Assembly (NCBI RefSeq): GCF_001447785.1
Contig: NW_015161963.1
Span: 781,600-845,599, forward strand
Origin: Gekko japonicus
Taxonomy: Eukaryota
Reading direction: 5' to 3'
DNA length: 64,000 bases
Each line of letters opens with the position of its first letter. The stretch's first letter is position 1. Shown here piece by piece: positions 1-64,000 of this stretch. Both the position numbers and the translations under genes were made by a program. The notes under the pieces are model-generated. The model was not told the DNA's origin. It saw only the letters and a list, made by a program, of their open reading frames with translations, and did not search any database.

Positions 1-1324
1 AGTAGCTAAGACCATCTTCTCTTAAGGAACTACACATCCCTTAGTGTACTGCACAGTTGTCTGCTAGCAAGGCCATCCCGGTGATTAAAATGAGGTGAAA
101 CACTTGCTTTGAGGTGAATTTACAGAAACAGTCCTTTCATCTCCCTCTGCACATTCACCCACAAATCCACTTTTCTTGATGCAGATTTTTGTGTAAGGAT
201 GGTACCCAGACCTACATAAGGGTTTTTGCAAGATAGTAAACCAGTTAGGCTCAAATGTTGATTCTCCTCTTCTTCTTTCTCTCTCTCTCTCCTTTTACTG
301 CTGCAATTTAAGGCTGTCGATCCGTTATGGAACGTACGTATATTTGAGTTGCTGCTTTGAGCCTGCCAACAATGTTGAAGTTGCAATTATTAGGAGAGGA
401 ACCCAGATCTGGATGTCCCCCCTACCCCCACCCTGGGCGTTGTATCTATGGATAGTTGAGCATTTTGTCAGCAGGCACTGAGCCATGCTAGCACCTCCCC
501 TTTTGTCTTTTACTTTTTTACGTTCTTTGAAGATAACTTGGAAGCTGGTTCCTACCAAAAGGGATAGGAAGGCTCCAGGATCATTTGAATCATTCTTTCT
601 GTGCACATAGGAACTGTCGGGTATGCAAAGACTTGCTTGAAAACAGCATCTCAGCTGGTCACCTATAATGAAGAAAAGTTTATCCTGATAGCCAGCTTGG
701 TGGAGAGCAGACTCTGCAAACTGAGAAGAGAGCTGGCTTCTCTCTCTTTCTCTCTCCGTGTTCCACAAACGATGCCCGTGCACCGTGGGCAGGACTATTT
801 ATGTTGGCTGCTAATTTGTATGGGCTTCTTTGGAAGAGCAGGCAAAGGTGGTGTTGTATGTTGAGTTTGCTATCTGAACACAGTGATGGGAGTAGGAAGC
901 CATGGTAGTGAGAAAGAACAGCATGGCTAAGACACTCTGGAGTCCCCAATGCATGCATGTGGAATGGTGAATAAACACCGACCCTTGGGATTCTGCTTGC
1001 TCAGCGTGCCAGTCTGGCTGGCTTTGTATTATTATCTCCATAAGCCCTTGGGATTCTGCTTGCTCAGCGGGCCAGTTTGAAGGGAACACTGCTGACTCTG
1101 GCTGGCTTTGTATTATTATCTCCATAATATCATCAACATACATGGCTGCTTACTGCATAGCCATGACAACAAGATGGGTTTCTTTCCTGAGGAGGTTCCA
1201 CTCAGAATGGAGACATTCCTGGGAGAGGGAGTGAGCAAAGGAAACGGAATAGTGGGTGGATGTGGGCAGATGTGGGATACACATACTTAGGTGTAGGTTC
1301 ATTTGGAAAGAAGACTGCAGGGTT

Positions 1325-1897
1325 AAGCTGACAGCTACCTGGGAAAAGGTGATTTGGGGGAGGGATAGGAAGGAAGGAAGGGTCATCAGGGAGGTGTTCT
1401 AGGAAGGGGCTCTGGGCATAAGGGTAGCAAGGGAGGAGAATAGATAATCTTCAGAAGGGTTGTGATTTCTAACATGTAGTGTTCTGAGTTCTTCCAACCT
1501 GAGTTTGAGGGAAATAGACATCGGGTGCAAGGCAACTCATTTACCCAAGCATGTGGAGCCCTGACTTGGATGGGGACCAAGTGGCTTCAGCCTTGCCCAT
1601 GGCACCAAGCTGACAGCTACCTGGGAAAGGTGATTTGGGGGAGGGATAGGAAGGAAGGAAGGGTCATCAGGTAGGTGTTCCGGGAAGGAGCTCTGGGCAT
1701 AAGGGTAGCAAGGGGAGGAGAATAAATAATCTTCAGAAGGGTTGTGATTTCTAACGTGTAGTGTTCTGAGTTCTCCCAACCTGAGTTTGAGGGAAATAGA
1801 CATCGGGGGCAAGGCAACTCATTACCCAAGCATGTTGGAGCCCTGACTTGGATGGGGACCAAGGGGAACAAGTGGCTTCAGCCTTGCCCATGGCACC
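1325..1897. repeat. Tandem duplication, ~282-bp period
   Basis: aagctgacagctacctgggaaa...ggcacca recurs at 1325 and 1607 with a few substitutions and indels. Confidence 0.85.
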
Positions 1898-2514
1898 ATC
1901 TCCTTGACCCACAATGGCCCCAGGAAAGTGTTACTTGCTCTGCACAGGTGATGATGCACATTATAAACAGTCGTGTGCTTTGACCCTAAGTGAACAAGAG
2001 ACCTTTGGGTGGCTGATGGTGGGAGGAGTAAAGCAGTCTGTTAGGACATGAGGACCATGAAGTAGAAGTGTGGAGGGCAAGTCGAGAGGAAGCTTTGAAG
2101 GTAACACGGAGGAGTTCATGCTGGATAGGAAAGGGGATAGGAAGCCAGTGGAAGAAACGGAACTCATTAGGTGACTGTTGCTAGCTGATGTATTGTTGCA
2201 AAACCTCCAAAGCGGCAACAGAAAGAGGGGGTCATAAGAAATTTGCACTCCATGGTGAGGCTCTCCCCCCTTTCTCTGGCAAGTGGTTGAGCCCCAGCCT
2301 TTCCCCTAGGGCGCTGGGAAGAGTGGGGGCTGCACATCTCACGGACCTCTGCCTGGCGCAGCATCCTGTTTCCAGCAGTGGGAATCCAAAGCCTTCTAGC
2401 TGGGCTTGTGGTCCTGACTTGTAGCCTCGTCTTGTGGCTTTTGGAGCCATGACACCCTAAAACAATTAGCTGTGACTTCTGTACCATCAAAATGCTTGTG
2501 CGGATTTGCCATCT

Positions 2515-3346
2515 TTGCCCCCCCAGACGGAATAACGGACAGACAACAGTTTGGAAGTAAACAAGGGCCACTTTATTAACTATTTAACACAACATTGCGG
2601 CAAGGGACCAGCTAAGCGAGCACGGAACAGGCAAGGCAGGTGTCACTCCCCTGACAAACCTCCTTGCCCTTTTCTCGGGCGGGTCACCCAGCTCCGGTCC
2701 AGAGCCATCGGTCTGGCTCATGACCAGCAGCCCAGCAAACTGGTCGCCACCTAGGAGCGCCTACCCCTGAAGCCTTGCAGCTTGCAGAGAGGAGCATACC
2801 CTAAGAGGTTCCCAGAGGAGGTGATCACCATTCCCCACCCTGGACCTTGGAAATCCGAAGGCAGTTCCTAATGACCCCCCTGTTCCCTAATGGGGAAAAT
2901 GCCGTAAGGTGCTCACCGGTTCCGGTTACTTGCCCGCATCAACCTGCCAAGTGACCAGCCTATTTAGGTGTCAACCCACCACCAACTATTCCCTCCACTG
3001 CTCCCAGTGCAAGGTAGGCAAAAACACCTCCACCCATTCAGCCAATATTGGGTAAAAGCGAAAAATTCCTACCTGGCCCCAATAGGCAACCGGCCGTAGC
3101 CTACACTAAGAACAGGGCGGGAGGGTGGGCGAGCACGTTGGAGCAACTCTCCTCTGGCGGGAGCGGAGCCATGTGGCTTATCCAAGCCGGCTCCGCCCCC
3201 TGCCCATGTCACGACGCAAGGCTGTTGCTGCCCACCTTCCTCGGGGCGGCAAAACAGCCCCCGGCAACCAGCGGCGTTGCCGGGTCACCGGGAGCTTCAT
3301 TGCCCCCCCAGACGGAATAACGGACAGACAACAGTTTGGAAGTAAA
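2515..3346 (-). mobile_element. GC-rich element bounded by identical 47-bp direct repeats (possibly DIRS/Ngaro-like non-autonomous element)
   Basis: TTGCCCCCCCAGACGGAATAACGGACAGACAACAGTTTGGAAGTAAA at 2515-2561 and 3300-3346; AATAAAGTGGCC on the minus strand next to the left repeat; CpG-rich interior. Confidence 0.5.
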
Positions 3347-5820
3347 GGTTTCGCTTCCCATGTTTACCACTGTTGAAACAGACTTTGCAGGCTTTTGAAA
3401 ACGGTACAAAACCCCTGTAAAACCTGTTTAACTCGAAGAGCACAAGGACTTACATGTTCCAAGGTTTTCAGACCTGCCCCATCTTCTTTCATACCATATG
3501 TGCGCCAGGAGTTCCTTGTTTGGAGCTTACAATTTTTGAAATGCAATTCTCAGATGTGTAGGGGCCTGTTTTGGAGAGGAGGCTTAAGTCTCACCCCTTC
3601 TCCCCTGTGCAGGATTCCCAACCTGAAATGAACCCAGGCTGCTGTTTGGCTCCTTGTGAACTTATGTATACTGGGTGGGCAACATGTGTGTTTCCCCAAT
3701 GGGGCAAATAACTGGTCCTCAAGGGTGTTTCAGGAAAAAGGTGTTGTAGGGTTTGTACTTCCCAGCCACAATTGCCTGTCTCCAGCCTTGTTAACTTGCT
3801 CAGGGGAAAGTTTGGGAAACCCTCCTACAATGAAACTCCTTTCTGTCTTTCCTATAGAACTGGAGACATGTCCTGGCTAACGGGGAAAGGCTCATAATGA
3901 CCCTGGGAAATGCTGGTTCTCTTGAGACTCCACAGTAGCCAATGGAGAGCTGCACGCCACGCACACTTCCATGACTTCAACAAATCCGGCATCTTCCTAT
4001 GAACCCGTCCCTGGGCTTGACCTCCTTCTACATCGCCTTTTGGGAACGTACTTGACCAGATGAACCTGCACTTTAGTAGCCATAGAGTGGCTTTAAAAAG
4101 TCCTGCAAGCCAACCAGAGGGAAAGGTGGTCCCTCTGCAGTAACCAGTTTGTCACAGCCAAGCGGAACATCACACTGTCCACTGCGTCCTTTGGAAACCT
4201 CTCCATTAATTCAGTGGAGCAGTGTGGAAGACGTGTAAATATGGGTGCTTTGCACATTCCGGCAAATATTGTAACATTCAGGAGCCAGAAAGGAGACCCC
4301 AAGAACTTCTGAGCAGAGGAAGATCTCCATGCATTGCTCCCTGGCTAGCTTCTTTCCACTAGCCATCCACAATCCCAACATTCCTTCTTCAACTCCATTC
4401 CTTTTGTGGTTCCCTCTCCCAGTGCGTGCGTGCTTTTCCTGCAGTCAGAGCAGCGGGGGGGCTCAATTAGACCCTCCTGCAGAGGCAACCAACCTGGAAG
4501 TTGCTTCAGTTCCACCAGGAGAGAGGAGGTGAGACGTCCAGCTTGATTTCATGAGCGAGTGGGCTTTTCTTGCTGCTGCTGCAACAGCTTAGATATTTAC
4601 AGCATGAGAGCTGCGGTCACTCATTTGGCATATGTGCTGCACCTCATGCTTTCTCCTGGTCCTCTCATCTTGCCTCCCGGCTTGCCCTGTATATGGGGCT
4701 GTGTATATGCTGCAATGCTGCACGAGGAGCATGGGATATGGACACAGGATCCAGATTTTTGAGCATCTCTCGCTCTTGTTTTTTAAAAAAAGAAGAACAC
4801 ATTTTTAGCCTTCATAGCTATACAGATGTGCTTGATAATGTGTGAGCAATGCCTTTTGGAATCTCTTGGTGCTGGGGAAGGGGGAGGCTGAATAACATTT
4901 TGATTCACTGGCAGTGGGAATAGCCTCCTTGTCATTCCCCCCCCCCCTGAAAAAATTAGGCAATCAGTGAGAAATACGCTTAACTTGCATACATTCACAT
5001 ATGTCATAGAATTTAGTTCACATTGGTGCAGAATTTGTCCCCCCCTCCAGCCTGTGCAGCCCTGCCTATCAAGCAGCATGGCTTCTAAATGCTATGCCTC
5101 TCCAAATAATAGATCCTTCTTGTCCCTAACCATCCTTACCCTGGGCCGTCAGTACCCCTTTTGAGGCTCTGAGATCAAACAGACTCTTTTTCCAGACCAC
5201 CTGGGTGGAGGGATGGGAGACTCAGCATGATCCTTATGGTTTGCATCTGGCCCTATCCGTGGCCTAAAGGTGGATTTTGTGCATGGTTGGGGTGCCTGAG
5301 TTTTCTTTTCCAGGGCACAGCTCTGGGAGAAGCAGCTGCTGAACTCTCTCCATCTCTGCACATAGGATTAGTCCATCTCAGTGCTGTGAATCTCCTGTGC
5401 GTTGACTTAACAGAGCTTCCACCGTTTACCTTGCCCAGCCCGAGGACATGAACACAGGTTTCAGAAGGCAGGACAACTGCACCACTTCACCTTCATGCCA
5501 CTGAATTTCTGCTTTTTACATAACTGCGAGAGGTGCAAAGAAATAAAGACGGTATTTGCCCGCCTGCATCTCCTCTGCCTTCACAATTTCATCAGGCCAG
5601 TCTGAATTGCCACTCACTTTATTCAGCTCCTGCAAGATTAGCTGTCTCACAATGTGTGCTCTTTTTCTAGGTTGATAATAAACTAATGTATGAAGCCACA
5701 CTTGAGATTCTGTCGTCTTTGCCATGGGCTAGTTTGCACTGGTCCTGCTTCTGGGTGTTTTATCATCCTCTTGACTCACACATGCATATGATAAAGCTCC
5801 ATGCTAGAAGCTTTACAATG

Positions 5821-6110
5821 AGAGCCAGTTTGGTGTAGTGGTTAGGAGCGCAGGCTCTAACCTGGGAGAACCGGGTTTGATTCCCCACTCCTCCCCCCAC
5901 ACGCAGCTGCTGGTGTGACCTTGGGTCAGTTACAAGTTCTTTCAGAGCTGTTCTCTCAGGAGCAGTTCTCTCAGAGCTCTCTCAGCGCCACCTACCTCAC
6001 AGGGTGTCTGTTGTGGGGAGGGGAAGGGAAAGGAGATTGTAAGCAGCTCTGAGACTCCTTTGTGTAGTAAATGGCGGGGTAAAAATCCAATCTCCTCTTC
6101 TCCTCCTCCG
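5821..6110 (+). mobile_element. tRNA-derived SINE (Squam3-like)
   Basis: A box tggtgtagtggtt, B-box-like ggtttgattccc, body ctcacagggtgtctgttgtgggg and CT-rich tail. Confidence 0.75.
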
Positions 6111-7364
6111 TCTGAAGGTGGTTTGGGTAGTTCTGACTGAATGGGCTGCCCCTCTGCCTTTGTGGGTATCGCTTCTGTTTCCTCCTGGATCCTCCCTTTC
6201 TAACAATGCAGGTGCACAACCACACATTCCAAGTAGCAAACTGAATTGCCAATTTTTCAACAGGCCAGTGTGCTTGTGCCTTTAAGAGTGCCCCGCTGCT
6301 CGGAGATTAGCAGGCTGAAACTGTTTATTGCCATGTGGTGAAAAGCTTTCTCTTATGATTTTTGCAATCAAGCTGCTGTTGATAAAGGCATAAAAGGCGA
6401 CCTGGATGGGTTTTCCCTCCCCCAGCCCATTGGCACTCTTGTCACTCCCCTCTTCAGTATTTCTAGGGTTAGTCTAGCCTGCAGTTGCTTGAGAAATGAC
6501 TACGTGCCAGCTAGAATCCTAGCATGGATCCATCATAAGCATTAGACTGAGCAATCATGCCTTAGCTCCTATTTTCAGCATAAGCAATACATATGCCACT
6601 TGCTCCTATGCAAGTTTACTCAGAAGTAACTCCTATTTTGTCTTTAAAGGAGCATAGCTTAAATGTGCCTGAGATTGTAGCCCGAATCACCTCAAGGGGA
6701 ATCCAACACCCACCATGCAATGCTGTACCTTCAGTTATGGCAGCAGGTGAGGAGATGCCCTGCAAATGGGTTTGCTGCTTTTGGGGTCCTACAGCAGCTT
6801 AGGAGCTGAACAGGTAAAGCTTCTGCCACCATTTCAGGAAAAAACATTGCTTGCAAGTGTCTGCTGTTAAAGCAGGCCAGCCCCAACTTGTAGCCTGTAG
6901 AGCTGAATCGATGGCCCATCACTCATGGATTAGCATCCCAGCTCCCTGGGACTGCAAAGGCAGGGAGGTTGCTAGAACCCTGGCAGGTGTGGGCTGCATT
7001 TGACTTGCTTGACCACAAGAACCAGAAGAAAAGGCAGCAGTCTGAGCTGCAGAAATAAGGTGATAAAGCATTCAGGGTATGGAAATAAATAACTGTTATA
7101 AGGTGGTTGAAAAGTTTGCATCCTCCCCCCCTTGCAAGTTGTGTTTAAATGAAAGGAGCACAGCGGCCAGCAAAGGAGATGGCAGCTGTACCAGAGGAGG
7201 GTTGTTTTCTCCTTGCTGCACCCCACTTTAATCCCCAGGCTTAGCATCTGAGTGGCAGCTGTGCTGCCCAGCCAGGTAATGAAATTAGCAGATCACTGCC
7301 TGATCCAGCTCAAGGGTGTGAGAGTGAAGAGCAGGGTGGTGGAGTACGACCCACACCCAGGGCT

Positions 7365-10300
7365 ATGGCTCTGCAGACTCCCCTGCCTCCCCACCTCCGG
7401 AGGGGTCTGACGACATTCAGCGGCTCCCTCTTCATCAACAACAAGACCGGTGACTGTGGCCTGAGACAGATCTACACCCCAGGTATGAACAGTGCCAGGA
7501 TGATCTTCCATGGGGACTGGGAGCAGCGCCACTAATGCATCCCCTCCCAAATCAAAACATGGACATTTGTGTGTTGCTTTAAATGTTTCCATGTTACCTT
7601 TCTCCACAACGGGGAACCAAAGCAGCTTAGGATACAAAAATACTGTGCAAACAAATACGAGAAAGGAGAAAAAGAAACCGGGCATGGTTCTTCTCTCTCT
7701 CTGCCTCTTTCTGGCAGCAGACCTTCCTCCAAGCTCCAAGCAAAGAGCTCTTGGCCAGCGGCTCAGGCTTTAAGAGTTTACCTGCAAGAAAGCGGTGAAG
7801 CAGAAGCTCAGCTTCAGGACCTTAATAGCAACTGGCTGCTATTCCATTTCCTTTCCCCTTTGTACTTAAAGTACCCCTCTTCTGATTACATTGTTCACAA
7901 GTAGGGTTGGTTGGGAACTGGGCCATCTTGGGAAAGGGGAGGAGCAGGGGGGAGGCACCTCCCCTTGGTGCCATGGTCCCAATCCAAATTGGGCCTCTGC
8001 AGCACATGGAAACTTAATTTGCAGTAGCTGTAGTGTGTCTGTAGAGAATGTATAATGTCTGGGTTGGCCCTCAACGGATTCGTGCTAGATTGTACCATCC
8101 CATACCCACAATCCCATGCTGCCAAAATCCTGCTCTGCATGCTATTAATTAACTCTGCAATAGCCTCTTGTGTGTTGATTGTTGAAGTCTTTCCCCCCAC
8201 AAACAACTGTGATGAGCAGTTTAGTAACACACACTACTTTACCAGCATTGAGCTACCCGGTCCTTTTATGTTCATACTTGCGTATTTGTATTCATTCTTC
8301 CTGGAGAAAAAAGCTATATCTGCTCCTCTCTTTGAGATCTGGCATCTCACATGAAATAGAGCATAATAGAACAAGAGGGCACATAGCATGTTCCTTGGGG
8401 TGAGCTCGCGGCAACAGAAAAATATTGAATTCCTGCAAATTACTGTTCACAGATTTTTTTTAAAGCCCCATTCACGATCCCATTCTTTGTTCATCTTTTC
8501 ATTCAGTGCCTTGTAACTTTTAAAGAAAGATAGGGTATTCGAGTTTTTAGTGCAAAATTGCTCAGCTCTTGATATTACTTCTGTGTACCTTTTACCCAGG
8601 GCAGGAACTCATTAGCATAATAAGCCATACCCAACAGCAGAAACTCATTTAGCATATCAGGCCACACCCCTTATAGTACAGCTCATTAGCATATTAGGCC
8701 ATACCCCCATGTTACCAGAAGTGTGGTCATCCAGCCACACCCACCTTTTGCTTCTTATTCTGTTTACCTTGATTGTTGTCAAAACCCAGGGCTTTTTTGT
8801 AGCAGGAACTCCTTTGCATGTTAGGCCACACACCCCTAATGTAGTCAATTCTAATGAGTTTCTGCTGTTGGGTGTGGCCTGTTATGCTAATGAGCTCCTG
8901 CTGGGCGTGGCCAACTCAGGAGCCAGCCGGAACTCCGTTCCTGCCCAAAAATAGCCCTGCTTTTACCCTTAATCTACTCTGTGTCCCCCCCTAATTAAAA
9001 AAAAAAGAATTATTAACTCCTTAATTATTAACCACTTATTAACTACTTCATTATTTTAAAAGCTCATGAAACCATTTTGCCGCACTCCCGCTAAGGAGGT
9101 TCATACGTGGGACTGGCCCTTGGATACAAATGTGATGCACATTCACATACAGCCACAACCATGTTGTTCTCTGGGATGGGTGGGAAGGCGCAGGTTCCCA
9201 GCCACATCCACCAGTGCCATGAGTTGCAATTCAGTACCTTTCAAAGCAGCAAGAGAGGCTGGGTTGGAGTCATGGTTTGTCCTGCAACGGGTGACATCTG
9301 CAAGGTCAGCCCCAGGCAGGCACCTCTCACTGTCACGGCATCTGTCTCGCGCACTACTAACACTGGGCACACTGTTCCGAGGGAAGTTCTCCTGCAAGTG
9401 CTCACTGAAACTTGCGTGTTTTATTTTTTAAAATACCCATTTTCCACATTACTATGGGCAATATTTTGGAAAGGTGGCTTATAATTTTTTTTTTAATACA
9501 GCAAACTTTCTAGAGGAAACCATTCTCTTCCCAACAATATCAAAGTGTGGGCTGAAAATGATCTTGCTTGTTTTATTTCCTGGCCAGGACAGGAGGTGCT
9601 TTCCTGTTTGCCTCTGCAAATGATGCTGTATTTCAACGTCTTTTACTTCCCTTTCTGGTGTCTGGCAGAGGGACTCATGCTGGAACTTAAGGTAATGGCA
9701 CACCATAGACATTAACAGTCCCTTGAGGGCTTATGTGTACAGCTCCTTTTTTGAAGTATCTTTCGGTTGATGAGGATTTTTGCACATTGGGCATCTGCTG
9801 CTTTCTCCACTGAACTGGATGAGCGACAAGGCCCATCCAAAATGCTTTCGATGCTCCTCAAACGTCCCGTGTGTGGTCTGAGGTGTTCCTTGAGAACGTT
9901 GCAAAAGATCCCGACCACGCACCTCTTGAATTTTGCTGTACAAGTGTCTGATAGGAGTGCCAGTGTGGTATAGTGGTTACAGTGTTGTTTTGAGACCTGG
10001 GAGGCCCAAGTCTGAATCCCTACTGTCCAAGTCTTAAAGATCCGTCACAGATGGATATGTGCAGGCTGATGGGGGTGGCTGGTTCCCAGAGCTCTGCAGT
10101 CTTGCTAACATGGCTGATTTGCCCAGACTGGAAGAATTCCATCTGGGGAATCAGGGAGGCTTCCTGTGCTGGGGAGGAAGAGACGATCTGCTCCGTCAAA
10201 TGTTTGAACTGGTGACCTGAAATAACCTGCTCCAGGGGTGTCCTGTCTCCCTCCTGAAAAACTCCAAGGACATTCCAGAAACTTCCTGTTTTTTCTTTGA

Positions 10301-13300
10301 TTGAATGATAGAAACATTTCTTCTTGTTTAAATTAAGCCCACCTTTCTACGGCTTCTAGACCTATTCTGTGCGCGCGCTGGGTGCTGTGGTGCCCGTTCC
10401 ACTCCCTTACAGTGATCTGAAGGCCCGATGTAGGGGGAGAATATGCCACAAGGCTCCAGGTTAACATTAAAGACAAATCAGTTTTGAATCTACGAAAACT
10501 TTCATGGACTAGAACTGCGTCCTAGCTTATGTTAGAATAAAAAACTGCTAGACTCTAAGGTTCCCTGCGAAGCCTGTTTATTTTTGCTTCAGCAGGTGAA
10601 GGAAGCCATTTTTTCAGATCAGTGGTCTTTGACGGACTGTGACCCTCAGTGTCCCTGGACAATTGCCTTTTGGGGGACTGTGCGTGCACATGCCTAGAGA
10701 GCAAAGCTGCCATGTCTCCTCAGAGGGGCAGCGGGACAGCAAGGCAAGGTCACTCAGCAGGGGAGAAGATTCCTTTTCAGGACAGGAAGGTTTAGACATG
10801 TACCTCCTTGCCAAAGCTCTCCCTTGTCATCACTCTCTTCATCTCACCCAGCACAGCCTGGTAGGGCCACCCTCCCTTTTCCAAAGCTCGTTGCACATCT
10901 GCATTGTAAAGTTTCTCTCTCTACCAGCGAAGTCATAATTTTGGCTCCTCCTTTTCATGTTATTGATAATCACATGACTTCCTGTTGCAAGCTTGTGCCT
11001 GGATCCCATGCTCCTTGTCTGGGATTAGAAACATTAAAGACCTATTCTAGACTAATGTGCAGAGCTCTTGACTTGTATGGCAACTTTCTTTTTACCCTTC
11101 TCTTTCTAAATCATGACCCCTTCTTACAGTACAACCTCCTGCCCACTTACTATCAAGTTCTCCTAGTTGGTGCATATCTGATTATCATCTTATTGGAAGG
11201 TTTGCGTCTCTACCTTGGATACATTGGGAACCTGCAAGGAAAGGTAAGATCCTGTGGGAGGGGAGTCTTCATGTTGTCATCCTGCTTGCGGGGAGGGCGG
11301 GGTATAAATCAGATAATAAATAAATAAATAAATCCCAGACTTCTCTAAAGAATGAAGAAATTTTGGAGTATTTCTATCTGCGTGGACCTCTAAACCAGAC
11401 ATTGTGGCATCTTCAAGTCCAACCATGGATGCCAGTTCCAATTTAAAAGTGACACTCAGCCATTTAAAAATTCCACAAGGATGACCGATCCTGACTCGGC
11501 ATAAAAACGGCATTCAAGGCTGTGGGACCAGGCAGTCTTGTCCAACCCCCCCGACCCCCGGTAGCTTTTCGAGTGCTGAAAAAAACCTGTTTTAAGTGGC
11601 CAAGTTCAGCTTTAAAATGGCCTTTGCTTTCACAGGTCAGACTTGTGGACACCGTAACATCTAGTTTGGCCCCTACAGTACCATTCTAAGAAGAGTTACA
11701 CCCTTTTAAGTCCAATAAAGGCAATGGGCTTAGAAGAGTGTAACTCTGTTTAGGATGGCACCGTTAGCTGCACAAACACCAACCTTTGGTTCCCTTAACC
11801 ACCTTAAGGGGCAAACCAACACTATGGTGGGGATCTGTGATAGATTTCCTGATGTACAGTATATCCCTAAAAAGCAGTCTTGGGGAGCCATTGGGATCAT
11901 AGACATGGTAATCACTCTCTGCAGTTATTAATTTTTATAGAATAACAATTAAAAATGCACTCAGATTGCTAATACCAAAGAAGGAGGATTTCTACACCAG
12001 TTTGGTGTAGTGGTTAAGTGTGCGGACTCTAATCTGGGAGAACCGGGTTTGATTCCCCACTCCTCCACTTGCACCTGCTGATGTGACCTTGGGTCAGTAA
12101 CAAGTTCTGGCACAGCTGTCCTTGAAAAAGAGCAGTTTGTGTCAGAGTTCTCTCAGCCCCACCCACCTCACAGGGTGTCTGTTGTGGGGAGGGGAAGGGA
12201 AAGGAGTTTGTAAGCCGCTCTGAGACTCCAAGTGAAGGGCGGGGTATAAATCCAATCTCTTCTTCTTCTTCTATTGGAGGATAACCATGGGGAGGCACAG
12301 TCCCAATCAGACCCTCCCCACAGCTGCTTTGGAAGGTTCCATTACATCTCCACACCCAGGTGGGCAAAGCCACTGCTTGTATTTATTTGGAGATAAAAAT
12401 CTTCCTTGGGTGAGCAAGGGTTTTGCTTCTTAGAGTTTACGGATGGGGGCTGAAGGGGAACAAGGGAGCAGCAAGCTCAGCTCCCCTTCCTCAAATACAG
12501 TTGCCTCAGAGATCCCCCCCCATCCATAAAATATTGCTTAAATGTAAACATCACTGGACTACAACTAGCAACCATCTTGAAATATCAGTTGCTGAATTTC
12601 GAACACTGAAACCAGATTTTTCAACCAGATACCAAATCTTGAAATAAAATATATCAGGTGCCAAATAGTTGGTGAATATTTGACCATTCAAAACTTATTC
12701 ATGAATATTCAGCATCAATGCTCCCTCTAAGCTGTGGAATCCTGTGAGCAAAAATTCTACTTTGTGAGCTCCTGGCATTAAAGTTGTGAGCGAACAATTT
12801 GGCTACTGCATAAATTAGTTAGCTCTGGAGCTATCCTTCCTGAGCTAAGACAAAAATGTGTGAGCCGGAGGCTACAAAACTGTGAGCTAGCTCACACTAA
12901 CTCAGCTTAGAGGGAACACTGCCAGCATTACCATTCACAGAGGAGAGGTTTGAGGAGCAAATCAGTTTTAGCTTTATTGCAGATGTGAGTTCGCTGGTGC
13001 AGTGTGGCAAGTGGCTGCTGACACCCACGAAAAGCGGAACTTTGCATGACGGGGCTCCTCATTTTCGATATCTGCAGCATTCTCTGATTCTTCTTTGATT
13101 CCTGCAGGTCCCAGAGCTTGCTGGCTTCCTCCTGTTGTCATTCCTGATAGAGCTGCCTGTCCTGTTGTTCCTTCTGACTGATAAGGATACCATCAGGCTG
13201 CCTCTGGAGATGGCCATGCATCTGATCCTCCTCCTCTTTCTCACCTCTGAGATTGGAGCTGCCTTTTTTGCACTTAAAGGAATGACCAAGCAGCTGGCAA

Positions 13301-13338
13301 GGCAATTCTACCTGAAGCAGTTTGAAGGGGGGGCCTGA
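7365..13338 (+). CDS. TMEM17: Transmembrane protein 17-like (TMEM17B-type paralogue; ciliary transition-zone family), 4 exons, 188 aa
   Basis: Exons 7365-7482, 9588-9691, 11130-11243, 13108-13338, all GT-AG with matching phases, 567 nt. Translation MALQTPLPPHLRRGLTTFSGSLF...LSCLPLQMMLYFNVFYFPFW...LRLYLGYIGNLQGK|VPELAGFLLLSFLIELP...LPLEMAMH...KQLARQFYLKQF matches the TMEM17 family signature (RLYLGYxGNLQEKVPELAGF). Confidence 0.9.
8597..8959. mobile_element. hAT-type MITE
   Basis: CAGGGC...GCCCTG termini; perfect 8-bp TSD CTTTTACC (8589-8596 and 8960-8967). Confidence 0.8.
11677..11763. mobile_element. ~85-bp palindromic mini-MITE
   Basis: cagtaccattctaagaagagttacaccc...agagtgtaactctgtttaggatggcaccg hairpin; relatives at ~33877-33966 and ~37340-37428. 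Confidence 0.55.
11997..12272 (+). mobile_element. tRNA-derived SINE (Squam3-like)
   Basis: Same family, (CTT)n tail; nearly identical to the inverted copy at 51223-51470. Confidence 0.75.
12716..12921. mobile_element. ~200-bp hAT MITE (same family as 45627)
   Basis: Same TIRs and internal sequence. Confidence 0.8.
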
Positions 13339-14921
13339 AGGGAAGCCACCCACAAGTACGAGAGGCTGCCATTGGGGAGAGGTCAGTTGCTGCCTATTGA
13401 TCATGAACTTGCTCTGGTGTCTGCGCGAGAACATTGATGCTCAGCAAAATTCCCACTGAAACACTCAGTCAGAGAGAACCTGGGGAAAAAAACACTGAAG
13501 CATCTCACGACTCCTCTGTTCTAGTTTCCTCAATAGCAACAAAAAGTGAATTACTAAGACATGATTACTATGACATACCAAAGAGACAAAAGTTACGTTA
13601 TAATAACTTGATAGCGGTTCCCAGTGTAGTTCTTGTGGGTACCATGGTGCCCATCAATGTGTTTCCTGGTGCCTACTTCCTACTTCCCTAAAGCCAAGTG
13701 TCAGTCCTGGCTTCTCTCTGCCTCATTGCAGCAGGAGGTACTTCAGAAGACCCTCAGGAGGCATCACCTGAACACCTGAAGCTGCCTGATGCTGAATCAG
13801 ATCCTTGATCCATCAAAGTCAGTATTGTCTACTCAGACTGGCACCAGCTCTCCAGGGTCTCAGGCAAAGGTGTTTCACATCACCTACTGCCAGATCTTTT
13901 AAGTGGAGATACTGGGGATTGAACCTGAGACCTTCTGCATGCCAAGCAGATGCTCTACCACTAAGCCATCGTGCAGAAACATTCTCCATTATAGGAGGAT
14001 GTTAAGCTTGCAAACTCCCAAACATTTTGTGATTAGCCTCCTATGGCAGTCATTTTGTGGTGGCACCCGCTCAAAATTCCCAAAGTGCCTATATGCTCCA
14101 GAAGTTTGGAAACCCTATCTATGGTGACAAACTGACCCATTTAGCCTGGTACTACTGTTAAAGTTCCTTTAAAAGTCCTTGAAAAGGAAAGGCCAGCTTA
14201 ATTTCAGCCTTATTTTAGGAACCTCAACTTTGTGACAAGGGTCTTCTGGCAAGCTTATCTAAAATTTCAAGGCAGGAGGGGGAAGAGAGAAAGACCCCTT
14301 GAATGTTTGTCATGCAGTGCATCTAACTTCAGGTCCAGCTAGAAGTTCTTTATGCAGAACACCTAAATGTTTTGTAAACTGCAGTCATGTGGGGGCCTAA
14401 TTCAGATCAGGACTATGCCGCTGGTGGAAGGAAATTTAACCCTCTCCCCTACATTGTTTTCCTAACCTGAAACTGGCCCCCAGAATTGCTGTTTGCTCCA
14501 GTGCAGTAAAACAAACAAACAAACAAACAAACAAAAAACTGGCAATAGACCTATATCTTTGCACCAACAGAGTCACAAACTCTGCAGAGGCACTTCAAGT
14601 TGTTTCCAGTTGACCCTCGTAAAGTGGGGCATCGTGTGTCTGCCCTCTCCAGTCTGTAGTGCTATGGAGCTACATTAACTGTGTCTTTTGGTGGCTTTGC
14701 CTGCAAAAACACAAGAGGGATAGTGTTAGGGTTTGAATGCTTCTTTATTTCTAGCATGTTATTCATCCAGCCAGGAAAGAATTCAGAAAGGGGAAGCAAA
14801 TTATGCCAGTCCTGTGTAATTTAGAGAGGGGCAAATACCAGAAACTCATAATCTCCTTCCCCAGAGCTAGTTTCCAGGTGGGTGAGAAGCTGAAAAATGG
14901 GAGTCTCAAGTCAGTAGAAGC

Positions 14922-15196
14922 TAGGGTTGCCAAATCGACTTACCTCTGCCGGCGGGGGACTTTGTGCTGGCTCCCGGCAGCATGCACGTCACAGGGAAGT
15001 GACGTCATGACGCCGGGGACGCTGGGTGCGGGGCACAGCCATTTGAGGGGAAAACTCAAAAACATAGTTTTCCCCTCAAATGGCTGTGACGTGCACGCGG
15101 GGGTGGGTTTTCCCCCGGGGGCCGATTCTGCGGGGGCGGAAATCGGTCCTCCAAAGCGGGGGGAAATCCGCCCCCCGGGGGGATTTGGCAGCCCTA
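14922..15196. mobile_element. hAT-type MITE, CpG-rich
   Basis: TIRs TAGGGTTGCCAAATC / GATTTGGCAGCCCTA; perfect 8-bp TSD GTAGAAGC. Confidence 0.85.
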
Positions 15197-15414
15197 GTAG
15201 AAGCAGGTAAAGGACTGAACTGATGGCAAGAAATGGGAGAGGACAGCAAGGTTGATGGGTGGGAAGAGGGGCTGGACCCTCATACCTGTAAAACAGCAAT
15301 CTCCCATCTTTAATCCCCAGAAAAAAGCGTGAGACCCAGTGAGTTACAAATGCACAACAGGCAGTAACATGACACCTGAGTCACATGATGGGAAGAGGAG
15401 GGGCAATTAACACA

Positions 15415-15922
15415 CGGAATTCACTCCTGCAGGAAGTGGTAGCGACTACAAGCATAGCTTCAAGAAGGGAGTGGATAAAAATGTAGAGCAGAGGTCTATC
15501 AGTGGCTATTTGCTCCTTCTAAGCTGTGGAGTCTTGTGAGCATAAATTCAACTTTGTGAGCTACTGGCACTAAAGTTGTGACCGAGCGATTTGGCTACTG
15601 CATAAATTAATTTGCTCTGGAGCCATCCTTCCTGAGCTAAGACAAAAATGTGTGAGCCAGAGGCTAAAAAACTGTGAGCTAGCTCACACTAACTCAGCTT
15701 AGAGGGAACACTGGACACATGGTATAGATGGAACACGATGTCTGGGGGCAGTGATGCTCTGTATTCTTGGTGCTTGGGGAGCAACAGTGGGAGGGCTTCT
15801 GGAGTTCTGGCTCCATTGTTGGACCTCCTGATGGTACTTGGGTTTTGAACACTGTATGACACAGGGTGTTGGACTGGATGGGCCATTGGCGTGATCCAAC
15901 ATGGCTTCTCTTATGTTCTTAT
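15415..15922 (+). mobile_element. CR1-like LINE 3' end
   Basis: Ends ggactggatgggccattggcgtgatccaacatggcttctcttatgttcttatg; related copies at ~23130-23364 (+) and 31071-31310 (-). Confidence 0.7.
15510..15712. mobile_element. ~200-bp hAT MITE inserted into a CR1 3' end
   Basis: Same family; interrupts the CR1 remnant 15415-15922. Confidence 0.75.
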
Positions 15923-16251
15923 GTGCTAAAAAGGAACCTTATCCATACTTGAGTAACTTCTCTTTGTCTTGCTACTTGTTTTGTGCGCATGGGCAGAGGG
16001 TGTGATTCTCTTGCTCTCCAAGCACCTAGCAGCAGGTCCTCCCCCCTCCCCCCAAAAAGGCGGCTTATGACACAACAGGTGCAGTCCTGGGACCCACTGA
16101 AGGGTCCTGACCAATTGGTTGAAGACCTCTGGGCTAAGTTAAAACATGCTTCCAAAATGTACAAACCTCCTGATCCATACAGGATAGCTGTTCCTAATGC
16201 GCGTCCCCAACCCTACACCTGTATTTTCATGTGGACACCAGCAAAAGCCAG

Positions 16252-19200
16252 CTAGCCAGGGGAAAAGACCACCAGAAGCCCAGTGGTAAATGCACACGTG
16301 GCTCTCGGTGCAGAAGGCTGTATGCAAGAAGGAGAAGAGGACTATTCGAACACCCTGCCATTCTCTGAACTGGGACACAATGTAGAAATGGTGGATCGAT
16401 GGGGATGGGGGAGTGGACTGTAGTATGCTGGCAAAATAACTATTACGAGTTTACAGTGCAAGATCTTGTGGGAGACAGAGGATTTTGAAAATGCAGACAC
16501 CTCACTTAAAAAATTGGCACCCAACAGTGTTCAGTTGTTACCTCCTCATACTTCTCGCTCCGATAGAACTCTGCTTTTGTATCAAGGTACAGGAGAACCA
16601 GGTCGCAAACAACAGAGGCCTAGGCAGGTACAAACAAATGTTTAGTTTCTGTGGACTGTTAAATGCAGCATAAACCAACATTTGCAATGATGATTTGATT
16701 CCACTAAAGAATTTTTGAAATGTAACTTTTCGAGGAGACAACAAATATACCTCAGTTGGTACATGAGTCAAGGTACGTGATGGCTGTGCTTGGAACTCTG
16801 AAAGTGCTATATGCATTCTCAGCTGCGATGATCAGGCAGCCATAAATGCAGCCTGACCTGTGGCAAGGAAATGTGGATCATCTTGCTTAGTCTCGCTAGT
16901 CAGGGTCAGTGTGAGTTTTTAAGAACTCCCCTGGCTATAGATTTTCATCCCTCCCCTCCCCTAGTGGTGTGCTGAGCAGCTGAAGTAGATCAAATGAGCA
17001 AGAGGTAAGATGGGTATTTTCTCGATTTCATTGTAATGGGGTGGATCCTACAACACTGATCCACTAATAGTTGCTACAAAGCAGAATTTTAGTATCTAGC
17101 TCAATTTGTGAAGCTTCTTTTTCTCTCCTTCACCACTGTGTCCACGTCCCAGGCTCTTGCTCATGGGAAAGTCACTTGCTAGGAGCAGTTCAGTAGCCTC
17201 TTCCGGATAAGGAATACTGGGGCATGGGTGGGTCAGTGATGGCCCAAATGGGTGGGCTTTTATACTACAGGCTGAAGACTGGTGGGAAACGGTAGAGCCA
17301 TTTTTTGAATGACGGCCAGTCAACACTTCATGAGAGCTATGGTGAAAAAGATTGGGTGAGAACGCCACCACATGAGCCTGAAAGAGAAGGTTTGAGCCAC
17401 CAGATTAAACCCGGGTTTACTGTTTGCAATGCAGAATTTATGACCCGGGGCAGGCAAATGAATCTGAGGAGGACAAAATAAATGCAGAAAACAACAGATA
17501 AAACAGAGGCTGGTTTCGCACTAGAGCTGCCTTGATGTTGCGCCGCCGTTTGCCCCGATACTATTGGTCAATTTCACACCCGAAGCCACAGGGCTGCATT
17601 TGACCCGTGACTTCGCCCGATTTCCTCCGCAGTTTCGTGATCCTCAAAAAACAGGATCACGAAACTGCGGGGGAAATCGGGCGAAGCTGCGAGTCAAAAT
17701 GCAGCCCCGCAGCTTCAGGTGTGAAATTGACCAATAGTATTGGGGCAAACGGCGGCGCAACATAGAGGCAGCTCTAGTGCGAAATCAGCCAGAGATAATA
17801 GCAAGGTAAATGGCTGCAAGTCGAACACAGAGAAAACCCGGGATGAGGTCCAAGTGCAGGAAGGACCTATGTGTTTCATCCAAAAGTGCAGGCAGCATCT
17901 CTTGCTCTCCCTGAGACATTTGCAGAGCCAAGGGGGGCCACCCCTGGAATTTTGGCATACCAGGAAGCTGGGTGAGCTACACTTGTCCTAGATTGACCAA
18001 GATGTTTTTTTAGGGGGGGGGCATACTTACAGCACCAAGAAAGGCAGCCCCTGTTCCCAAGTTGACAGCCGTGGGCACAATGCTGAATTTTCCAGCCTGA
18101 GGAAGAGAAGAGGAAAGGGAATACAAGGAAAAAAGAAGAGGGATAGAGAAAGAATCACAAGATAAATTGATGTGGGTTTTTTGCCTGATCACAGTGAGCT
18201 GATCTATTGCGAATGCCTTTTTACCCCAACTTTAGAGCCAAAAATTGGCTCTCAAGGCAGCTTACGTGAATTTAGAACTGATACCAATATTTTAGTTCCC
18301 TTGCTTTGTATGCTAAAAGCCATGCAAAGAGGTGGAGGAAGACAGGATGTAGGCCTAATTAATGGATGCTAGGCATCCAACAGAGATTGAGAAAAAAGAA
18401 AAAGACGAGGGTAGGATGCTTAGCGAGTTGGAGGGGAAACGAGACTGTTGGAAACTGCCTCCAACAGATGTGCATGAAAAGAAGTGTCCTGGGAGAAATT
18501 AACATTCAAATCAACCATGCAGACTCATTCTGACTTCCCCCAGCAGGACTCCTGTGGGGACAATTCAGGCACGTACCTGTCCATGGACAGAAATGTCAAA
18601 GCGGATACCATAGAGCTTCAGCAGGCTCCTGTAGTGCTGATTCAGTGGGTCCTGATAATAGAAGGCTGTTCTAAAAAGAAGCAATGCCGATGAAGTATGT
18701 ATCTGCATAACACGTGGAGATGAATTACACGTGTGAGGGTTTCATACTGCACATATCCCTATTAGGCCCTGTGAAGGAATGAACATGCAAACTCTTCCTG
18801 TTCCTTCAAGTTCCCCTCCCGGGGGGGAGTTCAGAAAACCCTATGGTTGTCCCAAGACTCTGTGTGGCTACCCCACCTCTTTTTCTTGCTTCCTGGAGTA
18901 CCAAAACCAAACTGGATAACAATTACTGCCACCAGTGATTCTGCTAAACAAAGTTGCATGTCTAGAACTTAGGACCTGCATTGCTGTTTGTAGGTTCTGC
19001 TTAGCTTCCATGCCTGCCTGCTTCATTCTTACAATCTACTACAGGAGTGATCTGCTGCAACTTCACAGTTTCAAGTTGTTGTGTTCCTGGGATGGCAGCA
19101 GGTAATGCTGCCCCTCCCCATTACCACTCTTCAGATAGCAAGACCAAATAGGTATGGGGGTGTTTCCAGAGCTCAGACTTACAGCCTTCAAAATATAGAA

Positions 19201-22200
19201 GTTTAATAAATGAATAAAAATAATACATGTATCCTGTTTTAGCATTCAGGGTGAGCAAGGGTACAAAGAAAAGGTGAACACACACAGCCCCCTTTCCCTN
19301 NNNNNNNNNACGAGAGAATAGTATTAGCTAAAGTTGCAGTAGTTTAAAGTCACCTTAGTTCTTATTGCTGGGACATTCGCTCATTGTCCCTTGCCACATA
19401 GACGAATACCAAGGTGAAAGTTTAGTAATTCATGGCTGTTGCCTCCCTGGTCAGAAGCTGGGAGATAAGAGAGTTCCTTCTCTGTGGCCAGAGAACTTAT
19501 AATCTTCTGGGAGAGTCCCGCCCCCTCCGCCCGCCCCCGTTATTCAGCCCTTCCTGTTTCAAGAGGAAAGGTTTCCTTTGTAGCCATTTGGTTTGTGCAG
19601 TCTCTATCCCTTTAGGGTGTGATACTATAGCAGGGTGTGCAAGAGTAAACCATTGTCTTCCTTCAGCCAGAACTATTAACATATGTAAACATCTTAAAGT
19701 ACATCTGTTAAACAACCTTTATTATGCTTATGCTAATTTTCTGCTCACCCTCGACCTAGATGTATGAACTGGTAACTTGTATTTCAGTGTATCTGAAGAA
19801 GTGTGTGTGCACACGAAAGCCTTATACGTTAAATAAAACCTTGTTGGTCTTAAAGGTGCCACTAGACTTGAATTCTATCCTAAAGTACTGTGAGCTTGGA
19901 GCTTAGTGGATCATTCCCTAGGCCCCTCCTTTCTGCCAGCTCTGAGCTGGCAGCTGGCTTTTAAAACCTTGTTGCATACAGTCACAGCGGTTGAAATATC
20001 GGGGTGAATTCTTGGGCAGAGGGCATTTCTCCACACTCAGAACCCTTTCTCTGCTTCCCCTGCTGTCTCATCTATGGCTCATGCTCCCAAAGGTAACCAT
20101 CCCATGAAATGAACTGGCAGATTGGCAGATTGTGGGCACCCCTAAGGGCAGCAAATGAAGAGGCGGATAGACCTCATTCTCTAGTCCCACTGAAATGTGC
20201 AGGAGAAGTGCCAGAGCACTGCTTCGGAGCGGCTTTTGCAGGAGAATCGCCCTGTGAGGCAGGTTAGGCAGGTTATCACCACAGCCCAGAAGATTATTGG
20301 CTGCCCTCTCCCGTTCCTGGAGGAATTGTATAGTTCTCGATGCTTGAAAAAAGCAAAGAACATTCTGCAGGATTTGTCACACCCTGAACACTCCCTGTTT
20401 GAACTGCTGCCTTCGGGTAGAAGATATAGGACAATTAAAACAAGGACAAACAGATTAAAAAATAGTTTTTATTCGAGAGCTATTATTGCTTTAAATGCTG
20501 TATGAAATTGGAATTTGGGTGACATTGGTGTTTTAAGTTGCTATGTGAACCTTAAGGGAGTTATGGGATGGTTGTGAATGGTTGTGTGAGTGTATATGAG
20601 TATGGTTGTAGATCACCGAATGATTGCACCTTTAATTTCGTTGTACTATGTACAATGACAATAAAGTATATTATTATTATTATTATAAAAAAAAATTATT
20701 ATTATTATGAGAGTGACTGGCCCAAGGTTACCTGCTGAATTTCAGGGGGGGGGGCTCCTGATTCATCACATCACACGTTCAGCTGTCAGATCCTAATCCA
20801 GCACTCTGACTCCTATACCCCACCTTCAGCCACTCACAGTTATGGCCCTCTTTCTGTCTATCTCTTCCAAAACTCTCAAACTTGCTGTTTGTCCACACAG
20901 CTGTCAGGGATGAGGTGGGGTGTCACCTTATTAAAGTCCTTTAAGGATACATCTTCCAGGAGATCATCTCCTAAAAACTGGCTTCCACTGGGGGGAGGGG
21001 GGGGAGTCCACAGCCATTGAAAAATCTTCACATTATTTTCTTACGTTCTTTGGTTGCATCATCTGCCTGGTCAGGTAGACTCTTAGAGACAAGCCTGTTC
21101 CCAGGCTGTGGCAGAGCTGGTTCACCACCCAGAGTGCCTAAGCAGTCGCTTGGACATCAAATTACGGGAGTGGTTGCCTCTCAGATCAGCTCCATGGTGA
21201 GCTGCAAAGACCATTTGCAATCTGCCTTGGAGCAGCATGGCTGAAGGCATGCAGTCCCTTCTCACTAGCGCTGCTGATGTCTCACTTCAACAAGCTATGG
21301 AGACCCTTCACAGCCCACCTTGGAGCTAGCAGGGGTACTTGGAAGGAGATGCCTCCCCACCTCTGTTACTGGTTGTCTGGCAGCCAAGCAACAGGACATC
21401 TGTATACCAGGGGGCACCTTCTTCTGTGCTGTGCTCCCAGCAAAAAGATTGGAGCTTGGGCAGCCGTCACGCAACACTGTCTTCTGGGCTCAAGCGCTGG
21501 CCCTGAAAACTGGTGCTGGAGCTGAGCCCCAGCACAAATTGCGCCTTGGTCCCTAAAATCTTCCAGGGATCCCGATTGGTGAGTCATACCCCCACCACAC
21601 ACACAAAAGAACCCAGCTACTTTTATCTGCATAAATGTCTCTCCCACCTGAAATTATATTTCTTATCCAGCAGGCTGAAGGAATAGCGAGGTCTGCATTC
21701 TGAGGGAGGCTGATCCAAGTCACAGTTCCAGTCAATGCGCAGGCCAATGGCTCCCCCCTGTGGAGGAGCAAGAACACTGACTACAAATTCCAATTCATAG
21801 TCCCCAAAGGTCAAATTGTATTGCTGTTTTGTTACCGTTTTTATTTTTATTGAAAACATTTTCACACCCACCCACCCACCGCAGTCTTGCTCCCAAAGTG
21901 TGGGAAAACCTCAATGTGAGAAGACCCTGTCATCTCAGCAGCACGGGCAGGCTGGAACATCCTGGGAACCCCTGAAACCACATGGGACAAATTGGCAATA
22001 TAGGAAGGCTGATTAGTTGACTGTGGGAGGAGTGTTTTTAGGCAGTCAGTGAAGGCAGGCAGTGATGTGTCTCAGACTCCTGTCTGTCGTTCAAGCAAGT
22101 AGTAGGAACTCCACCTCTCAATGTCTGTGCCTAATCCTAGCAGGGATGTGTTGACAGTTCTTGGGAGCCCGAGCCCCAAAGAATTGTCTCCCCAATGCAC

Positions 22201-25200
22201 ATGCCTCAGGAAGTCCTGTAACCAGGTGCTTTTGGACAAGTTGCAGGAGAATGGCTTAATATGTGACTATGTACATCTCTCTCTCACACACACAAACGGG
22301 AATAATCTTTCTCACAGAGGTCATTTCGGGGGGAATCGCGGGGATCGCAGTTCCCCTAGGTGAGGTAGGGGGGCGGGGCACATGACGAAGCCCCGCCCCC
22401 TGCTTCCGGCCGCCCCGCTTCCGGCCCTCATTCAGCCAGGAGGAGGCAGGAGAAGAGGGAGGGTAAGTTGCTTCCTCCCTGCCTCTCCCCACCCCTGCCT
22501 GCCTGGGGCCAGGGAGGGCCTTCGCGGGGCTTCCTCGCACTCCCGCTGGCCTTGCAGGTCCACCGCCGGGCCCCCCATAGGGCTCGGCAGTGGAGCTGCA
22601 AGGCTGGCGGCGGCGGCCGGGACCGTTGAGGGCGGGGTGTGTGGCCTTATGACACACTTCCAGTGATGTCAGGGGGTGTGGCCTTATGACACACTTCTGG
22701 TGATGTCAGGGGGTGTGGCATATGCTAATGAGTTATGCTAATGTTCCCCTAGCTCTTTTTCTACAAAACGACCCCTGCTTTCTCATATAATTAATATAAG
22801 CTGAAGAATATATTTGAATTGATTGGGGAAAATATTATCACATAACAACATATGCCTTGATTTTTTTAAAAAAAAAATCAGATCACTACATCAGGAAAAA
22901 GGAAACATTTCTCAGATAAAAATCCAAGGTGCTTCCTCCCGAGAACTGGTGGATACGTAAAGATGGTCTAGTTCTTCAGAGAGGTTACCTCATGTAAAAA
23001 CTCTGGATAAGCTCCTTTGGCGGTCAGAGGTCCTCAGGTATAAACTCCTTCACACAGGCTGTGGGCTGCTCAACTATCACTTCTATTTAAACATTTAACC
23101 TCCTCAGTCCCACCCCTTAGGCAAATAAGAAGGTTCATGGAGACAGGCTTAGTGGCTACTAGCCCTGACGACTAAAGGGAATCTCCACATTGAAGCGATA
23201 AACCTCTGAATACCAGTGCCAGGAGGTGATATCAGGGGAAGGCCTCAGCCTCTACGCCCTGTTGTTGGACCTCCAGAGAAACTGGCTGGCCACTGTGTGA
23301 GACAGGATGTTGGACTAGATGGACCACTGGTCTGATCCAGGAGGGCTCTTCTTATGTTCTTATGAGCAGGCAGACCTTTGACAAGACTGTGCAATTTACC
23401 ACATTTTCAACCCCGTAATGAACCTACCAAAAGGGCCAGATCCGCGAAACTCTCTCCAGCGGCTTTGATCATGTCACGAATACGGAAGACTGGGCAATAA
23501 GGGCTAAAGTGAGCATCATATCTGCATCCTTTGAAGTAGGAGTCATCGACAGTCTTTAAAGTGTTGGTCCTACAAGAGATCCAGAAAAGAACTGATGTCT
23601 TTGGGAAACTTGTTTCAGTCACTTACTGCTTGGTAAGGAGAAGAGACTTAGACAGTTTCTTGTTTTCACATCAGGGACCTGAAATTCCCAAGCACAGACA
23701 AGAGCATCTTTTTCACAAGATGTCAAAGCAGCTCTTTTCTCTTGTATATTATTCAGGGCTTGGGCTATCAGGATATGGATTTTGTATTCCTGTTATCACT
23801 GCTTCCTTTTTTAGGACTAATCCCAACCATTTCAGACAGGCCTGTGCAAGAATTTAGAGTGGCCACCCGCCCACTCTGAAGCTCTTAATGATACCCAAAT
23901 CCCCTGCCTGAAAATAGTCACTTCACATTGCACCTCCCAGCTGTGCCACCGCACGATTTCTGACCATTCTAATGACGACTGTCGTGTAGAAGAACTTTCA
24001 AGTGGATCATGCCTCATGTTAATTAGTGGGAGGTACCATTTGGTTTTTCCACTCCAACCACAGAAATGTCTTGGCAAAACCAAACAGGAGTCTTGTGGCA
24101 CCAAGATTTTACCAAAAAAAAAAAATTAGCTAAAGTTTTATGGTAGAGTTCACTTTGTCAGGATCCTGAGCTGGCAGACATATATTGTTGCAGTTTTGGC
24201 TGTAAAGTCACAACCTATGGTGACCTCATAGGGCTTTCAAGGCAAGAGATGTTCAGAAGTGGTTTGCCATGGCTTGGCTTTGTGTAGTGACCCTGGATTT
24301 CCTGGCAGTCTCCCATTCAAGTACTAACCAGAACTGATACTGCTTAGCTTTTGAGATCTGATCAAATCAGGCCAGCCTGGGCTATTCAGGTCAAGGCAGG
24401 CAGGCAGGCAGGCAGGCAGGCACATACATACATACATACATACATACATGGTTGCTAATTGCAAGTTCCATAGGTCATGAAATGCAAGGATAAGTTACGA
24501 TATTATCCGGTAAAGAATAGTAACCATACTTTAGCAATGCACAATGATAACAGACATCAAAAACCATTTCCTGAATAATTCTGCTAGACTGATTAAGATT
24601 TGTACTGGAATGCCTGGTCTTTGCTCAAGCCTCAAGCAATGTGATACATTTCTTGATTAATTCTGATTCTGCAGTTTTGTGCTGAAGTTTCCTCTTGAAG
24701 CACTTCTATTGTCCTGTTCATTTGCTGCCTTGTAGGTCAGCAACAGTTTTGTGGGAGATTGCAATGTTGTCCTATTGGTTTCTGAGTATTACCATGATTA
24801 TGTTAGATTTGTGTCCATATATTCTTGTGTGTAGAAACTGACTTCTTTGTCCTATGTAGGGAGGCGAAAGGCACTGTTTACAGATGATGGCATACCTTTT
24901 GCCTTGGAGGATGGGTGGTGCTCAAAGAAACCATACTGGAGGAGGGAGTTAAATCCTCTTCCCCCCTCCTCCAGGTGGCCCTGATCCAAATTGAGACACA
25001 CACACACCCCATATGGCTTCGATCAGCATTTTTAGAAATCTGGGAGGATTCAGTCACTGATCTCTCCTGTACTATGTCCCAGATTTTCCAGAGCTTTTTA
25101 TCTCCAGCCTCAGACTGTTAAAGGATCTCAATTCTTACCTGGAGAAATTGAACTTAGTAAAGTTGACACTGTTTTTGATAAAGAGAGTAAAATTCTCTGC

Positions 25201-28200
25201 TTCAGCCAAGAGTGGTTTCCTAGATGGGGAACAGAATCAACAGACCAATTAATGGAGGGGTTCATGGTAGGAATAAGAAAATGTAGTGTAGTGTAGCTCT
25301 TTGCAGTTTGGGACAATAAATTAAGCCACATAATCAAGAGAAAACGAAGCTATTTGTGCGATTTTTTGCTCTACCTGCCCTCTCCTTCAGAAGATGTTGA
25401 TGTTACAAAAAGGAAAGAAAAGAGAGGGAGAAAAAATGGAAGGGGGGGAAAAAATAACAAACTAAAATAACAAACCCCAGGATACAAACAGTATAAAGAA
25501 AGAAAACCCACACTATAACTAAAAACCCAAGAAAATAGGGTCATTAACAGTTAGTATGCAGTCACGTAGGTGTAATAAAAATCAATAAAGCTACCCTTCG
25601 GGGGATTAAAAAGAGAAGATGTTGATGTTAAAAATTAAAGAGACCCAGCATATAGTTCATTTAAATACTGATCTGGCTGTGTGATTCCTAAAGAGCCAAC
25701 CAATCAGCTGCTTCTGGAAACAGGAAGAACCAGTTGCTCCCAAGTTTGATTCACTTTGAAAGTTTGTCCATTTGTCTAAAGAGGCATGGCTGCAGATCCA
25801 CAGTGGTCTCAGCATGTCAGTAGTTTCTATACTGCCCCCAGAGAGTGGAAGGTGATCAGAAAGAAGAATCATTGCTCATGTTGTGTGTACTCATCCCATT
25901 TCTGCATCCGTAGGTGGGTTTTACAGAGAAAAGTTATGCCTTTCATCCGTAGGTGGGTTTTACAGAGAAAAGTGATGCCTTAAGTCACTTTCTGTCCTAA
26001 AAAAGTATTGCTATCCAGTCATAGGATCCTGGATAGTTTGTGGTGGCGGCAGAGTGCCAGACACGTTTCTTAGGTAGGATGCTTGAAGTAAGAGCAAGAA
26101 CTTACTGGGGCAAGGTCTGGTTTTCCACTGGACACCACCCATAGATCTCGCAAGTGCTGTGGGAGATGTTAAAACTGACACACCTCCCTGTTTTTATCCC
26201 TGCAAGAGAACAAAACCATCTCAGTGCTACCTGACTGTGTCCTTTTCATCCACCCCCAAGACAGCATCCGTTCATGCCCTGAGGCTCCAGGTGATCACTG
26301 TCCCTGGCCAGAGGACTAAAGGCCCCCGGGAGGCTATAATACCTCCTTCTCTACCCACAGCCCTATTTCTGTCAGGCAACCCTCAAGCTGAAGGTACCCT
26401 TTAGGGAGGAGGTCAGAATCAAGGAAAGGTCTAACACAATGATGGAACCTGTGGCATTTGGAAGAATTCTTGCGAAAGGAAAGGAAGGCAGGAAAAGAGA
26501 CAGAGGCCTACTAAAATGATATCAGGTCCAACTGGGAGGAACTTCAGGGCAAGCGACAAAGTGGTGTGAAAGATTATAGTGGGATGGGGGGAGAGGACCA
26601 AGAGGTAAAAATATCCTATTACCATTTCCATGGATCACTGGCTGTCCTGCAATGCAGTCTGAATTCCCCCTGCAACTTCCGTCAGGAACAGAAGGATGCT
26701 ACAAAAGACAGAGAAAACTCACAACTCTTATTGGTGGTGGTTGATTACTTCTCCATATATTATACTCAAAGTTTTTAAAAAAAGCCACTGTGAAATTTAA
26801 AATAATACCACCAAACCCAATATCGCCCACAACAGAAAATCATAAAATACCACAGCCAGAGATAAACCAATATAAGATAAAAACAGGAGCATAAAACAAA
26901 ATCTCCCTTACAAGACCAGGGAGTCTGTCCACAAAACGAAAAGCTCTTTTCATGCTAATGCTGGTCATATCTATTCTATTATAGGGTTTTATACCATATC
27001 AACTGTTGTGGCTTTCCCTAAGAATTCTAAGAAAGTCTGATGTAGCTTGTGAATAATCCCCCCACCTCCAGACAGGCAACTACTGCTAAAACAGTCTGTA
27101 GTGAAGCTTATAGTAGAGATACAAACATAATCCTGAGAGCAACAAAATGCCATCTTATTTACTCTATTGCCACAAAACCAGATCATTCAAGCCAACACAC
27201 AGCTACAAGCTGATAGGAAGTGACTGCTAGATGACACACATAGGACATAGAATCATAGAACCACAGAGTTGGAAGGGCCTATACAGGCCATCTAGTCCAA
27301 CCCACTGCTCAGTGCAGGATCAGCCTCGAGTATCCCTGAAAAGTGTTTGTCCAGTCGCTGCTTAAAGACTGCAAGAGAGGGGGAGCTCACCACCATCCTA
27401 AGCAGCTGATTCCACTGTTGCACAACTCTTCCTGTAAAAATGTTCTCCCTAAGATCCAGCTGGTATCTTCCTGTTATGTATTGAGATGTATATAACTGCT
27501 TTGTGAACTGTGCCATTGAGATTTGGTTGTAAATACTGATGTGTGAATCGCCTGATTGAGATGCCATGTTGAGCTTCATCCTGGGCTAGGATCCTAGTGT
27601 AACCAATAGGAGCCCTAGCCCAGAAAGTGTCTGCCAATCACCGTGCAGAGCGGGATCGCTTGTGATTGGTTGTTATTGCTTCAACCTCATAGGTTGCCTT
27701 ATTGTACAGGGGGTGTGGCTACATTAGCCGGGAATGTTTAAATACAGAGCAGCCAGTGTATGTNNNNNNNNNNNNNNNNNNNNNNNNNNNNNNNNNNNNN
27801 NNNNNNNNNNNNNNNNNNNNNNNNNNNNNNNNNNNNNNNNNNNNNNNNNNNNNNNNNNNNNNNNNNNNNNNNNNNNNNNNNNNNNNNNNNNNNNNNNNNN
27901 NNNNNNNNNTTTCCCTAAGAATTCTAAGAAAGTCTGATGTAGCTTGTGAATAATCCCCCCACCTCCAGACAGGCAACTACTGCTAAAACAGTCTGTAGTG
28001 AAGCTTATAGTAGAGATACAAACATAATCCTGAGAGCAACAAAATGCCATCTTATTTACTCTATTGCCACAAAACCAGATCATTCAAGCCAACACACAGC
28101 TACAAGCTGATAGGAAGTGACTGCTAGATGACACACATAGGACATAGAATCATAGAACCACAGAGTTGGAAGGGCCTATACAGGCCATCTAGTCCAACCC

Positions 28201-31200
28201 ACTGCTCAGTGCAGGATCAGCCTCGAGTATCCCTGAAAAGTGTTTGTCCAGTCGCTGCTTAAAGACTGCAAGAGAGGGGGAGCTCACCACCATCCTAAGC
28301 AGCTGATTCCACTGTTGCACAACTCTTCCTGTAAAAATGTTCTCCCTAAGATCCAGCTGGTATCTTCCCGCCCTTAATTTAAACCCATTATTGGGAGTCC
28401 TCTCCTCTGCTGCCAACAGGAACAACTCCCTGCCCTCCTCTAAGTGACAGGCCCTTCAAATACTTCAAGAGAGCAATCACGTCAGCCTCCTCTTCTCCAG
28501 ACTAAACATCCCCAAGTCCCTCAATCTTTCCTCATAGGGCTTGGTCTCCAGGCCCCCGATCATTCTTGTCACTCTCCTCTGCAAGAACCCATGCAAGAAC
28601 CGAGGAAGCCATGCACAGTGGAAGCTCCACTGCAGAATGGATGAGGAGACCTACCTCTGGACAGGAGCCTTGTACTTGCTTTGGTGTAGCTATGAGATTG
28701 GTAACCACAAAGAATACGTTTTCTCCCTAAAGCATTGTTGGAAAATGCATTTTTAGTTTTTATACAAAGGTATTTCCCATTACGAGAATGGGTCTGTGAG
28801 GTTTCACCATAGCTGCAGCACCAGCAATATAGCATAGCAGCAACAGGGTTTCCATATGGCAGGTTTCTCTGCATTTCCCCTGCCCAGGCTCCATCAGTAG
28901 CTATTCCTCCTGCCACCAGAGGGCTTTTTTTTAAAATGGAAAATATAAAAAATTGTTATAACATCACAAAAACCCTGGTTTCCTGAATCCCCAGCTTTCA
29001 TTTTTAAAGTCTCTAGCGCCTTCCATTGCATGGGGAAAGTAACCAAAGGGGCTAGAAACTTTTTTAAAACTGAAAACTGAGAGTTCAGAGACAAATTGTT
29101 ATAACATAATGATAAAATAATATGCCAATTGCTGTTTCCCCCCCTAAAAAACAAAGTCCACCAGTGGTGGATGGGGCAGTGTTAAGTACGAGACTCAACA
29201 CAACTTGTGAACAGTGAATCAGCTTTATTAACGAAGTCAGAAGAAATCAGGACGAGACAAAAACGTAGAGCAACAGGCTCTCTTTTAAACAGTCCGGGCT
29301 TAGATAGCCACGCCCTCATGTCAGCTAACAACCAATAACTATTTACAGATAAGGTCCAATCAGAGTGCTTCCCTCCAGAACATTGCGCAGCTCTGATTGG
29401 TCTATTTACAATCCTGGTTCAGACTCAAGCTTAATATAGTTTTCCATACACAAAAGGCAGGGACTGCAGCGGGTGACTGGAACAGGGAAAATGGTGTTAA
29501 TGTGAGTGGGACCAGGCAGATCTGGAGTTTCTTATCCATAGGGGTGTCAGCCTGATTTTGCTGCAATCTTTCTTAAAACATTGCAGCAAAACAGGTTGGG
29601 GAAAGACTGCAGAAAAGATGGGAAAAACCCCTAGAGGTGCATGGAAGTGCTGCGATCTTATGGGAAAATGGGGGGAAAACATGCTTTCCATTAGTGCATA
29701 AGTGACCAAAGTGTTGCACACTCAGCAGTTCTGTAGAGAGGAAAGATTTATTAATTAATAAAGGAAGAGTACAGATCTCAAGGCTTTGGAACCCTGAATA
29801 CCCAACAGACTCTTCGAGTGTTACAAAGGGTGACATAGGATCTTATACTCAGGATGATGCACACAAATTGAACAAGATTATTGGTTCCATCAAACATCAG
29901 CACTCCGACCTAACAGGTCTCTGATTGGCAGAAAACCTTTTAGGCTGGGCTTTCCCAAGTAAAGTTTTTTCTTTAAGCTGAACAAGAAGTGTTTCTTTCT
30001 CTTAGACTGTAAAATTCTAAAAGTATATATATAGCTGCTATGGTTTACAAGGTGCCATTGTTCTTCGTCTAACCAGAGACATGCGCAGTTATCGCTGGCC
30101 TACCAAGGCCATAAGCCTCATTAAAAATAGCAAGTTAACATTTTGTTCTTTCAGCATTTTACCTTCCCAGCGTGCATCCAAACAACAGTCACAAATGAAT
30201 CAAAGTTAATACCTGAATACATTCATGATGTTAGAATCATAAATGGCACTTAACATTGCTAAGTGCACCCACCAAGTCAAACCTGTTAGTGGCAGAGTAT
30301 AAAGTGTTTCGTAAACTGTGCATACAACATCACTGGAGAGAATGTTGGACTGAGTTTTTTATTAGAATCTGCCAGCTATAAATTCACTAAGTGGCTTTCT
30401 CAAGGATGTAGCAATTTCAAAGGGGGCTGTGTCATGAGTGGTCACTTCAGGTGGCAGATTACCTTTGCTCTTATTATAATAGGGCAAGATCCGTTGAGAT
30501 GTTCTCCTATACAAGCACTGTTGAAATGAACCAGAGTAACATGAGAACGAGGTTTACTGCCAATAAGTCAAAAGGTGAAATAAGAACAAAAGTTTCTGGT
30601 CGACAAGTAAGTCAGTCTCCAGCTCTGGAAACAACACATTGACTCGAGCCTAGCCTGATCTAGCCAGCCAATTCTGACACTGTCTGAGGCAGAACCATAC
30701 CTGAGGAGGTTTCACATAATCTGCCACATCCCACAGCCGGTCTCCGAGCTCCTTGATGTGTGTGACCGAAATCCCTTTCAGTTTGGTGATCACAGAGATG
30801 TGAGGGTCTGCATCCTTCTCCTGGTAGCCCTTTTTGATTAGAAAAACCCACCTGCGAGGCAGGAAAGACAGCAAGAAGCCGACATACAGTCCTATCCAAG
30901 CCTACCCATGTGACAAGATAATCTGATAGAATCGTGTGCACCTTGGAGGGCCATTTCACAGCCAAAGAAACTTCTCAGGTTGGCTCCTCTCACTCCTCAG
31001 TAGCTTGAACAGGCACAGGAAGCTGCCTGATATTGAGTCAGCTGTGGCCAGTATTGTCTACCGACTAGCAGAACATAAGAACATAAGAGAAGCCAATGTT
31101 GGATCAGGCCAATGGCCCATCCAGTCCAACCCTCTGTCACACAGTGGCCAAAAACACCAGGTGCCATCAGGAGGTCCACCAGTGGGGCCAAGACACCAGA

Positions 31201-32005
31201 AGCCCTCCCACTGTTGCTCCCTCCCCCAAGCACCAAGAATACAATGCATCACTTGCCCCAGACTGAGGGTTCCTATCTATACCTTGTGGCTAACAGCCAC
31301 TGATGGACGCTCCAGGGCTTGAGGAAGAGATCTTTCATGTCATTTACTACCAACCCCTTTTAAAAAAAAACTGGAGATGCCAGGCATTTAAACTGGGACT
31401 TTCTGCATGTAGAGCAGATGTTCTGTCACTGAGCCAGAGCCCCAACCCAGCTTACTCCACATGACCTGGGAGACGGTACCTAGATGGTTGTGTATTTTCT
31501 GCTGCTGCTGCTTTTTTGCTTCAGCAGGAATCTTCACATTTCCTTCAAATGTCGCATCAGGCAAAATATTAACAGGAATTCTAATGTCAAACTATTATTA
31601 AAAGCACAGGAACACCAGAAAGTAGCAACCTTAGATGTGGGTGGCAGGCCTGAAGAAGGCAGGGAACTAGTGCTGCCCCCCCCCCCCCAATTCCCTCTCT
31701 TTCCCGGCTCTTCCCGCCAAAGCCTCAGGTACAGGAGTAGTTGAAGCAATTTAATCCTGCAGGCCCAGCCATCACTCTGGACACTGCAGTCCGAGGAACT
31801 GCTAGCAAAGCCTGTGACTTGCAGTTTTGAGGCTATCCATCTCTGCCTTGCCCACCGACCCTTCTTCTTACCCGAGAATATAGCCCAGGATCCCCAGCTG
31901 GATCAAGCGGTGCAACACTCCGACCTTTCTGTTCCTGGTTAGCACAAACTTCTCTGTTTTATAATCCAGAAGGCCCAGGAAGAAATTGCTCCAAGGATCC
32001 TCCAT
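16252..32005 (-). CDS. P2RX6: P2X purinoceptor 6, 12 exons, ~387 aa
   Basis: Exons on the minus strand: 32005-31872, 30851-30701, 28726-28655, 26698-26623, 26199-26106, 25219-25139, 23569-23428, 21757-21648, 18670-18577, 18096-18031, 16619-16542, and a probable last exon 16317-16252 (PSAPRAT...; least certain). All GT-AG and in frame. Motifs: [21 protein letters not shown], 10 ectodomain Cys, [26 protein letters not shown], YxxxK. The short left flipper and SLC7A4/LRRC74B neighbours indicate P2X6. Confidence 0.93.
17508..17790. mobile_element. Foldback (whole-length palindromic) MITE, PIF/Harbinger-like
   Basis: ~138-bp imperfect inverted arms GGCTGGTTTCGCACTAGAGCTGCC...GGCAGCTCTAGTGCGAAATCAGCC, ~8-nt loop, 3-bp TSD AGA. 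Confidence 0.8.
19787..19870 (+). mobile_element. Penelope-like terminal fragment with a minimal hammerhead-ribozyme-like motif
   Basis: GTAT-CTGAAGA-A-GTGTG(TGTG)CACAC-GAAA-GCCTT-ATAC followed by a typical PLE terminal sequence (aataaaaccttgttggtcttaaaggtgccact). Confidence 0.55.
20262..20708 (+). mobile_element. Rex1/Babar-like LINE 3' end
   Basis: ORF end [71 protein letters not shown]; 3' UTR ends caatgacaataaag plus a (TAT)n tail. Confidence 0.8.
22315..22777. mobile_element. hAT-type MITE, GC-rich
   Basis: Termini CAGAGGTCATTT / AAACGACCCCTG; perfect 8-bp TSD CTTTCTCA. Confidence 0.8.
24085..24897 (-). mobile_element. Penelope-like element remnant (GIY-YIG endonuclease and 3' terminal region)
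   Basis: Minus strand ~24897-24600 encodes degenerate [13 protein letters not shown]....L..RI..HKS.....QKPIGQH.NLP; interrupted by a 5S-SINE and a microsatellite. Confidence 0.65.
24187..24395 (-). mobile_element. 5S rRNA-derived SINE (5S-Sauria-like)
   Basis: Same family as 60665-60855. Confidence 0.65.
27472..27763 (+). mobile_element. Probable LTR 5' end inserted into CR1, running into an N-gap
   Basis: Starts abruptly with TGTTATG at the point where the duplicate copy continues as CR1; CCAAT/ATTGG and TATA-like motifs. Confidence 0.5.
28142..28580 (-). mobile_element. CR1 LINE 3' fragment (partly duplicated at 27245-27471)
   Basis: RT C-terminal remnant [33 protein letters not shown]...FKQRLDKH and (ATTCTATG)-type tail. 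Confidence 0.8.
29180..29455 (-). mobile_element. Solo LTR
   Basis: Starts TGTT, 5-bp TSD GGCAG (29175-29179 and 29456-29460), CCAAT boxes and minus-strand AATAAA; right terminus degenerate. Confidence 0.6.
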
Positions 32006-32240
32006 TGCTGGCTGGCTGTGAAAGACTAGCGGATGCTGACAGCAGCAGACACTGTATCTTGGCCTACTGCCCAGTAAAAGGTAAAGAGGCAATTTAAAAC
32101 AACAACAAAGAAACTAAGATGTTAAAATCTGAATCAGCATCTTCCAAAGCAGCAGGGAGAGAAGGGGAGGGATGTAAAATCAGAGGATGTGGACAGGATT
32201 CCAAAGGAGTTTATGTTCATTACAACATTCTCCATTTCAG

Positions 32241-32455
32241 AGAGCCAGTCTGGTGTAGTGGTTAAGAGCGTGGACTCTAATCTGGAGAACTGGGTCTGAT
32301 TCCCCACTCCTCCACATGAAGCTGGCTGTGTGACCTTGGGTCAGTCACAGTTCTCTGAGAGCTGTTCTCAAGAGCAGTTCTTTCAGAGCTTTCTCAGCCC
32401 CACCTACCTCACAGGGTATCTGTTGTGGGGAGAGGAAGGGAAGGAGATTGTAAAC
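32241..32455 (+). mobile_element. tRNA-derived SINE (Squam3-like)
   Basis: Same head and body as 5821-6110. Confidence 0.7.
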
Positions 32456-32494
32456 AGGATATCAATCCTCCTCCCAGTTCAATGCCCACTCCCA

Positions 32495-33530
32495 TTTTTT
32501 CTTTTTTTTAATTTATAATTTTTATTGAGATTAACTTTATAAATTTATAACAAAGATTACAATTGAAAGTAGACAAAATACAAATGGAAAACAAACATAT
32601 TATTGTAAGCTGTAACTCTGGTTGTATCATGACATTACTACTGTCTTAACATTTGTAATACAGATTTTCCTATACTTACTGTAGAGTTCCGTACAGAGCT
32701 TAAGTGATAACATTTATGAAATTTGAGAACTTCAGTATAGTAAATTGATAGAGTCCAGATAAAGAACTAAACCAGTGGAAATAATCGATAGTGAGCCATA
32801 TTTCAGATCCATTTATGAAATTGAGACCACCGAGAGGATACAAACTGCTACTGAGACAGGTAGTCTAAGATTGGATACCATTTCCCTGTGAATACCGATT
32901 GGTTTGAGTTTTGAGAGGTAACGGACAATTTGTTAGTGACTACGTCCATAAGATAGTGGTTCCATAATTTACTAAACCAGCTATTAATCCTTGGTGTTTT
33001 GACATCTTTCCAAAAAGATGCGATGGTTGTTTTGGCTGCATCTAGCATGATTTCAATAGTATCTTTGTGTGGTCTATTAGCAAGTTCCAGTGGCCACATG
33101 TTCAAAAATAAAACCTCTGGTTCGAATGGTACTTGCATCTTTGTGACCTCCTGTATAATTTTTAATATTTCTTTCCAAAATGACTGAATTTTAGCACATT
33201 TTCACCAGCAGTGGGAGAAATTCCCTACTTGGGAGCATTGTTTCCAGCATAGTGATGATTGGTTGTTTGCCATGTATGCAATTTTTTTAGGTGTTACATA
33301 CCATCTTGTCATTAGCTTCAGGTTTTGGAACTGCACCATTATAGATTTAGTTTTAAAACTGGAGGAGCTCCAAAACTTTTTCCATGTATCTTCATTCAGA
33401 GGTGTGACGCAATCGCTTTGTCATGCTTTCTGGTAGGGTTGTAGTGTAGTGCATGATTGTTGAAACAGTATTGAATAGAATTTAGATATTAATCCTCTAT
33501 TTTGACTCCCATTTTCTAGGGGGATCAGGA
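32495..33530 (-). mobile_element. L1-clade LINE 3' fragment
   Basis: Minus-strand ORF2 C-terminal remnant (CWKQCSQVGNFSHCW zinc knuckle; AAKTTIASFWK...W), then AATAAA and an A-rich tail. Confidence 0.75.
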
Positions 33531-33959
33531 AAGACATTAAATATAACTTAAACATTGAGAAATCAAGAAAGTATATATGAAATGTCTCCATCTGACTGTT
33601 TGGAATGCATCTGTCTTCAAAAGCAAATAGGGAGGAGGAAAGTGCAGTTTGGAGCTATAAAAGCTTTTAGTTTCTACACTTAAGCATCCATCCAGTCGAG
33701 CATACTATTTGCAACAGTAGTCAGGCAGCCGCTTTTAGGAACCCCCCCCCCCCACAACTTTTGTTCAGATATATACTGCATCTGAACATGGAGGTTCCAT
33801 TCCATTTAGTCATTACGGCTATAACCGGTACTCTTTTCTTCCATGAATCTGTCGTCACCAGATCTTACGGCATAGCTCCAGTGCCAACCTATGCAAAGTT
33901 ACACCCTTCGAAGTATGTTCATTTCAATGGGATTTAGAAGTGTGCAGCTCGGTTTAGCA

Positions 33960-34400
33960 GCGCACTCTAATAACCGCCCCAAACGCCCCTTTGGCGTCTA
34001 ACTAGCAGCCAAGCACTGCGCGCGCTCTCGTTGTCCATCATTTAATAAGCCCCACCTTTTAACTGCCTCTTCCAATTGGCTCCGTGAATACTGAATGCGC
34101 CCGCCCCCTTTCCTAGCCGCCTCGCCTCCTCCCTCTTTCTGGTGCGGCGTCGTTGCCATGGCAGCCACACAGCGGCTTCGGTCCAAGCTGCGCTGATGCC
34201 GAAGCTGCCGCTATCGCCGGTGCCGGAGCAAGAGAACGACGTCGGGGGTCAGTGGCCCGGCAGCAGCTCTTCTTTCGATGTCAGTCAGAGCGACGACAGC
34301 GGCAGCAGCAGCTCCCCAGACTCTGCAGTGGGGGGAAAGGTTAGAAAGGCTAGGCCGCAAGCTAGGCTGGAGAAAGGGATGGGGTGGCCGATATGGCCCT
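33960..34400 (+). promoter_or_regulatory. CpG-rich promoter/first exon of LRRC74B, divergent from P2RX6
   Basis: Local CpG enrichment, GC boxes (ccgcccc), CCAAT and a GCGCGC motif just upstream of the LRRC74B start. Confidence 0.7.
34152..34165. promoter_or_regulatory. RFX X-box GTTGCCATGGCAGC
   Basis: 13/14 match to the palindromic X-box consensus GTTGCCATGGCAAC, in the CpG-rich 5' end of LRRC74B. Confidence 0.75.
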
Positions 34401-37400
34401 GGGGAACTTTGGGAATTGTAGTTCTTGAAAGAGGACGTTCGTGGGCGCTGAAATCTTTCTCATTAGGATGTATGGCTTGCCGCAAATCTGCCTACTTTAG
34501 TCAAACGCGTCCAGCCCTCTCCTGTTACTTGTCTGACTCTGCAGTATCTGATAGTCAGAGGTAGTCTGTGCCTGACCATGGAGGTTCCACTGTGGGCTGT
34601 CCTGGGCAATGCAGAAGTCTGCTTTGGCATAAGAGCTGCTTTGCTAAATGGAACCAGGTGAATTAATCTCTGACTACAGCATCTAGTTCTTAACAAAAAA
34701 ACTGCCAGAGTGTGAAAGCAATGGTTTTCCTCTGTGGTGTGCCTCCAGTGCCTGGTATGCTGTCTGAACATGGAGATTCCCATTTAACTATTGCAGTTGA
34801 TAGCAGTCAATAGATCTCCTCTGATGATTTTGTAATCTGATCCCTTCATAATCCCACTGAAACTAACAGCAATCTTCTCTTTTTGTAGCAGCAGGTTCCA
34901 TATGTTAATTATAGGTTCGTATGAAGAAAGGTTTTCTTTTGTCTGTTTTGAATTTACTGCCAGTCAATTTCATTGAGTGACCCTGAGTTCTAATCCAATA
35001 AGAGAGGGAGAAATTTTATGCATGCTAATATGTATTTCCTCCTGCTCTGACTTCACTCTAATTCCCTTTAGTCAGATGGCGCTTGCTGAGAACTAAGTTC
35101 CCAAGTGCTGCAGGGGCCCAGTTTGGATCAGAACTGTGGTGCAGGGGGGGAGGAAGGTCTTCAGCCTTTCTCTTGTGCCATTTTTGTGACTCAGAGTGGC
35201 CTGGGGAAGTGTTATTTGCTCTGCTGGGAGTTTGAATGTGCACTGTAAGAAAAGAACTGATCACAGTGCGAGTAAACATGCATAGAATTACACCATTAAG
35301 ACTGCAATCCATGTACACATGGTAGAGTGTAAGTATCATCAACTCAAGCCGGCTTACTTGACAGTACTGACTTCTGAGTAAACATGAATGCTATGGTCTG
35401 CAAAAGCCTCGAAGTCTAGCAGGCTTCTTTGGTGAGCAGCTTCTGAGATTGGAGGTGCACTCCAGCAGACCTAGTGCTTAGATCCCTGTAGGAGTTCTTT
35501 CAAGGGGATGGGCCCCTCTGGAATACCAGAGATAGTCAGAGGTGCTCACTGAAATGCACCAAACGCTTCAAAATGGGAACACCAACTCACACATGCTAGT
35601 CCAATCTTTCTCAAACATTTCTAGCTCTATGTGTAATACTTGTTTTGCTTGTTTAATTTTCTGTGTTTCTTGAGAGGTTCAGTAGATGAACTTCTACTCT
35701 GTTACCTTCTCGTAGTGTGCATGTGAGTATGTGTGTGCACACATGCAAGTATGCATTTTTTGATTGCATGTTGTCTCAGGCTAGTCCGCAGTGTGTTGCT
35801 GAATCCCAGGAAGGTGAAAGCTGTCATGTGGAGAAAGCGGAAGATGATTCGGAAGAGGGGGAATGTGAAGAGGAGACAAAGGAAGATGCTGAATGCGAGG
35901 AAGAGTGGGATACAGACCTGGAGACAGAAGGTATGGAGGCAGTTTGCAAAAGAAGTCATGTGAGAGCTGGCCTGCTCGTTAGTTGGACCAAAGTGATTGC
36001 TCAGATTGCCAGAAGGTGGAGGCTTTCCAATGGCAAGCAGCAGCCCTAAATGGGTGCATGGCATGATTGCTGCATGGCAGTGCTGCCGGCTGGGTGCTGG
36101 TGCTGCATGGCAGTGCTGCCGGCTGGGTGCATGTCACAATTGGTGGCACTAGCTGCTGGGTCCTGCTTGCCTGTCATGACTTCCACAAAGAAGGGAGGGA
36201 GAAAGAGCAGATGGCTTACAACTCCACCACTAGGCTCTGTAGGCACCTGTCTCACTGGGCAGTGGCAGTGGTTCCTTGCCCTCTTGGCTCTTCATGCACC
36301 CAGGGTACAACAAGGAGGGTGGGGTATAGAGCTAATGGCCAGGGAGGGGGCACCTGGCTCACAGCTGGTCTAGGTGATGGTATACTGCGTCTCGACATGG
36401 GCTTTTGTTTGTAACAATTATGCCTGATATTGGTATGGTGACCTTCCATGTCTTTGTCACCTCTCAGTTCCACTGGTGACTGTTGGAATGTTCTGAACAT
36501 TCTGGAGTTCTTTTTGCTGCTCTTCTTCATTTCAGGGAGGCTCATGCTTGCTGCTGGCTTCTGTCTTGCATTTGTTTTTCTGACTGGAAAAGAGGTGAGG
36601 GTATGTGATGCCTCCCTGTGCTTAGACTGTGGTACCGTTGGATGCAAATAGAATATCCAGATGTGAATAGGCTTGTTTCCCCACTGAATGACTCCATTGT
36701 TCCTTATAAACCATGTTGTTTTGGGCATTTCATCTCTTTCTTTTCTTTTTCATCCCCTCCCCCCTAATTAGAGTCTAAGAAGGTTTATGATCCAACAGGA
36801 AAAGCCAAATACCTTGAGATCTGCCAAACACATGGTGTCACTCCAGTCTCTTATTTTATGCGGCACATGAAAGATTCTGAGCTGTCTCTGATGCACCATG
36901 GCCTTGGCCCAAAGGTAACAACTGGTGAAAATCACTTTTCTTTGGCCCATCTGATGTTGCCTTCTGTCTGTACAGGAGCATGCCAGCTGTGATGGTATTT
37001 TGGAGGATTAATTAGCAGCTGTCAAATCCGATGGATGGCAAAGTGGGTCAGCTGGGAAATCCTATTTCAGCTCCTGCCTCTCCCATAACGTTTCTGAGCG
37101 ACCAGAGGGAAACTCTACTTCATCAGTATCCCTCTCCTTCCATCTGCAGGATAAGGGCAGTGATGTTGGCCTGTCTTGCAGGGTCATTGTAAGGATTTTT
37201 AAAATAATGCATGTGAAGTATTGTGAACAGACTGAAGTGTGGCAGAGCCTCTCATGATCATACCGTGATGCAACCCAGAAGCTGTGAGATACTGTGTGCT
37301 AAAGAAGGTATTAAAATGCTGACTGAAACACCACTCTTAACAGTGCCATCCCAAGTAAAGCTACCTCCTTCTATGCCCATAGACTGCAGTGGATTTAGAA

Positions 37401-40400
37401 CAGCATAACTCTGCCTAGGATGGCACTGTGTAGCACTTTGTGTTTTCTTTGTACACTTTAGATCCCCCCCCGTATAAAACTCACTTAGTCTGCACTAATC
37501 TTATAAAATTTTAGTGAACTCTTATTAATAGGAAACATAGTAATGAAATGTCTTTGTACGTTGCTGACTGTTCTGTTTTTTTGAGCATTACAGTTTATGT
37601 TTCTGTACAATGCTCCGCTTTCATGTACCATAATTCATATTTCTGCCTTCTGTGGTGTTTTGTTACTCACACTAACGACATATACCATATATGTTTAAAC
37701 ATTATTTGACTAGTCATTAGTACATTTTATGTTCACATTATTTGTTTTATATGTGCATTATTTACTATTTGCTTTATAAATGTTTATAATCTCGGGTGCT
37801 TTGCACATCTCCTTCTCTTTTCCATTCAGAGGTTTCTTTTCCTTTTTTGTTAATAATCTATTATGTCATACGTTAACATCTGTTGATGTATATCCACTCC
37901 CTTAACTTTTTCTAGCTGGTCCATGAATTGAGATTAAACAAATCTGAGTAACTGAGTATCCAGTGACAAAGAAGGAAAAAGAAATCAAAACTGGCTGTGC
38001 AAAAAAATGTGCACTGTTTCCCCGTCCGAAGCTGTACAATCCCCAGAGGAAACAGCATCTATTTGATTTCAGGTTTTGGCCTGAGTCAGTAACGATGCTT
38101 TCAGCTGACTGCTGCTGATGGGTGGGGGCCATGGGGGTATTAATGGCTTTGTAGATTGCATCCATGAAGCTCAGAGCTTCAATTTTCTCTCAAAATAATT
38201 GGGCTGGATCCAGCCAGCTTCCTCACTAAACCTTGCCCTAGTTATTACAGCCCCTCTCAAAAATGGCTTTTGTACCTACTGGTTGCCCAATCCCCGGTAT
38301 GGCTTTTTCTGGTGCTCTCCCTTTTTCACCAGCAGAGAAGCTGCTTGGATCCAATCTATGTGAGGTACAGAGATGGCTCCATTCTATAGACTTCACCAGT
38401 TCTTTTTGCTCATTCAGAAAGTACCCCTTACCTCTCAGGAGGATCATTCTGAGGGTCACTCCTAGTTTGAACATTCCAGCCTCTCCACTCCTTCCTACTT
38501 TCAGAACCATCTTCAAATTTCCCTGCTATTTATGTATTTGTTGGTTATTCCATTTTTTTTCCTCCTTAGAGCGACGGATTACATACCTAGTCTCTCCACA
38601 GCCCCCTACTCCCCCATTTGACTCTTGTAACAATCCTGCAAGGTAGGCTAAGCTGAGAGAGAGAGAGTGACTGGCCCAGCATCAGTCACCCATTGAGTGA
38701 CATGGCATAGTTAGGATTTGAATCTTGGTCTCTGCAGTCCTAATTTTACACTCTGGGCACCGCACTGACTCTCTCAAGGCCAAAGTTGTGACTCTTTCCT
38801 GGGCAGCTCTTATCTGTTGTGAAGGTAAACTAGATGCACTATTGACTGTAACTGCAAGTTATTTAAAGGATTGCAAAGCCTTACTCTGAGGGCAAACAAC
38901 CAGGGAGCAGGCCGTTATGCTTCATTCCCAGAGACATTTGGCTGGCCTACTGCTGGAGATGGAGGCCGAATTCTTCCAAGCAGCAGATGAGGAGGTGAAG
39001 CTGTTCTGGACTGTACCACTTCAGGGTGCGGGGCGGAGTTCACAAGATTGAATGCCCCTTCACACCAAACTATTCCTTTCCCCTTGGAAGCTAGCATGTA
39101 AGGAAGACGCATTCCAGTGTGACCTTTACCTGGGCATGCTAGTTTTCTCTCCTAGGATTGGGGTGGGGAAACATTCCATCATGAAAACCCACCTGTATTG
39201 TCTGAAGTGGTATAGCTCAGGTACAGGTTTACCACCACCAAGGCTGTTTGGTCCGACATCGGACAATGTTGTGTTCTTTGCTCCTAGTTCTCTCATGTCT
39301 CCCATGTTCCCCATTTTAGGGAGCCAAAGCTGTGGCTCTTTCTCTGGCAAACAATACGTCTGTTGTGAAGTTAAATTTAAGTGACAATTGGCTGAACGAA
39401 GATGGGACAGCTGCAGTGGCAGAGATGTTAAAGGAAAATTGCTACATTTCAGGTTTGCTCCTTAATTTCATGGGTCTGAGAAGTGCTTTAGGATAGCAAA
39501 GTATTAGACACTCAAACAGATGCTGAGATGCTTTTGCTTGACTTGTGGGTCCCTTTCAGCTAAATTTCTGGAGATTAGGCTTCGCTTCACAATAAAGTTT
39601 GAGCAGCTAAACATGAAGAAGACTCAGAAAGGTTGTGGTCTGTGTTCCGTATTCTTTGGGGGTTTTTTTGGGGGGGGGGGAAGGTTTGTGCTTGCTTTCA
39701 AGAATCTAGGAGGTACAGCAAAGTATTAGACACTCAAACAGATGCTGAGATGCTTTTGCTTGGCTTGTGGGTCCCTTTCAGCTAAGTTTCTGGAGATTAG
39801 GCTTCACAATAAGGTTTGAGCAGCTAAACATGAACAAGACTCAGAAAGGTTGTGGTCTGTGTTCCATATTCTATGGGGGCTTTTTTGGGAGCCGGAGGCT
39901 AAAAAACGGTGAGCTAGCTCACACTAACTCAGCTTAGAGGGAACACTGATTGGGTGTGTGTGTGTGTGTGGTTAAAAGACTGATTGTCTAGGAGACCAGT
40001 CCCTTTGGGAGGAGGGCTCTTCAACTGGCTTCCAATTCTGACTAGTCAAGAAATTAATAGAAGACTGTGGAAAGTGAAGGAAATAGACCTGGGACCAGAT
40101 GAGGATACTTACTTTCTGGTAGGACTAAAGGCTGGTGTTCTTCTCCCACAGATATTGATTTATCTGAGAACAGGCTGGGGATGAAAGGGGCCAAGGCCCT
40201 GTCTGCTGTGCTTCAGGAAAATACCACACTAGTGACCCTGAAGCTCTCAGGAAATGAATTAAATGACCAAGCGGCCAAATATCTAGCTGGTGCCCTCCTG
40301 ACCAACAATAAACTGGAATCTCTTGATCTAAGTCATAATGCCTTCGGGGAGTCAGCAGGTAAAAGTGTTTCTCTGGCAGTGGCAGGTACCTGTTGCATTA

Positions 40401-43400
40401 AAGGGATGGGCAGTGTTTAGGGGAAGGATTTGATAGAGGGAAAGCAGTTCATGAGACAGTGGCTATAGATGCTCCATCCAGGGCAGAGCCAGGAAAATTA
40501 GAATGATGTGACCTGAGTTGGCCAGCAACTGCCCCCAACTGTATTAAGTGCATTTGAAGCACTAATAGTGCTGGGTGTGTATTACCTTGGCCTTTTATTA
40601 TAACTGTAAAAACTGAAAAAGCAATACATTCACTCTCTTCTGATTCCCATCCATTTCTAGTGTTTGGGGTGGGGGACTGAGTTATGTTAGAGCATTTCCC
40701 AGTGGATCATGTTGTTTCATTCGTAGGCCAAAGATATTTGTGTTAGGCTCCTAATTGAGTACAATTGAAAGCTAGCAACTAGCTTCCTGTTCTGCCTGAA
40801 GAAGACTTCTGTGCAACTTGAAGGACTGCATACCCTTTCACAGATAGAAGGGAATCCAGAAAAGGCTTGACCTGTTTTGTTTATTTGGGGCCATGTGCTA
40901 ACGTTTGTCAATATTCTCTTCAGAATGCAGGTGCTGAGGTCATCTCTTCCTCCTGCACTGGACCAGCTTCATTTCTTTCCTCCAGCTGTTCAGTGTCCAC
41001 ATCGTGCTTGTACCTTGTGCTCCAAGGCCCACCTGCTCTCTCCATTTCATGCACTTGGTTTCTTTCGCCTTATGTTTCCCTTGTTGAACAACCTTGCTGC
41101 TGGGAGACCCCTCCTTTGCCCTGTGCACAGAAGGAGCCTTACCTGGCTCCTAATCAGGTGCCCCATTCCACCTTACCTTTTGNNNNNNNNNNNNNNNNNN
41201 NNNNNNNNNNNNNNAGAGTGAGGGCAGGCCCAGGAAAGAGGGAGGAACAGCTCAGTGCAGGAGCAAGTTTAGTGCACAGAAGAAACAAGAGGAAAGGGGA
41301 AACGTGAAGGTAGGATAGTAAAGAAAGTGATTTTCTAGGTGTCTCTATTGAAATGGGGCAAAACAGCCCAGGAAAGGGAACCTACCACCATCACCGCCAC
41401 CCCTTTGCCTTTAAAAACATTTTAGTCCACACCACAATTGTGACAGTATTGCTGCTTTCTAGAAACCCAAGCTTCTTGAACTCCCAATTCTGCACAGTCA
41501 GTTGGCTTCTAGAATTTGTCCAACTGGAGCCACCAGAGCAGCCCTAGTCTTCTCATTGCCACCATCACCACCACCCCTTTGCCTTTAAAAACATTTTAGT
41601 CCACACCACAATTGTGACAGTATTGCTGCTTTCTAGAAACCCAAGCTTCTTGAACTCCCAATTCTGCACAGTCAGTTGGCTTCTAGAATTTGTCCAACTG
41701 GAGCCACCAGAGCAGCCCTAGTCGTCTCATTACCTGAAGCAGGCAGATGAATCCCCTCCCTTCACTGATATGAGGAATGAGTCCGTCTTCTTTGCAAGCA
41801 TCCTCTCATGCATATATGCAGCTCCTGCTCACTTCTGTGGGGCTTGGCCAGGAGAACTGCCCAGCAGATTGCGTCCACCTCTCTGGCTTGGCTTGCTTTC
41901 AGGAATCCTCTGAGATGTTTGCACCATTGGCACTTTTCCTGCAGCACATCTTTTCTCCTTGCCTCATTCCTTCCCCTGTTTCACCCCCTTCCTGTTTTGA
42001 GACTGTTGAGCCACCCTAACTTCAGGGATCAGAAAGCCTCATTCTCCTGTTGAGTTCAAATATGACAGCAACCATGCATGTTATCATAAAGTATTGGCAG
42101 GACACTTTGGGCAGAACTTATGGGGAGGTTTCTTGGATGTTTCTGAAGATCTTACCTGCTTACCTTTCCATTTCCTTGTGATCTGCAACATTTATTTTTT
42201 TTCCAGGTGAGGTGCTTGGAGCAGCGATAGCAGAAAATGCTGGCATGAAAGAGCTCGATCTCAGCTGGAACTGCTTCCGGGGCAAAGGAGCTGTTGCTGT
42301 TGCCAAAGGTTTGGGGGTAAGCACTGCACTCTTCCCATCATCTCCATCCTGCTAAGCTTTCCTTCATTGTTTAATTTGGTTGCAATGGCAAAACTTTATG
42401 GGAGTGTTTACTACTGATGGGGTCAGGGCCGGCCTGAGGGGTTTGTGCGCCATAGGCGAGGCCACCTTGTGGCGCCCCCTCAGATGCCAGCCTCCTGGTG
42501 GGGCCTGGAGATCTCCCAGCTAGGTGCCTCGGGGGGGGGAGACAGAGTGACGCCACGTGATGCGCTGGCTGCACGCGTCGCTTTAGACCGGGAGCACGGA
42601 AGGATGAGGGAGTCTGCGTGCTTCCTTCGCGGGCTCCTTTTCCGGCCAGGTGGGGTGTGAGACGAGCTCCGCGCTGGGCCTCCCCCTGGGACCGCCGAGC
42701 CGGTTCTCTTCACGCTGGCTGGCGGAGAGGAGGGAGCGCGGGGAGCCCCGCCGCCGGGGCCCGGAGAGAGCGCCTGCTGCCCTGGGCCTGGCTGAGCCAC
42801 CCTAACTTCAGGGATCAGAAAGCCTCATTCTCCTGTTGAGTTCAAATATGACAGCAACCATGCATGTTATCATAAAGTGTTGGCAGGACACTTTGGGCAG
42901 AATTTATGGGGAGGTTTCTTGGATATTTCTGAAGATACCTGCTTACCTTTCCATTTCCTTGTGATCTGCAACATTTTTTTTTCCAGGTGAGGTGCTTGGA
43001 GCAGCGATAGCAGAAAATGCTGGCATGAAAGAGCTCGATCTCAGCTGGAACTGCTTCCGGGGCAAAGGAGCTGTTGCTGTTGCCAAAGGTTTGGGGGTAA
43101 GCACTGCACTCTTCCCATCATCTCCATCCTGCTAAGCTTTCCTTCATTGTTTAATTTGGTTGCAATGGCAAAACTTTATGGGAGCGTTTACTACTGATGG
43201 GGTGTTCTGGTTTGGAAATACACAAGTCAGCCTCGCTATTGTGTCTTGGAAAGCATTTGGAGAATTCACATTTCTAGAGGATTTGTGTATCAAAAGGGTC
43301 ACTTCAGTTGAGAGATTCTGTGGTCAGCATTGCATGGATTTACGAAAGTCTTTCAGACAGTCAAATTTCTGGGAAATGTGAAGGTGTCTTGGGGGAATTG

Positions 43401-46400
43401 GTTGCTACCAGGATTCTTGAATGAAAAGGTGGTCTGAATTTGAAAATCTGTGTTGCCAAATTCTATATCCTATGGCATAAAAATACATTTTTTCATTCAG
43501 AAATAACTGTTAGCTGTAAAATCCATAAAAATGCCTTCACCAAGCTTTCCAGAGATGATTTCTGAGTAGATTCTTTGCTGTATCCCATCTGATACCCAAG
43601 GGACTATCAAGTTTGACCCAACAAGGACAAGGTACAGGCAAAGGCAGTTACAATACCAGAAAGTATGGCCTAAAGAAGAGACCTAATGGAAAGACAGACC
43701 CTGTGGCTTAATTTTCTGGGAACGGGTGCTGAAATTATGAGCTGTGTGCCCCAGGAGAGTGCTCAAGTCTGGAGACACCAGCTTTGACTCATTGAGTGTG
43801 ACCCATTAGAAGCGTCATAACCAAGGGTGCTTTCTGCTCAAATGAGTTTGAGTGGAATCCAGTGATCTGTGCAGCTTATTAGTCCAAATCTCCCTTGGGT
43901 TTTGACACTCCCTTGCCACAAATGAAGAGGGAAAGTAGTCCACCAGACACTTCTCCTGGGCAACCTCACTGAAATCAACAAGGGTTTTTTCATTGCAGTG
44001 GCGCTTGTGCTGAAGAACTTTGGGGCAGCCTCTGCTCATGGGCAAGCTTTTTCTCCTGTACCTGTAATGGCAACTCACATTTGTCATTTAAGGTAGTAGC
44101 TTTCCCTTGCCTCTGGTGGGTGAGGTGAGTTTGCTTTCAGTTACCATGCATTACAAGGAAGAAGAAGAAGAAGAGTTGGTTTTCTGCCCCACCCTTCACT
44201 ACCCAAAGGAGTCTCGGAGCACTTACAATCACCTTCCCTTCCTCTCCTCACACAGATACCCGGTGAGGTAGGTGGGGGCTGAGAGGGCTCTGAGAGAACT
44301 GTGACTGACCCAAGGTCACCCAGCTGGCTTCATGTGGACAAGTGGGAAATCAAACCTGGTTCTCCAGATTAGAGTCCGCCGCTCTTAACTACTACACCAA
44401 GCTGGCTCTTTGTGTAGTGTCGACCAGCAAGGTCCCCAGGTCTGTGCTTGCTGTCTAACATCTGCACAGTGCTCCTGGTACAGTAGCATCACTTCTTGTA
44501 AAGGGTGAGGATTACAGTAAACGTTGGCTGTTCAGATTGATGCAAAGTGATGGCATGCCACTGTGGGAGTGAAGCTTGCAGTACACTACCACTCCCTTAC
44601 AGTGTCATGTACTGAACAGAGCCAGAGCCTTTCTCACAGGACAGTATGGTCTATGGTTTCTCCATCTGTTGCAAGCAGCAGCATGAGAAGCATCAGGGCT
44701 CAGGTGCCAAAGAGCATGGTCTTGGTACGGCTCTTGAGTCCTGCAGGTCTTGCCAAAGCTTGATGAAAGCCATTTCCCTCCCCAGCGATGCCATCAGGGC
44801 TGGACCTCAGGGCAGAACACCAGGTCACCAGAAAGCAGGCTCTAGGTTTGCATTTGAAGTACATGTTCCCCTCTAAAGGAGGGTCTTCATAAGACTGTTA
44901 AGTTCAGAGTGTAAAATGAGCTAATCACACCACTGTCCCTTCCTCTTCAGGCAAACATATTCCTTCGGGTATTGGATCTCTCCTACAATGGCTTTGGCAA
45001 CAAGGGAGCTGCTGCCTTGGGCGAGGCCCTGAAAATCAACAATGTGCTGGAAGAACTTAATGTTGGGTAATAACATTTTAATGTGTGCACGCCTCTTCTA
45101 GAGAGTTCAGAGTTTTTTCTCAATACTTATTACAACAGCCCTCTGATGTAGATCATTATTTCTGTCCCCTTACTGTACCTGGGCAGCCAAAGGGAAGGCC
45201 TCTTGACTTGCCATAGGGCCATGGGTGTGTTCGTGAGTGGACTGCAATTTGAACTGGGGACCTGTTCAGCTCGCGCTCATAGCCATGACATTTTAAATGC
45301 CGTGCGTGTAGATTGCATAATGCCTCTTTTTATTGCAGAATTTGGATTCCCTTAGTACAGAATGTTGCCCCCCCCCCTTTACAGAGCCTTTTCTACAGCA
45401 TTGCCCAAGGGCAGGTCATCTGCAGCTCTTTGGGGACTTCACCCTGGGCATCCTAGATCCCAGTCCAACACAATGGTTAGGGCACCTTCCCTGTGCTCAA
45501 AAACAGCCTTGTCTACAACAGTGGCCAGACTTTCTGAAACAGCGCTCCAAGTAGTGCATCCGCATCCAGTCAGAGCTGATCAAAACTGTGCTAAAATGCA
45601 GTGGTGAGATCTGCAGCACTTGCTGCCAGTGTTCCCTCTAAGCTGAGTTGGTGTGAGCTAGCCCACAGTTTTTTAGAGATTTTTGTCTCAGCTCGGGAAG
45701 GATGGCTCCAGGGCAGACTAATTCATGCAGTAGCCAAATCGCTGGCTCACAACTTTAATGCCAGTAGCTCACAAAGAAGAATTTTTTCTCACAAGACTCC
45801 ACAGCTTAGAGGGAGCATTGCTTGCTGCTAGGAAGAGAAACCTGCAAAAGCAACAGAATTAACACACTACTATCAGTAGAGCTGTAGCCCCTCAGTAGCA
45901 GATCCTGGACCTCCTATAGCTGCAATGGCAAGTTGGTCTTCTGGTGCTTGACAAGCCCCCAGACAGATAGCATCAATGCCTCCCCCTCTTCCCTGATTCA
46001 GCTGGCCCCTGGCTAGCAATCAGGGACAATTCTTGGTTGAATTGAGTGGGAGAGGCAGTTGGATGGCTGGGGAGTCACAGTTTGCCCAAATCCTCCTTCA
46101 GTCTCCTGTACATAAACCTAATAAGTGATGGGAATAGTTTAGGGCAAAGTGGATATCTGGGTGGCAGCAGCAGGGGGAGCCAAGACAGTTTAGGAATGGA
46201 GCTAAGGGGAATGAGATGCTTTTTCTGGAAGTACATAAACCTAATAAGTGATGGGAATAGCTTAGGGCAAAGTGGATATCTGGGTGGCGGCAGCAGGGGA
46301 AGCCAAGACAGTTTAGGAATGGAAGGGAATGAGATGGATGGCTGCTCCTCAACTGAAGGATTCTAGATGGAACAGCTTAGCTAGTATGCAGAGGTCTGAC

Positions 46401-48130
46401 TACTTCGAATGAGTGTTGACCAGAGCGGAGTTTGGTTGTGTCAGTCATCTCCAGGCCATATGTTTGGGCTTAGTTCTTGATAATCCCTGTGTCAGGCAGC
46501 TTTGTTTAAGAGATGGCATTAAAAATAATTTAGAAAGGATGAGTAGGCAAACAGTTGAAGCTTGCTCTCTCTTCTCATTTTGTTTTTAGCAATAATCGCA
46601 TTTCACTGGAAGGAGCCCTTTGCCTTGCTCTGGGCCTGAAAGAAAACAAGACTCTTAGGTGCCTCAGTGTGAGTAGCTTTTCGGAGAAGGCTGGATCTTG
46701 ATGCTTTGGCACAAAGAAACAAATGCATTTCCCTGTTGTGATCTGCAGGTGGCCAGAAACCCCATCCAGAGTGAAGGCTGCATTAGGATTCTGAAATCCA
46801 TCCAAGCAAATCCTGGTGCTGTCTTAGAAGTCCTGGATTTTTCAGTAGGTGTTAATGGGTGGAAGGGAGCCAGATTCTGTCCCTGATAGGAGATAAGACG
46901 GGATTAGCAAATCATCTGTTTGTATAATGGGACTTCAGCAAAGGTGGGAAAGTGCAATGCAAAAGAGAAATCATTCATGATTGATTGTAGTCGAGGGTGA
47001 TGCTGTGGAAGGGTTCAGATCCTCTGAAGAAGGATGATGAACAGGTTGCTGGTGTTCCACAGAATTAATAGCTAGCTTGTAGAAGTCATTGCCTCTAGTT
47101 TCGATTAGATAAATTTGTGGAGGTCTAACAACAACTACTGGCAATGATGGCTAAATGGAACCTCCATATATAAAAGCACCAAATACTTAGGGCACTCCGT
47201 TAAATTTGGCCACTTCCTTCAGCACCTGTTTGCAAACTTACTGGCTCAAGTGTTGGAAAACCTGAACCTTGGTCTGTTCCAACAAGGCCAGTCTTATGTT
47301 CTTCTTGTCCCTCCCAAAATCTCTGTGACCTAATGCTCCCTCTAAGCTGTGGAGTCTTGTGAGCAAAAATTCTACTTTGTGAGCTACTGGCATTAAAGTT
47401 GTGAGCAAGTGATTTGGCTACTGTATAAATTAGTTTGCTCTGGAGCCATCCTTCCTGAGCGAAGACAAAAATGGGTGAGCCGGACGCTAACAAACTGTGA
47501 GCTAGCTCACACTAACTCAGCTTAGAGGGAGCACTGCCCTCTTTTGCTAAGCCTACCACGTTTCAGTGAAAGCTCAGCCTCTTCCCTTCTCCTTCGCAAG
47601 ACCATTTTACTCTTTGGGTCAATAAGCAACTTTGTTCTGACTTCCTTCTCTGGCCATTTCTTTCAGTCGTCTGTTTTGCTCCTTGGAGGTGAAATTTCCA
47701 ACCTCCAGCCTGAGGCTGGTCTGTATTTCATGTGGTGTTGAGTAGCTGCAGGAGTGGGGTCAAGCACTGCTCTGTAAGAATGATCCCTGTCTCTCCCCAA
47801 GAGAAGAAATCTCCCATTGTGTTTGACCAGCTTTTCAGATGGTGCAAAAGAAAAGAAGGACCCAGTTCAACCACCAAAAAAGGAGCTGTCCTGGGGATCA
47901 TGAGCCCTGCCTGGATCAAAACCATGTGGGGCCAAGGACCTTACTGAGGAGGGAAATTGGCTGGATACAACCCTTTATGTAGTAAAGCATCTTTTTTCCC
48001 TTTTCAGGAGATTGTGTTGAAGCAGGATTTCACAGGCTTGTGTGATGCTGTCCAGGAAACCTTTCCAGGCCTTCAGATCAAACACGATGGGACCAGACCC
48101 TCGTTCAGAACAAACCAGTCCAAGATGTGA
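34196..48130 (+). CDS. LRRC74B: Leucine-rich repeat-containing protein 74B, 10 exons, ~433 aa
   Basis: Exons 34196-34339 (start codon and exon 1 less certain), 35780-35930, 36772-36914, 39320-39452, 40152-40358, 42207-42316 (or its identical copy 42987-43096), 44951-45066, 46590-46668, 46749-46844, 48008-48130. Phases are consistent. Motifs WDTDLETE, HHGLGPKGAKA, DLSENRLG, LSWNCFRGKGA, ANIFLRVLDLSYNGFG, NNVLEELN, NNRIS, RNPIQSEGC match LRRC74B. Confidence 0.9.
39495..39888. repeat. Tandem duplication, ~222-bp period, ending in a half MITE (39889-39948)
   Basis: agcaaagtattagacactcaaacagatgctgag recurs at 39495 and 39717. Confidence 0.8.
41385..41731. repeat. Tandem duplication, 174-bp period
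   Basis: Two near-identical copies close to an N-gap. Confidence 0.85.
42424..42792. mobile_element. Truncated hAT-type element (CAGGGCCGGC family)
   Basis: Starts CAGGGCCGGCC...taggcgaggc...ggcgccccct; sits between the two exon-6 blocks. Confidence 0.6.
42987..43096 (+). CDS. LRRC74B: Second identical copy of LRRC74B exon 6 (110 nt)
   Basis: Same sequence as 42207-42316 with intact AG/GT, inside a ~410-bp duplicated block (offset ~780). Probably an allelic copy assembled in tandem. Confidence 0.6.
44159..44409 (-). mobile_element. tRNA-derived SINE (Squam3-like)
   Basis: Reverse complement of the same family with a (GAA)n tail. Confidence 0.7.
45627..45820. mobile_element. ~200-bp hAT MITE, high-copy family
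   Basis: TIR CAGTGTTCCCTCTAAGCTG / CAGCTTAGAGGGAGCATTG; perfect 8-bp TSD CTTGCTGC. Confidence 0.85.
46108..46336. repeat. Tandem duplication, 123-bp period
   Basis: gtacataaacctaataagtgatggg recurs at 46108 and 46231. Confidence 0.85.
47331..47536. mobile_element. ~200-bp hAT MITE (same family)
   Basis: Same TIRs and internal sequence. Confidence 0.8.
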
Positions 48131-51100
48131 ACCCATTCCTTGGGGTCATGGAAGGTGAAGGGGTTGCTTAAACGGCATGCGAGAAGCCTCCATGCCTCTT
48201 AGCCACTCATATTGCACTGTCACCTCTGATCAAGAGGTTCNNNNNNNNNNNNNNNNNNNNNNNNNNNNNNNTGCTGGGCCAGAGACAACAGCCAGACAAA
48301 AGATGTGATACTGCATCGTACCCACTTCAGTTCTCTGAATGATCTGTTGTCAGATCTGTCTACATCCGAACACTGTCAGTAACACCTCGGATACATGGAC
48401 TCCCGCCCTCCTAACAAAATACCCAACTGGGGAAAAAATGAGATGTGGGCGGTGTGTGTGTATGTGTAGACTTTTCCTTCATGCATTTCAGTCTTCTCTG
48501 AAATGCTGATTGCCACTTTGAGCTAAGAAGCAATTTGGCCAGGGATCCTGGAGGGGTTTTTTTGTGTCATCTTCTGGGTGTGGAACAGCAGTCAGTGCGG
48601 GTGTGGAAGGGGAGGTATTTGTGAATTTCCTGCATTGTGCAGGGGGTTGGACTAGATGTCCCTGGAGATCCCTTCCAACTCTATGATTCTAAAGGTTTTC
48701 AAGCAGAGGCTTGCAGGGATTCCGCCAAAATGGGGAGGTGACAGAGGGAGCAGTCCACACAGAGGGGGAGTTGGAAAAAGGAAGAAAAGCTGGGAGTGGG
48801 CGATGTGGCAGGGGGCTAAAGGGCAAGTAAACAGCCAAAGTACCAAAAATTCTCCTTAAAATGCAGCACCGAGGACTGTACACTATATTCCTCATGAAGA
48901 TACAGCAGAGGGCTAAACAGACTACCCATGTCCCATATCAGACCTGTACTAATGATCTGTTCTGAGTGGCAAGGGCTGTTCAGTTCTCAGTAGAGGGCTT
49001 CCCCATTCTGCTATCTGGAGCGTGGAAAAGGATATCCTTGCATGGGTAATAGCTCTCTGTGAGTGGAAAAGTTCCCTTTTGAAAAATGAGAAAATAAAAT
49101 ACTGGCTTCTGAGAAATGTGTTCAAGTTATTGTGGAGTGACACTACAGCTGTGTGCTGGATCCTCCTTCAGAAAGGTCATGGCAGAGATTCTGAGGCAAA
49201 GGGAAAGATCTGAGATTCAAAGTGGCTGCCATGACAGCTGTAATCTTTGGTTGCTGCCGTGCTTGTATGGACTTGTCCCACAAACAGCTCTTTCCACGGG
49301 CAGCCTGCAGGAGGCAAACAGTGCGCACAGGAAAAAAAATCACAGCAACTCAGAATCAAGGAGGAGCAAACCTTTATCAGCTTAGCTGGGACGAGCCATT
49401 GCACAGCGCGGAGTGGTAGCAGGGCAGGGAAACACTGTTACTGATGATAGCACCGCCCTGCCCGCTCGTAGTCCAGTGGCAGATGAGAGCAAGTATAAAG
49501 CAAGTCTGTACACCAAGGGAAGCAGCGTGCATGAATTGGGCAGCACTCCTGAAGTCCACAGACAGCAGTTGCACAGTAGGCATACAATACATACTTTCCT
49601 GCATTGGGGGGGGTGGGCCCTGAAAACCAGACTGGAGTAGCCACGCTACATCCATACTTGAAAGGAAGAAAGTAAGCACAGACTTTAGGGGTAGCCTCAG
49701 GATTTCTCTCCCTCCAAAGTACTGCAAGTGGAAAACCCAGATGGTCTTCAGTATTTCCACAGGAGGCTCCTTGGCCTCTCCTCCAACCTGCTGTCCGTAA
49801 CCCTGCCATTTCCCCCCTCCCTTTAAGCTGTTTGGTCTCATTATAGGTGAACATGCCCGAGGCAAAGCAATAGGGGGAGAGAACAGCTGACGGCAGAACC
49901 AGCGTGTGTCGTATTGTCAAGCTAGAACTGAGGAGACTCCAGTTCAAAACCCTGCTCAGCCCTGCAGCTCACCTGGTCACTTTGGGCCGGTCACTCGTTC
50001 ACATTCAGCCTAGCCCATCTCATAGGCTTGTTGTGAAGATAAAAATGGAGGCAGGAAGAACCCATACACCACACTGAGCTCTTTTGAGGGAGGGATAAAT
50101 ACGTGTCAGATACATGCCTGCAGGTTCCAACGGCTTAACTCACTTAACAGTTGTGTGCAAATGAAAATTAATTGTGTCTGCACAGAAGTGCAACTTGTGT
50201 GAGCTCTCTGGCTACGGCTTGCTTTTTAAGATGACATATAGGTAATGCGCGTGTGTGTGGAAATTGTGCTCTAATTTATATAAATTGCAGAGTGAATGTT
50301 CAGCCACTAGCAGAGATTTCATCAGAAAGCAAGGGAGAAAAGTGGTTACAAAGGCACATAAGGGCAGGGAGACCATCTTGGAATGCCTAAGCTAGAAGAA
50401 CTGGGTGCTGTGGCCTGTGCTGCTTCAGGATATTAATGTCCTGACTAATGTGTTATTTGGTGAATGGCAGTATAAAGCCTTGTTTTATATATATAAGAGA
50501 TCTCTGATGTTTTCTGCTTCATTGGAAGGCTCTAATCTCAGTGACTCCCAAACTGTGGGCCTGAAGGAATAAATCAGTTTTTTTAAAAAAAGAAAGGCTT
50601 CTCTGACCCCTCTCCAAAATGAGGCCGCCTACTGCCTCACTGTATCCTGTGCTGCTTTGGCCTTGCCTCCTTGCTGTTGACCTTCCATTGGCTGTCACTG
50701 GATGGTTGTCACTTCTACCCCTGTGATGCAGCATAATGACCAGTCCAGAACAGTGATTAATGCAGAGATATAGGGTCCTGGCTGATCTGAAGGCAGGCAG
50801 CTCTTACGTACACTAAACCTTTTGGTGTGTGCCTCTGTCACATGAAGCCTGGAACCACTTTACCCACTGTAAACCCCACCAACTTCTAACTGCTGAGGAG
50901 AAGGAAGGCATTTGGGGCTGGTAAAAATATGACTGCAGGTACTGCATGGTAAACAGGAGGCTGTGGGAAAAGTCTGTCTAGGGCCAGGAAAGGGTGTGTG
51001 CCAGTGTGCAGTGGTGAGAGTATCAGACTTGGGTCTAAATGACGCAGCTTCAAATCCCCACTGCCGGAGAAGCTTGCTGGGTGACTTTGAACCCATCACA

Positions 51101-51222
51101 CTCTCTTAGTCTAACCTACCTGACAGGGTTGTTGTGAGGATAAACATGGAGAAGAATGATGTAAGCTGCTTTGGGTCCCCATTGGGGAGAAAGATGGGGT
51201 ATAAATTAGGTAAATAAATACA

Positions 51223-51470
51223 AGAAGAAGAAAAAGAGATTGGATTTATACCCCGCCCTTCACTTGGAGATTCAGAGTGGCTTGCAAACTCCTTTCCCTT
51301 CCCCTCCCCACAACAGACATCCTGTGAAGTGGGTGGGGCTGAGAGAACTCTGACACAAACTGCTCTTTTCCAAGGACAGCTGTGCCAGAGCTTGTGACTG
51401 ACCCAAGGTCACATCAGCAGGTGCAAGTGGAGGAGTGGGGAATCAAACCCGGTTCTCCCAGATTAGAGTC
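51223..51470 (-). mobile_element. tRNA-derived SINE (Squam3-like)
   Basis: Reverse complement of 11997-12272, tail to tail with an older plus-strand SINE at ~51001-51220. Confidence 0.7.
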
Positions 51471-51560
51471 TGATTTTGGAGTTCCTTGCCTTGTTTACTG
51501 CACACTTACTGCTGTTTCCCCCTTAAATTTTAAGCCACGAGGGAGAGTTGCAAAAGATGC

Positions 51561-51902
51561 AAATTATATTTTGAGTAGGGCAGAGAACCTGAACAGGCTG
51601 GGGTGCCCTTGTGATGTGACTCTGAACTGAGGGATGCACCTTGGGTGCAGAATGGGGCCAAGGCATTTTAGTGCCTCAGGTAAGGAAAGCCAAAGGGTAC
51701 ACTCCTTCCACTCAGGAATTTAGGATCTAAAATTATATTTTGAGTAGGGCAGAGAACCTGAACAGGCTGGGGGGGTGCCCTTGTGATGTGACTTTGAACT
51801 GAAGGATGCACCTTGGGTTCAGAATGGGGCCAAGGCATTTTAGTGCCTCAGGTAAGGAAAGCCAAAGGGTACACTCCTTCCACTCAGGAATTTAGGATCT
51901 AA
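51561..51902. repeat. Tandem duplication, ~169-bp period
   Basis: Two near-identical copies next to an N-gap. Confidence 0.85.
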
Positions 51903-52586
51903 TCCACAAGGAAGTTTTCCTCTGAGGCCTCATTTAAACAAACAGGAACTGCATGACATACTCTGGAANNNNNNNNNNNNNNNNNNNNNNNNNNNNNNNN
52001 NNNNNNNNNNNNNNNNNNNNNNNNNNNNNNNNNNNNNNNNNNNNNNNNNNNNNNNNNNNNNNNNNNNNNNNNNNNNNNNNNNNNNNNNNNNNNNNNNNNN
52101 NNNNNNNNNNNNNNNNNNNNNNNNNNNNNNNNNNNNNNNNNNNNNNNNNNNNNNNNNNNNNNNNNNNNNNNNNNNNNNNAGCCACAATCCAGACCACATC
52201 TGCACAACCTAAATGGGCCACTTCCCTCCATTCTTGACCAAATCCTTGTTACAGGAAGGACAGGGAGATGTTTTAACTCCACATTAAAGCAGGATCCCAG
52301 AGGAAGGTAACATGGACAAAGCAGATATCACAGATACGTGGCCACGGAAAGGGAGAAGCCCAACTCCAAACTGGATAACAGAAGAGAATGGGCATCCATC
52401 TTGCAAGGCGAAAGGGGGCACAAGCGAGAAACTTAAAACCATGGCTCTCTGCTCCACTGAGAGTAACTGGCCACTCCCAAAGACTTCCTGGCTGGGTTGG
52501 ATGAGGGCTGTTTTCTCCACAGAGCAGTGGGTTGGGTTGTGCTGGGCAGGGATGGGGGAGAGTCTCCTCTTGTTAGGCTTTCCCCA

Positions 52587-55500
52587 TCATCTCTTTGCTT
52601 CTTCTTCTTCCGCTGTTTCATCCAATCCCTGAGATGGCTGCATGCTGGGCTGAACCGTTTGGACGGTCTCTTCTAGGCTGCTGCTGGGGAAGACCACGTA
52701 GCGGGCACTGATGACTTGGCCCTGGGACTCCCGCAGGTTCTCTTTGCTGTGCCGGATGCCATACCCAAAGTAGACCAGCAAGCCTAAGGCAAAGAGGGAC
52801 AGCAAGAGTAAAAGTAAACCCAAACATATCACCATAGGTCATAATCACACCATGACCCCTTTGTGCAGGCCCATAACTGGATCATTTATGGTGAGGAGCA
52901 TGAAGGTTGCAGGGAGAGCATAAGTTAATATGAAACAGGAAAAAAACCTTTAGTCCAATATTATTACAAATTATTAATTTGAATTTAATTGGATTTTTAA
53001 GTGCCAGGTATCCAGTTGCTCCTTGGGGTAGGGTTGCCAACTCTGGCATCGAAAATTCCTGGAGTTTTGGGGAGGATGGAGTTTGGGGAAGGACAGAGCA
53101 CCATAGCTTTGTAATAATATGTCCTGACTTCTGTGATGTCACATCCGGATTAAAGGTCAGCTCTTGCATCTCCTCTTTCTGTGAGATCACTTCCTCCTAC
53201 TAAAACTCATTTTAAACATAAATTTCCCATCTCATATCACCCCCACATTTCCCCCCATCTTGCATCACTTGTAGGTTATTGTATGTATGTGTTCTGTATG
53301 TCATACTAACCTTTTTGGAAGGGCTGTAGCGCAGTGGAAGAGAATCTGTTTGGCATGCAGAAAGTCCCAGGTTCAATCTATGGATCTCCAGTTAAAAGGA
53401 TCTGGCAGTAGGTGATATGAAAGACCCTTTTCTGCCTGAGACCCTGGAGAACCACTGCCAGTCTAACTAGACAATACTGTCCTTGATAGACCAATGGTCT
53501 GATTCAGTATAAGGCAGTTGCATGTGTTCATGTTGCTGGAAGATACACAGAAGCTGAATATGTATCAGCTGCACAAGGTTGTCAAGAGATACAGCGGCTG
53601 CGCCAGCTACTGACAGATCCAGGTATAGATGTACCACAACCCATACAAGTATATGAAGACAACCAAAGCTGCATTCATCTGTCTAAACAAGAAGATGTGA
53701 ACATATGCCCCAAGCACATTGACAAGGTATCACCTAGTGAGAAAACTGCAAAAGGAAGACATCATCAAGCTGATCTGTTGTCCAACAGGAGAAATTATTG
53801 CAGACGTTCTCACTAAGCCACTTCCTAGAAATCACTTTGAAGATCTAAGAGAAGATGAACTGTGAGCGAAGTCAGGAGACATTGAGAAGGGGTGTTGGAA
53901 GATTAAGGACTATACGCTGTCTCTTAGCCTCAGCATTCAGAGGGGGTACAATAGAGTCAGCGAGATAGATGGGCTCAGGACACTGACCATCCTTTCTTTC
54001 TCTCTCTGATGCTTTCAAACAGATGGTTATTCTTAGGGGAAAAGACTTCCTTCCTGACACCTTCTCTCTCACGCACACACTTTGACAGATCTCTCCATCT
54101 TGGCATCATGGATGCAAGACATTCTTCCTGCATCTGCATCCATCCTAGTTAAATTAGAAACTATCCTGTCTCTACTCTTTCCTGTCTATAGAATGGAGCT
54201 CTATAAATAAAGAAACTCATATTAGTTTGCAAATATGAAAGAGGTTCCATGAAACATTATTTTCTTATTAGCACACACACAGAGACTGGAGACACTTTGC
54301 TGCATGGTAAGCCTTGTGCACACTGCTAACTTGCTAATATTCCAGAGAATATGACACGTGCCCTAAATACATGTGTTGATATAACTGGCTGCTATCCAGT
54401 TTTGTTCCATTCAAAAACACCCCCCAACCCCCTCTCAAGTCCTCTTTAGTTTTCTTTATGTGTTAATTCTGAAGAATCATAGGAAGTCGTCAGCCAACAG
54501 CAGTCGATCCCTCTTTCAATTCCCAACTGGCCCTTTGCCTTGAATGTCTTTACAGGTAACAACCAAGTCCTTACAGAGGCCATAAGAGAAGCATAAGTCC
54601 TAAAGCATTCACCCTCTGTAGCCACTCCAGGATTTCTGAGCCCACCCGCTGAAGCTGCCATTTTCTTCAGGGGAACTAATCTCTGCAGTCCAGAGATCAG
54701 CTGTAATTTCAGGATAATTCCAGGCCCCACTGGTAACCCTATCTGGAGCTCTAGATTCTAGAGTAATCACTGATTAATATTCTATTTACAAAACAGGGAT
54801 TATTTCTGTCCAATGTAGCATTAACTGACTGAGTCATTTTCCACTGTACAGACATATAACCACTACCTCATTAGTGACAATAACAATATTGCAATCAGCT
54901 CTATGGTAGGTAACAGACGGAGGCATCTAAGCAGCTGGAGTATATAAGGACAATAATGCTGAAGTGGAGATGCATCATTCGGGGGGGAAAAATGAACCTG
55001 GTTTCAAGATGAGGAGAGGAAAGAGGGAAGATGGCAAGGCCAGAGAGGAACGTGCTAATAAAACACTACTAATTCAAGATAGAAAATGCTGCAGAGTTTT
55101 CTCAGGAACGTCATCTCGTGTTTGGCTAGTAATTTCTTCTTACATTTTTAACAGGTTAACATTTCAGTAGGAATGTAGAGCCATGAGAAGACCGAGAGAA
55201 CAAATGAAAAGACCCATAAAATGTAAAACAATGACATGGAACTCCTGTCATATACCCAGTGAAGAGAGACTGGCCTATAGCCTTGCAACAAGCTGCAACT
55301 TTGTCAGTACTCAGTGGGTGCGTTCAGACGGGGCATTTGCAACGGTATAGGTGCCGGTTGGAATTGGTGTACTTACCGGCGTTCACACGGCGAACATCTG
55401 CATTTCGTCCCTAACCGTTACAAAGAGCTTTACACCGTTGTATTCTGCCACTAGGTCCCCAAGTGGTGGTATCCTGAGTGCAACGGGTGTAATCGCTTTA

Positions 55501-57956
55501 CCCCCCCGTCTGATCGCTCTCTAACGTTGTAGAGCCACTTCCGTTCGGAAGCCCGAGGCTTCCGATTTTCGCCCGCCATTTTTTTTTGTTAGGTCGCCGA
55601 TATGCGCTTGGGCGCAATTTCACCCTGGCGTTTGTTTTTTTAAAAAAGAAAAGGTCCTTAGTTTAAGGTTTTGGAGGACTCCAAGACCTCAGGGAGGCCA
55701 GTTTGGTATTTAAACTTTAAAGGTAAGTCCTTACCTTTAAACTTTAAATGTAAGATGGGGTGTTTTGCGCATGCGTGAAGATCGCCATTCTGTGGATGGC
55801 TGCCTATGCGCATGCTCAAACTGAGTTTAAAAAAACCACACCAATGCCCGCTGCATGTGAACGGGCATACAGCGATGGGCTCTGCAGACAGAAGGAAAGT
55901 GTTATCGCATTTCAGCCGGCATAAACTGCACCGGTTCCAACCGGTACAGTTTATGCCAGCTGAAACGCCCTGTCTGAACGCACCCATTATGTCTCAAAAT
56001 TCTTCTCCTAAGAGAAGCTGCAGGTGGTATCCCTGCAGTAGTGTTCAAAGCCGGGCTGGGAAAGGCAGGGTGGTGGAGAGAGGGCAGAGGGTGATGGGGT
56101 ACAAAAGTGGGCGGCAGTGCCAGAGTCCCTCTGACTGCAAGTCACATCCAGTGCTCCCTCTAAGCTGTGGAGTCTTGTGAGCAAAAATTCTACTTTGTGA
56201 GCTACTGGCATTAAAGTTGTGAGTGAGCGATTTGGCTGCTGCATAAATTAGTTTGCTCTGGAGTCATCTTTCCTGTGCTAAGACAAAAACCTGTGAGCTG
56301 GAGGCTAAAAAACTGTGAGCTAGCTCACACTAACTCAGCTTAGAGGGAACACTGGCATCCCTCATTCTGGAATCTCACCCACCTAATACCAAGTCGTCGT
56401 GGTTATGGTAAAGTGAGGGAAAACCATTCTGCACACGTCTAGGAGTATGCCTGTTTGCAGTCTTGCACCACTGAAAAAATGAACTGTCATCTTCCTTTTC
56501 ATCTGGTAGTTAGAAGTACTGGGACTTAAGCCTGCCTGAGCAGCACTGCCCTCTTCAGTTGATTAGCCCTAATTTTACATTTTGGGAGAGGTAAATATAT
56601 GCATTGACAGAGGCTATTAATTGGTGAATAAAGAGCACATGCTCAGATTCACATATTCCTTCACCAAAACAACAAAACCATGCAATGGTTTTTGCTAGGA
56701 CCAACCACAATGACATAAAGGTTTCCCTTGCTCAAAAGCCAGTCGAATCCAACTCTAGGGGGTGGTGTTCATCTTCATTTCCAAGCCGAAAAGCCAGCGC
56801 TGTCCGAAGACGTTTCCATGGTCGCGTGGCCGGCATGACTAAACGCCGAGGCACACAGAACACTGTTACCTTCCCACCGAAACGGTACCTATTTATCTAC
56901 TTGCAATTTCTTGCTTTTGAACTGCTAGGTTGGCAGGAGCTGGGGCCAGAGATGGGAGCTCACTCTGTCATACAGCACGATGGTCTCAAACTACACCCAT
57001 CATTCCCATAGTTACCCTCATCGAGCTGTGGCAGTGATATAGCATTCTTGATGATAGGCGAGATGGCAGGAGGTGTCAGTAAGGCCTCATCATTATTTCT
57101 GCTTCCCCAGTTCCTTAGTGAGCTCTTCCTCACGTGCCTGGGTGTCCAGGCAAAGACGCTATTGGGTTTGGCTGCCTCGCCACCATGGTTTCTGAGGAAG
57201 GAAGTGTCCCCAAAGGCATCTCCACCATGTCCGACATGCATGGTATGGTAGAAGTCCCCCAGTGGTGGACTGATCATGTCTGGTGTCAGATCTCCTTTCA
57301 GGTGCCGCTTGTTGTGGGAGCGGATACCCAACTGATTACTGGCAGCTTCCCAAGACTCATATCTTAGCCTCTTTGAAGCCCTCTCTCAGAAACTGTGTAT
57401 TCTGTCCCTCATATCAGGTGGGCTTCACTTGGGCAGTGGTGATGATGTGGGGTACACGTCTTCTGTATTCTGTCCCTCATATCAGGTGGGCTTCACTTGG
57501 GCAGTGGTGATGATGTGGGGTACACGTCTCAGAGATCAGTCTCAAACTGCTGAGCTACAGACCTTCTGGTCTGCAGCTCAGCGTGATAACCTCTAAGCCA
57601 CCGTGGCCCCACAATGACATAAGCCAATAGCAAATTTTCAAATTCTCTAGAACATTTCATTAGGCTGAACTCAAAAAAGCGTCTGCTTTTTTGGATATTG
57701 CGTCAGACCCCTGCAACATTTTTCTGCTTTGAGAATAATTCTTCATACAAGCCAGGTACTACAAGGTGACTTTCAAGCAATGATGAAAAAAACAAACCAA
57801 TCAGCCACCTGGCCGAATGCTCCCAAGCACTATTTCCCACCTCCTCATCCCAGTCCCCTGGCCCAACTTACTCCTCAAGCCTAACTGCAGATAAATGTAG
57901 CTCTTAGTCAGATTTTCTGCCCCGTACTTTTGTTGTCATTGCTAATGTTCAGGGGG

Positions 57957-57999
<43 letters not shown>

Positions 58000-60900
58000 A
58001 GCAATGGAGAAAAGATGATGAAACAAAACAGAGAAGAATGGGTCCCAGTCAATAAAGGGTTAACTGTCCAGCAGCCCTGCTCTCTTTCAGCCTCCCTTCC
58101 TCCTCATTTGCAAGGCAATTGCGAAAAGGCAGGTTGCACATTTCCACTGGTGTCACTACGAAAGGGCTGGAGGCTTTTCTTTAAAATGAAAGCAGGACCT
58201 CCGGAGAGGTGAGGCTGGCATATTTCTAAGAGGGCTATTCCCCTACCTACCCCCATAGCTACAGGCTGAACAATGTGGCAAATAAATAAACATATAATGC
58301 AGCACAACAGGATTCCACGAGCTAGAAGGAAGCAGGAAGAGCAGCACTTCAGCTCTAACTAAAGACAAAAGTAAACCACCTAGCCGACCAGGAAGGGTTC
58401 GTCAATCATTTACTCAGGTCCCCCAGACAGCCTGAGACAATCACTCCCAGTTAGCTTACAAAAGCATGCTGCCCTAGTGATTAAATGGCAGGGGTAGCCT
58501 GGGCTCCAGCAGCAAGGGACAGCCTCTGCAGCTTGTCAGCTTAAAAGGGCACCTGGACAAAACACTATACTTCACCAAACAGGTGGTGGTGGTAGAAAAT
58601 GTGTCAAGCAGGGTTGCCAAGAGCCACCGTGGGGCCCCCAGACAAAGTTTCCACCTCGGCCTCTCCCCATATGACCCTGATCCAAGCAAAATATCATAAC
58701 AAAACAGTGTTCCCTCTAAGCGGAGTTACTATGAGCTAGCTCACAATTTTTTAGCCTCCAACTCACAGATTTTTGTCTTAGCTCAGGAAGGATGGCTCCA
58801 GAGCAAACTAATTTATGCAGCAGCAAATGGCTTGCTCACAACTTTAATGCCAGTAGCTCACAAAGTAGAATTTTTTGTACACAAGACTCCATAGCTTTGA
58901 GGGAATATCACTTGGCTGGCTGTTACCACGCATCTATAATAATAGAAGCGTCTGCATGTCCATCTGTTTGTCCATTTGTGGCAGGCATAATGCATCAGGA
59001 ATCTCAAAATTGGTCACTAGCTTCAGAATGATTATGGGAGTTCCAAGGCCAAAAATGAAAGGAATTGGAATATCCTGGACAAAGTTAGCTCCAGGAACCC
59101 CCCTCCCTGCTATTTGCTGTTCAGAGCAGGCCCGAGGCTTTTTAGGGCACTAGGCGAGGCTAGCTTGTGCCCCCCCCCCGCGAGGCTGCCTTTGGCGCCC
59201 CCCCTCATTGCACCCCATTTTCTCCTGCTCCTCTGAGTCTCTGAGTGTGAGTGAGGAGTGGGGGGGAGGAGGAGAGGGAGAGGGGTTTCGCAGGGAGCTT
59301 TGCTCGCACTCGGCTTGCGCTGCCGGCTGTCAGTCCCAGTTCCTGCACCACGTGACCTTCTGGTAGAGCCACTGAACAGAACGAGGCTGGCAGGGAGGAG
59401 CGGGAAGAGGGAGGGGAGGGGGTGAGGAGGAGGTGGGTGAAGCAGGCGGGCGCACTGACCATTTTGCAAGTGCCTGCCTGGGACAAGGCTGAGGCATGGT
59501 GCGCGCAAGGTGCCGGGGCCATTCCTCTCCCGTGTGGTGCCTTTCGGACAACGGGAGCCCTGCTGCGGGGGAGGTGAGGCTCTCCTGTGCCACCTTCCCC
59601 CTCTCACCTGTGAGCCTCCAGGGGGAGGGGCCCCTGGCCAGGAGAGGTGCCGGGACTGGATGGGTCTGAGCAAGCCATGCGAGAGGCAGCGCCGGCGAGG
59701 CGGAGGGGGAGTGCGTGGCGGCTGGTGCAGCGGGAGGCTGGAAACTCCCTTCCTCGGTTGGCAAATAGAGGCAGTGATGGCCAGGGCACGCGGTGCAAGC
59801 CTTTGGTAGGGGCGGGGGAGGGTGGCTCAGTGCGGCGCCCCCATGATGACCCCGTGCTCTAGGCGAGAGTCTAGCTCGCCTAGTGAGCGAGCCGGCCCTG
59901 CTTCTGTTCCTCACATATTACCAATAAAACAGATTAACATTCTGTAATTATGTATGTAAAGGGTAAGGGGAAGCATCTTTTTATGTCTTTGGTAGATTAT
60001 AGGGAAATATTTACTCCCCCCTTCTGTTCATAATATTATCAAAAGTTTGCTGCTATACTACTACTAAATATGTTCTAAATTGCCAAACTGAGAAGGAATC
60101 AAGACCAAGAGTGGAAAAAAAGAGTGGGAATAGAAGTGAGGATATAGGAATGGCTGATCGTGAAAAGAAGAGAGCAAAATGAAGGAGGAGAAAAGTGTAG
60201 GAAAGAATGAGAGAAATTAAGAAAAAGACAACAAATTGTTGTTTGTTTGCTACCACACTAACAGGGCTGCCCCTTTGCAAGATCTGGGTGTACAGACAAA
60301 ACTATGGAGCTGGAACTAATGGAATTAATTATAGACCGATATCTCCTTATTAGGAGGCTGCACCCTGGCAATGGCCGTAGCTTATCCTAGCTGGTTTTGC
60401 CTTTCTCCAGTGTTGGCTTGGCTGCTGGGTTTAGAAGGATCTGAGAAGCAAGGGTTTCTCTCAGACTCCTAGAATCAGAGCAACTCCTACCTGCTGTGCT
60501 TGTCCTTCCCTTTGCCCTTAGTGGCTGCAGTGCAGAAGTGCATTGGGGTGAAAAAGTAAATGCATCCTATGACTAAAGCATGACCTTGGCTTCAGGGGTC
60601 CTCTAACTGACTAGGGCCCCTGGAATCCCCCCCCAGGCTCCCCCTCTTGAAAGCCCTGCCATCAAGTTGAAGCATGGTGACCCCATAGGATTTTCAAGGC
60701 AAGAGATGTTCAGAGGTGGTTTGCCATTGCCTGTCTCTGTGAAGAGACCCTGGACTTCCATGGTGGTCTCCTATACAAATACTGACCAGGGCCGACGCTG
60801 ATTAGTTTCTGAGATCGGATGAGATCTGACTAGCCTGGGCCATCCAGGTCAGGCCTACCAAAAAGGAAAATGTTCAGTGAGCTATTTGTGCAAAGAAAGA

Positions 60901-62292
60901 TACTTAGCTCATCAAGGAGCTAAACTAGACGTGGAATGGCCTGTTTTAGCAAACACCAGATGTCCCAAACAGCTCTTATGACATGTTCATGTTAAAAAAC
61001 TTATGCCTGCTGGACGGAGTCACGCCTTGAGGGATTTCCTTGACCATCTGATGGGAACTGGCCATGTCACTGGGCATGCCAATGACACAAGATTCCACCC
61101 AGGTGTTGGTAAAGGATTGCTGTTGAGTCACAAGAAGGCTTCCACTAGCTTTTGACAGATGTCAGACAAAAGGGCTTGTTACAAGGATGTCAAAAGGGCG
61201 AGGATGACAGCCAGGAGAGGCACAGACATCTCCCATACTGCTCTCTGTTTGCCTCTCAAGGACCCCAGTAGGAAAGTTTCCTCCCCTCATCATCCCTTGC
61301 TAATGAGTTGCTTCCCAGTGTTGGGAGACCTCACAGGCAATTCTTCACGGAGCCTGTGGAGTTAACACAGATACACCCCAAACCATTATCCTTGATGGTC
61401 ACGTATGAATTTTGATGCTGAATATCTAAAAAAATGCAAGGGATATTTTATATTTGTCAACAGCATTTGATATCTGAAGATTTCACTGCAGGGCGCAGTC
61501 AGCAATTGGCTATATTTGACCATGTTCTGATATTGATTTGAGAAAAAAACAACAGTAAATTTTATCTTTACTATCGATGAAGCAGAATATAATATCTGAA
61601 TTCTTGATTTTGATGTCCAGTTTCAGTTCTGGAATTGCTGGTGTACTACTTAGGGTCTTAGACTATTATCTGGGAGACACAAGTTTGAATCCCAACACTG
61701 CCAGTCAGGGTTACCAACTTCCCAGTGGGTCCTGGGGTCCTACTGAAATTGAAGCTGATCTCCAGAATAGAGATGATTTCCTTTTGAGGAAATGGCAGGC
61801 TTCAGACTCGATGGCATTACAGCCCCCACTTTGCTTCCTCCCCAGGAATTTCCCTCAGAACTTCACGAATTTCCCATGCCAGAGCTGGCCACCCTGGCTG
61901 CCTTGGATGACCGTGGTCTACTCACTCTCTCTCAGCTACAATCCAGAATTTTTGCTCACATGTGTTTGTATGATAAAATAGAAGGGGCTTGTAAGCCACT
62001 TTGGGTCTCCATTGGGGAGAAAACTGGTGTGTAAATACCTAAACAAATCCATATTTTTTGATTTAAAAATGAAGTAGTTAAATGTGAAAATCCATTAGAT
62101 TTAGAAACTGCATTTCAAGCTCTGCTGTGGACATGACCATCTTCATTTCCATATTCTTGTTCAGTGCAGAGGAGAGGAATGAAAACAAGCTGGTCCACAT
62201 TGTGTTTGGTGGGCTGCCTCCGCACCCTTCCTTCTTTTCTAGAGGGGTGGGAGAAAAGAATTTCCCCCTCCCAAAGCTTCTGCCGAGTGTCC

Positions 62293-62373
<81 letters not shown>

Positions 62374-63873
62374 ATGGGTTCTCTCTCAACATCCATTTTC
62401 AAAGAGCCGAGGTACAGCAGCCGGTCCCCAACTCACCTACAATCAGCCAGACAGAGAAGCGCAGCCAAGTCATGTAGTTGAGTTTCAGCATGAGGTAGAC
62501 GTTGAGGAGGATGCTCAGGGCTGGAGTCAGTGGTACCAAGGGTAGCTAAAGGGGAAGAGAGGAGACCAAGGTGAGATGGACGGGCTGTACCAATTCATGG
62601 GCCTTTCAACAGAGTTTAGCTGAAAGAAGATGGAGGCTCCCAGCGGTTGCTCTTCTAAATACCTTCTCTGGAAATGCAACATGAGAATTTTCCCAAGTGG
62701 AGTGGTTTTTGATGTCCAAGGGCTGCTCCCTACTGCAACAGGGAACATATCTCATTTGCTGAAGGAAAAAAGTTTGACAGCTGGAACACAACCAGTGAAG
62801 AAAGAAGTCTGTGGCCAGGAGTCAGTGAGGGGGCAGGCTTTCCAAGGGCATGCTGGGGTTTTTTTGAGGGAACTGATGCTGCTCTGCAGACTCTAAAACC
62901 AGCAATCCATTCACAGCTTACCTACTAATGAGCATAGCAGCTTACTGTTTCCCATGATCAAATTCTGGAAAAACCATGGAGTGAGAATCTGCACTCAAAC
63001 AGAGCTGGTGGCAAAGTTGTCCTGTGTCTGCCTCACCAGAAACAGACTTCATGACAAAAACACATATTTCCCACTGTGGTGGCTTGAATTTGCTGCCTCA
63101 GTAGGAGAGGAGAATGGAAAGGGGAGGGGCCTGCAAAGTATTTAGGGGGTCAGATGTCTTGCAAATCCCTTATCAGGCTTTGGCCCCGGTTACCTGGAAT
63201 GTCTGGCTTTTTTTTTGCTGCTCGTGAACCCCGATGAGAAGCAAGCTGAAGACAAAGGCCAGGCTGAAGAGCACAATCAGCAAGCTGTAGCTCCAGGTGG
63301 GCAGGTGAAGCTGGTTCTTCCCAAACACCAGGATGGAGGACAAGCAGAGGGCGGACACCATGAGGATGATAACAGCCACTGTGACCACTTCTCCAGGGTA
63401 GAAATCACTGAGGAAGTCCAAGTAAGGATCAAAGATGGCCTTGAGCTGTCCTGGTTCCCGCTGGCTTTTGGCTTTTTCCTTGCCTACCAAGTTCAGCTTG
63501 TCAGAGAAAGATTCATACTCTTTTGGTTCGCTGGCACCAATGGTCTCTGCAGATGCTGGTGGAGCATTCTCACTCTCTGAAGGTGGGTTCAAAGCCTGGG
63601 ACTTTGCCCGCTGGAAGCGCAGAACGATGACGCTGGCTGCTACAAAGGTGTAGGCCAAGAGAGTGCCGATGGACAGGAACTGGACGAGGGCCTCCAGGTC
63701 AAAGATGAAGGCCAGCACGGACATGAGAGTGCCAAACACCACAATGGCCACCACAGGGACTTGTGTCTGCGGATGTACACGTGAGAACACCTGGAAAAAG
63801 AGCCCATCCTCTGCCATGGCATAGACAATCCGCGGCAGAGAGAAGAGGTTGCTGAGGAGAACTGTGTTCATTG
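52587..63873 (-). CDS. SLC7A4: Cationic amino acid transporter 4 (CAT-4), last three coding exons; 5' part lies beyond the window
   Basis: Exons 63873-63194 ([27 protein letters not shown]...[17 protein letters not shown]...TFQ), 62545-62437 ([37 protein letters not shown]) and 52783-52587 ([15 protein letters not shown]...stop). GT-AG and in frame. Confidence 0.93.
53320..53532 (+). mobile_element. tRNA-headed SINE with CR1-like tail
   Basis: Head gggctgtagcgcagtgg...ccaggttcaatc; related minus-strand copies at ~13770-13970 and ~31310-31440. Confidence 0.6.
53547..54345 (+). mobile_element. Ty1/Copia LTR retrotransposon 3' remnant (RNase H, PPT, 3' LTR)
   Basis: TEAEYVSA...YEDNQSCI...KHID(frameshift)YHLVRK...IADVLTKPL; PPT GAGAAGGGG immediately before TGTTGGAA at 53893; AATAAA inside the LTR; right end approximate. 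Confidence 0.8.
55316..55985. mobile_element. Non-autonomous DNA transposon, PIF/Harbinger-like
   Basis: 19-bp TIRs GGGTGCGTTCAGACGGGGC / GCCCTGTCTGAACGCACCC; CpG-rich, with subterminal palindromes. Confidence 0.75.
56149..56354. mobile_element. ~200-bp hAT MITE (same family)
   Basis: Same TIRs and internal sequence. Confidence 0.8.
56719..57608 (-). mobile_element. Sauria-type SINE interrupted by the CDC42EP1 fragment
   Basis: ACCTTT-type tail and typical body (gtggccggcatgactaaac, gttaccttcccaccg, ggtacctatttatctacttgca, gaactgctaggttggcaggagctggg) at 56719-56992; head at 57549-57608; 14-bp TSD CCACAATGACATAA at 56705-56718 and 57609-57622. Confidence 0.85.
56993..57538 (-). pseudogene. 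CDC42EP1: CDC42 effector protein 1 (BORG5) 5' gene fragment, frameshifted and 3'-truncated
   Basis: ATG at 57360 gives [13 protein letters not shown], then a 1-nt frameshift into [41 protein letters not shown] (CRIB) ... [17 protein letters not shown] (BORG homology). Flanked by direct repeat GTCTCAAACT (56983-56992 and 57539-57548). Confidence 0.85.
57958..58000. repeat. (GAAA)n microsatellite
   Basis: Direct reading. Confidence 0.95.
58705..58908. mobile_element. ~200-bp hAT MITE (same family)
   Basis: Same TIRs and internal sequence, right end degenerate. Confidence 0.75.
59122..59900. mobile_element. hAT-type non-autonomous element (CAGGGCCGGC family)
   Basis: Termini CAGAGCAGGC / GCCGGCCCTG; degenerate 8-bp TSD TTGCTGTT/CTTCTGTT; related to the truncated copy at 42424-42792. 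Confidence 0.65.
60665..60855 (-). mobile_element. 5S rRNA-derived SINE (5S-Sauria-like)
   Basis: Minus strand reads gatctcatccgatctcagaaactaatcagcgtcggccctggtcagtatttgtataggagaccacc, a degenerate 5S internal control region, followed by a non-5S tail. Confidence 0.7.
62296..62371. repeat. Compound (TC)n(CA)n microsatellite
   Basis: Direct reading; ~65 nt into the last SLC7A4 intron from its donor site. Confidence 0.95.
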
Positions 63874-64000
63874 CTGGAAAGAAACAGGAGAGGCACATGT
63901 TCAGAAGGACCACCCACGCACCCTTCCCTCTGCTGAGCGGCCTGACATGGTGAGGGACAAACTGTACAGTACTGTGACAGAACATAAGCGCTGCTTGCTG

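What the first reader, a model, noticed from the sequence alone, without database searches (positions are those of the whole stretch)
56705..57622. Nested insertion: a 5'-only, poly(A)-less CDC42EP1 fragment inside a Sauria SINE
Seen: an outer 14-bp TSD (CCACAATGACATAA) brackets a Sauria SINE. Inside it, a 10-bp TSD (GTCTCAAACT, 56983-56992 and 57539-57548) brackets ~546 bp holding upstream sequence and the first ~120 codons of CDC42EP1 (CRIB plus BORG homology), in the same orientation as the SINE and as SLC7A4. Known: ordinary retrocopies are 5'-truncated and end in poly(A); this one is the reverse. Inference: either internally primed reverse transcription by a non-L1 LINE (RTE/Bov-B type enzymes use microhomology rather than poly(A)) targeted the SINE, or a SINE carrying host-gene cargo was mobilised as a unit, i.e. 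SINE-mediated gene-fragment transduction.
Basis: partly seen in the sequence, partly recalled or inferred. Interest (0 to 1): 0.7.

Follow-up and report, generated by a model that had tools for sequence, protein, structure and literature searches.

The report
Tailless gene fragment inside gecko SINE
A broken 480-base piece from the middle of one exon of the CDC42EP1 gene sits, as a single copy, inside an ordinary jumping-DNA element in a gecko intron; it was likely pasted there once by a reverse transcriptase that started copying in mid-message, a known kind of accident, and no sign was found that the combination has moved as a unit.

Summary
The nesting is real: a 14-bp outer TSD around a minus-strand Sauria SINE, a 10-bp inner TSD (the SINE's B box) around 546 bp of CDC42EP1 sequence, in the last intron of the amino-acid permease gene. 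The 3' junction stands unchanged in two independent DNA runs. But the insert is not '5'-only': RNA reads put the parental exon at L002 987-2019 and the insert at 1492-1970, cut at both ends, wholly inside one exon, so the splice test cannot decide RNA versus DNA origin. 68 of the 546 bp are a later, still polymorphic tandem duplication; a 1-bp deletion breaks the frame. Four own-genome searches give one locus with junctions. The inner site lacks the Bov-B/Sauria Tn-TA signature, which the outer site and 7 of 9 control SINEs show. Best reading: one-off, internally primed, tailless LINE retrocopy into a resident, already decayed SINE (0.55); rival: templated patch at a staggered break (0.33). 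A mobile chimeric SINE is not supported. Tailless, doubly truncated retrocopies are published, also from a lizard. The scan noted other retrocopies in this genome, none like this. Ordinary; interest 0.17.

The parts
56705..56718 (-). Outer TSD, 3' copy (Sauria SINE insertion)
   Evidence: 14/14 identical to 57609-57622
56719..56982 (-). Sauria SINE 3' body and tail (one ACCTTT-type unit running into the TSD); two T4 runs at 56792 and 56737 that most copies lack
   Evidence: 89-91% identical to the 39 other best copies of 4389 candidates; alignment with 29 copies; T runs
56983..56992 (-). Inner TSD, 3' copy = B box with CpG decay (AGTTTGAGAC; commonest form AGTTCGAGAC in 16 of 29 copies)
   Evidence: junction 56947-57052 present with 0 differences in runs X1 and X2
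56993..57360 (-). CDC42EP1 coding fragment, parental codons 1-123 with CRIB; 1-bp deletion near 57320 breaks the frame; no poly(A)
   Evidence: the deletion also stands in contigs of X1 and X2
57361..57538 (-). 110 nt of CDC42EP1 5'UTR (parent L002 1492-1601) plus the 68-bp duplication; starts 505 nt inside the parental exon, with 3-nt microhomology (GAC) to the TSD
57396..57529 (-). Tandem duplication, two identical 66-nt copies with 2 nt between; arose after insertion (both copies share two insert-specific changes); apparently heterozygous in X1
   Evidence: joint 1566->1501 at depth 32 of about 70 in X1; depth model 124.7 vs 125.2 observed
57539..57548 (-). Inner TSD, 5' copy = B box left with the SINE head
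57549..57608 (-). Sauria SINE tRNA-like head with A box
   Evidence: alignment with the full-length copies among 29; box assignment is recalled Pol III consensus
57609..57622 (-). Outer TSD, 5' copy; begins with T and has TTT 10-12 nt upstream (Tn-TA signature)
   Evidence: signature from PMC13295347 section 11
52587..52785 (-).
   Evidence: translation
62439..62545 (-). Penultimate coding exon of the host gene; the element lies in the intron between this and the last exon
   Evidence: upstream exon hits AA_permease_2

Best explanation
It is a single, frameshifted, doubly truncated piece of one CDC42EP1 exon sitting in the B box of a Sauria SINE, likely made once when a LINE reverse transcriptase (likely L1-type, not the SINE's own Bov-B partner) primed inside CDC42EP1 RNA at a nick in a SINE that was already resident and decayed. 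Steps: (1) the SINE inserted by Bov-B-type retroposition (14-bp TSD and Tn-TA signature shown; enzyme inferred); (2) its B-box CpG decayed (shown in both TSD copies; timing inferred); (3) a staggered cut 7-10 nt apart opened the B box, cDNA synthesis began in mid-exon with at most 1-3 paired bases, stopped after about 480 nt and was joined through 3-nt microhomology (junctions shown; RNA template and enzyme inferred); (4) the piece decayed neutrally: 22 substitutions and a 1-bp deletion in 466 aligned columns, then a 68-bp duplication that still segregates (shown). It is predicted to be non-coding and immobile.
For: One junction-bearing locus: DNA search 4 matches = self, its own duplication, parent, and a 265-bp contig without junctions; protein search 7 matches = parent, insert, that contig, 4 paralogues at 41-61%; 5' junction pattern 1 hit, self; 3' pattern 2 hits, the second a chance 17-mer with unrelated flanks. 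Inner TSD duplicates SINE-internal sequence, so SINE DNA was the target. Both copies share the CpG-decayed form that 8 of 29 other copies have; one decay before duplication (0.28) is about 3.6 times likelier than two after (mild). 5' junction: 3 exact bases, 5 of 6, reached by 1.9% and 0.9% of exon positions; 3' junction: 0 exact, 3 with G:T wobble (2.4%). A TSD without deletion of target is a mark of target-primed insertion (PMC5322556, PMC5110952). TSD-flanked 5'/3'-truncated tailless forms are common in human and tailless forms were found in the green anole (PMC5322556). L1 ORF1-type sequences exist in this genome (29 matches to PF02994 among 150 scored of 2149 candidates). X1 depths fit exactly two loci, parent and insert (102 modelled vs 100.7). 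In organism C (X7) a contig joins the SINE head to the orthologous right flank, and the parent exon is one unbranched 3118-nt contig, while it is split into short pieces in X1 and X2: a hint that the SINE is older than the insert.
Against: RNA origin is not shown: the insert lies inside one exon and spans no splice junction. The target is not L1-like (CAGC/AGTT or GATG/GTCT versus TT/WAAAAWW). At the simplest 3' breakpoint there is no exact complementarity and the next four RNA bases are predicted paired; the single-stranded AAA (1976-1978) and a 5-of-6 match at 1978 need one or two slips and such a match lies within 8 nt of 6% of breakpoints. The better microhomology is at the 5' end, which fits break repair, or an antisense template, as well. 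Divergence does not separate the ages of SINE and insert (non-CpG 14/295 vs 12/438, p 0.16; CpG 9/40 vs 10/28, p 0.28). No contig spans an uninterrupted SINE at this site in a relative.
Confidence: 0.55

Rival explanations
1. Templated patch at a staggered double-strand break in the resident SINE: a repair polymerase copied about 480 nt from the CDC42EP1 locus (or from its cDNA), and fill-in of the overhangs made the 7-10 bp duplication.
For: Insert colinear with genomic DNA; short microhomology at both junctions; no L1 or Bov-B target motif; no poly(A). Experimental templated insertions are 73-414 bp with microhomology (PMC5110952, parts 1-2 read).
Against: Class 2 templated insertions are described as having no TSD and often microdeletions (PMC5110952); here the target is duplicated with no loss. 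That staggered breaks can give small duplications is recalled; one search listed papers that I did not read.
Confidence: 0.33
2. Same one-off retrocopy, but made by the Bov-B/RTE enzyme that mobilises Sauria SINEs.
For: The family was active about then (SINE 4.7% non-CpG from the majority of 29 copies, insert 2.7% from parent); the TSD starts with A as Bov-B TSDs do (PMC13295347); TSD length is in the range of control SINEs (9-15 nt); 2 of 9 controls also lack TTT.
Against: No TTT at -16..-7 and no TA at the cut on either strand, against 7 of 9 controls and the outer site (background 14.5%, p 4e-5 for the controls). Bov-B recognises partners through a shared 3' tail (PMC5322556 introduction), which the insert lacks.
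Confidence: 0.08
3. A chimeric SINE carrying the CDC42EP1 piece was assembled elsewhere and retroposed here as a unit, or has produced daughters (SINE-mediated transduction).
For: The duplication left an A box plus B box upstream of the insert, the insert has no T4 run on the sense strand, and the SINE tail is in place. Up to 2 insert-type RNA reads among 82 laid in X21.
Against: No source or daughter copy; nearest SINE bodies only 89-91% alike; both B boxes carry the CpG change; two T4 runs lie before the tail; X1 depth fits two loci only; 0 insert-type reads of 81 at site 1842 in X22, and the element is in a sense intron, so rare reads need no own promoter.
Confidence: 0.03
4. Assembly chimera.
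For: Fragmented assembly (191,500 contigs); perfect 66-nt duplication looks like a gap-filling error.
Against: 3' junction identical in contigs of two other samples, 46 and 60 nt on its sides; duplication joint seen in X1; insert differs from parent at 23 of 466 columns, many of them shared by X1/X2 contigs. The 5' junction was not seen among the listed pieces.
Confidence: 0.01

Closest known systems
Tailless retropseudogenes (Noll et al. 2015, PMC5322556; 3'-truncated snRNA copies, Doucet et al. 2015, PMC4476161)
   Same: TSD-flanked, no oligo(A), 3'-truncated; 5'- and 3'-truncated forms from long RNAs are reported as numerous; found in the green anole.
   Different: Target is not TT/WAAAAWW; 3' complementarity is 0 exact or 3 with wobble; RNA origin cannot be shown; target is a SINE B box.
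Templated sequence insertion polymorphisms, class 1 and class 2 (Onozawa and Aplan 2016, PMC5110952)
   Same: A few hundred bases copied from a distant intact locus into the germ line; TSD of at least 5 bp as in class 1; microhomology and no poly(A) as in class 2.
   Different: Lacks the poly(A), signal and TTTT/A site of class 1; has the TSD that class 2 lacks. Insert appears fixed or common rather than a rare polymorphism (present in 3 of 3 individuals of organism A counted with the window's own).
Sauria SINE mobilised by Bov-B (Nakatsuka and Ohshima 2026, PMC13295347)
   Same: Outer element: ACCTTT-type tail, TSD starting with T, TTT about 10 nt upstream.
   Different: Interrupted at the B box by a host-gene fragment; the inner insertion lacks the signature.
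Gene-fragment transduction by composite retroelements (SVA, L1 3' transduction; recalled, no call)
   Same: Host sequence between the head and tail of a non-autonomous element, inside one outer TSD.
   Different: Those are multi-copy families with a source locus; here one copy, with its own inner TSD, showing a separate insertion.

Membership tests
Sauria SINE (outer element) | High-copy family, about 335 nt, tRNA-like head with A and B boxes | tested here: met
   4389 candidates, 40 scored, all matched; alignment with 29; box motifs recalled
Sauria SINE (outer element) | (ACCTTT)n tail | tested here: met
   copies end in ACCTTT repeats, this one in a single unit; feature from PMC13295347
Sauria SINE (outer element) | Tn-TA insertion signature | tested here: met
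   TTT at -12..-10, TSD starts TTA
Sauria SINE (outer element) | 3' end shared with Bov-B LINE; match to the Repbase/SINEBase consensus | not tested
Tailless retropseudogene | Flanking TSD | tested here: met
   10 bp (7 without microhomology)
Tailless retropseudogene | 3' truncation without oligo(A) | tested here: met
   ends at parent 1970 (or 1975-1976), 49 nt before the donor
Tailless retropseudogene | Target complementary to 2-18 nt of the RNA at the 3' end | tested here: inconclusive
   0 exact, 3 with wobble; 1 exact on the slipped alignment
Tailless retropseudogene | Truncation at a single-stranded, A-rich region | tested here: inconclusive
   1971-1974 predicted paired; 1976-1978 AAA predicted open
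Tailless retropseudogene | L1-type target TT/WAAAAWW | tested here: not met
   CAGC/AGTTTG, or GATG/GTCTCA on the other strand; hence 'works like', not filed as a member
Tailless retropseudogene | RNA template (spliced junction) | not testable with these tools
   insert lies inside one exon, L002 987-2019
Class 1 TSIP / ordinary processed pseudogene | Poly(A) tail, signal and TTTT/A site | tested here: not met
Class 2 TSIP | No TSD | tested here: not met
   7-10 bp duplication
Class 2 TSIP | Junction microhomology, donor intact | tested here: met
   3 nt at the 5' junction; parent intact, 422 codons, spliced in RNA
Bov-B/RTE-made insertion (inner) | Tn-TA signature | tested here: not met
   absent on both strands; 7 of 9 controls have TTT
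Mobile composite SINE | Several loci with shared inner junctions and different outer TSDs | tested here: not met
   1 locus; assembly is fragmented

The most novel reading that the evidence does not exclude
A non-L1 LINE enzyme (Bov-B/RTE, CR1 or L2) copied a host mRNA with no tail at all into a SINE's B box, and, because the duplication rebuilt the promoter and the cargo has no Pol III terminator, this made a transcribable SINE-head/gene/SINE-tail unit: a caught first step of SINE-mediated exon transduction, with daughters in unassembled DNA or in sister species.
Probability: 0.04. Interest if true: 0.55.

Novelty: new member of a known kind. Interest (0 to 1): 0.17.

Why it matters
As it stands it is one dead insertion: useful at most as a lineage marker (SINE shared with a relative, insert seen only in organism A, duplication still polymorphic) and as one data point that geckos make TSD-flanked, poly(A)-free gene fragments at sites unlike the mammalian L1 consensus. 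It would matter if a genome-wide set showed a non-L1 LINE copying host mRNAs, or if daughters showed SINE-borne exon transduction; neither is supported by this locus.

Tried and rejected
Extra copies suggested by high insert depth in X2: rejected; X2's loose ends start at GATC, as in a proximity-ligation library, and X1 fits two loci. L003 (265-bp contig, insert-type at 6 sites then parent-type at 4): no junctions; X1 holds the same form, so it is read as the other allele or a merged path, not a daughter copy; a third junction-less copy is not excluded. L042: chance 17-mer. Absence of the insert in organisms B and C: only the parent contig covers 57032-57287 in X5 and 57032-57415 in X7, but contigs show presence, not absence, and none joins across the site; X7's left contig reaches 24 nt into the SINE tail, under the 31-nt rule; X5 has no cover at 57672-57991. 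No RNA holder listed. Splice test: uninformative. Age by divergence: no significant difference. Rfam: 1 match at E 4.8, chance. Tn-TA control: 11 of 29 copies gave an exact repeat of 8 nt or more, 2 dropped (L017, L034: 5' repeat 35-39 nt from the B box, inside the head), 9 counted; with all 11 the count is 8. A longer TSD with an 8-nt internal deletion explains nothing more than the 10-bp one. The protein atlas gave no answer.

Full report
Observation. Both direct repeats are at the stated coordinates and occur exactly twice in the window. Read on the minus strand the element is: 14-bp TSD, SINE head (57608-57549), 10-bp repeat, 546-bp insert, 10-bp repeat, SINE body and tail (56982-56719), 14-bp TSD. 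Twenty-nine other copies of the SINE, fetched from the 40 scored of 4389 candidates, are continuous across the site, and the 10-bp repeat is their B-box segment (the box name is recalled consensus). The chance of such repeats at fixed junctions is 1e-6 and 4e-9.

The insert. It matches one locus, G000:C2779 (L002), at 448 of 473 bases. That exon's protein is 98% identical to a named gecko cdc42 effector protein 1 and the top hits are nearly all CDC42EP1/BORG5; the parent is intact, 422 codons over two coding exons with a 5628-nt intron. RNA reads in X22 leave the genome at both ends of the exon (8 reads before 985, 27 behind 2020), which with the AG and GT sites puts the exon at L002 987-2019. 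The insert covers 1492-1970: 110 nt of 5'UTR and 123 codons. It therefore lacks the upstream exon(s), the first 505 nt of its own exon and everything 3' of codon 123. It differs from the parent by 22 substitutions and one 1-bp deletion in 466 columns; the deletion breaks the frame after codon 13-14 and also stands in contigs of X1 and X2. At 12 of the 13 listed insert sites the parent-type letter is shared by organisms B and C, so most changes fell on the insert. A 68-bp tandem duplication (57396-57529) accounts for the rest of the 546 bp; its joint is seen in X1 at about half depth and a heterozygous model gives 124.7 against 125.2 observed.

Is it real and is it single? The 3' junction is carried without a difference by 106-nt contigs in X1 and X2, with 46 and 60 nt on its sides; the 5' junction was not among the listed pieces. 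In the own genome, a DNA search gave self, its duplication, the parent and a 265-bp contig (L003) without junctions; a protein search added four paralogues; the 5' junction pattern hit only self; the 3' pattern hit self and one unrelated 17-mer. L003 is insert-like at six sites and parent-like at the next four; X1 shows the same form, so it is best read as the other allele or a merged path. X1 depth over 1537-1800 fits two loci (102 modelled, 100.7 seen). The higher depths in X2 come with loose ends at GATC, as in proximity-ligation data, and were set aside. The assembly has 191,500 contigs, so an unassembled copy cannot be excluded.

Order of events. An inner TSD made of SINE sequence means that SINE DNA was the target. 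Both copies read TTG where 16 of 29 copies have the intact AGTTCGAGAC and 8 of 29 have TTG: one decay before duplication is about 3.6 times likelier than two after, so the target was probably an aged copy and not a source gene. The SINE body also has two T4 runs before its tail that most copies lack, which would stop Pol III (recalled rule). In organism C (X7, flanks 7-9% diverged) a contig joins 36 nt of the SINE head to the right flank, and the parent exon lies on one unbranched 3118-nt contig, whereas it is split into short pieces in X1 and X2. This hints that the SINE is older than the insert; no contig spans the uninterrupted SINE, so it is not proof. Divergence alone does not separate the two ages (p 0.16 and 0.28).

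Mechanism. At the 5' junction the parent and the TSD share 3 exact bases and 5 of 6 (1.9% and 0.9% of exon positions do as well); at the 3' junction they share none exactly and 3 with a G:T wobble (2.4%). A slipped alignment moves the end to a predicted single-stranded AAA with a 5-of-6 match two bases on, but it is post hoc and 6% of breakpoints have such a match within 8 nt. For the enzyme, PMC13295347 (abstract, sections 11 and 16 read) gives Bov-B and Sauria SINE insertions a TTT about 10 nt upstream of a TA at the cut. The outer site has it, as do 7 of 9 control copies with a recoverable TSD (background 14.5%; 2 further repeats dropped as internal). The inner site has neither part on either strand. 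It also lacks the L1 consensus. L1 ORF1-type sequences are present in the genome. So target priming is inferred from the clean duplication, L1 is the likeliest enzyme by precedent, and repair-templated patching remains a serious rival because RNA origin cannot be shown.

Expression. Up to 2 of 82 laid reads in X21 carry insert-type letters (2 of 24 at site 1842); none of 81 at that site in X22. In a sense-strand intron this needs no promoter of its own.

Comparison. PMC5322556 (abstract, parts 1 and 3 of 5, and passages read) describes tailless retropseudogenes: TSD-flanked, no oligo(A), internally primed, with many 5'- and 3'-truncated forms from long RNAs, and detected in the green anole. 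PMC4476161 (passages) reports 3'-truncated U6 copies and U6 chimeras with L1, L2 and RTE in Anolis. PMC5110952 (parts 1-2 of 4) defines class 1 (TSD, poly(A), TTTT/A) and class 2 (no TSD, microhomology) templated insertions. This insert works like a tailless retrocopy but fails its target consensus and lies between the two TSIP classes, so it is not filed as a strict member of either. Searches (listings only) showed no paper on this locus; the library lacks most subscription journals and no supplements were opened. Earlier notes of this scan record other mRNA-derived insertions in this genome, unchecked here.

Verdict. Observation mostly right, with 'five-prime only' wrong. One-off insertion into a resident SINE: about 0.95. 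Enzyme: non-Bov-B LINE 0.55, break repair 0.33, Bov-B 0.08. Mobile chimeric SINE 0.03. Interest 0.17.

Noticed in passing
window 57396-57529: Perfect 68-bp tandem duplication inside the insert; real and apparently heterozygous in run X1.
   Followed up: yes
L003 = G000:C147502:1-265: Short contig, insert-type at six diagnostic sites then parent-type at four; same form in X1; other allele or merged path.
   Followed up: partly
window 56148-56355 and about 58710-58900: Short element with 20-nt inverted ends (95% complementary) and very high depth in all four DNA runs; a second related piece near 58800; looks like a MITE.
   Followed up: no
window 59100-59900: GC-rich island (0.6-0.7) inside the last intron of the permease gene; could be a repeat or a promoter.
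   Followed up: no
window 40103-40420: Plus-strand exon with leucine-rich repeats (LRR_6); LRRC74B by recalled synteny, not tested.
   Followed up: partly
window 32848-33201: Minus-strand ORF resembling the C-terminus of an L1/Tx1-type ORF2 (recalled; Pfam gave no support).
   Followed up: partly
window about 46050-46370: Translations repeat a block of about 45 codons, pointing to a tandem duplication of about 140 bp.
   Followed up: no
L002:1140: All 21 reads in X22 show A where the assembly has C, in the 5'UTR of the parent; allele of that animal.
   Followed up: no
L045/L046 = G000:C4011:92909-95454: Two L1 ORF1-type open frames (368 and 405 aa) 2.3 kb apart on one strand.
   Followed up: no
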